A stretch of 64,000 nucleotides of DNA from assembly GCA_963732795.1 (NCBI GenBank), contig CAVTAV010000001.1, forward strand, positions 230,927 through 294,926, read 5' to 3'. Below the pieces are notes generated by a model. It was not told where the DNA came from and searched no databases. It saw only the letters and a program-made list of their open reading frames with translations. A program made the position numbers and the translations under genes. Source of the stretch: an uncultured Alphaproteobacteria bacterium (lineage in GTDB: Bacteria > Pseudomonadota > Alphaproteobacteria > CAVTAV01). Of this stretch, positions 1 to 64,000 are shown piece by piece (position 1 is the first letter of the stretch; every line of letters begins with the position of its first letter).

Positions 1-175
1 TGAGCTTCTGCTTGGCGCGAAGCTGCACGCCGAAGTCGGAGACCTTGCCCTTGCGGCGCTGGCCATGGACGCCCGGTCCATAGTCGCGGCGGTTGACCGG
101 GCTCTTGGGGCGGCCCCAGAGGTTCTCGCCCATGCGCCGGTCGATTTTATATTTTGCTTCTGCCCGCTTCGTCAT
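1..175 (-). CDS. rpsD: 30S ribosomal protein S4, N-terminal part (gene continues beyond window start)
   Basis: Reverse-complement translation from the ATG at 173-175 gives [58 protein letters not shown], the conserved S4 N-terminus. Confidence 0.85.
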
Positions 176-263
176 GCGTTAAGTCACTTCGTCCTTGCTA
201 CGGCTTGAATAGAAGGCGCGTACTATATCCGCCGCCGCGCGCTTGTCAAATGGCGCGAAGACC

Positions 264-1085
264 TTAATTTCCGCCCGAATCGCCGTTTCGGGTCAGCGCC
301 TTGATGACGCCCCGGAGCGTGCGGATGTCCTGCTCCGAAAACTGGCCTTTTTGCAAGAGGTTACGGAGATTCCTCACCATTGCCGGGCGCTTCTCCGGTG
401 GCCTCAGGAATCCGGCTGCATCCAGCTCCGCCTCCAGGTGCTCGAAAAGGCGTACGAGGTCCTCCTTGGGCGCGGGCGGCGGCAGGTCGGGCGAGGGCAG
501 GCGGTCGGAAACCGCGGCGGTGAACCACTCGTAGCCGATGATCAGCACCGCCTGGGCCAGATTCAGCGAGGAAAACTCGGGGCTCGCCGGGATATGGAGG
601 ATCTTGTTCGAGAGCGCCACGTCGTCATTGTCGAGCCCGGCCTTTTCCGGCCCGAACAGGATGCCGCAGCGCTCGCCCCGGCCGATCCTCTCGGCCATTT
701 CCGCCGCCGCTTCCCTGGGCGTCGCGGCGGGCTTGGCCATATGACGCGCCCGCGCCGTCGTCGCGAAAACGAGCGAGAGGTCGGCGACGGCATCCTCGGT
801 CTGGCGCGCGAGCTTCGCCAACTCGAGAATTGCATCGGCCCCCGCCGCCATGGGCACCGCCGCCGGGTTGGGCCAGCCGTCGCGCGGCGCGACGAGCCTC
901 AAGTCGGTCAGCCCGAAATTGCGCATGGCGCGCGCCGTCGCGCCGATATTCTCGCCGAGCTGGGGTTTGACCAGGATGATCGCGGGCGCGGGCCCGTCCG
1001 CCGCACTACTTGCCACGATGCGGCGCCATCCAGGAGAAGAGCTTGCCGCCAAAGGCATAGCCAATGCCGACGAATACCACGGCAA
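264..1085 (-). CDS. SpoU/TrmH-family RNA 2'-O-methyltransferase (TrmJ-like)
   Basis: 273-aa ORF with PAIILVKPQLGENIGATARAMRNFG and ILFGPEKAGL motifs typical of SpoU methyltransferases. An alternative start at 1058 is possible. The 5' end overlaps the nrsF stop. Confidence 0.72.
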   Translation of the reverse strand: MPWYSSALAMPLAASSSPGWRRIVASSAADGPAPAIILVKPQLGENIGATARAMRNFGLTDLRLVAPRDGWPNPAAVPMAAGADAILELAKLARQTEDAVADLSLVFATTARARHMAKPAATPREAAAEMAERIGRGERCGILFGPEKAGLDNDDVALSNKILHIPASPEFSSLNLAQAVLIIGYEWFTAAVSDRLPSPDLPPPAPKEDLVRLFEHLEAELDAAGFLRPPEKRPAMVRNLRNLLQKGQFSEQDIRTLRGVIKALTRNGDSGGN

Positions 1086-1674
1086 GGCCGAGATTCCAGA
1101 ACAGGATCATGACCGTGGCGTCCTCGTCATGGATATGGATCAGCGAATGCGCGGTCGCCGTGATCGCCGCCACCGCGAGGCTTCCGGTAATCATGGCGCC
1201 GGTCGGACGCAACGGCGCGGCATGGCGCAACATGACGAGGAGGGCAATGAAGATCGGCAGGCTGGTGAGCGCCACCACCACGAAGCAATCCGCCGATCCC
1301 CCGAGACTGAACCCGTTCGGCCCGAAGGACACCCAATCGGTCAGGCACTGATAGCCCAGCGTCGAGAGCCAAAGAACGAGAGCGGGCAACGGCAGCGCTG
1401 CCCAGGCCCGCGAACGGTCCGGCTGGCTCAGCATGAAGCTCGCCAACGCCGCCAGCACGGCCGTCAGCACCGCGCCGGCCAGATTGGCGTCGAACTGCAT
1501 CTGATGAAACCGCGCGGCGAGGTCCGCCCGGAAGCCCTCGACCAGCGCCGCCAGCACCAGCACGCCGACCCCGATCGCCAGCCAGGAGGCCGCGCGCAGC
1601 AGCGGCGGCCGCAACGGCTTCACCGGCGCCGCTTCCGCCGCAAGCTGGTCTATAAGGTCTGGCGTCGTGGTCAC
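1006..1674 (-). CDS. nrsF: DUF1109-family membrane protein, putative anti-sigma-F factor NrsF
   Basis: 222-aa polytopic membrane ORF with six hydrophobic segments. Its start overlaps the stop of the upstream ECF sigma gene (ATGA overlap), the typical sigF-nrsF arrangement. Confidence 0.7.
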   Translation of the reverse strand: MTTTPDLIDQLAAEAAPVKPLRPPLLRAASWLAIGVGVLVLAALVEGFRADLAARFHQMQFDANLAGAVLTAVLAALASFMLSQPDRSRAWAALPLPALVLWLSTLGYQCLTDWVSFGPNGFSLGGSADCFVVVALTSLPIFIALLVMLRHAAPLRPTGAMITGSLAVAAITATAHSLIHIHDEDATVMILFWNLGLAVVFVGIGYAFGGKLFSWMAPHRGK

Positions 1675-2240
1675 GGCTCGGAGCTCCTGGCGCTCAGAAT
1701 CTTCCGCAAATTGATCAAGGCCCGATGGGTCGCCACCTTGAGGGCGGTGACCGACGTGCCGGTCGTCTCGGAAGCCTCTTTTAGCGACATCTCGTTCAGC
1801 TTCAACATCTGGATCGCCTGGCGCTGACCCGCCGGCAGGCTTTCGATCGCCGCATGCAGGTCGCGCCGGTCCAGAACATCCTCACCCCTATTCGCTTGGG
1901 GCGCGGCAAAGGTTTCCTCATGGGCGGCGGCAAGCGCCTCATATGTCCGGGCCCGCCCTGTCTTGCGCAACCGATCGACGATCCGGCGATGGGCGATCGC
2001 CACCAGCCAAGGGCCGAAGGGCCGCGTCGGATCATAGGTCCGGCGCACCGCATGGATGGTCAGCAGGATATCCTGGACCGTATCCTCGACCTCACTCGGA
2101 TCGCGCAGCTTTCCGGCCGCCAGCGAGCGCAGATAGGGCGCGGCCTCCTGCAGCAATTGCCGATAGGCCGTCCCGTCGCCCGATTGGGCGCGGGCCATGA
2201 GGTCGGACCAGTCGGACCTTATCGGTGTGTCGCCGGACAT
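1671..2240 (-). CDS. sigF: ECF RNA polymerase sigma factor (sigma-70 family, SigF-like)
   Basis: 189-aa ORF with a sigma-70 region 2 (DTVQDILLTIHAVRRTYDPTRPFGPWLVAIAHRRIVDRLR) and a region 4 HTH (QRQAIQMLKLNEMSLKEASETTGTSVTALKVATHRALINLRK). It is co-transcribed with nrsF. Confidence 0.82.
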   Translation of the reverse strand: MSGDTPIRSDWSDLMARAQSGDGTAYRQLLQEAAPYLRSLAAGKLRDPSEVEDTVQDILLTIHAVRRTYDPTRPFGPWLVAIAHRRIVDRLRKTGRARTYEALAAAHEETFAAPQANRGEDVLDRRDLHAAIESLPAGQRQAIQMLKLNEMSLKEASETTGTSVTALKVATHRALINLRKILSARSSEP

Positions 2241-2329
2241 AAGTTCTCTTACGACGGCCCCGGAACCGGGTCAAATGCGGCCGCACACAAACTTGTGACC
2301 GGGATTGCAGACAAAATTTTCGGGCCGGC

Positions 2330-2355
2330 GTAACCCGCGGCGCCCGCCCCGCGAA
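2330..2355 (+). promoter_or_regulatory. ECF sigma (SigF-type) promoter GTAACC-N16-CGAA upstream of the first DUF2282 precursor
   Basis: GTAACC at 2330-2335, an exact 16-nt spacer, then CGAA at 2352-2355. It lies 45 nt upstream of the ATG at 2401, and a GGAGG RBS sits at 2386-2390. Confidence 0.6.
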
Positions 2356-2400
2356 CCTCCCCCTGTAAATCGAAACCCAAACCCTCGAGGAGGTTCCGTC

Positions 2401-2700
2401 ATGAATCGCTTACTCGCAGCCACCGCTCTCACCGCCGCCCTTGGCCTCGCCGGGGCGTACACCGCCGTCCAGGCCGCCGAGGGCGACATGCCCCAGATCG
2501 TCAAGGACAACATGATGCGCGCCAAGGCCCAGCACCTGGAGAAGTGCTACGGCATCAACGCGGCCGCCAAGAACGACTGCGCCGAGGGCGCCCACTCCTG
2601 CGCCGGCCAGGCGACCATGCCGCGCGATCCCAAGTCCTTCGTGCTTCTGCCCATGGGCGACTGCGCGAAGATCGCGGGCGGCTCGACGACGGCGGCTTGA
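2401..2700 (+). CDS. bufA: DUF2282-family secreted Cys4 precursor peptide (bufferin/GigP-like)
   Basis: 99-aa protein. It has a Sec-type signal peptide (MNRLLAATALTAALGLAGAYTAVQAA) followed by EKCYGINAAAKNDCAEGAHSCAGQ...MGDCAKIAGGS with four Cys. Confidence 0.8.
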   Translation: MNRLLAATALTAALGLAGAYTAVQAAEGDMPQIVKDNMMRAKAQHLEKCYGINAAAKNDCAEGAHSCAGQATMPRDPKSFVLLPMGDCAKIAGGSTTAA

Positions 2701-2736
2701 TTGGGCCTAAGCCGACCGGTACCGGGCGGCCGGGTC

Positions 2737-2762
2737 GTAACCTTTTCAAGTGCACGGCCGAA
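2737..2762 (+). promoter_or_regulatory. Second ECF (SigF-type) promoter GTAACC-N16-CGAA upstream of the second DUF2282 precursor
   Basis: GTAACC at 2737-2742, a 16-nt spacer, then CGAA at 2759-2762. It is 62 nt upstream of the ATG at 2825, with an AAGGAAGG RBS. Confidence 0.6.
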
Positions 2763-2824
2763 CTATCGAACGGTGACCAAAGGTGACCAGCACTTCCCAC
2801 CAACACCAAGGAAGGTTTCTAAGG

Positions 2825-3187
2825 ATGAAAAGCAATCGAAGCATCGCCACGTCCGTCCTCGTTTCGGCAGTGGGCCTCTCCCTCGTGGCAGGTCTGACGC
2901 CGACGTCTGCGGCGGAGAACGCGACCATGCAGCAGAAGCTCGAGCAGATGCTCAAGATGCATCCGGGTGCCAGCAAGGAGACGATCGAAGCAAACATGAA
3001 GCGGGTCGCGAAGAACCATCTCGCCCGCTGCTACGGCATCAACGCGGTCGCCAAAAACGACTGCGCCTCGGGCGCCCATTCCTGCTCGGGGCAGTCGACC
3101 ATGGCGCGGGACCCCTCAGCCTTCGTGCTGTTGCCCGCTGGCGATTGCGCGAAGATCGCGGGCGGGTCAACCAAAGGTCCGATGTAA
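2825..3187 (+). CDS. bufA: DUF2282-family secreted Cys4 precursor peptide, second paralogue
   Basis: 120-aa protein. Signal peptide MKSNRSIATSVLVSAVGLSLVAGLTPTSAAE, an extra ~35-aa linker, then ARCYGINAVAKNDCASGAHSCSGQ...AGDCAKIAGGS with the same Cys4 pattern. Confidence 0.78.
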   Translation: MKSNRSIATSVLVSAVGLSLVAGLTPTSAAENATMQQKLEQMLKMHPGASKETIEANMKRVAKNHLARCYGINAVAKNDCASGAHSCSGQSTMARDPSAFVLLPAGDCAKIAGGSTKGPM

Positions 3188-3198
3188 GTCGCCGATTG

Positions 3199-4089
3199 AT
3201 GTCTCCGATGATGACCAGCCCAAAGCCATCGTCGGGCCCGGTCCCCGCTTCGGCGGGGATCGGGCTGCGCTTCCCGCACCATCGGGCCGTGGCCGAGACC
3301 GCTCCGGCCATCGCCTGGCTCGAGGTTCACACTGAGAACTATGTGGGCGGCGGGCCTTCGGTCAGCACGCTGGAGGCGATCCGGCGGGACTATCCGATCT
3401 CGTGCCATGGCGTGGGGCTGTCGCTTGGAAGCGCCGAGGGGATCGAAAAGCGGCATCTTGCGCGCATCGGTGACGTAATCGAGCGTTTCGAGCCCGGCCT
3501 CGTCTCCGAGCATCTGTCCTGGAGCGTCTCCGGCGGGACCTATCTCGCAGATCTCCTGCCGTTGCCGATGACCGAGGAGGCGCTCGATATCGTCTGCCGC
3601 AATGTCGAGACGGTTCAAGACCGGCTCAAGCGCCGCATTCTGGTCGAGAACCCGTCGAGCTATCTCCGTTATCGCCATTCGACCATCCCCGAGGCCGAGT
3701 TCATCGCCGCCGTCGCCGGACGCACCGGTTGCGGCATCCTCTGCGACGTCAACAATATTTATGTCAGCGCGCACAACCACGGTTGGGACGCTCGGGCCTA
3801 TCTCGCGGGCCTGCCGGCTGAGGCGGTCGGCGAAATCCATCTCGCCGGTCATTCGGCGCGCCGGTTGGAGAACGGCCGCACGATCCTGATCGACGACCAC
3901 GGCTCGCGGGTGATCCCGGAGGTTTGGGCACTCTATGAGGCGGCTCTGCAACGCTTCGGCCCGGTCCCGAGCCTGATCGAATGGGACACCAACGTCCCGG
4001 CGCTCGACGTGCTTCTGGACGAAGCCGCCGGGGCGGCCGCCCGGCTCACCGCCTTTGGCAAGGAGAACGGCAATGCCGACGCTGCTTGA
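3199..4089 (+). CDS. bufB: DUF692-family protein (MNIO / MbnB-TglH-like multinuclear iron oxidase; BufB/GigA-like)
   Basis: ~296-aa ORF (the listed 462-aa ORF is over-extended upstream). The region IGLRFPHH...AWLEVHTENY...VSEHLSW...HLAGH is characteristic of DUF692 TIM-barrel enzymes. Confidence 0.78.
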   Translation: MSPMMTSPKPSSGPVPASAGIGLRFPHHRAVAETAPAIAWLEVHTENYVGGGPSVSTLEAIRRDYPISCHGVGLSLGSAEGIEKRHLARIGDVIERFEPGLVSEHLSWSVSGGTYLADLLPLPMTEEALDIVCRNVETVQDRLKRRILVENPSSYLRYRHSTIPEAEFIAAVAGRTGCGILCDVNNIYVSAHNHGWDARAYLAGLPAEAVGEIHLAGHSARRLENGRTILIDDHGSRVIPEVWALYEAALQRFGPVPSLIEWDTNVPALDVLLDEAAGAAARLTAFGKENGNADAA

Positions 4090-4858
4090 GATCGAACGCG
4101 CCGTCCGCGCCGCCTTGCTCGATCCCGGCAACGACGATGCTCTCCGGCACATCGTCGCCGACGGCATCGCGCCGGAGAATCGCCTCGCGATCTATCGCAA
4201 CACGTATGTTTCGGGCGCGGTCAAAGCCCTTGAGCTCAATTTCCCGGCGGTTCGGAATCTGGTCGGCAACGAATTCTTCGAAGGCGCGGCGCGGATCTAT
4301 ATCGATGCAAATCCGCCCGAGAGCGCGTGTCTCGATGATTACGGCGCGGGTTTCCCGGACTTTCTGGCCGATTTCCCGCCCGCGCAATCGCTCGCCTATC
4401 TCGGCGACGTCGCGCGTCTGGAGTGGATGGTGTCGCGCGTCCTGCATGCTGCCGACACGCCGTCCCTCGACGTCGCCCGCCTGTCCGCGGTTCCGCCGGA
4501 GGATCACGGCCGCATCCGCTTCGCGCCGAGTCCCTCGGCCGGCCTCATTCGCGCGGATTGCCCCGCTGATGAGATCTGGCGCGCGGTCCTCGACGGCGAT
4601 GACGATGCGATGGCCGCGGTCGATCCCGGCGCGGGGCCGATCTGGCTCCTGGTCCGGCGCGGGACTATGGGCATCGACGTCGCACGGCTCGACGAAGCCG
4701 ACGCCCGCTTTCTTCTGCTGCTGATCGACGGCACGCCCCTCGACGACGCGCTGGCCATGGCGGGCGACATCGACGGCCCCGCCGTCCTCGCCCGGTTTCT
4801 CACCGGCGGCGTCTTTGCCGGATTCGACCTTCAGAAAGAACAGGGAGCTTCCCGATGA
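4073..4858 (+). CDS. bufC: DUF2063-family protein (MbnC/TglI-like partner of DUF692; BufC/GigB-like)
   Basis: ~261-aa ORF overlapping the bufB 3' end. The N-terminus MPTLLEIERAVRAALLDPGNDDALRHIVADGIAPENRLAIYRNTY is typical of DUF2063. Confidence 0.72.
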   Translation: MPTLLEIERAVRAALLDPGNDDALRHIVADGIAPENRLAIYRNTYVSGAVKALELNFPAVRNLVGNEFFEGAARIYIDANPPESACLDDYGAGFPDFLADFPPAQSLAYLGDVARLEWMVSRVLHAADTPSLDVARLSAVPPEDHGRIRFAPSPSAGLIRADCPADEIWRAVLDGDDDAMAAVDPGAGPIWLLVRRGTMGIDVARLDEADARFLLLLIDGTPLDDALAMAGDIDGPAVLARFLTGGVFAGFDLQKEQGASR

Positions 4859-5325
4859 CCACCACCGAAACCGCGACGGCCCGTCCGTCCTCCATGCTCA
4901 CGCTCTGCCGCCGCATCCTCACATGGCTCGACGCGATCCCGTATACGCTCCTGGCGATCCCCTTTCGGTTCGCCGTCGCGACGGTGTTCTGGAATTCGGC
5001 TCAGACCCACCTCGCAAATTGGGACACGACGCTCTACCTGTTCGAGAACGACTACGCCCTGCCGTTCCTACCGCCCCATCTCGCGGCCCATATGGCCGTC
5101 GCGATCGAGGTGTCGACGCCGATCCTTTTGGTCCTCGGCCTCCTCACCCGTCCGGCTGCGGCGGTGCTGCTCGGCATGACCCTGGTGATCGAAATCTTCG
5201 TCTACCCCATGGCCTGGCCGACCCATATCCAATGGGCCGCGATGGTGCTCGTGCTGCTGGCGCGAGGGCCGGGGAAGCTGTCGGTGGATTGGCTGGTGAG
5301 GCGGAAGGTGTTAGGCGAAGGCTGA
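4855..5325 (+). CDS. bufD: DoxX-family membrane protein (BufD/GigT-like)
   Basis: 156-aa ORF with four TM segments. ATGA overlap with bufC. Confidence 0.72.
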   Translation: MTTTETATARPSSMLTLCRRILTWLDAIPYTLLAIPFRFAVATVFWNSAQTHLANWDTTLYLFENDYALPFLPPHLAAHMAVAIEVSTPILLVLGLLTRPAAAVLLGMTLVIEIFVYPMAWPTHIQWAAMVLVLLARGPGKLSVDWLVRRKVLGEG

Positions 5326-5329
5326 AACA

Positions 5330-5440
5330 CTCTCAGTCGTCATGCCAGCGAAGGCTGGCATCCAGAGCAGCGTCCGACACGGAATCCGACCCAAACACCC
5401 TGGACCCCAGCATCCGCTGGGGTGACGGAACGGGCGGTGG
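5330..5440. repeat. Dispersed intergenic hairpin repeat, copy 1 (ATGCCAGCgaagGCTGGCAT hairpin plus a CCCCAGC...GCTGGGG hairpin)
   Basis: tcgtcatgccagcgaaggctggcatccag at 5337-5365 followed by ccccagcatccgctgggg. It recurs at 20288-20377 and, inverted and partial, at 46384-46412. Confidence 0.7.
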
Positions 5441-7066
5441 TCAGCCCGTCCCCGCCGGCGCGCCGTCGCGATAGAGCTTGTAGGTCAGGCTGTCGTTCAG
5501 GGCCTGGAACGAGGCGTCCACGATGTTCGGTGAGACGCCGACCGTGAACCAGCGGCGGCCTTCGCCATCCGCGCTTTCGATCATGACGCGGGTGACGGCG
5601 TTGGTGCCGTCGCCGGTGCCCTGGTTGAGGATGCGGACCTTGTAATCGACGAGGCGCAGATCCTCGATATAGGGCGAGTATTTGCCAAGGTCCTTGCGGA
5701 GCGCGACGTCGAGCGCGTTGACCGGGCCGTTGCCTTCGCCGACCGACATGAATTCCTCGCCGTCGACTGTCAGCTTCACTGTCGCCTCGGACATGGTCAC
5801 GAGCTCGCCCTTGGCGTTGTAGCGGCGCTCCACCAGCGTGCGGAAGCTGTCGACGTTGAAGTAGGTCGGCACCTCGCCGAGCGTGCGCCGCGCGAGAAGC
5901 TCGAAGCTCGCCGCCGCGCCGTCATAGGAATAGCCGTCGAACTCGCGCTCCTTGACGATTTCGAGGAGGCGCTTGAGCTTCGGGTTCTTCGGATCGACCT
6001 CGACGCCGATCTCGTTGAGCCGCGCGACGATATTGGCGACGCCGGACTGGTCCGAGACCAGGATCTGCCGTTCGTTGCCGACCGTCTCCGGCGGAATGTG
6101 CTCGTAGGTCTTCGGATCCTTCAGGACCGCCGAGACATGCAGCCCGCCCTTATGCGCGAAGGCCGAGGCGCCGACATAGGCGGCGTTGCGGGCCGGGCGC
6201 GCGGTTCAAGGTTTCGTCCAACTGGCGCGACAGGCCGGTCAGCTTCTTCAAAGCCTCCTCGGAGATGCCGGTATCGACGAGATCGCGATAGGTCGGCTTC
6301 AGGACCAGCGATCGGGATCAGCGAGATCAGATTCGCATTGCCGCAGCGCTCGCCGAGGCCGTTGATCGTGCCCTGGATCTGCCGCGCGCCGGCGCGGACG
6401 GCGGCGAGGCTGTTGGCGACGGCGTTCTCGGTGTCGTTATGGGCATGGATGCCGAGCTTAGTGTCCGGGATGGTCTCGGCGACCTTGGCGACGATGCGCT
6501 CGACCTCGTCGGGCAGGGTCCCGCCATTCGTGTCGCACAGCACCAGCCACCGCGCGCCCGCGTCATGGGCCGCCTTGAGGCAGTCCATCGCGTAGCCCGG
6601 ATTGGCCTTGTAGCCGTCGAAGAAGTGCTCGGCGTCGAACAATGGCTCGCGTTCGCGCTTGGCGACCTCGGCGACGCTATCGCGGATCAGCTCCAGATTT
6701 TCGTCGAGCGAAATCTCGAGCGCGACCTTGACATGGAAATCCCAGGTCTTGCCGACGAGGCAGATCGCCTTGGCATCGGCATCGAACAGCGCCGCGAGGC
6801 CCGGATCGTTCTCGACGCTACGGCCCGGCCGGCGGGTCATGCCGAAGGCGGTGAAGGTTGCGGTGCCCAAGCGTCGGCGCCTTGGCGAAGAAAGCCGTAT
6901 CGGTCGGGTTCGCCCCCGGCCAGCCGCCTTCGACATAGGCGACGCCGATCTTGTCGAGCGCCGTCGCCAGGAGCCGCTTGTCTTCGACGCTGAAATCGAC
7001 GCCCTGGGTCTGCGCGCCGTCGCGGAGCGTCGTGTCGTAGAGATAGAGGCGTTCGCGCTTGCTCAT
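5441..7066 (-). pseudogene. cimA: Citramalate synthase / 2-isopropylmalate synthase family (LeuA-CimA), interrupted by several indels
   Basis: N-terminal fragment [30 protein letters not shown] (start 7066). Middle fragment 6121-6936 with the HAHNDTENAVANSLAAVRAGARQIQGTINGLGERCGNA catalytic region. C-terminal regulatory-domain fragment 5441-5872. At least three frame changes. Confidence 0.7.
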
Positions 7067-8461
7067 CCTGCGCGCCTCCATGTGGTTCCGGCGGGGCCGT
7101 CCTCCAGGATCACGCCATTGGCTTTGAGCTCGTCGCGGATGCGGTCGGACTTCGGCGAAATCGCGCTGCTTTCTGGCGGCGTTCCTTGCGGCGATCAGGT
7201 CTTCGATCTTGGACTCCGGAAGCCCGTCCCCGCCGTCGGCGCCCTTGAGCCAGGCCTCCGGCGCTTGCCGCAGCACGCCCAGGATCTTGCCACCCGCCAG
7301 CATCATCGCCTTCAATTCCGCCTTCTCGATCTCGCTCTCCGCCTTGTTCGCATCGCGCGCCAGATCGTGGAGCGCGGCGAAGGCTTCCGGCGTGTTGAGG
7401 TCGTCCTCGATGGCGCGGATGACGTGGCTTTCGCCGACATCCTTGGCCGGCTCGACATCGGCGAGCCTCTGCATCGCGAGGTAGAGCCGGTCGAGCGAGC
7501 GCTTGGCCTGCTCCAAGCCGTCCTCGGACCAGTTCAACGGCGCGCGGTAATGGGCCGACAGCATGAGATAGCGCGCGGCCTCCGCCGGCCAATTTTTCAG
7601 GACCTCATGCACCTTGGTGATATTGCCGAGGCTCTTCGACATCTTCTCGTCCTGGACCGTCAGAAACCCGTTATGCAGCCAGTAATTCGCCATCGGCTTG
7701 CCGTGATGGGCGCATTTGCTCTGGGCGATCTCGTTCTCGTGGTGGGGGAAGATCAGGTCCACGCCGCCGCCATGGATGTCGAAGGTCTCGCCGAGATGGG
7801 TCTCGCTCATGGCCGAGCATTCGATATGCCAGCCCGGCCGGCCCTTGCCCCAGGGGCTGTCCCAGCCGGGATGGTCGCCGGCCGGCTTCCACAGCACGAA
7901 ATCGGCCGGGTCCTTCTTGTAGGGCGCGACCTCGACCCGCGCGCCCGCGATCATGTCGTCGCGGTTGCGGCCCGAGAACGCGCCGTAATCCGGCATGGAG
8001 GTCACGTCGAACAGCACGTGCCCTTCGGCGACTGATAGGCATGGCCCGACGTCGATGAGCTCTCCCGATCATCGCGATCATCTGCGGGATATGCTCGGTC
8101 GCGCGCGGCACGACCGTCGGCGGCAGGGCGCCGAGCGCGGCCATGTCCTCGGCAGTAGATCGAGGCGAAACGCTCGGTGATCGCACTCCATCGGCTCGCC
8201 GGTCTTCTCATGGGCGGCGATGATCTTGTCGTCGACGTCGGTGACGTTGGCGACGATAGGTGACGTCGTAGCCCTTGGCCACGGAAATAGCGGTGCAGCA
8301 CGTCGAACACGATCACCGGCCGCGCGTTGCCGATATGGGCGTAGTCGTAGACCGTCGGCCCGCAGACATACATGCCCACATGGCCGGGCGTGATCGGCTC
8401 GAAAGCCGCGCTTCTCGCGGCGCGCGGTATCGTAAAGGACCAGGGCCACCGGCCGCTCCAT
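7063..8461 (-). pseudogene. cysS: Cysteine--tRNA ligase, multiple frameshifts (likely sequence error)
   Basis: Fragments [12 protein letters not shown]..., [32 protein letters not shown] (HIGH motif) and ...[18 protein letters not shown]...KMSKSLGN (KMSKS motif) lie in three frames. The stop overlaps the cimA start. Confidence 0.75.
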
Positions 8462-8544
8462 TACCGGACGAAATTACAGAACTGCCGGCCGGTATTTAAC
8501 GACTAACTGCCCCGGTCACAAGGATATGCTGCGGGTTCAGACCT

Positions 8545-8872
8545 CGACGATTTCGGCGTCCGGCGCGTTCTTCATGACCGAATTCGACGCCGTTCTGCGC
8601 CGCCGAGGACGAGGAATAGCCCTGGGACTGCAGGATGGTCTCGCCATTCACGGCCTTCAGGCGGAAATAGTGCTTGTCCGTCGCTGCCGACGAAAATCTC
8701 GAAACGCCCGCCGTCCGCGCGAGTTCTTCTTGACCGAGATGATGCCGTTCGTAGCGTTGGCCTTAGCCTTGTAGCCTTCGGAGGCGCCGATCGTTTCGCC
8801 GTTCGAAGCCTTCAACCGGAATCGGTACTCGCCAGCCTTATCCTGATACAGCTCGAATTTGCCTTTGGCCAT
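8545..8872 (-). pseudogene. DUF1508 (YegP-like) tandem-repeat protein, frameshifted
   Basis: MAKGKFELYQDKAGEYRFRLKASNGETIGASEGYKAKANATNGIISVKKNS from the ATG at 8872 with an AGGAGG RBS. The second repeat (FEIFVGSDG.HYFRLKAVNGETILQSQGY) is in another frame. Confidence 0.6.
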
Positions 8873-8933
8873 TTTGGCCTCCTGTGCGTGAGTGACGAAC
8901 CCAAGAGGCAAGAAGACACGACCCGATCCTCCA

Positions 8934-10279
8934 TTAGCGTTGATTCAAAGCAAGCCGTGCTTTGGCCCTTTCGCGCCCGATCAGCGGCAGGAGGTGCTTC
9001 ATCTCCGGGCCGTGGTCGAGGCCGGTCAGGGCGAGGCGAAGCGGATGGAACAGGGGTTTGCCCTTGCGGCCGGTCTTTTCCTTGATCGCCGCGGTCCAGG
9101 CGGGCCAGGTCTGCTCGTTCCAGGGCTCCGGCGGTAGGAGGCCGGCGGCCTGCCGGAGATAGTCCGCGTCTTCGAGCACCGGCGTGATCGGCCCGTGAAC
9201 GATCCGCGCCCAGAGCTCGACATCCTTGAACGTCTCGAGATTGGGCCGGACGGCATTCCAGAATGTCTCGTCCGCTTCCGGGATGCCGAGGGCCTTCAGG
9301 CGCTCGGCCGACGTCCTCAAAGGCGAGGCCGTGCAGGATCCGGGCATTGAGATGCTTGACCTCGGCGGGATCGAATTTCGGCGCGGCGCGGCCGAAGCGC
9401 GACAGGTCGAAGTCGGGCACGCAGTCGTCGAGATGCTGCCGGGGCTCGACCGGATCGGACGAGCCGAGCCGCGCCAGCAGGCTGTTCAAGCGCCATGGGC
9501 TCCAGGCCCTCGTCCCGCATCTCGCGCACCGACAGCGAGCCCAACCGTTTCGACAGCGGCCCGCCATCCGGCCCTACGAACAGGGCGAAATGGGCGAAAA
9601 CCGGCGGCGCATATCCCAGCGCCTCGGCGATCTGGATCTGCACGGCCGTGTTGGCGACATGGTCCTCGCCGCGGATGACATGGGTGATGCCCATCTCGCC
9701 GTCATCGACCACCGAGGGCAACGTATAGAGCGCCGTCCCGTCCTCGCGGATCAGCACGGGATCGGACAAGGCTCGCCGCATCGATGGTGACGGCCCCCCG
9801 GATCCGATCTTCCCATGTCACGTCGCGTCTGGTTCAGCAGGAACCGCCAATGGGGCTTGCGGCCTTCGGCTTCGAGCTTGGCCTTGTCCGCGTCCGACAG
9901 TTTCAGCGCCGCCCGGTCATAGACCGGCGGCCGGCGGCGTGCGAGCTGGATCTTGCGCTTGACCTCCAGCTCCTCCGGCGTCTCGTAACAGGCATAAAGC
10001 CGCCCCGCCGCCCGCAGCCGCTCCGCCGCCGCGTCATAGAGCGTCCCGCGTTCGGACTGGCGATAAAGCGCATCCCAGCCTAGGCCGAGCCAGGTCAGGT
10101 CCTCCTTGGTCGCCGCGACGAATTCCTCGGTGGAGCGTTCGGCATCCGTGTCGTCGATGCGAAGGATGAACGCGCCCCCGGTCTTGCGCGCGAACAGCCA
10201 GTTCAGCACGCGCCGCGCGGACATTGCCGACATGGAGATAGCCGGTGGGCGAGGGGGCGAAGCGGGTCTTGGTGGTCAT
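8934..10279 (-). pseudogene. gltX: Glutamate--tRNA ligase, multiple frameshifts (likely sequence error)
   Basis: [19 protein letters not shown] (HIGH region) at the start. Later fragments contain ...[11 protein letters not shown]..., ...[15 protein letters not shown]..., and C-terminal anticodon-binding-domain fragments, spread over four frames. Confidence 0.75.
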
Positions 10280-10310
10280 CGAGCGTCGCCTCGACCGTTG
10301 CCGGCCGGCA

Positions 10311-10400
10311 GCCCCCTCACCCTACCCCTCTCCCCTCGGGGGAGAGGGCAACGAAGGCTTGGCGAACGGAGTGAGCTTAGCCGAAGTGGGTGAGGGGGGC
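10311..10400. repeat. Composite nested palindromic intergenic element
   Basis: Outer inverted repeat GCCCCCTCACCC (10311-10322) / GGGTGAGGGGGGC (10388-10400) around an inner hairpin CCCTCTCCCC-TCG-GGGGAGAGGG (10326-10348). It lies in the convergent gap between the gltX start and the nadE end. Confidence 0.65.
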
Positions 10401-10424
10401 GGCTCCGAACCATGACAGATCGCA

Positions 10425-12102
10425 TCAACTCCGCCACCGCGCATCCCGGAAGCCGTTCGTAATGGGATACCGCCGGTCGCGGCCGAAATTCCTACGGGTG
10501 ATCTTGACCCCCGGCGGGGCTTGGCGGCGTTTGTATTCGGCGATGTAGAGCATGTGCTCGATCCGCGCCACGATCTCGCGGTCGAAGCCTTCGGCGACGA
10601 TCTCGGTGATCGACAGCTCCTTCTCGACCAGCGCTTCGAGGATCGCGTCCAATACGTCGTAGGGCGGGAGCGAATCCTCGTCCTTCTGGTCGGCTCTCAG
10701 CTCGGCGCTCGGCGGCTTGGTGATGATGTTGGTCGGGATCACCTCGCTCTTCGGCCCGAGGCCCCAGCTCGAGCCAGTTGCCGTTGCGCCAGCGGGAAAG
10801 CTCGAACACCGTCGTCTTGTAGACGTCCTTCAGGACCGAATAGCCGCCGCTCATATCGCCGTAGAGCGTGGCGTAGCCGACCGAAAGCTCGGATTTGTTG
10901 CCGGTCGTCACCAGCATGTGGCCGAACTTGTTGCTCATCGCCATCAGGATCACGCCGCGGATGCGGGCCTGGATGTTCTCTTCCGTGGTGTCGGCCTTGG
11001 TTCCGGCGAACACGTCCTTCATCATGGAATCGAAGGCGGCCGACCGCCGGCTCGATCTCGATCGTATCGATCGGGACGCCGAGGAGCTTCGCGCATTCCG
11101 CCGCGTCGTCGAGGCTCGCCTGGCTGGTATAGCGCGACGGCATCATCACGACCCGCACCTTGTCCGCGCCGAGCGCATCCACCGCCACGGCGGCGGTCAA
11201 GGCGCTGTCGATGCCGCCCGACAGGCCGATAATGACGCCTGGGAAGCGGTTCTTGTGGACATAGTCCCTGAGGCCCAGGGTCATCGCGCCATAGACCGCC
11301 CGCAGTCCCTCGCGGTCCGGGGCGATCTCGCCTTCCTCGCAGTCGAAGCGATGGTTCGGCCGGCGCACCGTCTCGACGACGCTCAGGGACTCCTGCCAGG
11401 CGTCGAGCTGGACTCGCGAGCTTGCCGTCCTGGTTGAGCGCGAAGGACGTCGCCGTCGAAGACCAGCTCGTCCTGGCCGCCGACCTGGTTCACATAGAGC
11501 AGCGGCAATCCGGTCTCGCGCACCCGGTCGCGGGCGAGCGAAAGCCGCGTGCCCTCCTTGCCCATCTCGAAGGGCGAGCCGTTCGGCACGATGAGCATCT
11601 CCGCGCCCCGCGATCGGAGGTGCTTGGCCGCGTCCGGCGTCCACATGTCCTCGCAGATCAGAATGCCGAGCTTCAGCCCGCGAAACTCGACAGGCTCGGG
11701 CAGAGGGCCCGGCCGGAACACGCGCTTCTCGTCGAACACGCCGTAATTCGGCAGGTCGCGCTTGAACACGATGTCCTGGATCGCACCGCCATCGAGTAGT
11801 GCGGCGGCGTTATGCACCACGCCGCCATGCCGCCAGGGCAGCCCCAGCACGATCGCCGGGCCGCCGTCCTCGGTTTCGGCCGCCATGTCCCGCGCGACCG
11901 CCTCGACCTCGTCGAGGAACGCCGGCTTCAGCACCAGATCCTCCGGCGGATAGCCGCAGAGCGCCAGCTCCGGGGTCACCAGGAGATCCGCCTCGTGCCC
12001 CGCGGCTTCCGCCCGGGCGGCCCGTATCTTGGCGGCATTCCCCGCAATATCCCCGACCGTGAAATCGAGCTGCGCAAGGACGATGTCGAGAGCGTCGGTC
12101 AT
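10425..12102 (-). pseudogene. nadE: Glutamine-dependent NAD+ synthetase, multiple frameshifts
   Basis: N-terminal nitrilase/CN-hydrolase domain (11383-12102). Synthetase domain fragments with GLSGGIDS (P-loop-like ATP-PPase motif) and ...NKSELSVGYATLYGD... in two further frames. Confidence 0.75.
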
Positions 12103-12271
12103 TCCGGCACTTTAGAAGGTTGTGTGGTCGAGCGGGAGCCTATCAGGCTCGGACGAAAGGAAGAACTGGGAAATGGAGGGACGGCCCGAGATGTCCTTCG
12201 ACAAGCTTAGGACGAACGGATCTAATAGGCTCCGTTCGGGCTGAGCTCTTGTCGAAGCCCGCCTGCTGGGC

Positions 12272-13656
12272 CTACGACGCTTCCCGGGCCTTGGCGGCGA
12301 TTTCGAGACGGCGTTGCTTGAGGCCTTCGGCGATCAGGAAGGCGAGCTCCAGGGCCTGGCTGGCGTTGAGCCGGGGATCGCAATGGGTGTGATAGCGGTC
12401 GGCCAGGGCGTGCTCGGTGATCTTCTGGGCGCCGCCGATGCATTCGGTGACGTCCTGGCCGGTCATCTCGATATGGACGCCGCCGGCATAGCTGCCCTCG
12501 GCATCGTGGATCTGGGAGAAGCGGCGGACCTCGGCGAGCACGTTGTCGAACGGCCGGGTCTTGTAGCCGGTGCGAGGATTTGATCGTGTTGCCGTGCATC
12601 GGATCGCAGGACCACACCACGACGCGGCCCTCGCGCTGGACCGCGCGGACGAGCTTCGGCAGCAGGCCTTCGATCTTGTCGGCGCCGAACCGCGTGATCA
12701 GGGTCAGCCGGCCGGGATCGTTGTTCGGGTTCAGGGCGTCGATCAGGCGCAGCAAGTCGTCCGGCTCCATGGTCGGGCCGACCTTGGCGCCGATCGGGTT
12801 GCAGATGCCGCGCAGGAACTCGATATGGGCGCCGTCGAGCTGGCGCGTGCGCTCGCCGCACCAGACGAAATGGGCCGAGGTGTCGTACCATTTGCCGCTC
12901 GTGCTATCGATGCGGGTCATGGCTTCCTCGTAGCCGAGCAGAAGCGCCTCGTGGGAGGTGTAGAACGCGGTGGAGCGGAGCTGCGGCGCCGATTCCGAGG
13001 TCACGCCGCAGGCTTCCATAAAGGCCAGCGCCTCCGAGATGCGGTCCGCCATGTCCCGGTAGCGCTCGCCGGCCGGGCTCGCCTCGACGAAGCCCATGGT
13101 CCAGCCATGGACCCGGTGCAGGTCGGCATAACCGCCGGTCGAGAACGCGCGCAGCAGATTGAGCGTCGCGGCCGCCTGGCTATAGGCCTGCAGCAGGCGC
13201 TTGGGGTCCGGCACGCGACTCTTCGGGCGTGAATTCCATGCTGTTGATATTGTCGCCGCGATAGCTCGGCAGCGAGACGCCGTCCTGCTCCTCGGTCGGC
13301 GCGGAGCGGGGTTTGGCGAACTGGCCCGCCATGCGGCCGACCTTCACCACCGGCATGGTCCCGGCAAAGGTCAGCGCCACCGCCATCTGCAGCAGCACGC
13401 GGAAGGTGTCGCGGATATTGTCCGGATGGAACTCGGCAAAGCTCTCGGCGCAGTCGCCGCCCTGCAGCAGGAAAGCCTTGCCCTGGGCGACCTCGCCCAG
13501 CTGCCGCCTCAGCTCGCGGGCCTCGCCGGCAAAGACGAGCGGCGGAAAACGGTGCAGGGTCTTCTCGACCTCCGTCAATTCCGCCATATCAGGATATTCC
13601 GGGACCTGCTTGATCGGGAAATCCCGCCAGCCGCTCGGAGACCACGCCTTCGCCAT
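12272..13656 (-). pseudogene. Class II (plant-like) 3-deoxy-7-phosphoheptulonate (DAHP) synthase, frameshifted
   Basis: [23 protein letters not shown]... (class II AroA N-terminus), then ...DPMHGNT..., and a C-terminal ...[15 protein letters not shown]... fragment in another frame. Confidence 0.72.
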
Positions 13657-13751
13657 CGTTCCAGCCTTCACTACAGTCGAATCAGTGCCTGATATACGCA
13701 TACAGGCTTAGGTTTTCCAGTCCGTTGAGGGGGCTGGCGATAACGCGGACC

Positions 13752-15089
13752 TCACCGCATCGTCACGAATTCCTCCGCCGCCGTCGGATGAACGGCGATC
13801 GTGGCGTCGAACTGGGCTTTGGTGGCGCCGCATTTGATGGCGACGGCGAGGGACTGGACGATCTCCGGGGCGTCGGGGCCGATCATGTGGATGCCGACCA
13901 CGCGGTCGGATTCGGCGTGGACGACGAGCTTCATGAAGGTCCGTTCCTCGTTGCCGGAAAGCGTGTGCTTCAAGGCGCGGAATGCGCTTTTGAAGATCTT
14001 CACGTCGAAATAGGTCTCCCGCGCGGCTTCCTCCGAAAGGCCCACACAGGAAAGGCTCGGCTGGGAGAAGACGGCATGGGCGATGTTGTCGTATTCCATC
14101 CGGCGCGGGGTCTTGCCGAACTGGGTGTCGGCGAAGATATGGCCCTCCTTGATCGCGACGGGGGTGAGATTGATCCGGTGGGTGCAGTCGCCGACCGCGA
14201 AGATGTTGTCGCGGCTCGTGCGGAGGTCGTGATCGACGATGACCGCGCCGTTGTTCTGGACCTTCACACCGGCGGCGTCGAGGCCGAGGCCGTCGGTCTT
14301 GGGCTCGCGGCCGGTTGCGTACAAAATCGCGTCTACCGTCAGGCTTGTTCCATCTTCGAGTGTGACAGCGATGTCATTTCCGGCCTTCTCGATGCGGGAA
14401 ACATCGGCATGAAGGCGGATGTTCACGCCCTTTTTTTGCATTTCCTGGGCAAGAAAATCGCGGCATTCCTGGTCAAATCCGCGTAAAATCTGGTCTCCGC
14501 GGTAAAGGAGCGAGACTTCGGAGCCCATTCCGTTGAGAATCCCGGCGAATTCGCAGGCGATATAGCCCCCGCCGACGACCGCGACGCGCTTCGGCAGTTC
14601 CGTCAGATGGAACACCTCGTTCGAGGTAAGGGCATGCTCGATGCCCGGCACCTCGGGCATGACCGGCCAGCCGCCGACCGCGATCAGGATCTTGTCGGCG
14701 GTGACCGTCTTGTCGCCGAGATCGATCGTGTGCTCGTCCTTCAACACCCCGCGGGAGAGAAAAAGCTCGACGCCGGAAGCCTTTAGGTTCTTCGATGTAG
14801 ATCTGGCTCAATCGTTCGATTTCATTGTCTTTGTTGGCGATGAGCCGTCGCCCAGTCGAATTTCGCGCGGGCCAACGTCCCAGCCGAAGCCGGCGGCGTC
14901 GTGGAAGTCCTCGGCGAAATGGGAGGCGTAGACCAGAAGCTTCTTCGGCACGCAGCCCCGGATCACGCAGGTGCCGCCGACCCGGTATTCCTCGCAGATC
15001 GCGACCCGGGCCCCGTGCCCGGCCGCGATCCGCGCCGCCCTCACGCCGCCCGAGCCCGCGCCGATCACAAAAAGATCGTAGTCGTACAT
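13752..15089 (-). pseudogene. gor: Glutathione-disulfide reductase, frameshifted near the N-terminus
   Basis: N-terminal fragment [34 protein letters not shown]...[13 protein letters not shown] (FAD site, redox-active CxxxxC). Downstream 331-aa fragment ending ...TIAVHPTAAEEFVTMR. Confidence 0.75.
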
Positions 15090-15231
15090 GGTCTTACGCC
15101 TCCATTGTTTGGCTCTTGGGCATGGCGGTCTTTCGCTTGGCTGTCAATATGGGGCGGCTTCTGTGATGGGATGGGCGCGCAATCCGTGGTAGATTTTTCG
15201 GCCATATCCCGCCCGCCGGCTACAGCATGAC

Positions 15232-16374
15232 ATGAAGATAGTCTCGGTCTTCGGCACCCGTCCGGAAGCCATCAAGATGGCGCCGGTCATCAAGGAGATC
15301 GCGCGGCGGCCCGTGATCGACCACGTCGTCTGCGTCACGGGCCAGCACCGTGAGATGCTCGATCAGGCGCTGGCGACCTTCGGCATCGTGCCGGATCATG
15401 ATCTCGAACTGATGGATTCCCGGTTCCGGCTCGGCGATCTGGCCGGCCATGCGCTCGTTAGCCTGACCGATTTCCTTGCCCGGGAATCGCCGGATCTCGT
15501 TCTGGTTCAAGGGGATACAGCGACGACCCTGGCCGGTGCGCTGGCCGGCTTCTATCTGGGCATTCCGGTCGGCCATGTCGAGGCGGGCTTGCGCACCCAT
15601 GATCTTGCCCATCCCTGGCCGGAGGAGGGCAACCGCAAACTGGTCAGCGCCGTCGCCGCGCTCCATTTCGCCCCGACCCCCGGCAGCCGCGACAATCTGA
15701 TCGCCGAAGGCGTCTCGCCGGACGACATCGTCGTGACCGGCAACACCATCATCGACGCGCTCTATTGGACCCGGCGTCGGCTTGCATCCGCGCCGCCCTG
15801 GCTCAAGCCGGTCGTGGTACGGACCGACCGCAAGCTCGTGCTCGCCACCACCCACCGCCGGGAGAATTTCGGCGCCCATCTCGAAGCGATCTGGTCGGCC
15901 ATGGAAGCCCTCGCCCAACGCGGCGATTGCGACATCGTCTATGCCCTGCATCTCAATCCCCAGCTCGCGCCGGCTTCGAGCCGATTGCGCGACGCCTCCA
16001 ACATCAAGCTGATCAGCCCACTCGATCCTGTGAGCTTCGTCTATCTCCTGGAGCAGACCGACCTGATCCTGACCGATTCGGGCGGCATCCAGGAGGAAGC
16101 GACGGCGCTCGGCAAGCCCGTGCTCCTGATGCGCGAAGCGACCGAGCGTCCCGAGGCCGTGGACGCGGGCACCGTCAAGCTGGTCGGCATGGACACGCCG
16201 GGCATCGTCGCCGAGGCGACCCGGCTCCTCGACGATCCGGCCGCGCTCGCCGCGATGGCCCGGTCCTCGACCGTGTTCGGCGACGGCGCAGCGGCGGGCC
16301 GCATCATGGATGCGATCGAGCATCGCTTCGCCGGAACCATATCGACCCGCGACAGACTTGCTGGAACCGGCTAG
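15232..16374 (+). CDS. wecB: UDP-N-acetylglucosamine 2-epimerase (non-hydrolysing)
   Basis: 380-aa intact ORF beginning MKIVSVFGTRPEAIKMAPV...HVEAGLRT, the typical WecB/MnaA pattern. Confidence 0.85.
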   Translation: MKIVSVFGTRPEAIKMAPVIKEIARRPVIDHVVCVTGQHREMLDQALATFGIVPDHDLELMDSRFRLGDLAGHALVSLTDFLARESPDLVLVQGDTATTLAGALAGFYLGIPVGHVEAGLRTHDLAHPWPEEGNRKLVSAVAALHFAPTPGSRDNLIAEGVSPDDIVVTGNTIIDALYWTRRRLASAPPWLKPVVVRTDRKLVLATTHRRENFGAHLEAIWSAMEALAQRGDCDIVYALHLNPQLAPASSRLRDASNIKLISPLDPVSFVYLLEQTDLILTDSGGIQEEATALGKPVLLMREATERPEAVDAGTVKLVGMDTPGIVAEATRLLDDPAALAAMARSSTVFGDGAAAGRIMDAIEHRFAGTISTRDRLAGTG

Positions 16375-16419
16375 CCTCACGGCCTCGCATTAAAGCGCAC
16401 CAACAGAAGGGGACCTCTC

Positions 16420-16803
16420 ATGGCAGATGACGCGGCCACGCTGGGACTGGAGATTCGGCGGAAGATGTTCGGCAAAGCCGGCGCCGACGATCACATCAAT
16501 GCGGCGACCGACTTCACCCGGCCCTTGCAGGACTTCGTCACGAACGAATGCTTCGGCGATACCTGGCACCGCGGCGTGCTGGATCACAAGACCCGCAGCA
16601 TGATCACCATCGCCATGCTGACGGCCCTCGGCGGCCAGGGCGGCCAGATCCGCAATCATGTCAAAGGCGCGATCGCGAACGGCGTGTCGAAAGACGAGAT
16701 CCGCGAGATCCTCCGCCATGCCGTTATCTATTGCGGCGTCCCCCGCGCGGTCGAGGGCTTTGCCAACGCGGCGGGGATGCTGAAAGAGATGGGGCTGGAA
16801 TAA
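16420..16803 (+). CDS. Carboxymuconolactone decarboxylase (CMD) family protein
   Basis: 127-aa ORF with ...FGDTWHRGVLDHKTRSMITIAMLTALG..., the CMD/AhpD-like fold pattern. Confidence 0.65.
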   Translation: MADDAATLGLEIRRKMFGKAGADDHINAATDFTRPLQDFVTNECFGDTWHRGVLDHKTRSMITIAMLTALGGQGGQIRNHVKGAIANGVSKDEIREILRHAVIYCGVPRAVEGFANAAGMLKEMGLE

Positions 16804-16834
16804 ATCCAGCCCCGATCTGCCCTGGGGGCCGCCG

Positions 16835-18061
16835 TCAGGAGCTCCGTTGTTCGGCGAGGTTGCCGAGCTTGGGCGAGCCGTTGCCCTGGCCGCCCCTCGG
16901 GAAGCGCTTGCCGTTCAGGGTCGCGCCGATGAAGGTGTAGCGGACGACGTAACGGTAGGTGACCAGGCCGATCGCCATGGTGATCCCAAGGATCAGCGGG
17001 AACTTGATCATCCAGCTCAGGTCCCACTTCGCCATCGCCACCTGCAGGAAGAAGATGATCGGCAGGTGGATCAGATAGAGCCAGTAGGACGAGTTCGCCA
17101 GATAGCGCCGGGCCGGGCTGTGGCTCGACACGAACCGCATGGCGAGGCCGATGAAGGCGAAGGTCCAGCACCAGGTCGCGAGCGAATAGCTGGCGGTGTA
17201 GCCGAGCCGCATCCAGTCCGAACCGGGGATGACGGTCGGCTTGGCGATATAGCTCGGCGTGATCCCGACGATCGCCAGGCACACGCAGGTCAGCGCCACA
17301 GCGAACAAGAGCAGGGTCGAGCCGCGTTTCTCGAATTCGGCCAACAGGTCCGTCTGGCGCTGCAGGACCCAGCCGAAACCGAAGGCCGTGCCGAACGCGA
17401 TCATGGCGGGAAGCTTCAGCGATAGGCCGACATCCGGCGTCGGGATGCCGAACCAGACGGCCCAGGTCGGCGTGTAGTAGAGCACCGCGCACATCGGCGC
17501 CGCCAGCACGATCAGGGCGATATCGCTGCGCAGCCCGAACCGGACGACCGCGTCCGCCGCCGAGCGCAGCATGCCCGAGCGATCGAGGACGCTCCGCGCG
17601 AGCCCTCGAACCAGCAGGGCGATGACATAAAAGACTGCGAGGTAATACAGAAACCACAGATGGACGAGCGGCAGGGAGCCGGCAGAAGGCGAGGGGGCAT
17701 TGGCGACCGCCGGGCCGTAGGTCTGGATCGCGCCCCAGATGACCATGCCGATCACCAGAGGCGCCAGGATGATCCAGCCGACCACCATCGGGACCAGGAT
17801 GCGCTTGGACCGGTCCTTGATGAAGCCTTTGACGCCCTTCCGTTCGATCATCATCCGGCCGAAGAAGCCGGCGATCAGGAAGAAAGTCACCATGCGGAAC
17901 ATGTGAATGACGTAGAAGCTGAGGCCCAATGTGACGCTCTGCGAGCTGTCGGCCACCGGCAGGGCAATGAAGAACGACATGGTCGCATGGAGGACGATTC
18001 CGCCCAGCAAGGCGAAGGCTCTGACGGCGTCGAGGGAGTGAAGGCGCTCTTGCGTTTGCAT
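16835..18061 (-). CDS. Acyltransferase family 3 membrane protein
   Basis: 408-aa polytopic membrane ORF beginning MQTQERLHSLDAVRAFALLGGIVLHA, the typical acyltransferase-3 N-terminus. Confidence 0.7.
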   Translation of the reverse strand: MQTQERLHSLDAVRAFALLGGIVLHATMSFFIALPVADSSQSVTLGLSFYVIHMFRMVTFFLIAGFFGRMMIERKGVKGFIKDRSKRILVPMVVGWIILAPLVIGMVIWGAIQTYGPAVANAPSPSAGSLPLVHLWFLYYLAVFYVIALLVRGLARSVLDRSGMLRSAADAVVRFGLRSDIALIVLAAPMCAVLYYTPTWAVWFGIPTPDVGLSLKLPAMIAFGTAFGFGWVLQRQTDLLAEFEKRGSTLLLFAVALTCVCLAIVGITPSYIAKPTVIPGSDWMRLGYTASYSLATWCWTFAFIGLAMRFVSSHSPARRYLANSSYWLYLIHLPIIFFLQVAMAKWDLSWMIKFPLILGITMAIGLVTYRYVVRYTFIGATLNGKRFPRGGQGNGSPKLGNLAEQRSS

Positions 18062-18074
18062 GACGGGAGCCTCC

Positions 18075-18809
18075 TCAGATGAAGTCTGTTTTACGGGATT
18101 GCAGGTAGAAGGTCGCCGCGAGAACGAGCGGGATCGCGGCGATTTCAGCCGCCAGAATCCACAGAATCTCCGGTCGCCAAACGATCGTCGGGCTAGCTAG
18201 GTCAGGCAAGACGAAGGAAGCGGTGCGGAAGAAGCTCCAGAAGAACCAGAAGCAAATGTTGAAGGCGATGGTGACGAACATCGCCGGCTTTTCGGATTCG
18301 GTGACGAGAGCCACGCCGAGGTTCACGCAGAACATCACGACAAGCATTCCGAAGACCACGACCGTCGACGGGATAGACCCCGCCGAGCGCGCCCACTGGG
18401 CGATCCCGGGGTCGTCCGTTGCGATCGTCGAGGAAACAGAGCCGGCCAATGAGGGCTCAAGAACGGTCGCGAACACCACATAGGCGAGGAACAGAGCCAG
18501 GCATAAACCAAGGGCAAGGAACAGGGTCGCTCCGATCTTGGCCGTCGTATAATCCTTGATCGAGATGGGAAGGCTCATGACGAAGGGCAACGTCTGTTCC
18601 CGGCGTTCACCCATAACCATCCAGCTCGGCATGAAGATCACTATGCTGGCTGCCGCCATAAACATCACGGCAGCGATGATGCGGATGAAACCGTCCGCGA
18701 AGCCCGACACGACGAGCGCGATCAAGCCTCCGAGTGTCAACGAGACTAGAATGAAACGGTTGAAGTACCAGTCCTTGAGGATCAACTGTTTGACGACGAC
18801 GGCGTTCAT
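18075..18809 (-). CDS. ABC-2 type transporter permease (hypothetical)
   Basis: ~245-aa membrane ORF starting MNAVVVKQLILKDWYF. The listed longer ORF is over-extended. ATGA overlap with the upstream ATPase. Confidence 0.6.
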   Translation of the reverse strand: MNAVVVKQLILKDWYFNRFILVSLTLGGLIALVVSGFADGFIRIIAAVMFMAAASIVIFMPSWMVMGERREQTLPFVMSLPISIKDYTTAKIGATLFLALGLCLALFLAYVVFATVLEPSLAGSVSSTIATDDPGIAQWARSAGSIPSTVVVFGMLVVMFCVNLGVALVTESEKPAMFVTIAFNICFWFFWSFFRTASFVLPDLASPTIVWRPEILWILAAEIAAIPLVLAATFYLQSRKTDFI

Positions 18810-19699
18810 GTCCGGTCTCCTCTGTTGAACTCGACATTGGCGACGAAGATTTCCTCGAGCGTCATGTGCTCGACGCCGTGGACGGTCGCGCCAACCTGCT
18901 GGAACGAATGAAGGATTCCCGGTTCGAACTTGCTGGCAGTGGCGATCACCACATGTCCGCTGCGGCGAACGTCGACGATGCCGGGCAGCGCCGGTAGGAC
19001 GGTATCGGGAGCGATCTCGAGCCGGACCCGCCGCCATTGGTCGAGGAAGGTTTCCTTGTCGCGGGATTCGATGATCCGGCCTTTGTCGATGAAGGTGATG
19101 CAGTCGGCGAGCTGCTCGACGTCCTGGGTGTTATGGGACGAGAACAGGATCGTACGGGATTCGTCCAAGAGCACGTCGCTCAATTCGCGCAGCAACTGGT
19201 GGCGCGCGACGGGATCGAGGCCTGTGGTCGGCTCGTCGAGGATCAACAGCCGCGGACGCCGGGCGAGCGCCAGAAGCAACGTGGCCTTCACCCGCTCGCC
19301 ATGGGAGAAGCGGTCGAGCTTCTGCTCCTTGCGCAAGCCGAAGCGATGCAGCAGCTGCTGAGCGTAGCGCGGATCCCATTTGGGATAGATCGAGGCGATG
19401 AAGCCCATATGCCATTCGAGGGTCGCCTGCTTGTAGAGCCGCATGTCCTCCGAGACGAAACCGATCTCCTGCTTGGCGGCGATCTGCTCGGCCGGCATCT
19501 CGTGGCCGAGCACGGTCACCTTGCCGCGGTCCTGGTGCACGAGGCCCATCAGAATGCGGATGGTGGTCGACTTGCCGGCGCCGTTGGGGCCGATGAAACC
19601 CATGATCTGGCCGTGCGGCAGGCTCAGGTCCACATCCGAGAGCGTGAAGTGGGAATAGGTCTTGCCGACGCCGGTCATTTCGAAAGCCAAGCCGTTCAT
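18806..19699 (-). CDS. ABC transporter ATP-binding protein
   Basis: Walker A GPNGAGKST, signature motif in the ...LDEPTTGLD region, and a Walker B. Confidence 0.82.
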   Translation of the reverse strand: MNGLAFEMTGVGKTYSHFTLSDVDLSLPHGQIMGFIGPNGAGKSTTIRILMGLVHQDRGKVTVLGHEMPAEQIAAKQEIGFVSEDMRLYKQATLEWHMGFIASIYPKWDPRYAQQLLHRFGLRKEQKLDRFSHGERVKATLLLALARRPRLLILDEPTTGLDPVARHQLLRELSDVLLDESRTILFSSHNTQDVEQLADCITFIDKGRIIESRDKETFLDQWRRVRLEIAPDTVLPALPGIVDVRRSGHVVIATASKFEPGILHSFQQVGATVHGVEHMTLEEIFVANVEFNRGDRT

Positions 19700-20088
19700 G
19701 ACTTTTCCTTCCTAGCCTTGCTCCGGGCCTGCCGGAGACGTTCCGTGAGCTCTTCCAGGCTGAGACCGTGTGCGAGGGAAAGACTGGCGAGGGTCGTCAC
19801 GACCGTGTCGAGCTCCTGGTCCTTCAACTCCGTTCCGAGGCCGGCATTGTCCGCAACGAACGAACCTCTGCCTTGCCGCGTTACGATCACGCCCTCCCGC
19901 TCCAAGTCCGAATAGACCCGCTTCACCGTGATGACGCTGACCTGTGTCGAGGCGGCAAGCGCCCGGATCGACGGGATCTCCTGTCCCGGCTGCCAGTCTC
20001 CGACCGCGATCTTCCGTTTGATCTGCTCGATAAGTTGCAGATACATCGGGCGGCCATCGGCCTGGGATATGACGAAATCAGTGTGCAT
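19696..20088 (-). CDS. GntR-family (YtrA-like short) transcriptional regulator
   Basis: ~130-aa ORF from the ATG at 20088. wHTH region ...GQEIPSIRALAASTQVSVITVKRVYSDLEREGVIVTRQGRGSFV. Its stop overlaps the ABC ATPase start, giving a ytrABC-like operon. Confidence 0.72.
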   Translation of the reverse strand: MHTDFVISQADGRPMYLQLIEQIKRKIAVGDWQPGQEIPSIRALAASTQVSVITVKRVYSDLEREGVIVTRQGRGSFVADNAGLGTELKDQELDTVVTTLASLSLAHGLSLEELTERLRQARSKARKEKS

Positions 20089-20159
20089 CTTGATATACAC
20101 AGTATGCACATATGCACAGGATCGAGTCAAAGGGAATCTTGCCCAGCCGCCCGACGTCA

Positions 20160-20395
20160 TCCCCGCGAAAGCGGGGATCTATCTGGTTTTATTCGGGATT
20201 TTGGATTCCTGCTTGCGCGGGAATGACGGGATAGGCCGGATATACTCAGTAGCCGGGTATATATACAGTCACCCCAGCCGTACTCACTCCGTCATGCCAG
20301 CGAAGGCTGGCATCCAGGGCCTTTGAGTCTGGAAAAACGACAGAAATCTGCGCTTTGGCCGGCCTGGGCCCCAGCCTTCGCTGGGGCGACGACTT
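20160..20395. repeat. Intergenic mosaic repeat region, including dispersed hairpin repeat copy 2
   Basis: Hairpins CCCCGCGAAAGCGGGG (20160-20177) and TTCCTGCTTGCGCGGGAA, then tccgtcatgccagcgaaggctggcatccag (20288-20317) and ccccagccttcgctgggg (20360-20377). It matches the element at 5337-5430. Confidence 0.7.
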
Positions 20396-20414
20396 AGGGA
20401 ATCGCGAATCGGCC

Positions 20415-21176
20415 CTACGGTTCGTAGGAAATCGCGTCCTCGACGCCCTTCCACATCGCCTCACCGATCGGCCGCTCGGATTCCTCGAGCAAATGCCCGG
20501 CGAGGCCGGCGCAGCGGGCGGTGAGGACGATGCCGCGCATGGATTTGGCGGGAAGGCCCGCTTCGCCCAAGGCGGCGCCGATGGCGGCGGAGATGTTGGT
20601 TACCAGCTTGCGGCCGATTTCCTCCTCGATGCAGGACTCGAGCAAGCTCCAGGGTCTTGAGATAGACGCCGCTCGTGCCGGCATTGCGGGTGATGTCCAT
20701 CAGCCGGGCATAGCGCGGGTCGCCGTCGCGGTGGATCGGGTGGCCGAAGCCGGGGACCGGCGACTTGGTCGCCTTGAACTCGCGGAGCGACGCCCGGCAG
20801 GCGGCCTCGCGCTCGCCTTCGGGAACGACGACCAAGGGCTCCAGCATCTTGGCACAAGCGCTGGCGGTGCCGGCGAAGCGGTCGCCGACCCCGAGAAGAC
20901 CGGCCGCGATGGCGCCCTGATAGGATTCCGGCGCGCCGTAGATCGTGAGACGCGCGGCGACGGCGGAGGGCACGAGGCCGTGCTCCATGATCGTCACCAT
21001 GACCGCGTTCAGGATTTCCACCTGGGCCGGCTCGGGCGTCTTGCCCAGCATCTGCAGCAGGATCATCTCCGGGAAGCTGACCTTGCCCATCAACTCGGTG
21101 ACGAGGTTCTTGCCCCGCACCATGATGTTATCGGCGTCGTAGCCGCAGATGCTGGTGGTTCTTGCAATTTCCTTGG
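20415..21176 (-). pseudogene. Citrate-synthase-fold citryl-CoA lyase-like protein, one frameshift
   Basis: Putative GTG start with an AAGGGAG RBS. ...GFGHPIHRDGDPRYARL... (citrate synthase signature) in one frame. The C-terminal ~90 aa (20415-20684) is in another frame. Confidence 0.6.
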
Positions 21177-21199
21177 CCACGGGTCTGGCTCCCTTTCGC

Positions 21200-22342
21200 T
21201 TACAGGTCGACCGATTCGAGTTCCTTGCGGATTTCCGCACCATGCTCGTCCAAAGTCGGCGGCGCCACCACGTCGAGGCTCGCCTCCCGGTCGAAGGAGA
21301 GGGGGCTCCTGACGGTCGTGAACGGCCCCATCTCGGGATGGACGGTCGAGACCTTGATCTGGAGGTGCTGCGCCTGCGGGTCCTCCAGCGCCTCGTTCGA
21401 GTCATAGGCCGCGGAATAGGGCATGTCGCGCGCGCCGAGCTGCTCGCACCATTCGTCGCGCGTCCGGGTCTTGAAGATCGGCGTCATGATCTCGATGAGA
21501 TCGTCCTGGTGCGCGATCCGGGCCGGCCGCTCGGCGAAGCGCGGATCGGTCAGCAGATCCGGCCGCTCGATCGCGTCGCAGAGGCCCTCCCAGAACTTGA
21601 CCGGCGAGGACATATGTAACGCCACCCATTTGCCGTCTTTGCATTCGAAGACATAGGACTGGGAGACGCTCGGCCGGCTATAGGGATTCATGATCTCGCC
21701 GACCGAGAAATAGTGGGTGTAGGAATTGAGATTGAAATGGCACATGGCCTCCAGCATCGAGATATCGATGCGGCGGCCTTTGCCGGTTTTCTGGCGTTCG
21801 AACAGCGCGCCGAGAATGCCGAGCGCGGCATAGAAGCCGGTCATGGAATTGGCGAGCGCTGGACCTAAAACGCGCGGATGATCCGGCGGCGTGACCAGGC
21901 GAAGCCAGCCGCTCGCCGCCTGGGCGACCGTATCGAAGGCGGGGCGGTCCTTGGACGGGCCGCTCGTGCCGAAGCCCGAAATCGCGCAATAGATAAGGCC
22001 GGGATTGATCTCCTGCAGCTCCTTCTCGCCCGCGCCGAGCTTCTCGGCGACGCCGGGACGGAAGTTCTGGATGAAGGCGTCGGCGGTCTTGATGAGCTTG
22101 TGGAAGACCTTGCGGTCCTCCGGGTCTGTGGTGTCGAGGGCGATGCTGCGCTTGTTGCGATTATAGGTCTGGTAATGCGGGCTGTAGAGGCCGCCCTTGA
22201 AGGCGCGGAACGGATCGCCCACGCCCGGCCGCTCGACCTTGATGACGTCCGCGCCGAGATCGGCGAGATGCATCGCGGCGGCAGGGCCGGTGATAAAGGT
22301 CCCGAGCTCGACCACGCGCATACCTTGAAGCACTTTGACCAT
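21200..22342 (-). CDS. CaiB/BaiF family III CoA-transferase
   Basis: 380-aa intact ORF beginning MVKVLQGMRVVELGTFITGPAAAMHLADLGADVIKVERPGVGDP, the typical family III CoA-transferase N-terminus. Confidence 0.82.
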   Translation of the reverse strand: MVKVLQGMRVVELGTFITGPAAAMHLADLGADVIKVERPGVGDPFRAFKGGLYSPHYQTYNRNKRSIALDTTDPEDRKVFHKLIKTADAFIQNFRPGVAEKLGAGEKELQEINPGLIYCAISGFGTSGPSKDRPAFDTVAQAASGWLRLVTPPDHPRVLGPALANSMTGFYAALGILGALFERQKTGKGRRIDISMLEAMCHFNLNSYTHYFSVGEIMNPYSRPSVSQSYVFECKDGKWVALHMSSPVKFWEGLCDAIERPDLLTDPRFAERPARIAHQDDLIEIMTPIFKTRTRDEWCEQLGARDMPYSAAYDSNEALEDPQAQHLQIKVSTVHPEMGPFTTVRSPLSFDREASLDVVAPPTLDEHGAEIRKELESVDL

Positions 22343-22544
22343 GATTTCCCCTGGAGTTCCTGACCCTGTCTGGAAGCGGCGCGATCATACGGAATGGCCC
22401 CAAACCCCGCAACCGGCTAGCGCCCGTTTTCGGCCCGGGCCGAGCGGGGCAAGTTGCCTGTTGCCTCATCGGGCCGGCCAAGCGATAACTTGGGGCCGCA
22501 CCGACTGGTAACTCTATGATTGATTCGAGGTAAGGGGGGCCTAA

Positions 22545-23578
22545 TGGCTGACAAACTTTTCCCGTGCACGCTCGTGGGCAGCTATGTGCAGCCCGACTGG
22601 CTCATGGACAAGAAGAAACTAAAGGGCCGGTTTCCGCCGCGCGTGAGGGCGAAGGAGCTGTGGCGCGTCGCCCCCGAATTTCTCGAAGAGGCCCAGGACG
22701 ACGCTACCCGCCTAGCAATCGACGATCAGGAAGAGGCCGGGCTCGATATCGTCACCGACGGCGAAATCCGCCGCGAGAGCTACTCGAACCTGTTCTCGAA
22801 CGCGTTGGACGGCATCGATATCGACAATCCCGGCCAAGCCCTCGACCGCAGCGGCGAGCCGGTCTATGTCCCCCGCATCACAGGGCCGATCAAGCGCACC
22901 AAGCCGATCTGCGTGAAGGATGTCGAGTTTCTGAAAGCGCACACCTCGAAGCAGACCAAGATCACCGTCCCTGGACCGTTCACCATGTCGGAGCAGGCTC
23001 AGGACGAGTATTACAAATCCGGCCCCGAGCGCTCGATGGCCTATGCCGCCGCGCTCAACGAGGAGATCAAGGATCTGTTCAAGGCCGGCGTGGACATCGT
23101 CTCGATCGATGAGCCCTATATGCAGGCCCGCTACGAGAAGGCGCGGGAATACGGCGTCGCAGCGCTGAACCGGGCGCTCGAAGACGTCGGCGGCAAGACC
23201 TGCGTCCATATCTGTTTCGGCTATGCCGCGCTGATCCATGAACGCCCTCCCGGCTATTTCTTCCTGCCCGAATTCGAGGATACGCGGGTCAATCAGATCT
23301 CGATCGAAACGGCACAGTCCAATCTCGATTGCACCGTGCTGGAGAAGCTGTCGACGAAGGAGATCGTGCTCGGCGTCATCGATCTTTCGACCGAGGAAGT
23401 CGAGACGGTCGAGACGGTCAAGTCGCGGGTCAAGCGTGCCCTCGACCATTTCCCGGCCGAACGGCTCACCCTCGCTCCCGATTGCGGCATGAAATATATC
23501 TCGCGCGAGTCCGCCATGGGCAAGCTCAAGGCGATGACCCAAGCCGCCGCCGAGTTGCGCGAGGAAGTCGGCAAGTAG
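22545..23578 (+). CDS. Cobalamin-independent methionine synthase (MetE) C-terminal-domain-like protein
   Basis: ~344-aa ORF from MADKLFPCTLVGSY... with ...CVHICFGY... and ...LTLAPDCGMKY..., the Zn-binding MetE catalytic-domain pattern. Confidence 0.72.
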
Positions 23579-23667
23579 AGGGCTACAAATACCGTCATCG
23601 CGAGGCGCAAAGCGCCGCGGCGATCCAGGCAGGCTGGATTGCTTCACTCCGTTCGCAATGACAACAG

Positions 23668-24642
23668 CTACGCCGCCCGCCCGCGCTGATAGAGGAAATT
23701 CCCGGCGATCTGTTCGGCCATGCGGAAGGCCGTGCGGGTGACCGCGGAACGGATAGCGGGGGGATTGTCGCCGAGATCGGCGTCGGCCCAATCCGCGAGG
23801 TCGTTGAATCCGACCGTTTGGAACCGGTCGCGGTTGTCGGCGAGGAATTTGCAGAGGCCGAGGAACCGGGCGCGCACGATCTTTTCGAGACGCGTCTTGT
23901 CCCGGCTCAGGAGCTCCGAACTGTGCAGGACGATCGATGCGGCGCGCGCCCCGGCGGCTTCTAGGCCCGAGAGCACGTGACGCATCTCGGCGAAGGAGCA
24001 GGCGCAAAGCTGCAAAGCCCGGATATGGTTTGGACCGTCATGGAACCAGGTCACGGGCACTTCCGTCACGCCGCCGATCCGAACCGGTCCGGTGAGCCGG
24101 TCGGGCCATGAAATGGCGCAGGGATTGCCGAGAAAAGCCGCGTTGTAGCTGGCGTCGTACCGGAACCCTTGCTCACCGAGCGCCGTCAAGGTGTCGTCAT
24201 TGGCGCCGTAATTGCCGGCGCGGAAGGCGGTGACATCCGAGACGCCCGCCGCCTCAAGATTGCGCTTGCCGATGGCCAGAATCGCTGCCTGCTCGGCGAC
24301 GGGCAATTCGGTCAGGTTCTCGGCCCTGCGGCCGGCGAAGGCGTCTGGCGCGTGCTCCATCCATTCGCAATGGGTGTGGAGTTGGACTTCCTGATGGTGG
24401 GCCTGGGCGACCTCGACGATTTCCTCGAGGTGGCGCGGGCCGAACACCGAAGCATGAAGCGCCTCGGTGAAGAACACCGCCTTCAATCCGTGGTCTTGAA
24501 ACTGCTGTGAGAGATAGCGGACGCCGAACGCGCCTTCGCTGCACTCGCCCCAGATGCCCTCCCTGACGAGCCGGCCGAAATCGATGTCGGGACGCGGGCG
24601 CGGGATCGCCGTTTCGGTGTCGATGGTGATGAAGACATTCAC
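23668..24642 (-). CDS. Polysaccharide deacetylase family protein (hypothetical)
   Basis: 324-aa ORF beginning MNVFITIDTE..., resembling the NodB-fold deacetylase N-terminus. This is a tentative call. Confidence 0.5.
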   Translation of the reverse strand: MNVFITIDTETAIPRPRPDIDFGRLVREGIWGECSEGAFGVRYLSQQFQDHGLKAVFFTEALHASVFGPRHLEEIVEVAQAHHQEVQLHTHCEWMEHAPDAFAGRRAENLTELPVAEQAAILAIGKRNLEAAGVSDVTAFRAGNYGANDDTLTALGEQGFRYDASYNAAFLGNPCAISWPDRLTGPVRIGGVTEVPVTWFHDGPNHIRALQLCACSFAEMRHVLSGLEAAGARAASIVLHSSELLSRDKTRLEKIVRARFLGLCKFLADNRDRFQTVGFNDLADWADADLGDNPPAIRSAVTRTAFRMAEQIAGNFLYQRGRAA

Positions 24643-24675
24643 GTTACGCGCCCATACTCCGGCAGACCGACGCCG

Positions 24676-26500
24676 TCACTCCACGGTGACGGACTTCGCG
24701 AGGTTGCGCGGCTGGTCCACATCCGTGCCCTTCAAGACCGCCACATAATAGGCGAGGAGCTGAACCGGGATCGCATAGAGGATCGGCGCGACGAAATCGC
24801 CGACCTTGGGCAACTCGATGGTGGCCCAAGCCTGGCTGCCTTCGCTCTTGATGCCTTCGTGGTCGCTGATCAAAACGACCCGCCCGCCGCGCGCGATGAC
24901 TTCCTGGGTGTTCGAGACGGTTTTTTCGAACAGCCGGCCAGACGGCGCGATTACGACCACCGGCACCTTCTCGTCGATCAGCGCGATCGGTCCGTGCTTC
25001 ATTTCGCCGGCCGCGTAGCCTTCGGCATGGATATAGGAGATTTCCTTGAGCTTCAGTGCGCCTTCGAGCGCGATCGGGAAGGTCGAGCCGCGCCCGAGAT
25101 AGAGCACATCGCGCACACCTTCGAATTTCTTGGCAAGCTCTTCGATCGCCTCGTCGTTCTTCAGCACTTCGGCCGCCCGCGCGGGCACTTCGCCGATCAG
25201 TTCGGACAGCCGCGCCTCGTCCGTGGCATTGATCGCCTTGCGCGCCCGCGCCGTCGCGATGGCGAGGCAGGCGAGGACGGTCAATTGGCAGGTGAAGGCC
25301 TTGGTCGAGGCGACGCCGATCTCGGGGCCGGCATGGGTCGGGAAGATGACGTCGGATTCGCGCGCGATCGTGCTTTCCGGCACGTTCACGATCGACGCGA
25401 TGTGCTGCTTCTGCTCGCGGCAATAGCGGAGCGACGCCAGAGTGTCGGCTGTCTCGCCGGATTGCGAGATGAAGACGGCAAGTCCGCCCTCGGGCATGGC
25501 CGCTTCGCGATAACGGAATTCGGACGCGATATCGACCTCGACTGCCACCCGCGCGATCCGCTCCAGCCAGACCTTGGCGACGAGGCCGGCATAATAGGAC
25601 GTGCCGCAGGCGATGATGGTGATCCGGGGCACCTTGGCCAGATCGAAATCGAGATTCGGCAGGCGGATTGTGCGCTCGAGCGGATGGAAATAGGTGTTCA
25701 AGCGTATCGCCGATCACGCCCGGCTGCTCGTGGATTTCCTTGAGCATGAAATGGCGGTAATTGCCCTTCTCCATCGAGCCGGCGCTGACCGTCGAGAGAA
25801 CGACGGGCCTGTCGACGACCTCGTCCTTTTCGTTCCGGACCGTTACGCCTTCGCGGCTGAGCTCCGCCCAGTCGCCGTCCTCGAGATAGATGATCTTGTT
25901 GGTCAACGGGGCGAGGGCGAGGGCGTCCGAGCCGACATACATCTCGCCGTCGCCGATACCGACCGCAAGCGGGGGGCCTTGGCGGGCGCAGATCATGAGG
26001 TCCGGGTGATCGCGGAAGATGATGGCGATGGCGAAAGCGCCCTGAAGCCGCTTCAGCGCTTTGGACGCCGCCTCCTGCGGGCTCATATTGCTGCGCAGGA
26101 AATCCGTGACGAGATGGGCGATGACCTCGGTGTCGGTCTCGGTGCGCATCTCGTGGCCGCGCGCCGTCAGCTCCTCGCGCAGCTCGCGGAAATTCTCGAT
26201 GATGCCGTTATGGACGACGGCGACGACGTCGGTCGCATGGGGATGGGCGTTGATCTCGTTCGGCACGCCGTGGGTAGCCCAACGGGTATGGCCGATGCCG
26301 ATCCGGCCGGGCAGGGGGTTCTTCTCCAGGCGGTCGGTCAGTTTGGTCAGCTTGCCCTCGGCGCGGCGGCGCTCGATATGGCCGTTCACGAGGGTGGCGA
26401 CCCCGGCGGAGTCATAACCGCGATATTCGAGCCGCTTCAGCCCCTCGACGATCAGGGGAGCGACGTCCCGTTCCGCGATGATTCCGACGATCCCGCACAT
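24676..26500 (-). pseudogene. glmS: Glutamine--fructose-6-phosphate aminotransferase (isomerising), one frameshift
   Basis: MCGIVGII... Ntn-glutaminase domain (ORF to ~25700), then the SIS domains in a second frame ending ...NLAKSVTVE. Confidence 0.8.
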
Positions 26501-26507
26501 ATTCCTT

Positions 26508-27921
26508 TTAGTCCTTGGTCCGCTTGCGTTCGACCGATTGGGGGTTCGGCTTCGGGACCTTGCCCGAGGCTTTCTCCGCCGCCTTGCGCTTACGATACCG
26601 CGCAGCGGCTTCCGGACGGTTAACCTGATCGGCCCGCGTCACCGCAAATCCGTCTTTTTCGACATTCTTGGTGATCACGCTGCCGGCCCCGGTAAAGGCC
26701 CCGTCATCCACCGTAATCGGCGGCACCAGGGTCGAGTTCGAGCCGATAAAGGCGCCCGCGCCAATGATAGTGAGATGTTTGTTGAAGCCGTCGTAATTGC
26801 AAGTGATCGTGCCCGCACCGATATTCGCGCCCGGTCCGACCCAGGCATCGCCGATATAGCTCAGGTGATTGGCCTTCGCGCCTTCGCCGAGGACGGCGTT
26901 CTTGATCTCGACGAAGTTGCCGACATGGGCCTGGGCCGAGACATCCGCGCCGGGCCGGAGCCGCGCAAACGGGCCGATGATGGCGCCGTCGCTTATTTTC
27001 GCGCCTTCCAGGTGGCAAAATGCATTGATCGTGACATTGTCGCCGACCGTGACGCCGGGGCCGAACACGACATTGGGGCCGACCGTGACGTCGCGGCCGA
27101 GCGTCGTGTCGTGGCTGAAATAAACCGTCGCGGGATCCTGCAGGGTCGCGCCCTCGGCCATGGCCTTTTGGCGGAGCCGCTTCTGCATTACCGCTTCGAC
27201 CAGAGCCAGCTCGTCGCGGGAATTGACGCCCAGGACCTCTTCCTCTTCGCCTTCGACGACGACGGAGGGGAGATTGCGCCGGCGGGCGATGGCGATGATG
27301 TCGGTGAGGTAATATTCCCCCTTGGCGTTGTCGTTGCCGACTTCGCGCAGGAGATCGAACAGGATCGCCCCGTCCGCCACCATCACGCCGGAATTACAGA
27401 GATCGATCGCGCGTATCTCGGGGCTCGCGTCCTTAAATTCGACGATTTCCTCCAGAACGCCGCCGTTGACGACCAGCCGCCCATATTGTGCGGGGTCCTT
27501 GGGCCGGAAGCCGAGCACCACGACGGCGGGTTTGGTGCCGTTTGTGCCCGCCGGAGTGCGGCGAGCGGCAAGCATCCGTTCGATCGTCTCCTTGCGCACA
27601 AGGGGGTCGGCGGCAAACAGGATCACGACGTCGCCCGCAAAACCGTCCATTTCCTCGGCGGCGGCGAGCACGGCATGACCGGTGCCGAGCTGTTCTTCCT
27701 GCACCGCGATCTTGGCGGAATTCGCAGGCCGCGCGGACCTCTTCCTGGCCCGGTGACGTCACGACGACGACGCGTTTCGGATCGAGGCTGCGGCTCGTTT
27801 CCAGCACGTGCGCGAGCATGGGCCGGCCGGCGACCGGGTGCATGACCTTCGGAAGCGCCGACTTCATGCGCGTTCCCTGACCGGCGGCCAGAATGATCAC
27901 ACCGATGTCCGAAATTGACAT
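26508..27921 (-). pseudogene. glmU: Bifunctional UDP-N-acetylglucosamine pyrophosphorylase / glucosamine-1-phosphate N-acetyltransferase, one frameshift
   Basis: N-terminal fragment [21 protein letters not shown]... (27433-27921). The rest, with the left-handed beta-helix hexapeptide repeats, is in a second frame (26508-27704). Confidence 0.8.
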
Positions 27922-28141
27922 ATCGTTGATTTTAAACTAGAATTTTCGCGTTTAGACCAGCGGGCGCCGGGAAATTTGCCATCTCGGCCGTTAAGATTGC
28001 GATAATGCTGATGAGCCCTTAGCGGCTTGTCAATGCTGTCGCCAGCGGCAAGAGCCGAGAATCCCAGCCGGCCCGCCATGTTAGGGGAAGCAAGGAGTAC
28101 TGGCGCCGCGGCGTATCGGACGGCCCAAAACGGCAAAGACT

Positions 28142-28156
28142 GTTTCAATTTGAAAC
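28142..28156. promoter_or_regulatory. Perfect palindrome GTTTCAA-T-TTGAAAC in the long 5' region of the Asp/Asn beta-hydroxylase-like gene
   Basis: Read directly at 28142-28156, ~165 nt upstream of the ATG at 28319, inside an unusually long (~400 bp) intergenic region. Confidence 0.35.
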
Positions 28157-28318
28157 CGGAAAACGGCGGCTTTTCGTCCTAAAGTCGAACGCCGAGCTGT
28201 TTGTGGACGAAAGAAGGTCCGGTAACCGTCGGTAAAGCGCGGTATGGCATGAATAATGCTGTTCAAGGGACCAAGTGATCCCGCGTTTGGGGACGTTTTT
28301 TGAGGAAAGTAGCTTTCT

Positions 28319-29392
28319 ATGGTGTCGCAAAGTAACCGCGTTGCAGTGACAGACGAGCATCACGCAGCCGAGGCAGCGAACGACGATATCGCCAAAGACC
28401 CGGTTTTCAAGAAGCGGTCGTTCCTGAAGCTGCCGGCCGAGATCGATTTCAAGCGCCTGATCGACGAGTACAACAGCATCCCCGAGGATGCCTGGGGCAC
28501 GAGCTTCTGGGACGCCCATTGCTCGATCGACGTGCTGACGCTCCGCGCCGGCACCAACGGCGACGACACGGATTACATCACCGACAGTGTCAGCGACAAC
28601 CCGATCCTGAAGGACTATCCCTATATGTCCTGGCTTCTGAGCGAGGACAGCCCGTTCGGCCGAACGCTCTACGCCGTGATGTTCAGGATGCGCCCGAACG
28701 GCATCACCCGCATTCACCCCGACAATCACGAGGCCTGGGAAGCCACCCAGCGCATTCATTTTCCGCTCGTCACCAATCCCGACGCCTACCTGATGGCGGA
28801 AGGCCGCGCCAAGCACATTCCGATCGGCGAGGTCTGGACCTTCAACAATCAGGAGCTCCATTCGGTCGTCAATGGCGACACGCTCAGGTGTCATCTGGTG
28901 ATCGACGTTCGCCCCAACCCCAAGCTCCGCGAGTTGATGAAGAACGCGGTCTACGATCCCGGCGAGAAGCGTCCGGATCTCTGGGAGTTGACCGGCGGCC
29001 CGTCGTCCCTCGGCCGCACGCTGCCCTTGATCTACGGCTGGGCGCGTCCGCTTTCGGCCAAGGACAAGCGGTTGAACGGCCTGCCGCGCGACGGTTTCGG
29101 CTCGCTGATCGAAGCGCTCGGCAAGCGAGCCAAGATCCTTCGGTCGCCGCTCAAGGTCGGCGACATCATGACCCATGTGAACGGCGTCGACACCAATCCG
29201 ACGGCTCGCACCGCCTTCGATCATATCGAGATGAACCATCTTCCCGGCGAGACGATCACGGTCGGCATCATCCGTGATGGCAAGCCGATGGACGTCAAGA
29301 TCAAGCTCAAGCCGGCGAACTATTTCGGCGTCTTCGGCCGTCTGCTCGGTGAGCAGAAGCCGGACGATTTCCAGTCAGCCTATACCGACTGA
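28319..29392 (+). CDS. Aspartyl/asparaginyl beta-hydroxylase-family (cupin) protein with a C-terminal PDZ domain
   Basis: 357-aa intact ORF. The central region ...RIHPDNHEAW...HFPLVTNPDAYLMAEGRAKHIPIGEVWTFNNQELHSVVNGDTLRCHLVIDV resembles Asp beta-hydroxylase/LpxO-like 2OG oxygenases. The C-terminal ~80 aa (...VGDIMTHVNGVD...ETITVGIIRDGKPMDVKIKL) is PDZ-like. Confidence 0.6.
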   Translation: MVSQSNRVAVTDEHHAAEAANDDIAKDPVFKKRSFLKLPAEIDFKRLIDEYNSIPEDAWGTSFWDAHCSIDVLTLRAGTNGDDTDYITDSVSDNPILKDYPYMSWLLSEDSPFGRTLYAVMFRMRPNGITRIHPDNHEAWEATQRIHFPLVTNPDAYLMAEGRAKHIPIGEVWTFNNQELHSVVNGDTLRCHLVIDVRPNPKLRELMKNAVYDPGEKRPDLWELTGGPSSLGRTLPLIYGWARPLSAKDKRLNGLPRDGFGSLIEALGKRAKILRSPLKVGDIMTHVNGVDTNPTARTAFDHIEMNHLPGETITVGIIRDGKPMDVKIKLKPANYFGVFGRLLGEQKPDDFQSAYTD

Positions 29393-29475
29393 TCCCATCG
29401 GGTGTTACAGTGGCCGGGTCCCCGCGTTGAAAGGCGCGGGGACCTTGCTTTTCTGATCCGATCGAAGGAACCCTC

Positions 29476-30144
29476 TTGGCCGCCCGCAACTTCGTCGTCT
29501 TCGATCTCGACGGCACCCTGATCGACACCGCGCCGGACCTGACGGCGGCGCTGAACCATGTCCTGAAAACACTCGACCGGCCGACCGTGCCGGAAGACTC
29601 CGTCCGTCACATGGTGGGGCATGGCGCGCGGATACTCCTCAAGCGGGGCCTCGCCGCGTCGGGGCCGGAGCTTTCGGACGAGCAAATCGAGGCCCTGATG
29701 CCCGCCTTCCTGGATTATTACGGCCTGCATGTCGCGGACCGCAGCGTGCCGTTCCCCGGCATGGCGGCGGCGCTCGACGAACTCGCCGCCGAGGGCGCGC
29801 GTTTCGCGATCTGCACTAACAAGCCCGAAGCTCTATCGGTGAGCCTGATCCTGACGCTCGGCCTCGCCAAGCGCTTCCCGGTGATCGTCGGCGCCGACAC
29901 CTTGCCGGTCCGAAAGCCCGATCCCCGGCCTTTGGCCCACGCCGTCCAGCGCCTCGGTGGCGACCTCGCCCGCACCATCTATATCGGCGACAGCGAAACC
30001 GACCTCAAAACCGCCCGCGCCGCCGGCGTCCCCGTCATCCTGGTCTCCTGGGGCTACACGCCCGTGCCGGCCGTCGAGCTCGGCGCCGACCGCCTGATCG
30101 AGCAATTTTCGGAGCTTCCCGACGCGGTACGCGCCTTCGCTTGA
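29476..30144 (+). CDS. gph: HAD-family hydrolase, phosphoglycolate phosphatase-like
   Basis: TTG start. FVVFDLDGTLIDT (HAD motif I) and ...IYIGDSETDLKTARAAGVPVILVSWGY (motifs III/IV). Confidence 0.7.
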   Translation: MAARNFVVFDLDGTLIDTAPDLTAALNHVLKTLDRPTVPEDSVRHMVGHGARILLKRGLAASGPELSDEQIEALMPAFLDYYGLHVADRSVPFPGMAAALDELAAEGARFAICTNKPEALSVSLILTLGLAKRFPVIVGADTLPVRKPDPRPLAHAVQRLGGDLARTIYIGDSETDLKTARAAGVPVILVSWGYTPVPAVELGADRLIEQFSELPDAVRAFA

Positions 30145-30181
30145 CAGCCGAGGGGTCAAGCCGTACCAGATGACACCCTTC

Positions 30182-30259
30182 GGGGGCGATTAGCTCAGTT
30201 GGTAGAGCACTGTGTTCACATCGCAGGGGTCACTGGTTCGAGTCCAGTATCGCCCACCA
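30182..30259 (+). tRNA. tRNA-Val (anticodon CAC), CCA encoded
   Basis: Cloverleaf: acceptor GGGGGCG/CGCCC(C), D-arm TAGCTCAGTTGGTAGAGCA, anticodon stem CTGTG/CGCAG with loop TTCACAT (anticodon CAC), T-arm GGTTCGAGTCC, 3' ACCA. Confidence 0.85.
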
Positions 30260-30364
30260 CGCTTCGCCCTTACGGGCTACGCGGGGCGCGGCCACGGGAA
30301 GACCGTTAGGCCGAAGCAGTGTCCGGCGTAGCTGAGCGCCGCGAAGCGAAGACGGACCGAAGAC

Positions 30365-32012
30365 ATGGGCCAACCCCTACGCAGCATCACCATCGTCGGC
30401 GGCGGCACGGCAGGGTGGTTGACGGCGGCGTTTCTCAATCGGTTTTGTGCGTCGCAGGATCCGAAGCATCCGCTTGAGATCACGCTGATCGAATCGCCGG
30501 GCATTCCGATCGTCGGGGTCGGCGAGGCGAGCTTGCCGGGGATGGTGCGGCTGCTGCATCAGCTCGGCGTTTCGGAGACCGCGTTCTTCAAGGCTACGGA
30601 TGCGACCTTCAAGGTCGCGGCGCATTTCATCAATTGGAACCATGACGACAAGGGCCGGCCGACCGAGTTCCTGAATATCCTCAACGGTCCCGGCGCGATC
30701 GACGGTCGCCAACTCGCCGACTATTTCATCACCTTCGATCCCGCCTGCGCCGCGCCGGATGCGGGCCTCGCCTATGTGCGGACGTTCTCGCCGGTCGCCG
30801 ATATCGTGCAGCGCAATCTCGCGCCGCGCCGGCCGGGCGAGCCCGAGTTCAGCGGCGAGATCGGCTACACCTATCATTTCGACGCGACCAAGCTCGCCGC
30901 GCTCCTGAAGGATGTCGCGACGGGCCGCGGCGTGAAGCATGTGCTGGACGACGTGGATGCGGTCAATCTCGACGAGCGCGGCTTCGTCAAATCGCTCACC
31001 CTTCGTCGCACCGGCGAGCATGCCATCGACCTCGTCATCGATTGCACCGGCTTCCGCGGCACGATCCTGCAACAGGCCTTGGGCGAGCCCTTCGTGCCCT
31101 ATGGCGACCATCTGTTGAACGACCGCGCCGCCGTCGTGCAGTTCCCGCTTGAGGATGCCCGCGTCATCGCGCCGACCACGCGGGCGACCGGCTTCTCGGC
31201 GGGCTGGAATTTCAACATCCCGCTCACGACCCGCGTCGGCACGGGCTATGTGTTCTCCAGCAAGTTCATCTCCGACGACAAAGGCCATCGAGGAGCTCCT
31301 GGCCTTCTACGGCGATCAGGCGAAGGGCGCGGAGCCGCGCATCATCCCGATCCGCACCGGCCGGGTGCGCAATTCCTGGGTCAAGAACTGCGTCGCGCTG
31401 GGCCTGTCCGGCGGCTTCATCGAGCCTCTGGAAGCGACCGCGATCTTCATGACGGATCTCGGCGCGCGCTGGCTCCATCATTATCTGCCGACCCGGGATT
31501 TCGAGCCCGAGCTCGCCGCCGCCTATAACCGGCAAGTCGGCCGCGTGTTCGACGAGGTGCGCGACCTCGTGCAGCTCCACTATCATCTCAATAACCGGCA
31601 GGACACGGAATATTGGAAGGCGGCGCGCGAGGGCATGACGCTCTCCGACCGGCTCCGGGAAAACCTCAAGATCTGGAAGCAGACGACGCCCGAGGCCCTG
31701 GAGCTCGACAGCACCTTCCTGTTCGGCAGCGAGGTCTACACCCTGCTCCTGATCGCCAAGGGCTTCTACGAGGATGTGCGGCTGGCACGAGCGCCGTCCC
31801 TGGACCGCGCGGCCTACGCCCGCTACCGCGCGTCTACTCGCAATGCCTTGGCGGCCCAGGTTGAGGGCCTCATCGGCCATGCTGATTTTCTGAAGACGAT
31901 GGGCGAGGGCCGATCAGGCCGCACAGCGCCGGCGCCGACCTTCGAAGCTGCCAACACACGGATCAATATCGCCAATCAGCCGACCAAAAAGCGCAAGCGG
32001 AAGGGCCGGTGA
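30365..32012 (+). pseudogene. FAD-dependent tryptophan-halogenase-family protein, one frameshift (extra A in an A-run near 31285)
   Basis: GxGxxG FAD motif (IVGGGTAGW) and the Trp-halogenase signature GWNFNIPL (WxWxIP) in the 30365-31528 frame. A C-terminal 250 aa follows in the second frame (31149-32012). Confidence 0.72.
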
Positions 32013-32020
32013 CGGACCTG

Positions 32021-32044
32021 CCTTCTCCCCATGGCGGGAGAAGG
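32021..32044 (+). terminator. Stem-loop CCTTCTCCC-catggc-GGGAGAAGG 9 nt after the halogenase stop
   Basis: Perfect 9-bp inverted repeat. The same arms recur at 56358-56379. Confidence 0.45.
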
Positions 32045-32186
32045 ATACCGAGCCTTAGCCGACGTAGGATGAGGCGGGATAGGGCTTGAGCAAGATCCTC
32101 GGCGTCGGCCCCTCACCCAGCTTCGCCTAAGCTCACGTCGTTCGCTATGGCTGCGCAATCCTCTCCCGCGGAGGGGCGAGGGGATT

Positions 32187-32697
32187 TCACAGGGGCTTCT
32201 CGTCGATCAACCCGCGTAGCGTTTCGAGGGCGTCGCTTTCAGAGCGTCCCGCCGTATCGACAACGATGCGCTCCCGGTCCCATGGCTCGTAGTCGCGGTC
32301 GACGACGTCCTGCCATGTCGGGAGCTTGAGGCCGGCGATGTCGGTGAGGCGGGAACTCCACGCGGCGGCGATGTTCCTCGGCGTCGGAGCAGATCACCTC
32401 GATTTCGACCAGGGGGCAGGCGACGGCGGTGGCGACGTCGCGCCAGGCGTCGCGCGTCAGTTTGTGCGGGTTCACCGAATTGGCGACCACGGTCCGGCCG
32501 AGCCGCAGGTTCGAGTCCGCAAGGGCATAGGCGACCATATAGCCAGCGGGCCCCAAGTCCTCGCCGACCAGCCCGGACTCCCGCAGCGCCTGTTCGATCG
32601 TATCGATGCGAAGAAGGGTTGCGCGGCGCTCCTCCGCGATGGCGCGGGCGAGGGTCGTCTTGCCCGTGCCGGGCAGCCCGCCAAAGACAAATAGCAT
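32187..32697 (-). pseudogene. P-loop NTPase / predicted kinase (AAA_33-like), one frameshift
   Basis: MLFVFGGLPGTGKTTLARAIAEE... (Walker A) from the ATG at 32697. The C-terminal ~50 aa (...KLPTWQDVVDRDYEPWDRERIVVDTAG...) is in a second frame. Confidence 0.6.
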
Positions 32698-32916
32698 TTG
32701 TTTCCTTCCCGCTCGCAGCGATTGACCGATCGGGCCGCCCGTCTCTTCTCTTCTCGCTCGTCTCTCTCTCGATTCGCTTCGCAAACAGGCGAAGAAGCTC
32801 GCACGCGATTCGGCCGCGGGTGATGAAACTGCTGTGGCCCGCGTGAAAGCCCAGCTCGGTGAGTGGTCGCCGCCCTTGCCGAGCTGCGGGCGTCACGTCC
32901 GCCCAAAACCGTCCGA

Positions 32917-33306
32917 TCAGGAATTCGTCTTTGCCTCCTTCAGCCAGTCGAGCGCCGCCTCGCGATCGGCGAAAATCCGGAACGTGGTGCGAAGCTCAGC
33001 ATGGGCGGCGACTTCGGTATAGAGCTTCAGTAGTGTCCGCTGCACGTGTCCTTTTGCCACCAACGCCGTCTTCGGTGACTTGCGCAACTCTTCCGTTTCT
33101 TTTGAATATTCGGCGATCTTATAGAGACCGGCATAGTCCAGCAGACTCAGGTCGACGTCGCGGAATTCCCAGACGACGTTGTCGGTGGGTTGGGCGTTGA
33201 GTTGATCCGTGCAGGCGTCGATGAGTTCGTCGGCGGCGACGACGCCCTGCACCGCGAACAAGGTGAGGTTCGCAAAGGGATCGTAAGTGGCCTGGATCGT
33301 CGCCAT
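32917..33306 (-). CDS. Hypothetical protein (129 aa, possibly STAS-like)
   Basis: Intact ORF MATIQATYDPFANLTLFAVQGVVAADELID... with no confidently recognisable family. Confidence 0.4.
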   Translation of the reverse strand: MATIQATYDPFANLTLFAVQGVVAADELIDACTDQLNAQPTDNVVWEFRDVDLSLLDYAGLYKIAEYSKETEELRKSPKTALVAKGHVQRTLLKLYTEVAAHAELRTTFRIFADREAALDWLKEAKTNS

Positions 33307-33371
33307 TGAAGCGTGTGCCCTCCGCCCATCCGGGCGTATGATAGCACACGAGTTTGGCTAATCCAGTTTGA

Positions 33372-33884
33372 TTAGATCCAGCGGCGGACTCGGCGGCAAT
33401 ATTCCTCGTAGGACGGGCCGAAGATGGTGCGCAGCCGCCGTTCCTCGAAGGGAATCGTGATCGAATTGACGATCGCGACCGGGACCACGACCAGGATCAG
33501 CGGCCAGAGCATCGCCTGCCAAACGGCCGCGCCGACATAGATCAGGGTCAGCGACAGATACATCGGGTTCCGGGAGACGATGAACGGCCCTACATCGATC
33601 AGATGCACCGGCTCGCCATGCGGTTTGACGGTCGTGCGCCGGTGCAGGAACAGGGCGAAGCTGGCGAAGGCGAGGAGCAATCCGATGGCGACAAGGAAGC
33701 CGCCGACGATCGCAAGCGCGGACCGGTAGCTTTCGGGAATGATCCAGATCGGCAGCCATTGGTGAATCGCGAGTCCGATCACGTAAACCACGATATAGGT
33801 CAGAGGCGGCGGAAACCGCGAGAAGAACGGGGCGGGCTCCAACTCAGGGCCGGGCTCGGACGGGGTCTCGTCGGGGTTGCTCAT
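33372..33884 (-). CDS. Isoprenylcysteine carboxyl methyltransferase (ICMT/PEMT) family membrane protein
   Basis: 170-aa ORF with the TM segments and C-terminal ...GPFIVSRNPMYLSLTLIYVG...ITIPFEERRLRTIFGPSYEEY pattern. Confidence 0.65.
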   Translation of the reverse strand: MSNPDETPSEPGPELEPAPFFSRFPPPLTYIVVYVIGLAIHQWLPIWIIPESYRSALAIVGGFLVAIGLLLAFASFALFLHRRTTVKPHGEPVHLIDVGPFIVSRNPMYLSLTLIYVGAAVWQAMLWPLILVVVPVAIVNSITIPFEERRLRTIFGPSYEEYCRRVRRWI

Positions 33885-33905
33885 GGTTGCACCATCCTTG
33901 GGCCT

Positions 33906-34415
33906 CTAGAGCAGGGCGTAATAGCGGATGCGGTTACCGTCGGGCAACCGCTCGCCGATCCCGACAAAGACATAACGCGCCAGCCAGTCGTGCTTTCCCG
34001 TGGGAACCTCGAAGATCGGCGTCGTACGGAAGTAATATTCCGAGAAATCGACCAGCGGCCCGCCCTCGGCGATCGCCTTGTATCGCGTCATGGTGTCCGG
34101 GTTACGGCCCCAGATATAGCCGCGGTTGTGGAGCAGGATGACCGTACCGTCGTCCTCTTGCAGCATATATCGGGCGTCGAGGCTGAGGACCCCGTCGGGC
34201 CGGAAGAGCGCATTGTCGCCCCCCGAGTTCGGAACCGCTATGCCCTTGATGTTCGGCCCCTCGAAGGTGCCGGTGCCGAGATAGGTGCCGCCCCGGCCGG
34301 CGCCCGCGGGCGTGTTTTCGATCATAAGAGTCTTGGCGAATTGGAGCTTAACCTCGAAAGCGAACTCGAATTTGGGCTCCGAGATCGAAGATGTGCCGTC
34401 GAATACCGCCGTCAT
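33906..34415 (-). CDS. DUF3237-family protein
   Basis: 169-aa intact ORF with the beta-rich pattern ...FEFAFEVKLQF...GTYLGTGTFEGPNIKG... Confidence 0.5.
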   Translation of the reverse strand: MTAVFDGTSSISEPKFEFAFEVKLQFAKTLMIENTPAGAGRGGTYLGTGTFEGPNIKGIAVPNSGGDNALFRPDGVLSLDARYMLQEDDGTVILLHNRGYIWGRNPDTMTRYKAIAEGGPLVDFSEYYFRTTPIFEVPTGKHDWLARYVFVGIGERLPDGNRIRYYALL

Positions 34416-34566
34416 CGGGCTGTTCCCTCCCAGTTTGTTGAATCCCCGGGCCTATCGCCCGCCCCGCCGGACCCTAGCACAGGACCCCGGTTGTCAAAAT
34501 CCTTAACAATACCGAAACCATTAAATGCTCTTATAAGCCTCTTTGGGGACGAGCGTTTCCGAGTTT

Positions 34567-36670
34567 ATGACCCACGGACGAGTATTAATCGTTGACGAGC
34601 CGGGCGACGGCCGGAATCAGCTTGCGCGGGGTTTGACGCGCAAGGGGTTCGAGGTCGTTTGCGCCGACGACGCCGATGAAGGCCTGACGATCCTCTCCGG
34701 GCGCGAGATCGATCTCGCGCTGGTCAGCGTCGATGCCCAGGGGATGGGCGCGTTCGACCTGTTGAGCAAAGTGCGGGCCGTGCCGCTCCTCCACGATCTG
34801 CCCGTGCTCATCATTCTCGATCCGACCGACCGCCGCGCCATTCTGCAGTCCTTCAAGGAAGGCGCCCAGGACTTCGTCACGCGGCCGGTCGATATCGCGA
34901 TCGTGCTGGCGCGCGTCACCCAGCAGATCGAGCGCCGCCAGACCCTGCTCGACCTGCATCACAGCCAAGATCGCCTCGCGCTGGCCGCTGCCGGCTCGAA
35001 CGACGGCATCTGGGACTACGACCTGGTCGCCGGCACGCTCTACGTCTCGGACCGCTGGCTCGAAATCCTCGGGCTCTCCGGCCAGCCCAACGACCAGGAT
35101 CCGAAGATCTGGTTCGATCGTGTTCACGACGACGATACATCCGACCTGCAAACCCGCCTCCGCGCGCTGATGATCGGCGCCGAGCCCGAGCTCGTCGCGG
35201 ACTTCCGGATGCGCCATAATGACGGCGGTTTCCGCTGGCTCAGGGCGCGCGGCGTGGCCCGGCGCAATGACGACGGGGACGCCATCCGCGTCGCCGGATC
35301 GCTGGCCGACATTACCCGCGAGCGCATGACCGACGCGCTGACCCGCCTGCCGAACCGCTCGGCGACGGTCGAGCTGTTCGAACGCGTGCTGAACCGCGCC
35401 GCCCGGTCCAAGGCCACCCATCTGGTGGCGACCCTCACCATCGACCAGCTTCGCCAGGTCCAGGAAGGCCTTGGCCAGGCGAAAGCCCAGGAGCTGAGCC
35501 GCCTCACGGCCGACCGGCTGGTGCGCGCAGTGCGCCCGACCGATATCGTCGGCAGCTTCGGCGGCACCGAGTTCTATGTGATGCTGACCAACGTCACCAG
35601 CATCGCGGACGGCTTGCGCGGCATGCAGCGCATCACCGACGCCATTTCGGAGCCGGTGCGGCTCGGCGACATCGCGATCGTGCCGACGGTCTCGGCCGGC
35701 GTCGTGCTGACCGCCGCCCACACGCCGGGCGCCGAGCAGGTCCTGCAGCAATGCCACGCGGCGCTGAGCCAGGCCGGTACCGGCGCAGGCGACCACATCC
35801 GCATCTACAACGCCACGATGGAAGTCCAGGCGCGCGACAGCCTGGCCCGCGAGGCCGATATCCGGGAAGCGGTCCGCAACCACGCTTTCCTGTTCCATTA
35901 TCAGCCGATCGTGGATTCGGTGAACGGCGGCATCGTCGGCTTCGAGAGCCTGATCCGCTGGCAGAAGGCGGACGGAACCCTGGTTTCGCCGATGGTCTTC
36001 GTCGATTATCTCGAGCGTTCGGGGCTCATTCAGCCGGTGACGCTCGAGCTCCTGCGCGGCGCGCTCGATTTCTCGAAGCTGCTGCACGAGAAGCTGAAGG
36101 ACCGCAATCCTGTGGCCCTGTCGGTCAATATCAGCCCGGTCCAGCTCAGGAGCCCGACGCTTGTCTCGGATATCGGGGCCTGCCTGCAGGACGCCGAACG
36201 TGCCGCCCGAGCGGCTCAAGGTCGAGATCACCGAAAACGCGATGATCGCCGATTTCGATACGATCAAGGGTCGGCTCGATGCCTTGTCGAATCTGGGGCT
36301 GCGCCTGTCGATCGACGATTTCGGGACGGGGTATTCCTCGCTCGCCTATCTGGCGCAGCTTCCTTTCGACGAGTTGAAGATCGACCGCTCTTTCGTCTCG
36401 AACATCCACAGCGATCCGCATAAGAAGAAGCTGTTCGAGGTGATCATGACCTTGGCCGACCGCCTGGGCCTCTCGACGGTGGTCGAAGGCGTCGAATCCC
36501 GCGACGAGCTTAGGGAAGTGCTGCGCCTGAACGGCCGGTACGTCCAGGGTTACTACTATTCCAAGCCGCTATCGGCGGCCGATATCCTCGCCCAGCTGGA
36601 CAGCGATCCCGGCTGGCTGTCCCAGCCGGCCCTGCCTGCTGGCGACAATACCATCCGTCTCGCCCGTTAA
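34567..36670 (+). pseudogene. Response regulator with REC-PAS-GGDEF-EAL domains, one frameshift in the EAL domain
   Basis: REC (VLIVDEPGDGRNQLARGL...DLALVSVDAQGMGAFDLL), PAS, GGDEF region (...GGTEFYVML...), and EAL (FLFHYQPIV..., then ...EITENAMIADFD... and ...DDFGTGYSSLAYL... in a second frame from ~36200). Confidence 0.72.
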
Positions 36671-36772
36671 CGGCCGCCGGTTCCCCGTCGACCGCGCCCC
36701 GTGGTTGACTTGCGGCCGGCTAGGGGTTTTTCTGGCCGGCAACGACCTTGGAGCCGTAATGGCCGATAAGAC

Positions 36773-37138
36773 ATGAAAAGGGGGGCGGCGGGCCTGCGCA
36801 AGCGCTTCGCAAGGGCTTGCAGCGTGATCCGCTGGGCGGCGGCGCTGATTACCGTCGTGGTCGGGGCCTGTTCCGACTCTCGCACCGACCGGCTCGTTGC
36901 GCTTTGCGTTGAGGACGACCGGCGCACCCACGCCGAATGCGAGTGCCAGGCGAGGGTCATGCGCTCCACCTTGAGCGACGACGATCTCGACATGCTCCTG
37001 CGCATGGGCAGTGTAAAGACCGCCGAGGAGCGCATGGCGATCATGCGCGAGGCCGGCCGCAACGAGCAGCAATTCCTCGCCTGGGGCAAGGCGTTCCAGG
37101 CCGCGGTCGACAAGGCCAACAAGGAATGCACGCTGTAG
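36773..37138 (+). CDS. Hypothetical lipoprotein
   Basis: 121-aa ORF with a signal peptide and lipobox ...LITVVVGAC, then a Cys-rich mature region. Confidence 0.45.
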
Positions 37139-37202
37139 GCTTCGGATCTCGACAACCGGGCCGTCCTGTCCCATATCTCTGAGGCAATCACACTTCAGGA
37201 GG

Positions 37203-37682
37203 GTGTCGGACATGGCAACGGCAACATTCGCAGCGGGATGTTTCTGGGGCGTCGAGGCGACGTTCGGTCAGATCGAGGGCGTGACCCGCACCGAGGTCGG
37301 GTATACCGGCGGCTCGACGGAAAACCCGAGCTATAAGGACGTATGTACCGACCGCACCGGCCATGCCGAGGCCGTGCAGGTCGAATACGATCCCGACAAA
37401 GTCTCCTACGACCGGCTCCTGGACGTGTTCTGGGCCAATCACGATCCCACCACCCTGAACCGCCAGGGCCCGGATGTCGGCTCGCAATATCGCTCGGCGA
37501 TCTTCTTCCATTCGCCAGACCAGGAGGCGGAGGCCAAGGCGTCGAAGGAAGCGCTCGACAAATCCGGCCGGTTTCGCCGCCCGATCGTCACCCAGATCGT
37601 GCCGGCCGTCACCTTCTATCCGGCCGAGGAATATCACCAGAAATACCTCGAGAAGCGCGGCCTCGCGACCTGCCATATCTGA
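37203..37682 (+). CDS. msrA: Peptide-methionine (S)-S-oxide reductase
   Basis: [12 protein letters not shown] active-site motif. Intact 159-aa ORF. Confidence 0.88.
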
Positions 37683-38268
37683 GCGGTGCACGGCATAAGC
37701 TGCCTTCAAATCGCAACAAATCCGTAACCCCCCACCACATCGCTCGGGCAGAAAGGGCGCCATTGGCGTGGTCTCGCGCCGACGGCGACTGTCTGGTCCG
37801 CGGTTGGGTGGCCCGAGGAGGAATCATTTCGGAAGTGTCGCACGCGCTCACCTTGGTGCTCGTCGGGCCTTACATGATCTGCGGACTCGCCGGCCGGCGG
37901 GTCTAAGCGGCCGATCGCCTGGATCTGGTTCGGAGGGTTGCAGAAACTCACCGGTTTGGAGCTTGGGATGGGCGGCACCGTGTTCGTTCGCCGCTCGCTC
38001 GTGGCCTGGTAGGGCAAGATGACGCTCCTGCCCCATCTCTGGCGCTTCCTGAGCCTCAAGGGCGCGGTGGTGCCGAGCCGCTCAAGCCTGCCGGCTTCAC
38101 CCTGCGCCGCGATCTCGCCAAAGCCTGCCGCGATCGCCTCGCCGAGCACCTCGCGCACCCGTCCCTCTGACGGTCGCTACCCCCTTGGGCCGCGCCCGAA
38201 GGGATGCTAGCCTTTCCGAAATCCGCGTCGCGGCGCGCAAGACAAGACAGGGGGAGCACCGCATCGCC

Positions 38269-38760
38269 ATGTTTTCCGGGCGAGGAAAGTTGTTGCGAAT
38301 CGGGCTGCTTTTCGCGGCTCTTGTAGCGCTTGGGATCTTCCAGTGGGTGACCGACCAAAAGAAGCAGGCAATGCCGCTGGCCGGCAAGATCCGCGTTCTG
38401 GTCGTGCCCCATTCGAGCGAGACCACGTCCTGCAAGGATTGGACGGTCGACGTCTATCTCGAAAACAACACGAACGAGCGGCTCGAATTATACGGCTATA
38501 CCGTCCATACCTCCGTCGGCGGCGACGAGGAGCAGACCGTCTCCATGGGCAAGATGACGACCAAGGCGGACACGCCGATCCGGCGGCTCGGCAAGGCGAA
38601 GAGCACTCGGATCTGGCACGCCGACGACGGGTGCCAACGCTGGGCCGACCGCGGTAACTGGCGCACCGAGCCGACCGACGTCCGCTACCGGGTCGTCGCC
38701 TACACCTCCAACGGGATCTATTCGGCCGTTGCCGGGACCAAGGTCTCGATTCAGCAGTAA
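38269..38760 (+). CDS. Hypothetical membrane-anchored protein
   Basis: ORF from MFSGRGKLLRIGLLFAALVALGIFQW (N-terminal TM) with no recognisable domain. Confidence 0.4.
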   Translation: MFSGRGKLLRIGLLFAALVALGIFQWVTDQKKQAMPLAGKIRVLVVPHSSETTSCKDWTVDVYLENNTNERLELYGYTVHTSVGGDEEQTVSMGKMTTKADTPIRRLGKAKSTRIWHADDGCQRWADRGNWRTEPTDVRYRVVAYTSNGIYSAVAGTKVSIQQ

Positions 38761-38880
38761 AGCCGCCGGCGCCCCTTACTCGTTAAGATTCTATTGAAAT
38801 TAAACGTGTCAGACTAAGCGGGTTACATAATTCCGTGACGTGTGCGCGGGGTACCGTCGCGCTTCGCCTGGGACAACCGG

Positions 38881-40338
38881 ATGGCCAAAAAGCGCACCAG
38901 ACAACGTGTGCTGGAGTTTATCGAAAGCCTGCCTCTGTGGTCGCAACCGAGCGAATCCAAGGAGCGGGAAGCTCTGAGGGACGAGCGGCAGCGGCTGTCG
39001 GACGTCAAGTCGCGCCTGCTCGACATCCTCAGCAACGAGGCGTTGATCAGCACCGGCCGGGTCCAGATCATCGGCCTCGAAACCCTCAAGGAGAAGCTCG
39101 GCGATAAGTGGGAAGGCCACCGGGACTTCGTCCATAGCTCGCTTCGGGCGATTCTCCGTCGGCGTCTCAGCCCCAGTGACGTCTTCTTCCAGCACGAGGG
39201 CGACGACTATGTCATCGTCTTCGCGAGCCTGGGTCTCGCGGCGGCGCGGCTGGTCTGCGCCGGGGTCATCCAGGAGCTCAACACCATGCTGCTCGGCTCC
39301 GAGGAATCCGGCTCCATCGTCGTGCGCACCGCGGTCGGCGTGGTAGACGGGCAGCTTCTGCTCGAGGAGAGCTCGCTCAACGAGGTGCTCGAAGGACTTC
39401 CGAATGTCGATGCCGAGGACATGGATATCGAATGGTCCGAGACGATGGAGGGCAGCGGCGTCCAGCCGCCTTCCACCGGATCGAAAGACGACAAAGCCGC
39501 GGCGATCAATTGGGAGCCCTTGGTCTATTCCGGCGGGCTCAGGCGCCAAGTGTATCAGCCCTGGACGCCGATCGACGAAGATGCCCTCGACGAAGGCGTG
39601 GTGCCGGAGGAATTCAGCCTGATCTATCGGCCGATGTGGAGCCCGGCCCAGGAGATCATCTCGACTTTCTCGACCAATTTTGTCGGCGTGGACGAGCATG
39701 GGCAGTTGCGCAATGCCTATTCCTTCGTACGGGGGCCGAAGCTGACCCGGTCGATGGACGTCCATGTCCTCAAGCGCGCGACGACCACGGCGACGTCGCT
39801 GTTCGAACTGCGCCAGCGTTTTGTCCTGGCGATCCCGCACCACTACGAGACGGTGACCAATTGGACCCGGCTCTATGAATATGTCGAATGGTGCAAGAAC
39901 GTCCCGAAAGACATGTGCAACTGCATCATTTTGAGTTGCGACGATTTTCCTTCGGGTGTTCCGGTCTCAAAGCTGCAGATGATCGGCCACGCGCTACGCC
40001 CCTATTGCCGAGGGCTGGCAGCTAATATTTCCTGGACGACCCGCGATCTCGCGCCTTATGCCGACTCCGGCTTCACGACCGTCGGCCTGTTCGTGCCGCC
40101 GGACACGCCTTTCGCTGCCGCCCAGGCGAGAATAGAGGAATTCGCCGCCGGCGGGCGGCGTCGTGGCCTTCAGACCGCGGTCCTGAACGTTCATAACCTG
40201 GCCATCGCCGAAGTCACCCGCGACGCGGGCGTCGACTTCGTCATGGGCCGGCTGATCGGCGACTATCAGGAAAAACCCAGCCACATGATCCGGCTGCCTT
40301 GGTCCGAGATTCAGCATCGCGCCCGCGAGGCGAGCTAA
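38881..40338 (+). CDS. Hypothetical protein with a degenerate GGDEF-like (EGDDY) region and an EAL-like C-terminal region
   Basis: ~486-aa intact ORF from MAKKRTRQRVLEF. Central ...VFFQHEGDDYVIVFASLGLAAARLVCAGVIQEL resembles an inactive GGDEF. The C-terminus ...TAVLNVHNLAIAEVTRDAGVDFVMGRLIG is EAL-like. This is a weak, motif-level call. Confidence 0.4.
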   Translation: MAKKRTRQRVLEFIESLPLWSQPSESKEREALRDERQRLSDVKSRLLDILSNEALISTGRVQIIGLETLKEKLGDKWEGHRDFVHSSLRAILRRRLSPSDVFFQHEGDDYVIVFASLGLAAARLVCAGVIQELNTMLLGSEESGSIVVRTAVGVVDGQLLLEESSLNEVLEGLPNVDAEDMDIEWSETMEGSGVQPPSTGSKDDKAAAINWEPLVYSGGLRRQVYQPWTPIDEDALDEGVVPEEFSLIYRPMWSPAQEIISTFSTNFVGVDEHGQLRNAYSFVRGPKLTRSMDVHVLKRATTTATSLFELRQRFVLAIPHHYETVTNWTRLYEYVEWCKNVPKDMCNCIILSCDDFPSGVPVSKLQMIGHALRPYCRGLAANISWTTRDLAPYADSGFTTVGLFVPPDTPFAAAQARIEEFAAGGRRRGLQTAVLNVHNLAIAEVTRDAGVDFVMGRLIGDYQEKPSHMIRLPWSEIQHRAREAS

Positions 40339-40470
40339 CCGAGCGTTTTCGCCGATTGCTGGGCGCATTGGGGCGTACCGCACTATGCGGACGCGCTACG
40401 CTTGCCCACTCGGGCTTGCTTGTGGATAAAGTTCCGGACTCTTCCTAGTTTCAGATAGATATATGGTTAA

Positions 40471-40496
40471 TCAATCAATTGATTGACCTGGGGTCA
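40471..40496. other. AT-rich palindrome cluster TCAATCAATTGATTGA plus TGACCTGGGGTCA between convergent genes
   Basis: Perfect 16-bp palindrome at 40471-40486 and 13-bp palindrome at 40484-40496. They sit inside a locally AT-rich stretch (40440-40500) in an otherwise ~65-70% GC region. Confidence 0.4.
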
Positions 40497-40646
40497 GTCA
40501 ACTATCGCTTTTTGTTCCCGGTTTGGATTCAACTGTCGGCCAGGCAGGGGATGGGGCGCATAAACGAAGCCCCCGCCCGACACCTCCCATGAGGGGAGGG
40601 CAGGGCGAGGGCTGTGTTCGTGCCGCTGCGATGCGGCAAGTTGCTT

Positions 40647-42344
40647 CTAGAACAGGCCGAAGATGTCCCCGTTGGCGTCCACGCCGATATTGTTGGCGGC
40701 GGGAACGCGGGGCAGACCCGGCATGGTCATGATCTCGCCGCAGACCACCACCAGGAACTCCGCGCCGGCCGAAAGCCGGACCTCGCGGATCGGCAGCACA
40801 TGGTTGGTCGGCGCGCCCTTCAAGGTCGGGTCGCTCGAGAAGCTGTATTGGGTCTTGGCGATACAGACCGGATATTTGCCGTAGCCGGCCGCCTGATAAT
40901 CCTCGAACTGGTTGCGGACCTTCTTGTCGGCGATGATATCGTCGGCGCGATAGAGCTCCTGGGCGATCGTCTTGACCTTGTCCCAGAGCTTCACGTCGTC
41001 GCCATAGATCGGCTTGAACTTGGCTTTGCCGCTGTCGGCGAGCTCGACGACCTTCTTGGCGAGCTTGGCCGTGCCCTTGCTGCCGTCGGCCCAATGGGTG
41101 CACTCGATCGCCTCGACGCCGAGCTCGGCGCAGGCCTTGCGGATCACGTCGAGCTCCGCGTCGGTATCGGTGATGAAGCGGTTGATCGCGACCACCGCCG
41201 GCACGCCGAACTTGCTGACATTCTCGATGTGGCGGGCGAGGTTGGCGAAGCCCTTCTTGACGGCCGCAGTGCTCGGCGTGCCCAGGTCTTCCTTCTTGGT
41301 GACGCCGCCATGGGACTTGAGCGCCCGGACGGTGGCGACGATCACGACCGCCTGCGGCTTCAGCCCGGCCTTGCGGCACTTGATGTCGAAGAACTTCTCC
41401 GCGCCCAGATCCGCGCCGAAGCCGGCTTCCGTCACCACGTAGTCGGCGAGCTTCAACGCGGTCTTGGTCGCCATGACCGAGTTGCAGCCATGGGCGATAT
41501 TGGCGAACGGGCCGCCATGGATGAAGGCCGGGTTGTTCTCGAGCGTCTGCACGAGATTGGGCATCAGCGCGTCCTTGAGGAGCGCCGTCATCGCGCCTTG
41601 GGCATCGAGCTGCTTGGCCGTGATCGGTTTCTTGTCGCGGGTATAGCCGACGACGATATTGCCGAGCCGGGTCTGGAGGTCTTCCAGACTGGTCGCCAGA
41701 CAGAAGATCGCCATGACCTCGGAGGCGACCGTGATGTCGAAGCCGTCCTCGCGCGGGAAGCCGTTGGCCGCGCCGCCCAGGGAATTGACGACGCTGCGGA
41801 GCGCCCGGTCGTTCATGTCGACGACGCGGCGCCAGGTGATGCGGCGGGAGTCCAAGCCGAGGGCATTGCCCCAATAGATGTGATTGTCGATCAGGGCGGC
41901 CAGCAGGTTGTTCGCGGCGCCGATCGCATGGAAGTCGCCGGTGAAGTGGAGGTTGATGTCCTCCATCGGCACGACCTGGGCGTAGCCGCCGCCGGCCGCG
42001 CCGCCCTTGACGCCGAAGCAGGGCCCAGGCTCGGCTCGCGCAGGCACATCATGCGCCTTCTTGCCGATCCGATTGAGCGCGTCGCCGAGGCCGACCGTGG
42101 TCGTGGTCTTGCCTTCGCCGGCGGGCGTCGGGTTGATCGCCGTCACCAGGATCAGCTTGCCGTCCCGCTTCCTCAGCTTGCTGATATAGTCGAGTGAGAT
42201 TTTCGCCTTGGTCGGCCCGTAGCGGAACAGGGCCTTGGGCGGAATTCCGAGCTTTGCTGCGATTTCGTCGATGGGCTTGGTCTTGGCGGCGCGGGCGATC
42301 TCGATGTCGCTGCCTTGCGCCTTCGATTTCTTCTTAGTGGCCAC
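40647..42344 (-). CDS. fhs: Formate--tetrahydrofolate ligase
   Basis: 565-aa ORF with ...[10 protein letters not shown]... and the ...[27 protein letters not shown]... signature. Apparently intact, with possible compensating indels near residues 95-110. Confidence 0.85.
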
Positions 42345-42496
42345 GTTAACCTCTCAATTTGTGGAAATTCCGCTGGAGACCCTCGCGGCGTGCGCCGCTT
42401 TAGGGGCGGCACTTTATCGCCTGACCGCGCTATCGTCGAATCCTATATGGACGAATTGCGCGCCGGCGAGGATATCGTCGAGAGGATGCCTAAATT

Positions 42497-43856
42497 CTAA
42501 GCGTCCGGACGAGCAGCCTTGCGGTTATAGGCAGGGATTCCGACTGCTAGCACGATCACCGCCAGCACGCAGGCAACGGGTGCCACGATCGAGATCGATC
42601 GGCCGACAGCGGCATCGGCGTGGAAGACATAGTCGGTAAAGGCGGAGACCGCGGAGGCTGCCGACCGTGTTGCCGAGGATGGTCACCACGACCATATAGA
42701 TCGCGATGACCTGGCCCCGCATCTCGTTAGGCGTGACCGACTGAAGCGCCGCCTGCACGAGGTCCGACCGGCGCGCTCAGACACAGCACCAGAAGCGCGA
42801 AGCAGCCCATCGACCAGTAGGGATTGTCGCCGTAGAGAAGAAAGACGCCGGGGAAGACCGCAACGACTGCCGCGGCGATCATCAGCTTGCTATAGACCGC
42901 CTTATCGGCCGCGCTTCATCAGCATGCCGGCGAGCACGCCGCTCAAGGCCAGGCCGCCGGTCCCGAAAAGTATCGTGATGACGCCGATATCGATGCCGAT
43001 CCGGTCCATCTTCCAGCCATAGACGCGGCGGAACATGGTCGGCGCCCAGCTGAACGTGCCATAGGCCGCCATCGCCGTGAACGCTGCGCCCACCATCAGC
43101 GTGACATAGACGATCCAGTGCTCCCTGAGATACTTCGAGGCGTCCAGAAAGGCCGCAAACGCGGTCGCGTGGTCCGTTTGGGACCGCCGTTCGCGGCGGA
43201 CCGGCTCCTTGATGGTAAGCATCAGCAGCACGACGAGAAGGCCCGGCAACGCGACGATCACGAAGGCCAGTTGCCATGGCCTGAGCGTGCCCAAGAGCGC
43301 GATCGTGGTCGCGCCGGCGGTCGCCGTATAGGCAGCGACGAGGCCGCCGAACATGTTGGCGAGGCCCGCGCCCGTCTGAACGCCCGCCGAAAAAACATTG
43401 ATCGGCAGGCCGCGCTTCTCGGGCGGGAAATAGTCCGAGATGATCGAAATGGCCGAGGGCGAAAGGGTCGCCTCGCCGACGCCCACGCCGATCCGCGCCG
43501 CGAAGAGCTGCCAGTAGCTGCCGGCCATGCCGCAGGCCGCGGTCATCAGGCTCCAGAGTCCGATACCGACTGCTGCGATGGCGCGGCGGCTGCGCCGGTC
43601 CGCCAGCAGCCCGAGCGGTATGCCCAGGACGCCGTAGAAGATCGAAAAGGCCGCGCCCATGGATCAGGCTGTATTCGAAGTCGGTGATCTGCAGATCGTG
43701 GCGAATCGGATCGACCAGGAAGACGAGGATCGTCCGGTCCACGAAGGACAGCGTATAAGCCAGGTACAGAATGAAGATGACGTACCAGCCATAGACCGGG
43801 AGACGGATAGCCGCCGGGCCCCGGCCGGGCCTTGGGATGATAGTGAGGGTCGCTCA
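42497..43856 (-). pseudogene. MFS transporter, paralogue 1, multiple frameshifts
   Basis: Fragments MSDPHYHPKARPG..., a 252-aa core (42902-43660), and a C-terminal ...LQSVTPNEMRGQVIAIY... fragment in three frames. Confidence 0.65.
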
Positions 43857-43878
43857 TCGGGCGGGCTCCAGCGTCGGC

Positions 43879-45212
43879 TCAGACGCCGATTTCTTCGGCG
43901 GAGCGCTTGAAATACTTGATGCCGATCAGGAGCGAAGCGATGCCGACGATCGTCGCGGTGGTGCCGACGATGGCGATCGACTTGCCGACATCCGCCGGAT
44001 CCTTGAAGAAGAAGTCGGTAAACGCGGCCACGACCTGATTGAATATGCCGTTGGCGGTGATGTTCAGGATCAGGAAGTAGATCGCGATGACCTGACCGCG
44101 CATCTCGTTCGGCGTCACCGATTGCAGCGCCACCGGCCCGAGCCCGACATGGAAGGACAAGCCGGACATGATGACTACGAGGCAGCCCATGGTCCAATAC
44201 GGATCGTGGACCGCCACCAGCAGAACGAAGCCGACCAGCGCGAGGCATTCCGCACCGATCATCAGCTTGCTGAAGACCGCTTCGACGCCGGCCTTGAGCA
44301 TCTTGGTCGCGAGAACGCCGCTGACGACCAGGCCGATCGGGCCGAAGACGGCGATGATCGTGCCGAAATAGCTGCCGAACTGGCCCCGGCTCCAGCCGAA
44401 ATTGCGGTCGTAAAAGGCCGGCATCCAATTGATGATCGCGTAGTTCGAGCTTGCGAACAGCGACACGCCGACGATCAGGGTGATATAAGTGCCCTTGATG
44501 GCTGCGGATATAGTCGAGCGTGTCCGCGAATCTGCGCCTCGGCGCGACGCTCGTGCCGGGCGGGTTCCTTCAGGGTCAGCACCAGAAGCGCGATCACGAG
44601 GCCGGGAATGCCGACCATCAGGAAGGCGAATTGCCAGGCCTTGACGGTGCCGAGCACGGGGACGGTTTGCGGCCCCATCGACAGCGCGGCCTGGGTCGCC
44701 AGCCCGCCGAACACATTGGCGAGGCCCGCGCCGACCAGAATGCCGGCCGAATAGACATTGAGCGGCAGGCTGCGCTTCTCGCGCGGGAAATTGTCGGTGA
44801 TCATCGAATAGGCGCAGGGCGACAGGGCGGCCTCGCCGACGCCGACGCCGAAACGGCCGAGGAAGAGCTGCCAGTAATTCTTGGCGACGCCGCACCACGC
44901 AGTCATGACGCTCCAAACCGCGATGCCCGCGGCCATGATGTTGCGGCGATTATGGCTGTCGGCGAGCCGGCCGATCGGAATGCCGAGCACCGTATAGATG
45001 ATGACGAAGCCGAACCCGCTCATGAAGGCGAAGGCCGAATCCGAGATATGAAAGTCGGCTTTGATCGGATCGACCAGGAAGGCGAAGATCTGCCGGTCCA
45101 CAAAGGACAGCGTATAGGCCAGGAACAGGATGGCGACCGTGTACCAGGCCCTAGCGGACGACGGATAAGACGGCGCCGAACCGGCGCCGGCTACGCGAGA
45201 ACTGTCACTCAT
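43879..45212 (-). pseudogene. MFS transporter, paralogue 2, at least one frameshift
   Basis: MSDSSRVAG... from the ATG at 45212 (GGGAGG RBS) with ...LAYTLSFVDRQIFAFLVDPIK.... The C-terminal half (43879-44916) is in another frame and contains the same LQSVTPNEMRGQVIAIY motif as paralogue 1. Confidence 0.65.
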
Positions 45213-45425
45213 TGAGTTTTGCCTCCCCCCGGAAACGCGCATTGACCCTCTAGCTTGACGCGGGCAAGCAGCTTTTGTGATCGACTTGGCAATGTCAAGG
45301 AAATCGGGCGGCGCGGCGGTGAGGCGTCGATACGACGCGCAAAATTCCGCGAATCACCGTGGCGAATCTGCGTGTGCCGCGGCTAATGCCGTTAGGTATA
45401 GAGCCTTAGCCCTAGAGTGCTGGAC

Positions 45426-45643
45426 CTAGGCCGAGAGGTTCTTCAGAGTCTCGGGATCGGCGAAATAGACGAGTTCGAGACGGCGAGCATAGGTGATCGC
45501 CTCTTCGCGCGTCGGGAAATCGCGCCTGAAGCTCCAGATTGTCCGGCAAAGTGAAGGGCGAAATCGCGGACGAAGTCGACGATCCGTGTAGCGGTCACTT
45601 CACGCCGTTCGTTCTTGACGAGCAGTACGCCGTAGCGGTTCAC
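45426..45643 (-). pseudogene. Small hypothetical protein (~72 aa), probable internal frameshift
   Basis: GTG start with an AAGAGGA RBS, then VNRYGVLLVKNERREVTATRIVDFVRDFALHF.... A second frame ends ...EEAITYARRLELVYFADPETLKNLSA. Confidence 0.3.
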
Positions 45644-45960
45644 AGTTTCATATCCTCTTGGTTCTTGGACGCCCGATTCTGGGTTAATCACTTGGCGTCA
45701 ATGGGTTTTTGGCGATTTAGACACGACCTACCCTTGTGGACCTTAACATAAGGCATTCAGCCCGGATCTCAAGCCGATATTGCAATTTCTTGACAATGAA
45801 CGGAATTCGCCGTCTTTTGGCCGCAATTCGTTGATGTTGTTCGCCATTAGTGGAATGATGCGTTCGAAGCCGGAAGTCCCACCCGGGCACATCCTTCCCG
45901 TGCCCACGGCTTCGGGGCCGGGTTGCCCTCTCAGGAAAATCAACAAGGGGAGACATCGGA

Positions 45961-46267
45961 TGCAAGAGAATCTCCGTACGCTTACCAAGGTACTTGTTAG
46001 TCGTCGGACCCGCGGTCGCTTTCGCGGGTTGCGCCACGCTCAGCGACGCCGACAAGGCGACGCTGAGCAAGGCCAGCTCGGATGCCGCGTCCGCGCAGCA
46101 GCAGGCCGCAAGCGCCCAGTCTGCTGCTCAGCAGGCTGCTCAACAGGCTCAGGCATGCTGCCGACGCCGCCAAGGCCGCTCAGCAGGCTGCCGAGCAGGC
46201 TGCCGCCGAGGCCCGCGCGGCTTCGGAGAAGGCCGAACAGGTCTTCAACCAGCGCCTCAAGAAGTAG
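45961..46267 (+). pseudogene. Ala/Gln-rich small lipoprotein, two frameshifts
   Basis: MQENLRTLTKV / LLVVGPAVAFAGC (lipobox) ATLSDADKATLSKASSDAASAQQQAASAQSAAQQAAQQAQ / AADAAKAAQQAAEQAAAEARAASEKAEQVFNQRLKK across three frames. A GGGACGC-caat-GCGTCCC hairpin lies after the stop (46300-46320). Confidence 0.5.
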
Positions 46268-46383
46268 AGCTTCTCCAGGACAACCTGGCTAAACGGGCCC
46301 GGCGGGACGCCAATGCGTCCCGCCGGGCCCGTTGCGTTTTGTGACGTTGGTTGCTGCACCCAATTCCGCAAGACTGGATGCCA

Positions 46384-46412
46384 GCCTCTGCCGGCATGAC
46401 GACGGAGGAGGC
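46384..46412. repeat. Dispersed hairpin repeat, partial inverted copy 3
   Basis: The reverse complement of 46384-46412 is tcgtcatgccggcagaggctggcatccag. Confidence 0.55.
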
Positions 46413-46414
46413 GG

Positions 46415-47378
46415 CTACTCCGTAATCCGCACCGGCACCCCGTCGCGGATGCGGGAAGCCTGGATCACGGCGTGCCAGTCGATATGCGAGGCGTCCTGGC
46501 CGGCGACGGCGAGGACGATCTCGCGGATGTTCTTGACGTCGTCGGGGCCGTATTTGCCGGTTTCCTCGAGCTCGTCGATCTGCTTCAGGCTCGGGGTCAC
46601 CTCGAGATAGAGCGCGCCGGCATGCCAGCCGAGCTTGACCTCCTGGGAGACCACGGTCACCGGCGTGCCGACCTTGGTCCAATGGAACAGCCGTTCGATA
46701 TCCTCCGGGATACATGCGGATGCAGCCATGGCTGACCCGGCGGCCGACTCCCGGCGGCTTGTTTGTGCCGTGGATGAGATATTGGGCCCAGGAGAGATAA
46801 AGCGCGTAATCGCCGAGCGGGTTGTCCGGCCCGGGGGCGACTGCATTCGGCAGGTCCGGGTTCTCCTCATGCGAGGTCTTGGTCGGGTACCAGATCGGAT
46901 GCTTGCGCTTGCGCATGATCTTGGCGGTCCCGGTCGGCGTCTCCAGCCCGTCGCGGCCGATCCCGATGGGGAAGGTCGCGACCCGCTTGCCGTTATGAGA
47001 GAAGTAATAGAGCCGCATCTCCGAGAGATTGATCACGATCCCCCGATGCTTGCTCGCCGGCAGGAGATGGGATCCCGGAACCACGATGGTCCGGCCTTCG
47101 CCCGGAATGAAGGTATCGATGCCGGGATTGGCGGCCTTGAGCTCGTCGAATCCCACGTCGTATTGCCGGGCGACGTCGATCAGCGTCTCTTTGCCCTGGA
47201 TAATGTGAAGCTTGGTCGAGCCGACGAGATCGTCGGTGACGTCATAGACGGCCACGAAGGGCGCGTCCGGCTCCTTGCCGATATCCGCGAGATTGGGGAC
47301 GGCGGCAACGCTTTGGGCGCAGCCCGCCGCATATCCAAGCGACAGGCACACGGCGACGGCGAAGATGGAAAAACGCAT
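46415..47378 (-). pseudogene. L,D-transpeptidase (YkuD/ErfK family) with an N-terminal LysM-like region, one frameshift
   Basis: Signal peptide MRFSIFAVAVCLSLG.... YkuD catalytic motif ...YLIHGTNKPPGVGRRVSHGCIRMYP. A C-terminal ~140 aa follows in a second frame (46415-46870). Confidence 0.7.
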
Positions 47379-47512
47379 CGGTCCAGACGCACTCACAAGG
47401 TCGAAATTGTTCCCGGTCATTCAATTCGTCGGCCCTCTATACAAATTACCCGGTTAAGAACGGCACGAAAAGGGTAAGATGCCTCGCTGCCGTTCGCGGC
47501 AGGTTCTAAGGT

Positions 47513-47741
47513 TTGGGGAAGACGACATTGAAGTGCCTATTGGAAGCAAGCGATATGGTCCAGTTGTCCTGGGTTCAGGCCCTGCTCAAGGATTCGGGGA
47601 TAGCCTCCGTGGCCTTCGATTCCAATATGGGCCAGATCGGCCTTGGTCCCATGGTTCGCCCTCGCGTGATGGTCGCCGACGAGGATCTCGGTGGCGGCAC
47701 GGCAAATCCTCGACGAGGCGAAGATCGAGTATGAGAAGTGA
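47513..47741 (+). pseudogene. DUF2007-like small protein, C-terminal frameshift
   Basis: ...MVQLSWVQALLKDSGIASVAFDSNMGQIGLGPMVRPRVMVADEDL.... The last ~15 aa are in another frame, ending ...ARQILDEAKIEYEK. Confidence 0.45.
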
Positions 47742-48477
47742 GGCCGGCGTCACCGAGGACGGCATTCTCGGCAACCGCATACGCCTGCGCCAGCCCAGGG
47801 ACGGCGAGCGCGCGGCGATCGACCCGGTCTTCCTGGCGTCTGCTGTTCCAGCGTCGACCGGCGACACCGTCATCGATGTCGGGAGCGGGTCCGGCGTTGC
47901 CTCGCTGTGCCTTGCCGAGCGGGGCCAGGGCTTCGGTATCGCGGCGCTCGAAATCCAGCCGGATTTGGTCGAGCTCGCCCGCGAGAATGCAGCCCTGAAC
48001 GGGTACGGGGACCGGATCACCGTCTATCCGGGCGACCTGATGCAGGCCCGATATTCTTTCCCGACCGGCTCCTTCGACCACGTCATGACCAACCCGCCTT
48101 ATTTCGAGCCGGGCGAAAGTTCGCCTTCGCCGAACGAAGCGCGCCGCATGGCCCATGTTCAAAATGGCGGCGGCCTTGCCGACTGGATCGAGGCCTGCCT
48201 CGGGCTGGTCCGCGACGGCGGCACGTTGACGGTCATCCACCGCGCCGAGCGTTTGGGCGCGCTTCTCGGGGCGCTGGAGCCCCTGGCGGGCGAGGCGAGC
48301 ATCTTCCCGCTCTGGCCGGGCTCGGCAAAACCCGCCCGTCGCGTGATCGTGCGGGCCCGCAAGGGAATCCGGGCGCCGTCTGTGCTTCATCCTGGGCTCG
48401 TGCTTCACGGGCCCGACGGCGGCTATACGGTGGAGGCCGAGCAGATCCTGCGTCACGCGCAGCCGCTCGTTTTCTGA
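47731..48477 (+). CDS. N6-adenine-specific methyltransferase, tRNA1(Val) m6A37 methyltransferase (YfiC/TrmN6)-like
   Basis: MRSEAGVTEDG... with SAM-binding VIDVGSGSGVASL and the NPPY motif (VMTNPPYF). Confidence 0.7.
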   Translation: MRSEAGVTEDGILGNRIRLRQPRDGERAAIDPVFLASAVPASTGDTVIDVGSGSGVASLCLAERGQGFGIAALEIQPDLVELARENAALNGYGDRITVYPGDLMQARYSFPTGSFDHVMTNPPYFEPGESSPSPNEARRMAHVQNGGGLADWIEACLGLVRDGGTLTVIHRAERLGALLGALEPLAGEASIFPLWPGSAKPARRVIVRARKGIRAPSVLHPGLVLHGPDGGYTVEAEQILRHAQPLVF

Positions 48478-48520
48478 GGCCAATCTTGTTCGCGGCCCAC
48501 CCCGGGACTATCTTGGCGCG

Positions 48521-49405
48521 ATGACCGATCCGAGCTCAGACTCGAGCCAGCCCACGCCACGCGGCGGATTTCTGCGCCGCCGGCCCGTCGTCGCCGTGTT
48601 GCCGCTCGTCGGCGCGATCGCCGTCGGCGGGGGCCTCCGGTCGACCTTTAGTTACCGCGACACGGTCGACCGGATCGAGCGCGCCTTCGGAATGAAGCGG
48701 CTGCGCGCCGTGGCGCTCGTGGTGAATTCGCCGGGCGGCTCTCCGGTGCAATCCGCGCTGATCTTCAAGCGCATTCGGGCCCTGAGCGAAGAGAAGAAGA
48801 TCCCGGTCGTCACCTTCGCGGAAGATGCCGCCGCGTCGGGTGGCTATATGCTGGCTTTGGCGGGCGACGAGATCTTCGCCGATCCTTCCTCGATCATCGG
48901 CAGCATCGGCGTCATTTCGGCGAGCTTCGGCTTTACCGCCCTGATGGAACGGCTCGGCGTCGAGCGGCGGCTTTTGACCGCGGGCGAGCATAAGGCGATC
49001 CTCGATCCCTTCAGCCAGTTGAAGGAAGACGACGTGGCGCGGGTCAAGGCGATCCAGGCCGATATCCACGAAACCTTCAAGTCGATGGTGCGCGAGCGCC
49101 GCGCGGGCAAGCTGACCGAATCCGAGGACAAGCTGTTCAACGGCAATGTCTGGAGCGCGCTCGAAGCCCAAAAGCTCGGCCTGATCGACGGGATCGGCGA
49201 TGTCCGATCCGTCATGCGCGCGCGGTATGGCGAAAAGGTCGAGCTGAAGCTGGTCGCCGCGCGTCAGTCCTGGCTGAAGCGACGGCTTGGCCTTTCCATG
49301 CTTGACGCCGGAGACCGGGAGCGCTCTTTTGGGCTCGGGGGCGCCGCGGAGGAACTTCTGACCGCCATCGAGGCAAGGGCCCTCTGGGCGCGGTACGGGC
49401 TCTAA
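48521..49405 (+). CDS. sppA: S49-family peptidase (SppA, 36K type)
   Basis: 294-aa intact ORF with ...VVNSPGGSPVQS... and ...EDAAASGGYMLALAGDEIFADPSSIIGSIGV. Confidence 0.8.
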   Translation: MTDPSSDSSQPTPRGGFLRRRPVVAVLPLVGAIAVGGGLRSTFSYRDTVDRIERAFGMKRLRAVALVVNSPGGSPVQSALIFKRIRALSEEKKIPVVTFAEDAAASGGYMLALAGDEIFADPSSIIGSIGVISASFGFTALMERLGVERRLLTAGEHKAILDPFSQLKEDDVARVKAIQADIHETFKSMVRERRAGKLTESEDKLFNGNVWSALEAQKLGLIDGIGDVRSVMRARYGEKVELKLVAARQSWLKRRLGLSMLDAGDRERSFGLGGAAEELLTAIEARALWARYGL

Positions 49406-49432
49406 GAGAACCGTCTCTGGGAATAGTCGAAC

Positions 49433-49658
49433 ATGTTGGGACTGTCGTTGCCGAAAATACTGATTCTTGCGGCCATCGTCGATCGCAATCTGGTACTGGT
49501 CGAAGGGTCTGCGGCAGGACGCCAAGTCGAGCCGCGAGGAAGAGCCGCCGCAACCATAATACCGGTACGGAAACCCTCACGGCCTGTCCGGTCTGCAAGG
49601 CCTATGTCGTCGAAGATTCCGCCAAGTCCTGCGGCCGGCCGGACTGCCCGTATTGAGC
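49433..49658 (+). pseudogene. Small membrane-anchored CxxC...CxxC zinc-ribbon-like protein, frameshifted
   Basis: The N-terminal TM MLGLSLPKILILAAIV... is in one frame. The C-terminal ...CPVCKAYVVEDSAKSCGRPDCPY is in another. Confidence 0.5.
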
Positions 49659-49768
49659 GGGCGGGCCGCCGGCCCGTTCAGCTTGACCGTTCTCAAGCCT
49701 CTGTTTACCTTCCGCGGCGATATTTCTCGCCTAGCCGGTGACCCCACACCCTCGGAGTTTTCCCTCTC

Positions 49769-50653
49769 ATGGCGGCGAAGCACGCCTCTTCGGCCCCGAG
49801 TTTTCAGCGAACTTATCTCTAAGGCTGCAATCCTACTGGGCGGAGCAGGGCTGCGTCATCCTGCAGCCCTATGACGTCGAGATGGGGGCGGGCACATTCC
49901 ATCCGGCGACGACCCTGCGCTCGCTCGGCCCGAAGCCCTGGAAGGCGGCCTATGTCCAGCCGAGCCGGCGGCCGACCGACGGGCGTTATGGCGAAAACCC
50001 CAACCGGCTGCAGCACTACTACCAGTTCCAGGTGATCCTGAAGCCCGCGCCGGAGAACATTCAGGACCTCTATCTCCAAAGCCTCGTGACGCTCGGCATC
50101 GATCCCGAGAAGCACGACATCCGCTTCGTCGAGGACGACTGGGAAAGCCCGACGCTCGGCGCCTGGGGTCTCGGCTGGGAAGTCTGGTGCGACGGCATGG
50201 AGGTGACCCAGTTCACCTATTTCCAGCAGGTCGGCGGCATCGACTGCAACCCGGTCTCGGGCGAGATCACCTACGGCCTCGAACGCCTGGCCATGTATAT
50301 CCAGGGCGTCGACGATTTCCGCGACCTCGACTTCAACGGCGCGGGCGTCACCTATGGCGACGTGTTCCTGGAGAGCGAGCGGCAGTTTTCGGCCTTCAAT
50401 TTCGAATACGCCAACACCGAAATCCTGTTCCGGCATTTCAAGGACGCGCAGGAGCAGTGCAGGCTGCTCGCTCGAGAAGAAGCTGCCGTTGCCGGCCTAT
50501 GACCAGGCGATCAAGGCGAGCCATGTGTTCAATCTGCTGAACGCGCGGGGCGTGATCTCGGTCGCCGAGCGCCAGGCCTATATCGGCCGGGTCCGCGAGC
50601 TGGCCAAGGGCTGCTGCGAGGGCTGGCTCGCGCATGAAGGGGCGAACCGGTAG
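49769..50653 (+). pseudogene. glyQ: Glycine--tRNA ligase alpha subunit, at least two frameshifts
   Basis: [13 protein letters not shown]..., then ...[32 protein letters not shown]... in a second frame. The C-terminal ...[41 protein letters not shown]... is in a third frame. TAG/ATG junction with glyS. Confidence 0.8.
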
Positions 50654-52733
50654 ATGGCCGAGCTCCTCCTCGAGCTGTTCTCCGAGGAAATCCCCGCCCG
50701 GATGCAACCGCAGGCGACGGCGGATCTCGAGCGGCTGATGACGGCCAAGCTGAAGGAAGCCGGGCTCGACTTCACCAGCATGAAAGGCTTCGCGACGCCG
50801 CGCCGGCTGACGCTCGTGGTCGACGGGCTGCCCGATGCGCAGCCGGATGTCACGGAGGAACGCAAGGGCCCGCGCGCCGATGCGCCGGACAAGGCGGTCG
50901 AAGGCTTCCTCAAGTCGCTCGGCACTCAAGCGTGAGCGATGTCGAAGTCCGCGAGACCGACAAGGGCACGGTGCTGTTCGCGGTCATCGAACGCAAGGGC
51001 CGTCCGACCCCGGATGTCGTCGCCGAGATCGTGCCGGAGATCATTCGCAGCTTCCCGTGGCCGAAATCCATGCGCGCCGGCATGGGGAATTTGCGCTGGG
51101 TGCGTCCGCTGCATTCGATCCTGTGCCTGTTCGACGGCAAGGTCGTGCCGTTCACGATCGAGGGCGTCCGGTCGGGCGACGTCACGCGCGGCCACCGCTT
51201 CATGAGCCGCGGGCGAGATCAAGGTGAAATCCTTCGCCGATTACCGGGCGAAGCTCATCGCGAGGCGCATGTCATCCTCGATGCCGAGGAACGCAAGGCG
51301 ATCATCCTCGGCGGCGCGGAGCGTCATGCCGCCAAGGCAAAGCTCGAGGTCATCCCCGACGAGGCGCTCGCGGTCGAAAATGCCGGCCTGACCGAATGGC
51401 CGATCGTGCTCTCGGGCGACTTCGACGACGCCTTCCTCGACGTGCCGCAGGAAGTGCTGACCGCGACCATGCGCGGCCAATCAGAAGTATTTCTCGCTGC
51501 GCGACCCGAAGACCGGCAAGCTCGCGCCGAAATTCATCATCGTCGCCAACCGCGAGACCAAGGACGGCGGCAAGGCGGTGATCCACGGCAACGAGCGGTG
51601 CTCCGCGCGCGGCTCTCGGACGCGAAATTCTTCTGGGACCAGGATCTGCAAGATCAGGCTCGAGGACCGGCTGCCGAAGCTCAAGGACATCGTGTTCCAC
51701 GAAAAGCTCGGCACCATGGCCGACAAGGCCGAGCGCCTGGCGAAGCTCGCGCGCTTTCTCGCCCAGCACATGGTCGGCTGCGAGCGCCGCCCACGCCGAA
51801 CGCGCCGCCCGGCTCTGCCAAATGCGATCTGGTCAGCGGCATGGTCGGCGAATTTCCCGAGGTCCAGGGCGTCATGGGCGGCTATTACGCCGAGCGCGAA
51901 GGCGAGCCCGAGGAGGTCGCCGCTGGCGATCCGCGAGCATTACAGCCCCAAGGGCCCCGACGACGCCTGCCCCAGCGCGCGCATCTCGATCGCAGTCGCG
52001 CTTGCCGACAAGATCGACGCGCTGGTCGGCTTTTTCGGCGCGGGCGAACGCCCGACCGGCTCGAAGGATCCCTTCGCGCTCGGCGCGCGGCGCTGGGCGC
52101 CATTCGGCTGATCGTCGAGAACGGTGTCCGGCTTCCGCTCGGCAAGGTCATCGAGGCCTCGCTGGCGAGCTATACCGACGGCGGCGTGACGCTCGGCGAT
52201 CCGAAGGAGGAGCTGATCGCTTTCTTCGCCGATCGCCTGAAAGTGCAGCAGCGCGAGAAGGGCGTGCCGCTACGATCTGATCGATGCCGTGTTCAGCCTC
52301 GGCGGCGAGGACGATCTCGTGCGGCTTCTGGCGCGGGTTGCCGCGCTGCAGTCCTTCCTCAAGACCGACGACGGCGCGAATCTGCTGACCGGCTATCGCC
52401 GCGCGGCGAATATCGTGCGCATCGAGGAGAAGAAGGACGGCATCGCCTATGACGGCGTCGTCAAGCCCGAGCTGCTTGACCTTGGCCGAAGAAAAGGCGC
52501 TATACGAAAAATTAGGCGCCGCTCGGGGAGAATTGCGGGCGGCGATCGCGATGGAGGATTATGGCGAGGCGATGAAGGCTTTGGCGCGTCTGAGGGGGCC
52601 GGTCGACGCCTTTTTCGACAACGTTACTGTCAATGCCGATGACCTTGCCACGCGCGAGAACCGTTTGAATTTCCTGTCCGAAATCCGCCGCGTCATGCAC
52701 ACGGTCGCGGATTTTTCCAAAATCGAGGGATAA
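50654..52733 (+). pseudogene. glyS: Glycine--tRNA ligase beta subunit, many frameshifts
   Basis: [18 protein letters not shown]... N-terminus, a recognisable central region ...MGGYYAEREGEPEEVA..., and a C-terminal ...[30 protein letters not shown]... The fragments are spread over all three frames. Confidence 0.75.
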
Positions 52734-52741
52734 GCCGGCCG

Positions 52742-55404
<2,663 letters not shown>

Positions 55405-55422
55405 GGCCGAGGGCGCGGCGGC

Positions 55423-56350
55423 ATGGCGAACGCCCCGAGCCGCCTCGCGCTGTCCGACATCATCGAAGGCGGCAAACCGGCCCTGGCCCGCGCGTTGACG
55501 GCGCTCGAGCGCAAGCCCGAGGCGCCCGAGACGCTGGACCTTCTGGACGACGCCTTCGCCCATCCCAAGGCCCATGTCATCGGACTGACCGGCCCGCCCG
55601 GCGTCGGCAAATCCACGCTCGCGCGGGCCCTGATCGCGGCGTGGCGAGGCGAGGGCCTTACCGTCGGCGTGATCGCGGTCGATCCGTCCTCCAAGGTCAG
55701 CGGCGGCGCGCTTCTTGGCGATCGGGTGCGGCTCGCGACCGATCCCGAGGACGACGGCCTCTTCGTCCGCTCCATGGCGGCGCGCGACCGGCTCGGGCGG
55801 CCTCGCCCATCAGACCATCGCCGGCATGGTGCTGATGCGGGCCGTGTTCGACCGGGTACTGATCGAGACCGTCGGCGTCGGCCAGTCCGAGACCGACATC
55901 GCCCATGTCGCCGATACGGTGGTCTTCTGCGTCCAGCCGGGATCGGGCGACAGCCTGCAATTCATGAAGGCGGGGATCGTCGAAATTCCGGATATCGCCG
56001 TCGTCACCAAAGCCGATCTCGGCGACGCCGCCCGGCGGGCCAAGAACGACGTCAAATCGGCCCTCGGGCTTTCCGGCAAATCAAGCAGCGGCTGGCAGGT
56101 GCCCGTCCTCATGGTGTCCTCGACGACAAGGGGAAGGGATCGCCCGCGCTGATCGAGGCCGTCGTCGACACGGCGATCAACCCGGGCCGCGCCGAACGCC
56201 GCGCCGAGCAAGCGGCCCATCTGGCTGAAGGATGCGATCCGCCTGCGCTTCGGGAGCGAAGGCCTCAAACGCGCAGGCCCTGATCTCGTGCTCGAACCGC
56301 GCGCCTCGCCCTTCCGCCGTGAAGCCGAAATCGCCCGCGATCTCAGATAA
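55423..56350 (+). pseudogene. meaB: Methylmalonyl-CoA mutase-associated GTPase MeaB/ArgK, frameshifts
   Basis: Walker A GLTGPPGVGKSTL. ...IETVGVGQSE... and ...VVTKADLGD... lie in a second frame. The C-terminus is in a third frame. Confidence 0.72.
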
Positions 56351-56357
56351 GTGCCAC

Positions 56358-56379
56358 CCTTCTCCCGACAGGGAGAAGG
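56358..56379. terminator. Stem-loop CCTTCTCCC-gaca-GGGAGAAGG between convergent genes
   Basis: Perfect 9-bp arms identical to the hairpin at 32021-32044, followed by a T-rich stretch. Confidence 0.45.
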
Positions 56380-56399
56380 CCTACTTCCCTAATTCTGGC

Positions 56400-56730
56400 T
56401 TATTTCTGGAACGGGCCTTTGACCGGCGGGTTCGGGTCGATTTCGTAGTTCTTGAGCCGGCAGTTTTTCATGCGCATCGGGCTGGTTGGATTCCCGGCAC
56501 TTTCTGTCGAGATCCTCCTGCTGCATGCGCGACATGGCGGCGCGGACGCGTTTGTATTCGGCGACGTCGGCGTCGTTGTGTTGGGCGCAGGTCGCCGCGT
56601 CCTTCTGGGCGATCTCGGTGCACCATCGGTCGAAGGTGAAATCGTCGAGGATATCGGCGCGCGAGGACGGTATAGCCAGGCCCACGGCGAGAACGACGCC
56701 TGCAAGGCCTGCAAAGATGACATGTTTCAT
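56400..56730 (-). pseudogene. Small secreted hypothetical protein, probable frameshift
   Basis: MKHVIFAGLAGVVLAVGLAIPSSRADILDDFTFDRWCTEIAQKDAATCAQHNDADVAEYKRVRAAMSRMQQEDLDRKCRE.... The C-terminal ...MRMKNCRLKNYEIDPNPPVKGPFQK is in a second frame. Confidence 0.4.
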
Positions 56731-57018
56731 TGGCTTAAACTGATTACCAAAATGACCGCCAAAACCACGGCCCCTAGAAGGATATAAGTGGTCAACGAGC
56801 TGCTTTTTAGTTTCTTGCGCTTCAAATCCGCCTCCCCTGCGAATTATCGAAGCCCAGCCTCCGCCGTCTCCCGCGCCCACCGGCGTTTACAGCCCACGAA
56901 CCCAAGAATACTATGCTTCGCTGCGGCCCGAACGCAACACTCGCGGCCGTCACCGAAATGTCACAGCACCCGGGAACCGAAGGAACCGAGCCCGACTTCG
57001 GCCGTTTGTGAGAAGGAC

Positions 57019-59679
57019 ATGTTGAACGATAAACCCGCCGCGATCCTCCGTACGGACTATCGCCCGCCGGCATTCTCCATCGATACCGTCGATCTCGAAT
57101 TCGAGCTTGAGCCGGCCGCGACCCGGGTCCGGGCGAAGCTCGCCGTCAGGCGCGCCGCCCATGCGGACGCCCTCGGCAAGCCCTTGCATCTCGACGGCGA
57201 GGGGCTGGAGCTTCAGCGCGTGCGCGATCGACGGGCGGCTGCTGAACCCGAACGAATTCCAGGTCGATTCCGAGGGACTGACGATCCCGAGCGTGCCCGA
57301 CGCCTTCGAACTCGAAACCGACGTCGTGATCCGGCCGAAGGACAATACCGAGCTTTCGGGCCTTTATGTCTCGAACGGCATGTTCTGCACCCAGTGCGAG
57401 GCCGAGGGCTTCCGCCGCATCACCTATTTCATCGACCGGCCGGACGTCATGTCGCGCTACACGGGTCCGGATGACCGCCGACGCGGCGGCATTTCCCGGT
57501 GCTCCTGTCGAACGGCAACCATGTCGACGGCGGGACGCTCGCCGATGGCCGGCACTGGGCCGAATGGCGCGATCCGTTCCCCAAGCCCTGCTATCTCTTC
57601 GCGCTCGTTGCGGGCGACCTCAACTATCTCGAGGACGAGTTCAGGACCATGTCCGGCCGCGACGTGACCTTGCGGATCTATGCCCGCGCCGACGACGTGA
57701 ACAAATGCGGCCACGCCATGCAGTCCCTCAAGAAGGCGATGGCCTGGGACGAGAAGGTCTTCGGCCTCGAATACGATCTCGACGTGTTCAACATCGTCGC
57801 GGTCGGCGACTTCAACATGGGCGCGATGGAGAACAAGAGCCTCAACATCTTCAATACGAGCTACATCCTCGCCCGGCCGGAGACCGCGACCGACACCAAT
57901 TTCGCCAATGTCGAAGGCGTGGTCGCCCACGAATATTTCCATAACTGGACCGGCGACCGCGTGACCTGCCGCGACTGGTTCCAGCTCAGCCTCAAGGAAG
58001 GCCTGACGGTCTTCCGCGACCAGGAATTCTCCTCCGACATGGGCTCGCGGGCGGCCAAGCGCATCGCCGATGTCCGGGGGCTGCGTTCATCGCAGTTCGC
58101 CGAGGATTCGAGCCCGATGGCGCATCCCGTGCGGCCGGAATCCTATATCGAAATCAATAACTTCTACACGGCGACCGTCTACAACAAAGGCGCCGAGGTC
58201 ATCCGCATGATGCATCGGCTCTTGGGAAAAGACGGCTTCCGCAAGGGCATGGATCTCTATTTCAAGCGCCATGACGGCCAGGCGGTCACCTGCGACGATT
58301 TCGTCGCCGCGATGGAAGATGCGAACGGCGCCGATCTCGGCCAGTTCCGCCTGTGGTATTCCCAGGCCGGCACGCCGGAGCTCGACGTCACGGGCCATTA
58401 CGATGAAGCCGCACGGACCTTCGACCTGACCGTCGCCCAGCATGTCCCCGACACGCCGGGCCAGACCAACAAGAAGCCGATGCATATCCCGCTGGCGGTC
58501 GGCCTTCTGGACGAGACCGGCGACGAGATGGCGCTGAAGCTCGATGGCGTCGAGGGCACGGCGACGACCCAGGTGCTCGACGTCCGCGAAGCCAAGCAAA
58601 CCTTCCGGTTCCGCGATGTGCCGCACAAGCCGGTGCCGTCGCTGCTCCGGGATTTCTCCGCCCCTGTACGGCTCAAGGCCGATCTGGACGACGACGCGCT
58701 CATCTTTCTCATGGGACATGACGGCGACCCGTTTAACCGCTGGGAGGCGGGTCAGCAGCTCGGCGTGCGGCTCATGCTGCAGATGGTCGAGCGTTATCGG
58801 CGGCAGGAGAAGCTCTCGCTGGAACAGGGCTATGTCGAGGCGCTGCGCAAGACCCTGACCGATCCGTCGCTCGACAAGGCCTTCATCGCCGACGTTCTGT
58901 CGCTGCCGTCCGAGCCCTATCTCGGCCAGAACATGGAGCAGATCGACGTCGAGGCGATCCACGAGGTGCGGTCCTTCGTCCGGGGCCAAATCGCCCACGC
59001 GCTCAAATCCGAGTTCGAGGCGGCCTATCGCGACAACGCGATCAAGGGGCCCTATGCCTTCGAGCCCAAATCGGTCGGCCGGCGCAGTCTGAAGAACAGC
59101 GCCTTGTCCTACCTCGCTTTCGGCGATCCGGACGCCACGGGCGAAGGCAGCCCGGTGGACCTTTGCCTCAAGCAGTTCCGCGGCGCCGACAATATGACAG
59201 ACGAGCTCGGAGCCCTGAGCGTGCTGTCCCATATCGACCGGCCGGAGCGGGCCGAGGCGATGGCCGAGTTCTACGACAAATGGCGCAAGGACGCCCTCGC
59301 GGTCGACAAATGGTTCGCGCTCCAGGCCATGTCCGAGCGGAAGGGCGCGATCGAGGACGTGAAGCAGCTCCTCAGCCACCCAGCATATGACCGGCGCAAT
59401 CCGAACAAGGTTCGGGCGTTGGTCGGCGCGTTCTGCTTCAACAATCCCACCGGATTCCATGACGCGAGCGGGGCCGGCTACGAGTTCCTGGCCGACCGGG
59501 TGCTGGAGCTCGATCCGATGAATCCGCAGGTTTCGGCGCGGCTGGCGGGCGCGCTCGGCCGCTGGCGGAAATACGACCCGGCCCGCCAGACGCTGATGAA
59601 AGCGGCCTTGGAGCGCATCGTGGCGAGCCCGAACCTCTCGAAGGATGTCTACGAAATCGTCTCGAAAAGTCTCGTTTAA
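57019..59679 (+). pseudogene. pepN: Aminopeptidase N (M1 family), frameshifts in the N-terminal region
   Basis: MLNDKPAAILRTDYRPPAFSIDTVDLEFEL.... [10 protein letters not shown] (HExxH) with ...[15 protein letters not shown] (the Glu in LTVFRDQEF is the third Zn ligand). The C-terminal 720 aa are intact (57499-59679). Confidence 0.82.
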
Positions 59680-59890
59680 GGCCTGTTCTTCGACGTTTCT
59701 TCAGAAAGTTGACACAACAATTCCCTTTGCCGGGGCTTTGGCATAGGATGCGCGCCGACTCGCGCGCGGCCGCGTAACGCCCCCGTTTCAGGCCTTTAGC
59801 GGGACAATTTCTATCGTTTGGGGCACTCCCCTGGCTCTCGGCGCCCGGTACGGCGCTTTATGTCCGAGGGAACGGCTGGAAAGACCAGGG

Positions 59891-61333
59891 ATGGACGACG
59901 CTCTCGAGCAAAGAACCCGGCTGATTACCGAGGGCTCGCTCCTGAAGGCGCTGTTGCGCCTGGCGGTGCCGATCATCGTCGCGCAGTCGCTGACGACCTC
60001 CTATCAGCTCGTGAATACGTTCTGGGTCGGCCGGCTCGGCGCGGCGGCGGTTGCGGCGATTTCGCTCAGCGGGCCGCTGGTGTTCCTGCTGATCTCGCTC
60101 GGCGGCGGGCTGTCGATCGCGGGCGCGGTGTTCGTGGCGCAATATTCGGGAGCGCGCCAGCGCGACAAGGTCAATCACGTCGCGGCCCAGACCATCCTGA
60201 TGGTCGCCTGTATCGGCGTCTGCTTCACGATCATCGGCGTGCTGAGCGCGTCCCATGTGCTGAGGTTCATGGGCGTGGGGCCGGAGCTGATGCCTAAGGC
60301 CTTGGCCTACCTGCACATTTCCTATCTCGGCGTGCCCCTGTTCTTCGGCTTCCTGATCTTCCAGTCGGTGCTGCAGGGCGTCGGCGAGGTTCGTTATCCG
60401 CTCTATGTCGTGAGCTGCAGCGTGGCGTTGAACGCCGTCCTCGACCCGCTTTTCATCTTCGGATGGGGTCCGATCCAGGGGCATGGGGTGGTCGGCGCCG
60501 CGGTCGCCACCCTCTGCTGCCAGGCCTTCACGGCGATCGCCGGCATGAGCGTGCTGTTCACCGGCCGCTACGGCGTCCATCTGAGGCCGCACAATTTCAA
60601 GCCGGATTTCCCGTTCATGAAGCGCGCGGTGATGCTGGGCGTGCCGGCTTCGGTCGAGCAGTCCGCCCGGTCCTTGGGCGCGCTGTTCCTCACCACGCTC
60701 GCCACGAGTTTCGGCACCGTGCCGCTCGCCGCCTACGGCTTGGGCGTGCGAATCCTGATGTTTTTCTTCCTGCCCATGATGGGCCTCTCGGCCTCGACCG
60801 CAACCGTCATCGCCCAGAATATCGGGGCGGGCCGGATGGACCGCGCGGAGCAGGGCGCCAAAGTCGCCGGCTGGCTCGGCTTCCTGTCGCTGACCGGGCT
60901 TGGCCTCATCTTCTGGCCGATCGCCGGGCCGTTCAGCCATTTCCTGGTGCCGGCCGACGACAATGTCGCCCGGCTCGGCGCGCAGTTCTGCCATGTCGTG
61001 GCGCCGGCCTTCGGGATCATCTGCACCCAACAGGTGTTCTCGGGCGTCTTTCGCGGCTCGGGCCGCACCCTGACGGCGATGTTTCTCTCGATCATGGGCC
61101 AGTGGCTGCTGCAAATCCCGCTGTCCTATTTCCTGAGCATCCATTTGCACCTCGGCGTGTCCGGCCTGTGGTGGGGCTATCCGGCGGCGGGCGTGGTCTC
61201 GCTGGTGATTACCATGTGGTGGTTCTCGCTCGGCAAATGGAAGAATCGCAGCCTGACGGACGAATCAACATTCCCGGGCCGGATGCCGGGGGCCGCACCG
61301 GGCCCCGCGCCGATGGAGGAAGGCGGCCTTTGA
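59891..61333 (+). CDS. MATE-family efflux transporter
   Basis: 480-aa intact 12-TM ORF with the typical MATE N-terminus ...LLKALLRLAVPIIVAQSLTTSYQLVNTFWVGRLG. Confidence 0.8.
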   Translation: MDDALEQRTRLITEGSLLKALLRLAVPIIVAQSLTTSYQLVNTFWVGRLGAAAVAAISLSGPLVFLLISLGGGLSIAGAVFVAQYSGARQRDKVNHVAAQTILMVACIGVCFTIIGVLSASHVLRFMGVGPELMPKALAYLHISYLGVPLFFGFLIFQSVLQGVGEVRYPLYVVSCSVALNAVLDPLFIFGWGPIQGHGVVGAAVATLCCQAFTAIAGMSVLFTGRYGVHLRPHNFKPDFPFMKRAVMLGVPASVEQSARSLGALFLTTLATSFGTVPLAAYGLGVRILMFFFLPMMGLSASTATVIAQNIGAGRMDRAEQGAKVAGWLGFLSLTGLGLIFWPIAGPFSHFLVPADDNVARLGAQFCHVVAPAFGIICTQQVFSGVFRGSGRTLTAMFLSIMGQWLLQIPLSYFLSIHLHLGVSGLWWGYPAAGVVSLVITMWWFSLGKWKNRSLTDESTFPGRMPGAAPGPAPMEEGGL

Positions 61334-61673
61334 TCGCCCGAGAAGCGCGGCGTCTGGCGGGGTTATGGGCAGTCGCGCCGGGGCCAATCAACATGTCGTC
61401 GGGCGATCACAAGAAGTTGACATGTTCGACATTAAAATGATGCCCAGCAGAATTATCCTGTTGGCCGCACGGGCGATTGCGTTATTTTAGTTTATAGGCG
61501 GGTCGGCAAAGGATTGTCCGTTCCCGTCCGTGAAATCGTAATTGGGCGTCGCGACGGCGCCTTCCCCCTAAGGGAAGTCACTTCGGTCCGTTCGACGCAC
61601 GAGTATTCTGCGGCGGGGTTCGGGCGTAAGGTCATTGGCGGCACCGGAAAGGGTGCAAAGGGTATTTCTGTTT

Positions 61674-62816
61674 ATGGCTGGCATTCGCAAACATCCAATC
61701 CTCACCCTGGCGATTTTGTTCGCGATCGGGCTCGCCGGCGCGTTCGGCTATCGCTTCTACTCCGACCAGAATCAGAAGATCGGCTTCAGGTCGGGCCCGA
61801 CGCCGGTGGTGGCGGCCGCCGCGCAGAATGTCGAATTCGTCGATCGGATCAGCTCCGTCGGCACCGCCGAGGCCAACGAGTTGGTCACGTTGACCGCAAA
61901 GGTTACCGAGACCGTTCGCAATGTCCGGTTCAGTGACGGCGACTATGTCGAGAAGGGCGACATTCTGGTCGAGATGACCAACGCCCAGGAAAACGCGATG
62001 CTTTCCCAGGCCGAAGGCAATCTTCAGCAGGCCCAGCGGAAATTCGAGCGCACCACGGACCTGGTCAAGCGCGGCATCGCCCCGGCCTCGCAGCTGGACA
62101 CCGACACTGCCGGCCTCAAATCCGCGAAGGCGCAGGTCGATTCGGTTCTTGCCCAGTTGAGCGACCGGGTCATCCGCGCGCCGTTCTCCGGCGTCCTGGG
62201 TTTCCGCGGCGTCAGCCAGGGCACCCTGCTCACGCCGACGACGCCGATCACCACCCTCGACGATATCAGCGTCATCAAGCTCGATTTCGCCGTGCCCGAG
62301 CTCAATCTCGCTGTGCTTCACCCCGGCCTCGAGATCCAGGCGACGAGCTCCGCCTATCCGGACAAGGTGTTCAAGGGCATCGTGCGCACCGTCAATTCGC
62401 GCGTCGATCCGGCGACCCGGGCGGTCACCGTCCGCGCCGAGGTCAAGAACCCGAACCGCCTGCTCCGGCCCGGCATGCTGCTCAATGTCAGCCTGATCCA
62501 GAGCAAGGGCATGGTTCTGGCCATTCCCGAAGGCGCGCTGGTTCCGGTCCAGGACAAGCAGTTTGTCTATGTGCTCGACGCCGACAACACCGTTCACCGC
62601 AAGGAAGTCGAGATCGGCCGCCGCCGGCCCGGCATGGTCGAGGTTGTCGACGGCCTGAAGGCGGGCGACAAGGTCATCTCCCAGGGGACGCTGGACATCC
62701 GCGACGGCGACAAGGTGGAAGTCGTCTCCCAGGAGAAGCCTCTTGTCGGCGACACCGGGACGCCGGGCGAACAGGAAACACCGACGCCGTCACCGGCGGC
62801 TCAGCTCGGCGGGTAG
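61674..62816 (+). CDS. Efflux RND transporter periplasmic adaptor subunit (membrane fusion protein)
   Basis: N-terminal TM, coiled-coil, then ...VIRAPFSGVLGFRGVSQGTLL... and the ...VLAIPEGALVPVQDKQFVYVL... beta-barrel/MP domain patterns. Confidence 0.8.
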   Translation: MAGIRKHPILTLAILFAIGLAGAFGYRFYSDQNQKIGFRSGPTPVVAAAAQNVEFVDRISSVGTAEANELVTLTAKVTETVRNVRFSDGDYVEKGDILVEMTNAQENAMLSQAEGNLQQAQRKFERTTDLVKRGIAPASQLDTDTAGLKSAKAQVDSVLAQLSDRVIRAPFSGVLGFRGVSQGTLLTPTTPITTLDDISVIKLDFAVPELNLAVLHPGLEIQATSSAYPDKVFKGIVRTVNSRVDPATRAVTVRAEVKNPNRLLRPGMLLNVSLIQSKGMVLAIPEGALVPVQDKQFVYVLDADNTVHRKEVEIGRRRPGMVEVVDGLKAGDKVISQGTLDIRDGDKVEVVSQEKPLVGDTGTPGEQETPTPSPAAQLGG

Positions 62817-62857
62817 GAACCCAGGCGCGGGGGAGGCGGGGAGCGAGGGGACCAGAC

Positions 62858-64000
62858 ATGCTCTTATCCGACGTGTCCGTGAAGCGGCCCGTCCTTGCTG
62901 CGGTCGTCAGCCTTCTATTGGTCGTTTTCGGCATTCTCGCCTTTCGGGCGCTGCCGCTCCGCGAATATCCCGATATTTCCCCGCCTATCGTCTCGATCTC
63001 GACGAATTATCCCGGCGCCTCGGCCGACGTGGTCGAAAGCCAGATCACCGAGATCATCGAAGATCAGATCAGCGGCATCGAAGGCGTTCGCACGATCGAG
63101 TCCACCAGCCGGCAGGGCCAATCCCACATCACCATCGAGTTCAATCTCGACCGCGATGTCGATGTCGCGGCGAATGACGTCAGAGACCGTGTCTCGCGGC
63201 TGCTGAACAATCTGCCGGAAGACGTCGATCCGCCCGAGATCGCCAAGGCCGATACCGAGAGCGACGTCCAGGTCTGGATTCACCTGACCTCGCCGACCAT
63301 GACCCAGATGCAGCTGACCGATTACGCCAAGCGCAATATCGCGGACCAGCTCAGCGTGCTCGACGGCGTGGCGGCGGTCCGCGTGATGGGCCAGGAGCCG
63401 TCGATGCGGATCTGGCTCAACAAGGTTGCGATGGCCGCGCGCGGCATCACCGTGCAGGATGTCGAGACGGCGCTCCGGTCCCAGAATGTCGAGTTCCCGG
63501 CCGGCCGGGTCGAGTTCGACCGAGCGGGAATTCACCGTTCGCGTCATCCGCTCCTATTCGACGCCGCAGGAATTCTCCAATCTCGTCCTGAAGCGCGGCG
63601 ACGACGGCCATCTCGTGCGGCTCGGCGAGATCGCCAAGGTCGAGATTGCGCCGGCCAATGTCCGCAGCGTGTTCCGGGGCAACGGCCGGACGATGATCGG
63701 CATCGGCATCATCAAGCAGTCCAAGGCCAACGAGCTGGACGTCTCGAAGCTCGTCCATGCCGAGGCCGACCGGATTCAAAAGACGCTGCCGGAAGACATG
63801 GAGATGGTCATCAACGTCGATAACTCCGTCTTCGTCCGGGAGGCCCTGAAGGAGGTCTTCAAGACCCTCGGCATCGCGATGGTGCTCGTGGTCGGCGTGA
63901 TCTACCTGTTCCTCGGCACCTTGCGCGCGACCATCATTCCGGCGGTGACCGTGCCGGTCTGCCTGATCTCGTCGTTCATTTTCATTGCCGCGCTCGGCTA
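62858..64000 (+). pseudogene. RND efflux permease (AcrB/HAE1-like), N-terminal part. One frameshift near 63530, and the gene continues beyond the window end
   Basis: MLLSDVSVKRPVLAAVVSLLLVVFGILAFRALPLREYPDISPPIVSISTNYPGASADVVESQITE..., the canonical RND N-terminus. The continuation ...VRVIRSYSTPQEFSNLVLKRGDDGHLVRLGEIAKV is in a second frame. Confidence 0.75.

Follow-up and report, generated by a model that had tools for sequence, protein, structure and literature searches.

The 64-kb stretch of alphaproteobacterial DNA analysed here (the window) very probably carries a Buf1-type bufferin (gig-like) biosynthetic gene cluster that is under SigF/NrsF control and encodes two different periplasmic copper-chelating peptides. 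Bufferins are a very widespread bacterial copper defence that has been characterised recently. Clusters of the Buf1 type ("gig") were described in 2024 (PMC11626156), and tandem precursor genes within bufferin clusters were reported in 2025 (PMC12452194). The precursors in the window come from separate BufA1 subclades, one being the common form of about 100 aa and the other a form of about 120 aa with an extra predicted helix, and each gene is preceded by its own SigF-type promoter motif.

Gene content and class of the cluster

On the minus strand, positions 1006-5325 of the window encode NrsF and an ECF sigma factor; on the plus strand, two DUF2282/BufA1 precursor genes are followed by the MNIO, DUF2063 and DoxX genes (Table 1). 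The preliminary description had placed seven genes here and read them as a RiPP metallophore operon of the bufferin/gig type with sigF-nrsF diverging from it; ORF positions and Pfam matches agree with the former, and the latter is confirmed by family HMMs, since the four families that it had named (PF10048, PF05114, PF09836 and PF07681) are all matched and BufB lies above the equivalog cut-off.

Table 1. Features of the bufferin locus, in window coordinates.
Feature	Position	Strand	Description
nrsF	1006..1674	-	222 aa membrane anti-sigma factor, DUF1109/NrsF; 4-nt overlap with sigF stop
ECF sigma gene, SigF-type	1671..2240	-	189 aa
P1, SigF-type promoter motif GTAACC-N16-CGAA	2330..2355	+	ends 45 nt upstream of the bufA-short start codon
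bufA-short	2401..2700	+	99 aa BufA1/DUF2282 precursor; 4 Cys; GAGGAGG RBS upstream
P2, second SigF-type motif	2737..2762	+	within the 124-nt inter-precursor spacer; ends 62 nt upstream of bufA-long
bufA-long	2825..3187	+	120 aa BufA1/DUF2282 precursor
bufB	3199..4089	+	MNIO (DUF692) maturase, 296 aa; gene callers start at 3208 (293 aa)
bufC	4073..4858	+	DUF2063 partner protein, 261 aa; 17-nt overlap with bufB stop
bufD	4855..5325	+	156 aa membrane protein of the DoxX family; start overlaps the bufC stop (ATGA)

BufB matches PF05114 in the Pfam search (8.5e-104) and the NCBIfam equivalog NF050167 MNIO_BufB with 374.1 bits (cut-off 310) over 261 of 262 profile positions, and among solved structures it is related to the DUF692 protein 3BWW (4.9e-36); neither the precursors nor BufC have a PDB relative by sequence. 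The N-terminal domain of BufC (residues 8-98) corresponds to DUF2063 (PF09836, 6.4e-23), and an RRE-like domain would be expected in its C-terminal part, as in BufC partners of this class; the operon is closed by a DoxX gene (PF07681, 2.1e-14 for BufD), and both precursors are above the gathering score of DUF2282 (PF10048; 1.1e-20 for BufA-short and 9.6e-19 for BufA-long). Related cluster classes were rejected. An oxazolin/Hvf (Buf_EGKCG) cluster is contradicted by sub-threshold scores of BufB for HvfB (227.6 bits, cut-off 360), of BufC for HvfC (28.8 bits, cut-off 142) and of BufD for the HvfX family (47.7 bits, cut-off 80), and by precursors free of EGKCG repeats; a Buf2 (Buf_6/12Cys) cluster by precursors with four Cys only, which reach 16.7 and 18.9 bits with the BufA2 model NF050166 (cut-off 60); and a methanobactin cluster by an MbnB score of 39.5 bits (cut-off 325) and the absence of MbnA and MbnC among the ORFs of the region. 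BufB is also below the cut-offs of the NCBIfam ApyH and ChrH models.

The sigma gene contains Sigma70_r2 (3.6e-13) and Sigma70_r4_2 (1.7e-11) domains in Pfam, exceeds the cut-off of TIGR02937 (sigma70-ECF) and is co-located with nrsF, as in more than 60 related loci. NrsF covers the full Pfam NrsF profile (7.8e-30, 104.7 bits) and reaches only 24 bits with the Caulobacter-type NCBIfam equivalog (cut-off 300). Its only two cysteines, C110 and C130, are invariant in 60 of 60 homologues from related loci and lie 20 residues apart, in contrast to C131/C181 in the Caulobacter numbering; owing to the low equivalog score and the different Cys spacing, sensing by NrsF may differ from that in Caulobacter.

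No core gene is missing or disrupted, in agreement with the earlier description, and six independent metagenome contigs align to window positions 1-5683 without a single gap at 97.6-99.96% identity. The contrast drawn in the preliminary description between an intact operon and indel-ridden surrounding housekeeping genes probably reflects errors of assembly: those frameshifts in cysS that were read are located at short homopolymer runs. A metagenome scan with a 26-mer conserved across many taxa returned no same-species contig covering cysS; the longest match to this region was 817 nt (L094) at 79.6% identity, and the only one of higher identity was an 86-nt fragment. In a GC3 phase-switch scan, frameshifts were indistinguishable from gene boundaries. 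No additional buf genes were detected in the window by tblastn, and an Rfam scan of the same stretch returned one tRNA only.

Public records of identical proteins read 'uncharacterized membrane protein', 'hypothetical protein' and 'putative oxidoreductase', so that the statement that pipelines leave these ORFs hypothetical is accurate for the source annotations; it is outdated for current libraries, in which BufA1 and HvfC_N (Pfam precomputed) and MNIO_BufB (NCBIfam) are named and homologues appear in NCBI and UniRef as 'BufA1 family periplasmic bufferin-type metallophore'. The closest BufB among species-representative genomes, from an uncultured alphaproteobacterial MAG, is only 78% identical.

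Precursor peptides and SigF-type promoters

The two precursors share the pattern CYGINA-AKNDCA-GAHSC-GQ...GDCAKIAGGS, and the four Cys, as well as the GAHSC His, show no variation in 122 of 122 and 47 of 47 aligned homologues, which bears out the strictly conserved Cys4 pattern noted earlier. In particular, NDCAxGAHSCxGQ, the context of the two Cys modified in Caulobacter Buf1, consists of family-invariant residues and is found in both precursors, so the same chemistry is expected; the modified-Cys motifs being canonical and tandem precursors already reported, the suggestion that the locus is a candidate for new peptide chemistry is not upheld. The segment NM-R----HL-(K/R)CYGINA is likewise common to both.

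Rule-based inspection of the N-termini supports the earlier assignment of Sec-type precursors, a family trait: both have a basic n-region, a hydrophobic core of 17-19 aa and small residues at -3/-1, with a maximal 15-aa Kyte-Doolittle mean of 1.84 in BufA-short and 2.19 in BufA-long, and neither has a lipobox. BufA-short begins with MNR, LLAATALTAALGLAGAY and TAVQA-AE, with predicted cleavage between VQA and AE, and BufA-long with MKSNR, SIATSVLVSAVGLSLVAGL and TPTSAA-EN, with predicted cleavage between SAA and EN. Beyond these shared features the peptides are only 50% identical (dS about 1). BufA-short is 65-84% identical to ordinary BufA1s of about 100-108 aa, and BufA-long, a member of a subclade of about 119-122 aa, carries an extra Met/His-containing predicted helix of about 20 aa ahead of the Cys domain. 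In the AF2 model of BufA-long, helices are predicted at residues 28-45 and 51-64 with pLDDT of about 80; the model as a whole is only moderately confident (mean pLDDT 67), with the Cys-II/III loop modelled at low confidence.

The motif GTAACC-N16-CGAA was defined as the SigF motif of Caulobacter by 5'-RACE and reporter work (PMC3511200). Two exact matches occur in the 64 kb, against 0.02 expected, both on the plus strand and directly upstream of a precursor gene. Most of 80 related loci, drawn from the Alpha-, Beta- and Gammaproteobacteria, also have the motif upstream of bufA; this conservation across three classes supports its use for predicting SigF regulons outside Caulobacter. P2 fits the extended consensus GTAACCTTT, present upstream of bufA in most of the same 80 loci, and lies 267 nt from Cys-I, the same distance as in the single-precursor relative L007. 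Allowing one mismatch adds four matches in the window, and the resulting six, including the two exact ones, are near chance (2.0 expected); two of the one-mismatch sites, at 28332 and 61881, were considered as further SigF-regulon members and rejected, as they lie inside or against unrelated genes. Upstream of sigF itself no motif was found with up to two mismatches and spacers of 15-17 nt. A terminator scan of the plus strand between the precursor genes predicted none, so transcripts from P1 probably read through; a candidate fold at 2690-2830 was discarded, being no better than shuffled sequences (z = 0.39).

Origin and possible roles of the precursor pair

The genes nrsF, sigF, bufA-long, bufB, bufC and bufD are each closest to those of the single-precursor locus L009 (74, 75, 83, 78, 59 and 84% identity, respectively), and BufA-short is closest to precursors encoded in canonical operons of the short form, for example L158. 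The operon thus looks like an L009-type, long-form cluster to which a promoter-plus-short-precursor cassette has been added between sigF and the resident promoter. Recent tandem duplication was rejected as the origin, given the 50% identity, the dS of about 1 and the greater closeness of each precursor to those of other organisms. Tandem precursors are also present in L059, L061, L149, L155 and L157, and the specific pairing of a short with a long form is seen in four lineages or more (the window, L149, L155 and L157); the long form stands alone in six or seven long-form loci and the short form alone in most relatives.

Each precursor gene, together with its motif, shows conservation under purifying selection. 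Compared with the sister lineage L149 (dS about 0.5), dN/dS is 0.21 for bufA-short, 0.11 for bufA-long and 0.13 for bufB; L149 has retained the two precursors and the two motifs, whose spacers have diverged, the GTAACC and CGAA elements of P1 being unchanged around a diverged motif spacer, and P2 is conserved in L149 and L155. Within the population, 4-5% of sites are variable in bufB, bufC and bufD, while the precursors and the region between them are almost invariant: bufA-short has three variable sites in five contigs, bufA-long one synonymous variant in six, and the inter-precursor spacer no variation in six. The sole population variant in P1 (2338) falls inside the N16 spacer.

These data weigh heavily against the idea that one precursor has decayed into a remnant without function, neither modified nor exported any more, the added short form being the likeliest candidate. 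PMC12452194 mentions extra or stand-alone precursor genes that may or may not be functional, and nothing specific to this locus points the same way; both ORFs are intact with RBS, a signal peptide recognisable by inspection and all invariant residues, their dN/dS values are low, both promoter motifs are conserved and population variation is near zero, which makes decay highly improbable. A simple dosage effect, in which the second cassette only raises the amount of peptide per enzyme and the peptides are functionally alike, is possible, if doubtful. Bufferins are stoichiometric chelators (PMC11626156), so an extra cassette would raise peptide output per enzyme; with a SigF motif for each precursor gene and no terminator between them, precursor transcripts would outnumber enzyme transcripts, and the modified-Cys context is identical in the two peptides. 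However, a duplicate retained for dosage is normally recent and near-identical, unlike two peptides that have diverged this far, and the pairing is specifically short with long in several lineages.

This divergence and recurrence are in line with precursors that have become functionally differentiated, a tentative and rather unlikely reading in which the Met/His helix of the long form binds Cu(I) at a second site, shifts the metal preference or serves as an arm that scavenges oxidants, and the separate SigF promoters set different peptide doses relative to the enzymes. The different subclades, the purifying selection on both genes and the confidently predicted extra helix (AF2) are consistent with it, as is the Met content of the mature segment before Cys-I (14%, against 0.8% in the Cys domain, in 78 unique precursors); moreover, SigF/NrsF elsewhere controls a Met-rich periplasmic peptide that scavenges hypochlorite, as reported in PMC4436054. 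On the other hand, the Cys-domain motifs are identical, so the core metal site should match, either form alone suffices in other loci, and a Met-rich arm is also found in the short form. A further reading takes the recurrent pair as a functional two-peptide system instead of a redundancy: two bufferins of distinct structure would be matured by a single BufB/BufC pair, the helical Met/His hairpin of the long form would add a second Cu(I) site (thioether/imidazole) or a sacrificial Met sink for oxidants, and independent SigF promoters would set both the peptide/peptide and the peptide/enzyme ratios; this reading is unlikely.

Proposed mechanism and comparison with known systems

In the model drawn from Caulobacter (PMC11626156, PMC3511200), metal stress (copper, or Cr/Cd) would inactivate the membrane protein NrsF through its two periplasm-facing Cys and free SigF, which would activate P1 and P2; in this organism the inducer may be Cu, Cr/Cd or oxidants. 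Transcripts of bufA-long and bufBCD would then arise from both promoters and those of bufA-short from P1 only. In the cytoplasm, BufB, a multi-iron oxidase, and BufC would convert Cys-II and Cys-III (NDC-AxGAHS-C) to 5-thiooxazoles, each with a loss of 4 Da. Export of the peptides by Sec would be followed by signal peptidase cleavage and formation of a Cys-I/Cys-IV disulfide, and the mature peptides of about 74 and 90 aa would sequester periplasmic Cu(I)/Cu(II), with an accessory role for DoxX. Substrate recognition by MNIO and partner involves the core peptide and not the signal peptide. By the shared segment NM-R----HL--C-YGINA..., one BufB/BufC pair would be expected to accept both precursors, and the Caulobacter model likewise predicts Cys-II/Cys-III thiooxazoles and copper binding at this locus.

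The locus adds nothing categorically new and offers a clean natural case for two questions about bufferins, namely how two or more substrates are recognised by a single MNIO/partner pair and what role the variable N-terminal Met-rich arm plays in BufA1 peptides. In fact, the short and long precursors constitute a ready-made substrate pair, since they share the NM-R----HL-(K/R)CYGINA segment and differ by a whole helix.

The buf1 cluster of Caulobacter vibrioides (bufA1B1C1D1, CCNA_03363-03366; PMC11626156, PMC3511200) has the same gene set and order with sigF-nrsF adjacent, and likewise has a four-Cys precursor encoded downstream of GTAACC-N16-CGAA; its Sec signal peptide has a putative counterpart in both precursors here. 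The Cys-I/II and Cys-III/IV spacings of 11 and 21 are those of the Caulobacter core numbering 12/23/31/52, whereas the Cys-II/III spacing is 7 instead of 8, and a single precursor in Caulobacter contrasts with two here, each with its own SigF motif. The distance of NrsF from the Caulobacter equivalog model and the lack of a motif hit upstream of sigF also set the locus apart. The homologues of Cupriavidus, Paraburkholderia and Caballeronia, with BufB 68-75% identical, have the same nrsF-sigF / A-B-C-D layout and promoter motif; the gold-induced genes (gig) of Cupriavidus metallidurans have been equated with buf (PMC11626156). These Burkholderiales relatives carry a single short-form precursor of about 103-110 aa, whereas in the window a long form of about 120 aa is also resident beside bufB. 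HvfA/oxazolin (Buf_EGKCG) and Buf2 (6/12-Cys) captophorin clusters resemble the locus in having an MNIO with a partner of the DUF2063 type and Cys-rich precursors; Sec export, thiooxazole chemistry and a link to copper would be common features too, but their precursors are of the EGKCG or 6-Cys type and not DUF2282.

The tandem clusters of PMC12452194 likewise have more than one BufA1 gene upstream of one MNIO, implying one enzyme with several substrates; the main text of that work does not detail promoters or paired subclades, in contrast to the short-plus-long arrangement with an internal SigF motif described here. Among the other tandem loci, L061 has a SigF motif at the first gene only, and L059 has a tandem pair without a motif and a third copy, with motif, after doxX. 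New in the window are the membership of its precursors in different BufA1 subclades, the recurrence of this pairing across lineages and what looks like the addition of a promoter-plus-short-precursor cassette to an otherwise single-precursor-like operon.

Gene content and family assignment

The map of the locus, based on an ORF listing and on direct reading of the window, is collected in the table. Pfam recovers every gene product, with NrsF at 7.8e-30, Sigma70_r2/r4_2 on the sigma gene, DUF2282 twice (1.1e-20 and 9.6e-19), MbnB_TglH_ChrH on the MNIO gene bufB (8.5e-104), DUF2063 on its partner bufC (6.4e-23), and DoxX on bufD (2.1e-14); the bufB product also reaches 374 bits with the NCBIfam MNIO_BufB equivalog model (cut-off 310). 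The gene set described earlier for window 1006-5325 is thus borne out by both libraries, and its placement in the bufferin/gig family was right, the locus displaying, at the sequence level, all the testable defining features of a Buf1-type bufferin ("gig") cluster. Identity as a Buf2, oxazolin/Hvf, or methanobactin cluster was rejected on the NCBIfam scores, since the HvfB, ApyH, MbnB, ChrH, BufA2, HvfC, and HvfX models all remain under their own cut-offs for the locus proteins. The uninformative labels ascribed to annotation pipelines are found in the source records of these proteins, not in current Pfam and NCBIfam.

Features of the locus and its surroundings in the window; variable-site counts cover the same-locus contigs aligned to the window
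Feature	Position	Strand	Remarks	Variable sites
nrsF	1006-1674	-	222 aa	
ECF sigma gene	1671-2240	-	189 aa; 4-nt overlap with nrsF	
Intergenic region, sigma gene/bufA-short	2241-2400		160 nt	
P1	2330-2355	+	upstream of bufA-short	
bufA-short	2401-2700	+	99 aa; RBS GAGGAGG	3/300: 2 synonymous, 1 R3C (signal peptide n-region)
Mature N-terminal arm, short form	2476-2544			
Spacer between precursor genes	2701-2824		124 nt	0/124
P2	2737-2762	+	upstream of bufA-long	
Direct repeat	2777-2796		GGTGACC-AAA-GGTGACC	
bufA-long	2825-3187	+	120 aa	1/363, synonymous
Mature N-terminal arm, long form	2915-3028			
bufB	3199-4089	+	start at 3208 per gene callers	47/891
bufC	4073-4858	+	overlaps bufB by 17 nt	32/786
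bufD	4855-5325	+	ATGA overlap with bufC	23/471
Inverted repeat	5342-5361		perfect, 8 bp, ATGCCAGC-GAAG-GCTGGCAT; begins 17 nt past the stop codon of bufD, in the gap of a convergent gene pair; not followed by a T-run, not called by terminator scan	
Citramalate/isopropylmalate-synthase-like gene	5441-~7000	-	split over several frames	
cysS	about 6818-8461	-	repeated frame changes at about 7600-8461	
tRNA gene	30184-30256		sole Rfam match above gathering score within the window	

The preliminary description had set the intact buf genes against indel-bearing housekeeping genes, a contrast that is probably an assembly artefact. The readable frame changes of cysS lie at short homopolymers, namely ttt (...ggctttcgag...), ggg (...caagggctac...), and cc (...cgccaacg...), and consist of an extra t, g, or c in the respective runs. 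Frameshifts at short homopolymers are the typical error pattern of long-read assemblies, and the broken frames look like assembly error rather than pseudogenisation. Among the contigs recovered in a metagenome search, none from the same species spans cysS. Unlike the two broken genes, window 1-5683 is free of indels relative to six independent contigs. Intact buf genes beside broken housekeeping genes should not be taken as biology without read-level evidence.

The two precursors

The products of bufA-short and bufA-long are 50% identical overall and share the motif C-YGINA-AKNDC-A-GAHSC-GQ...GDC-KIAGG, in which the four cysteines (Cys-I to Cys-IV), the His of GAHSC, and about 20 other positions are invariant in an alignment of both precursors with 120 database homologues; the same pattern emerges from a second alignment of 47 sequences. 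The spacings Cys-I/Cys-II (11) and Cys-III/Cys-IV (21) equal those of the published core numbering of Caulobacter Buf1 (12/23/31/52), whereas Cys-II and Cys-III, the pair modified in that peptide, are separated by 7 positions here and by 8 there. By inspection, both N-termini resemble Sec signals, with a basic n-region, 17–19 hydrophobic residues, and small residues at -3/-1, and neither carries a lipobox. Extra BufA1 copies with lipoprotein-type signal peptides (VVAGC, LQGC) were seen in two related loci, L059 (8197-8469) and L061 (~1740-2054), which suggests putative membrane-anchored Buf1 variants; in L059 it is the copy after doxX, the one with a SigF motif of its own, that has this type of signal.

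The AlphaFold2 model of the long form (mean pLDDT 67, with low confidence at the Cys-II/III loop) places two predicted helices (28-45 and 51-64) ahead of the Cys domain; the first is missing from the short form, and the helix common to both precursors reads IVKDNMMRAKAQHLEK / TIEANMKRVAKNHLAR. Across the subfamily, as represented by the window precursors and those of loci L009-L088, the mature segment from the signal peptide to Cys-I is strongly Met-rich, with an average of 14% Met in 78 unique precursors versus 0.8% in the Cys domain. It often contains MxxMxxM-like runs such as MKDMSGMPQ..DNMARM, and ahead of Cys-I it has a conserved NM and a conserved H-L. This arm, of which the main text of PMC11626156 makes no mention under methionine terms, could provide auxiliary Cu(I) binding, scavenge oxidants, or form a piece of the BufC recognition helix. 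Since in Caulobacter the modification needs no signal peptide and recognition involves the core peptide (PMC11626156), the segment NM-R----HL-(K/R)C just before Cys-I, common to both precursors, is a plausible recognition element for the single BufB/BufC pair.

Promoters and regulation

In Caulobacter, the sequence GTAACC-N16-CGAA was established as SigF-binding by 5'-RACE and reporter assays (PMC3511200). Exact copies occur twice in the 64-kb window, against a chance expectation of 0.02, one ahead of each precursor gene. The comparison set comprised 80 species-representative loci with the closest BufB relatives (64–78% identity) from Alpha-, Beta-, and Gammaproteobacteria, and most of them carry the exact motif, usually as the extended GTAACCTTT, some 190-270 nt ahead of the codon for Cys-I; this position lends good comparative support to a role as operon promoter across the family. 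P2 matches the extended consensus and lies 267 nt from Cys-I, a distance equal to that in the single-precursor relative L007. A terminator scan and an RNA structure test between the precursor genes found no terminator and no significant structure, so that P1 transcripts probably read through into bufA-long. Upstream of sigF no SigF motif was found.

The direct repeat in the 5' UTR of bufA-long, just past the P2 -10 element, is kept in the sister lineage L149 (GGTGACCGAAGGTGACC), and one GGTGACC occurs at a similar position in the single-precursor relatives L007 and L009 whereas the long-form loci L151 and L153 lack it. The repeat may lie at the start of transcription or serve as a site for a second regulator.

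The window NrsF has exactly two cysteines, C110 and C130, invariant in 60/60 homologues. They are only 20 residues apart, whereas those of Caulobacter NrsF are numbered C131/C181 (PMC3511200), and the Caulobacter-type NrsF equivalog model gives 24 bits; because of this spacing and score, the signal sensed may differ from that of Caulobacter. A His-rich stretch, HSLIHIHDED (~176-185), was also observed where the consensus of the 60 homologues is ALSL--FHPLD.

The locus holds a complete, conserved parts list together with the promoter motifs, and homology to the Caulobacter system (PMC11626156, PMC3511200) allows a mechanism to be proposed. Metal stress would affect NrsF and release SigF, upon which P1 and P2 would fire; BufB with BufC would oxidise two cysteines per precursor, Cys-II and Cys-III, each becoming a 5-thiooxazole with a loss of 4 Da; the peptides would be exported by Sec and cleaved by signal peptidase, a disulfide would join Cys-I and Cys-IV, and the mature peptides would act as periplasmic chelators of Cu(I)/Cu(II). 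The Caulobacter system can do without DoxX.

Maintenance, origin, and relation to known clusters

The exact locus proteins were found on a public 365,898-bp contig and several short contigs, and the six independent same-locus contigs are 97.6–99.96% identical to window 1-5683 without gaps. In the sister lineage L149 (BufB 88–89%, long form 88%, and short form 82–83% identical) the layout is the same and both SigF motifs are present, GTAACC and CGAA being kept while their spacers have diverged. Between the window lineage and L149, dN/dS is 0.21 for the short form, 0.11 for the long form, and 0.13 for bufB at dS ~0.5; both precursor genes are thus maintained by selection.

At most one precursor gene lies upstream of bufB in 78 of the 80 related loci, tandem precursors being confined to L059, a Stellaceae MAG with a third copy after doxX under its own SigF motif, and L061, a Binatia MAG with the motif at the first precursor gene only. 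The short form is 65–84% identical to ordinary BufA1s of ~100-108 aa in other organisms, and the long form falls into a subclade of its own, with lengths of ~119-122 aa and the inserted segment ...M--KLE-MLKMHPGASKE.... Among long-form loci with sufficient upstream sequence, four have a short-form gene ahead of the long-form gene, namely the window, L149, L155 (a partial ORF with an internal SigF motif), and L157; L007/L021, L009, L151, L152, L153, and L156 have only the long form.

The closest locus for six window genes is the single-precursor L009 (nrsF 74, sigF 75, long precursor 83, bufB 78, bufC 59, and bufD 84% identity), and the short precursor has its nearest relatives in canonical operons of the short-form type, for example L158; the simplest reading is an L009-type operon to which a promoter-short-precursor cassette was added between sigF and the resident promoter. 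Less simply, the pair may go back to an older duplication with later losses. In Cupriavidus sp. TMH.W2, closely related buf1 clusters occur on chromosome 1 (L020) and on the 388-kb plasmid pTMH.W2_1 (L024); these copies, and the 64–78% BufB relatives across three proteobacterial classes, would fit a cluster that spreads horizontally.

Tandem precursor genes have already been reported for bufferin clusters, and some MNIOs have been suggested to take more than one substrate (PMC12452194); the two-precursor layout is therefore uncommon, not new. Since the modified-Cys context is also canonical, new chemistry is not indicated, and the earlier case for novelty is weak. The short and long composition of the pair was not found described in the literature, and the additions to the known Buf1-type clusters are modest: the dual SigF motifs, the recurrent short and long pairing, and the strongly Met-rich N-terminal arm.

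Follow-up and report, generated by a model that had tools for sequence, protein, structure and literature searches.

The 64-kb window, by which is meant the whole stretch of DNA that was analysed (64,000 nt), contains a gene cluster in which the pair sigF-nrsF is divergent from bufA_a-bufA_b-bufB-bufC-bufD (Table 1). The sigma factor encoded by sigF shares 31% identity with the ECF16 member RpoE7 of S. meliloti, whilst nrsF begins with a GTG start codon that overlaps the sigF stop codon and is preceded by its own AGGAG ribosome-binding site 9 nt upstream. Both BufA translations contain four cysteine residues and an N-terminal hydrophobic signal-like segment; the bufferin DUF2282 family has been described as having a Sec signal peptide and four conserved cysteines, with buf1-type clusters that include BufB, BufC and BufD (PMC11626156). 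The BufB protein of the window scores 374 bits against the NCBIfam model NF050167 (MNIO_BufB), for which the cut-off is 310. Judged on its sequence, the locus is a buf1ABCD-type bufferin cluster plus SigF-NrsF regulators, and the defining features that can be tested at this level are present.

Table 1. Coordinates of the genes, promoter-like sites and near-matches of the window that are discussed in the text.
Feature	Position	Strand	Assignment
nrsF	1006..1674	-	DUF1109 anti-sigma factor; Pfam PF06532 NrsF, E = 7.8e-30
sigF	1671..2240	-	ECF16-type ECF sigma factor; Pfam Sigma70_r2, Sigma70_r4_2, Sigma70_ECF
sigF-internal site	1891..1916	-	candidate third SigF-type promoter, inside sigF; GAAACCTTTGCCGCGCCCCAAGCGAA, one mismatch from core
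P1	2330..2355	+	putative ECF16/SigF-type promoter core before bufA_a; -35 GTAACC, 16-nt spacer, -10 CGAA; GTAACCCGCGGCGCCCGCCCCGCGAA
bufA_a	2401..2700	+	DUF2282 bufferin precursor, 99 aa, canonical type; PF10048, E = 1.1e-20
P2	2737..2762	+	putative ECF16/SigF-type promoter in 124-bp gap before bufA_b (and bufBCD); GTAACCTTTTCAAGTGCACGGCCGAA
bufA_b	2825..3187	+	DUF2282 bufferin precursor, 120 aa, long subtype; PF10048, E = 9.6e-19
bufB	3199..4089	+	MNIO-family bufferin maturase; PF05114, E = 8.5e-104
bufC	4073..4858	+	DUF2063 partner protein; PF09836, E = 6.4e-23
bufD	4855..5325	+	DoxX-family membrane protein; PF07681, E = 2.1e-14
1-mismatch match	28332		Asp/Arg-hydroxylase-like gene, coding region; treated as chance
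msrA	37213..37682		PF01625
1-mismatch match	57314		pepN-like gene, coding region; treated as chance
1-mismatch match	61881		antisense within HlyD-family gene; treated as chance

A pattern search of both strands of the window for GTAACC-N16-CGAA returned two exact matches only, which are termed P1 and P2 here. The first-pass annotation had described two exact sites with the same -35 element, the same 16-nt spacer and the same -10 element, one before each precursor gene, and this was confirmed by the search together with the coordinates: both genes match DUF2282, each lies downstream of its motif, and the second site is held by the 124-bp gap between the precursor genes (2701-2824), as had been claimed. 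When the spacer was widened to N14-18, no match in the window was found beyond these two. Allowing one mismatch gave four extra matches, of which one lies inside sigF and three lie in other coding regions; the latter were considered as further members of the regulon and are treated as chance. The statement that no motif precedes sigF or msrA also stands, as there is no match with up to two mismatches (N15-17) either on the minus strand of 2231-2700, upstream of sigF, or in the 400 nt upstream of msrA, though the near-match inside sigF had been overlooked.

An independent metagenome contig of a closely related strain (L081) is 98.66% identical to the window over 4,391 nt without gaps, and shows zero substitutions across 1765-3806. 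Because this contig carries both P1 and P2 with the same 407-nt spacing, the spacer lengths of the two promoters are not indel artefacts of assembly. Signs of frameshifts were seen in some housekeeping genes of the window.

The ECF16 group of sigma factors reportedly comes from the classification of Staron et al. 2009. Its target promoters have been described by the group consensus tGTAACc-N16-CGAA (PMC3420878, PMC8315932), and in Caulobacter GTAACC-N16-CGAA is the sigmaF-binding sequence, the site being defined by the core only (Kohler et al. 2012; PMC3511200), which bears out the suggestion of the first-pass annotation that the motif is that of SigF-dependent promoters in Caulobacter. In that organism the start of the orthologous CC3254-CC3257 operon has been mapped by 5'RACE, and lacZ fusions have shown both sigF and the -35 element to be necessary (PMC3511200). 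Transcription in Bradyrhizobium begins 6 bp past the -10 element (PMC3420878), Brucella BcrS uses TGTAAC/GCGAA (PMC8315932), and S. meliloti RpoE7 activates orthologous DUF2282-DUF692-DUF2063 genes (PMC6180224). The dependence of gig expression on RpoQ in C. metallidurans lacks experimental demonstration (PMC10304878, PMC13492112).

The locus of the window has its nearest counterparts among these systems. Caulobacter CC3254-CC3257 (buf1ABCD, CCNA_03363-03366) shares with it the motif and a sigF-nrsF pair that is divergent from DUF2282-DUF692-DUF2063-DoxX; the expected inducers (Cu, Cd, chromate) and the product class, bufferin, a copper-binding RiPP, are also alike (PMC3511200, PMC11626156, PMC8224329). 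The studied ECF16 members B. japonicum EcfF-OsrA, Brucella BcrS-AbcS, S. meliloti RpoE7-EcfR7, Azospira SigF-NrsF and C. metallidurans RpoQ-RsqA (gigPABT) have, like the window, a DUF1109 six-helix anti-sigma factor, a tGTAACc-N16-CGAA target promoter and a small regulon, and in two of them, RpoE7 and RpoQ, the sigma factor gene adjoins a DUF2282-MNIO-DUF2063-DoxX operon as sigF does here. One difference lies in the precursors: whereas Caulobacter has one precursor per operon, with the second in a separate buf2 operon, two precursors of different subtypes stand in tandem in the window, with a promoter-like site each.

How far the motif is conserved was studied in 80 genome loci found with BufB as query and 80 metagenome loci found with BufA_b, 159 in all once L081 is left out. 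Among the 80 genome loci, 53 from Alpha-, Beta- and Gammaproteobacteria have an exact motif at a distance of 75-100 nt before bufA; of the others with sufficient sequence in front of the gene, nearly all show a GTAACT variant or a spacer of N15. Across the 159 loci, in most of which the motif is conserved some 80 nt before bufA, 86 exact sites were found upstream of this gene, and the aligned sites gave the extended family consensus GTAACCTTT-N13-CGAAyyT. P2 is a typical member of this family. The 3' end of its CGAA lies 63 nt upstream of the bufA_b ATG, with a predicted transcription start at about 2768-2770, and the site conforms to the extended consensus (GTAACCTTT...CGAAC). When the non-core positions alone are scored, just 0.02-0.09% of random positions in the window do as well, and on six extended positions P2 stands at the 37th percentile of orthologous sites. 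The promoters of L001, L082 and L013, relatives of the BufA_b type, align with it, and the alignment includes GGTGACC downstream of the -10 element. Given its fit to the consensus and its alignment with the only promoter in the nearest relatives with a single bufA, P2 is probably the ancestral promoter of the operon.

P1 and P2 show every defining feature of ECF16/SigF target promoters that a sequence can reveal, and it is very likely that they are the target promoters of the adjacent ECF16-type SigF, one for each bufferin precursor gene. The strongest alternative concerns P1, which is situated in the 160-bp intergenic region between sigF and bufA_a, with the 3' end of its CGAA 46 nt upstream of the bufA_a ATG and a predicted transcription start at about 2361-2365. 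The flanks of this site are atypical: CGC replaces the TTT that follows the -35 element in the family (T is found at these positions in 44-50 of 53 orthologous sites), its spacer is very GC-rich, and on the six extended positions it is at the 2nd percentile of orthologous sites, with 28% of random positions scoring as well. P1 may be weak, since it lacks the TTT and its extended positions score like background. It could also be that only P2 works, P1 having decayed to a very weak or non-functional site, with bufA_a poorly expressed or served by another promoter. We consider this improbable. All ten core bases of P1 are exact, its distance and orientation are right, and the bufA gene that follows is intact and has a good ribosome-binding site; the chance of an exact core in the 160-bp intergenic region is about 2.5e-5 when scaled from the expectation for the window. 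Flanks without TTT are moreover found in the bufA promoters of other loci (L002, L003, L024, L060 and the third site of L051), and the Caulobacter site, as noted above, is defined by its core only (PMC3511200).

The two sites might alternatively be used by another ECF sigma factor encoded elsewhere, through cross-talk, rather than by the adjacent SigF; the AAC core is common to ECF -35 elements, and two sigF-like genes are present in some loci (L040). This is very unlikely, as the motif accompanies an adjacent sigF-nrsF pair in most loci examined, and the neighbouring ECF16 sigma factor is the one required in Caulobacter, S. meliloti, Brucella and Bradyrhizobium (PMC3511200, PMC6180224, PMC8315932, PMC3420878). 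That P1 and P2 are both chance matches without promoter function is barely credible even for a motif of only ten specified bases in a GC-rich genome, given that 0.02 matches are expected in the window (dinucleotide-preserving shuffles), that two or more matches occurred in 0 of 100 shuffles, and that both sites, correctly oriented, stand right before the genes that the motif precedes in more than 100 other loci.

The two precursors differ considerably from one another. BufA_a and BufA_b are 50% identical, and BufA_b has an 18-residue insertion after the signal peptide. BufA_b shares 76% identity over its full length with the single BufA of the closest relative (L001), and on the basis of such comparisons it is the ortholog of the single BufA in L001 and in L013; in most orthologous loci the single BufA shares 60-72% identity with BufA_a. 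A recent tandem duplication of promoter plus bufA was rejected as the origin of the arrangement, because the BufA proteins are only 50% identical and of different subtypes and the spacers of the promoters are unrelated. Instead, a P1-bufA_a module would seem to have been added between sigF and P2; P1 probably either arrived together with the extra canonical-type bufA_a, which separates sigF from the original promoter, or arose to serve it. Outside this organism, no tandem locus has a positional ortholog of P1. Three distinct lineages among the 160 loci have bufA genes in tandem, namely this organism (the window and L081), L051 and L053, and a metagenome scan with BufA_b for further tandem-bufA loci found the tandem layout only on this organism's own contig. 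The Stellaceae genome L051 has three bufA genes with their own motif before each, whilst in L053 the gap contains a long inverted repeat and no motif precedes the second gene. One promoter per precursor is thus recurrent but, because the second bufA of L053 has no motif, not a rule.

The gap between bufA_a and bufA_b was also searched for signals that could separate the two genes. A consensus scan of the + strand found no terminator or attenuator in this gap, and folding of 2690-2830 revealed no unusual structure (z = 0.39 versus shuffles). Fully separate transcription units for bufA_a and bufA_b are unsupported, the gap being without a terminator or stable structure; as there is no terminator, transcripts from P1 probably run through bufA_b-bufBCD. 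The suggestion in the first-pass annotation that bufA_b and the modification genes may be transcribed independently of bufA_a therefore holds in part: P2, supported by its fit to the family consensus and its alignment with the promoter of single-bufA relatives, would give them a start of their own, but the probable read-through and the shared sigma factor speak against full independence.

If P1 and P2 are both targets of SigF, expression of the locus can be pictured as follows. Stress that is oxidative or due to copper or other metals would cause the membrane anti-sigma factor NrsF to release SigF, as in the models for Caulobacter, Bradyrhizobium and Brucella, and SigF-RNA polymerase would recognise GTAACC (-35) and CGAA (-10), 16 nt apart, and start transcription about 6-8 nt downstream. 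P1 would give rise to a bufA_a transcript that most likely continues into bufA_b-bufB-bufC-bufD, and P2 would provide a second start serving bufA_b and the maturation genes.

The near-match inside sigF has the pattern GAAACCTTT-N13-CGAA, with the TTT extension included. It occupies nt 324-349 of sigF on the coding strand, within the linker that joins sigma2 to sigma4. From there to the start of nrsF is about 210 nt, and the predicted transcription start of the site is at about 1883-1885. T/A variation at this position of the -35 element is tolerated among ECF sigma factors, as seen in B. subtilis with sigmaW (TGAAAC) and sigmaX (TGTAAC), and an exact GTAACC is found at the internal position in the co-oriented loci L039, L070 and L100 and in a B. 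glumae plasmid. Essentially every one of about 90 bufA-linked sigF orthologs (44-100% identity) has the same element, at the same codons. Codon choice was compared with local codon usage in an unbiased protein-guided alignment of 81 unique segments, and strong preferences were found at the element for GAA (Glu, 76/76 against a background of 0.46), ACC (Thr, 76/81 against 0.42), TTT (Phe, 65/70 against 0.20) and GCG (Ala, 63/63 against 0.45). The synonymous positions of GAA-ACC-TTT...GCG-AAy are fixed, with P values of 1e-22 to 1e-39 per codon when phylogeny is ignored. In the third codon Phe and Leu are swapped with TT kept, in the eighth Ala and Thr are swapped with CG kept, and the five spacer codons vary freely. 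Constraint at the protein level was rejected as the cause of this conservation on codon usage, which indicates that the conservation is a nucleotide-level constraint, though the sequences are not phylogenetically independent.

The sigF gene of the window has no upstream SigF-type site of the kind that marks the classical autoregulated ECF operon. An upstream motif with one mismatch or fewer is absent from the approximately 90 orthologs of this gene, the best having at least two mismatches. The reverse pattern, with an exact or near-exact motif immediately before the start codon and none inside the gene, is seen in four distant sigF-like genes (34-37% identity), in S. meliloti rpoE7 and in a Nitrobacter plasmid copy. 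Among the studied systems, a promoter has been mapped upstream of the sigma gene for EcfF, BcrS, RpoE7, Azospira SigF and Caulobacter SigF, whereas the subfamily of the window has the internal GAAACCTTT-N13-CGAA. For Caulobacter sigF the upstream SigF-type promoter has its start 2 nt before the start codon, and only upstream starts are listed for this gene in the start table (PMC8224329 Table S6); the window sigF, in contrast, has no such promoter but a conserved SigF-like site within the gene. An RpoQ-dependent start lies 24 bp upstream of C. metallidurans rpoQ, where no ECF16 motif was found (PMC13492112).

These observations raise the possibility that the conserved element is a SigF-dependent promoter for nrsF alone, real and undescribed, a proposition to which we give an even chance. 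From this element SigF would then probably drive transcription of nrsF without sigF, which would amount to negative feedback without positive autoregulation. It is similarly an evenly balanced matter whether the sigF subfamily that stands beside bufferin operons in Alpha-, Beta- and Gammaproteobacteria has lost the upstream autoregulatory promoter and uses the internal one instead, leaving negative feedback only, with a SigF promoter for each bufferin precursor gene. A sigmaE-dependent rseA promoter is reported to lie within E. coli rpoE (the work is said to be that of Rhodius et al. 2006), and the logic proposed here would be the same, with a sigma factor transcribing its own anti-sigma factor from an embedded promoter. 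E. coli rpoE is said to have an upstream sigmaE-dependent promoter as well, whereas in the window the internal candidate would be the only SigF-type site of sigF-nrsF. In a limited search of the ECF16 literature no description of the sigF-internal site was found.

The locus is an ordinary new example of the SigF regulon that has already been worked out in Caulobacter, and its assignment to the SigF/ECF16 copper- and oxidative-stress regulon is mainly of value for annotation. It leads to the prediction that a single set of maturation enzymes acts on two different bufferin precursors that are induced together, and separate promoters would be an easy means of adjusting the precursor-to-enzyme ratio. 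The sharper consensus, drawn from 86 natural sites, could improve the prediction of such regulons; Cupriavidus may be one genus to gain from it, a 2026 study having reported no ECF16 motifs upstream of gig. What may be new to a specialist is the site inside sigF, which, if functional, would be a widely conserved promoter embedded in a coding sequence that rewires the feedback between sigma and anti-sigma factor.

Within the sigF coding sequence itself lies an element that matches the SigF promoter core, GTAACC-N16-CGAA, at all but one position. When the sigF gene was compared at the same codons across the comparison loci (L001-L160 and L162), this element was found to be conserved at the nucleotide level, against codon bias, in approximately 90 orthologs. 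The upstream sigF promoter and the internal element appear to be mutually exclusive, and the latter is a candidate SigF-dependent promoter that would serve only nrsF, the anti-sigma gene.

Features in the window and in comparison loci
Feature	Locus	Position (strand)	Setting
GAAACCTTT-N13-CGAA	window	1891-1916 (minus)	linker-coding part of sigF
Direct repeat GGTGACCA-AA-GGTGACCA	window	2772-2779 and 2782-2789	just 3' of P2, predicted 5' leader of bufA_b
GC-rich long inverted repeat GCGATCGCGCCGGTCCGAGCG...CGCTCGGACCGGTGCGATCGC	L053 (Binatia genome)	1655-1720	gap between two tandem bufA genes
Exact motifs, back to back	L085	2253 (-), 2309 (+)	sigF upstream region
Exact motifs, back to back	L109	3686 (-), 3735 (+)	sigF upstream region
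CysS motifs	window	7671-8461	scattered across three frames
LeuA/CimA-like gene	window	5441-5872 and 6121-6936	broken in two, continuing from cysS frame
PepN-like sequence	window	57499 ORF	extends upstream in a different frame

The nrsF gene also stands apart in the comparison of the window with L081, a near-identical strain contig from a metagenome: the 59 substitutions are concentrated in the stretch of nrsF covered by the contig (window 1293-1674, L081 1-382), which holds 45 of them and so diverges by 11.8%, against at most 1.1% in every other feature, with zero substitutions between 1765 and 3806. Recombination may have replaced a tract of this sensor anti-sigma gene, or the end of the contig may be chimeric. 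Apparent frameshifts are present in several housekeeping genes of the window (~5441-8461, minus strand; ~57250-57500, plus strand) and are probably assembly indel errors, or else pseudogenes. The sigF-buf region, colinear with that of L081, is intact.

In a transcription-start atlas of C. metallidurans (2026), the ECF16 consensus is given as -35 AATTCG and -10 GGTTAC (PMC13492112, Table 4), which is the reverse complement of CGAATT...GTAACC, and no ECF16 motif is reported upstream of gig (PMC13492112). In the loci of Cupriavidus spp. in the comparison set (L006, L016 and L068), the gigP/bufA ortholog is preceded by an exact GTAACC-N16-CGAA at a distance of ~80 nt. Two loci with the distant, Caulobacter-like class of sigF (L085 and L109) carry their paired motifs in opposite orientations, with a further SigF-dependent gene separating sigF from the bufA promoter.

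The bufA leaders in general contain a conserved A-C/G-G-G-T/C-C some 10-16 nt past the -10 element, and downstream of P2, one copy of GGTGACC is kept in the comparison loci L001 and L013. A Stellaceae genome (L051) has three bufA genes, each with its own SigF-type motif (at 5237, 5618 and 8120; N15 exact, N15 with GTAACT, and N16 exact), with bufD upstream of the third. In the Binatia genome, the inverted repeat takes the place of a second promoter, and it may act as an attenuator or terminator that sets the stoichiometry of precursor to enzyme.
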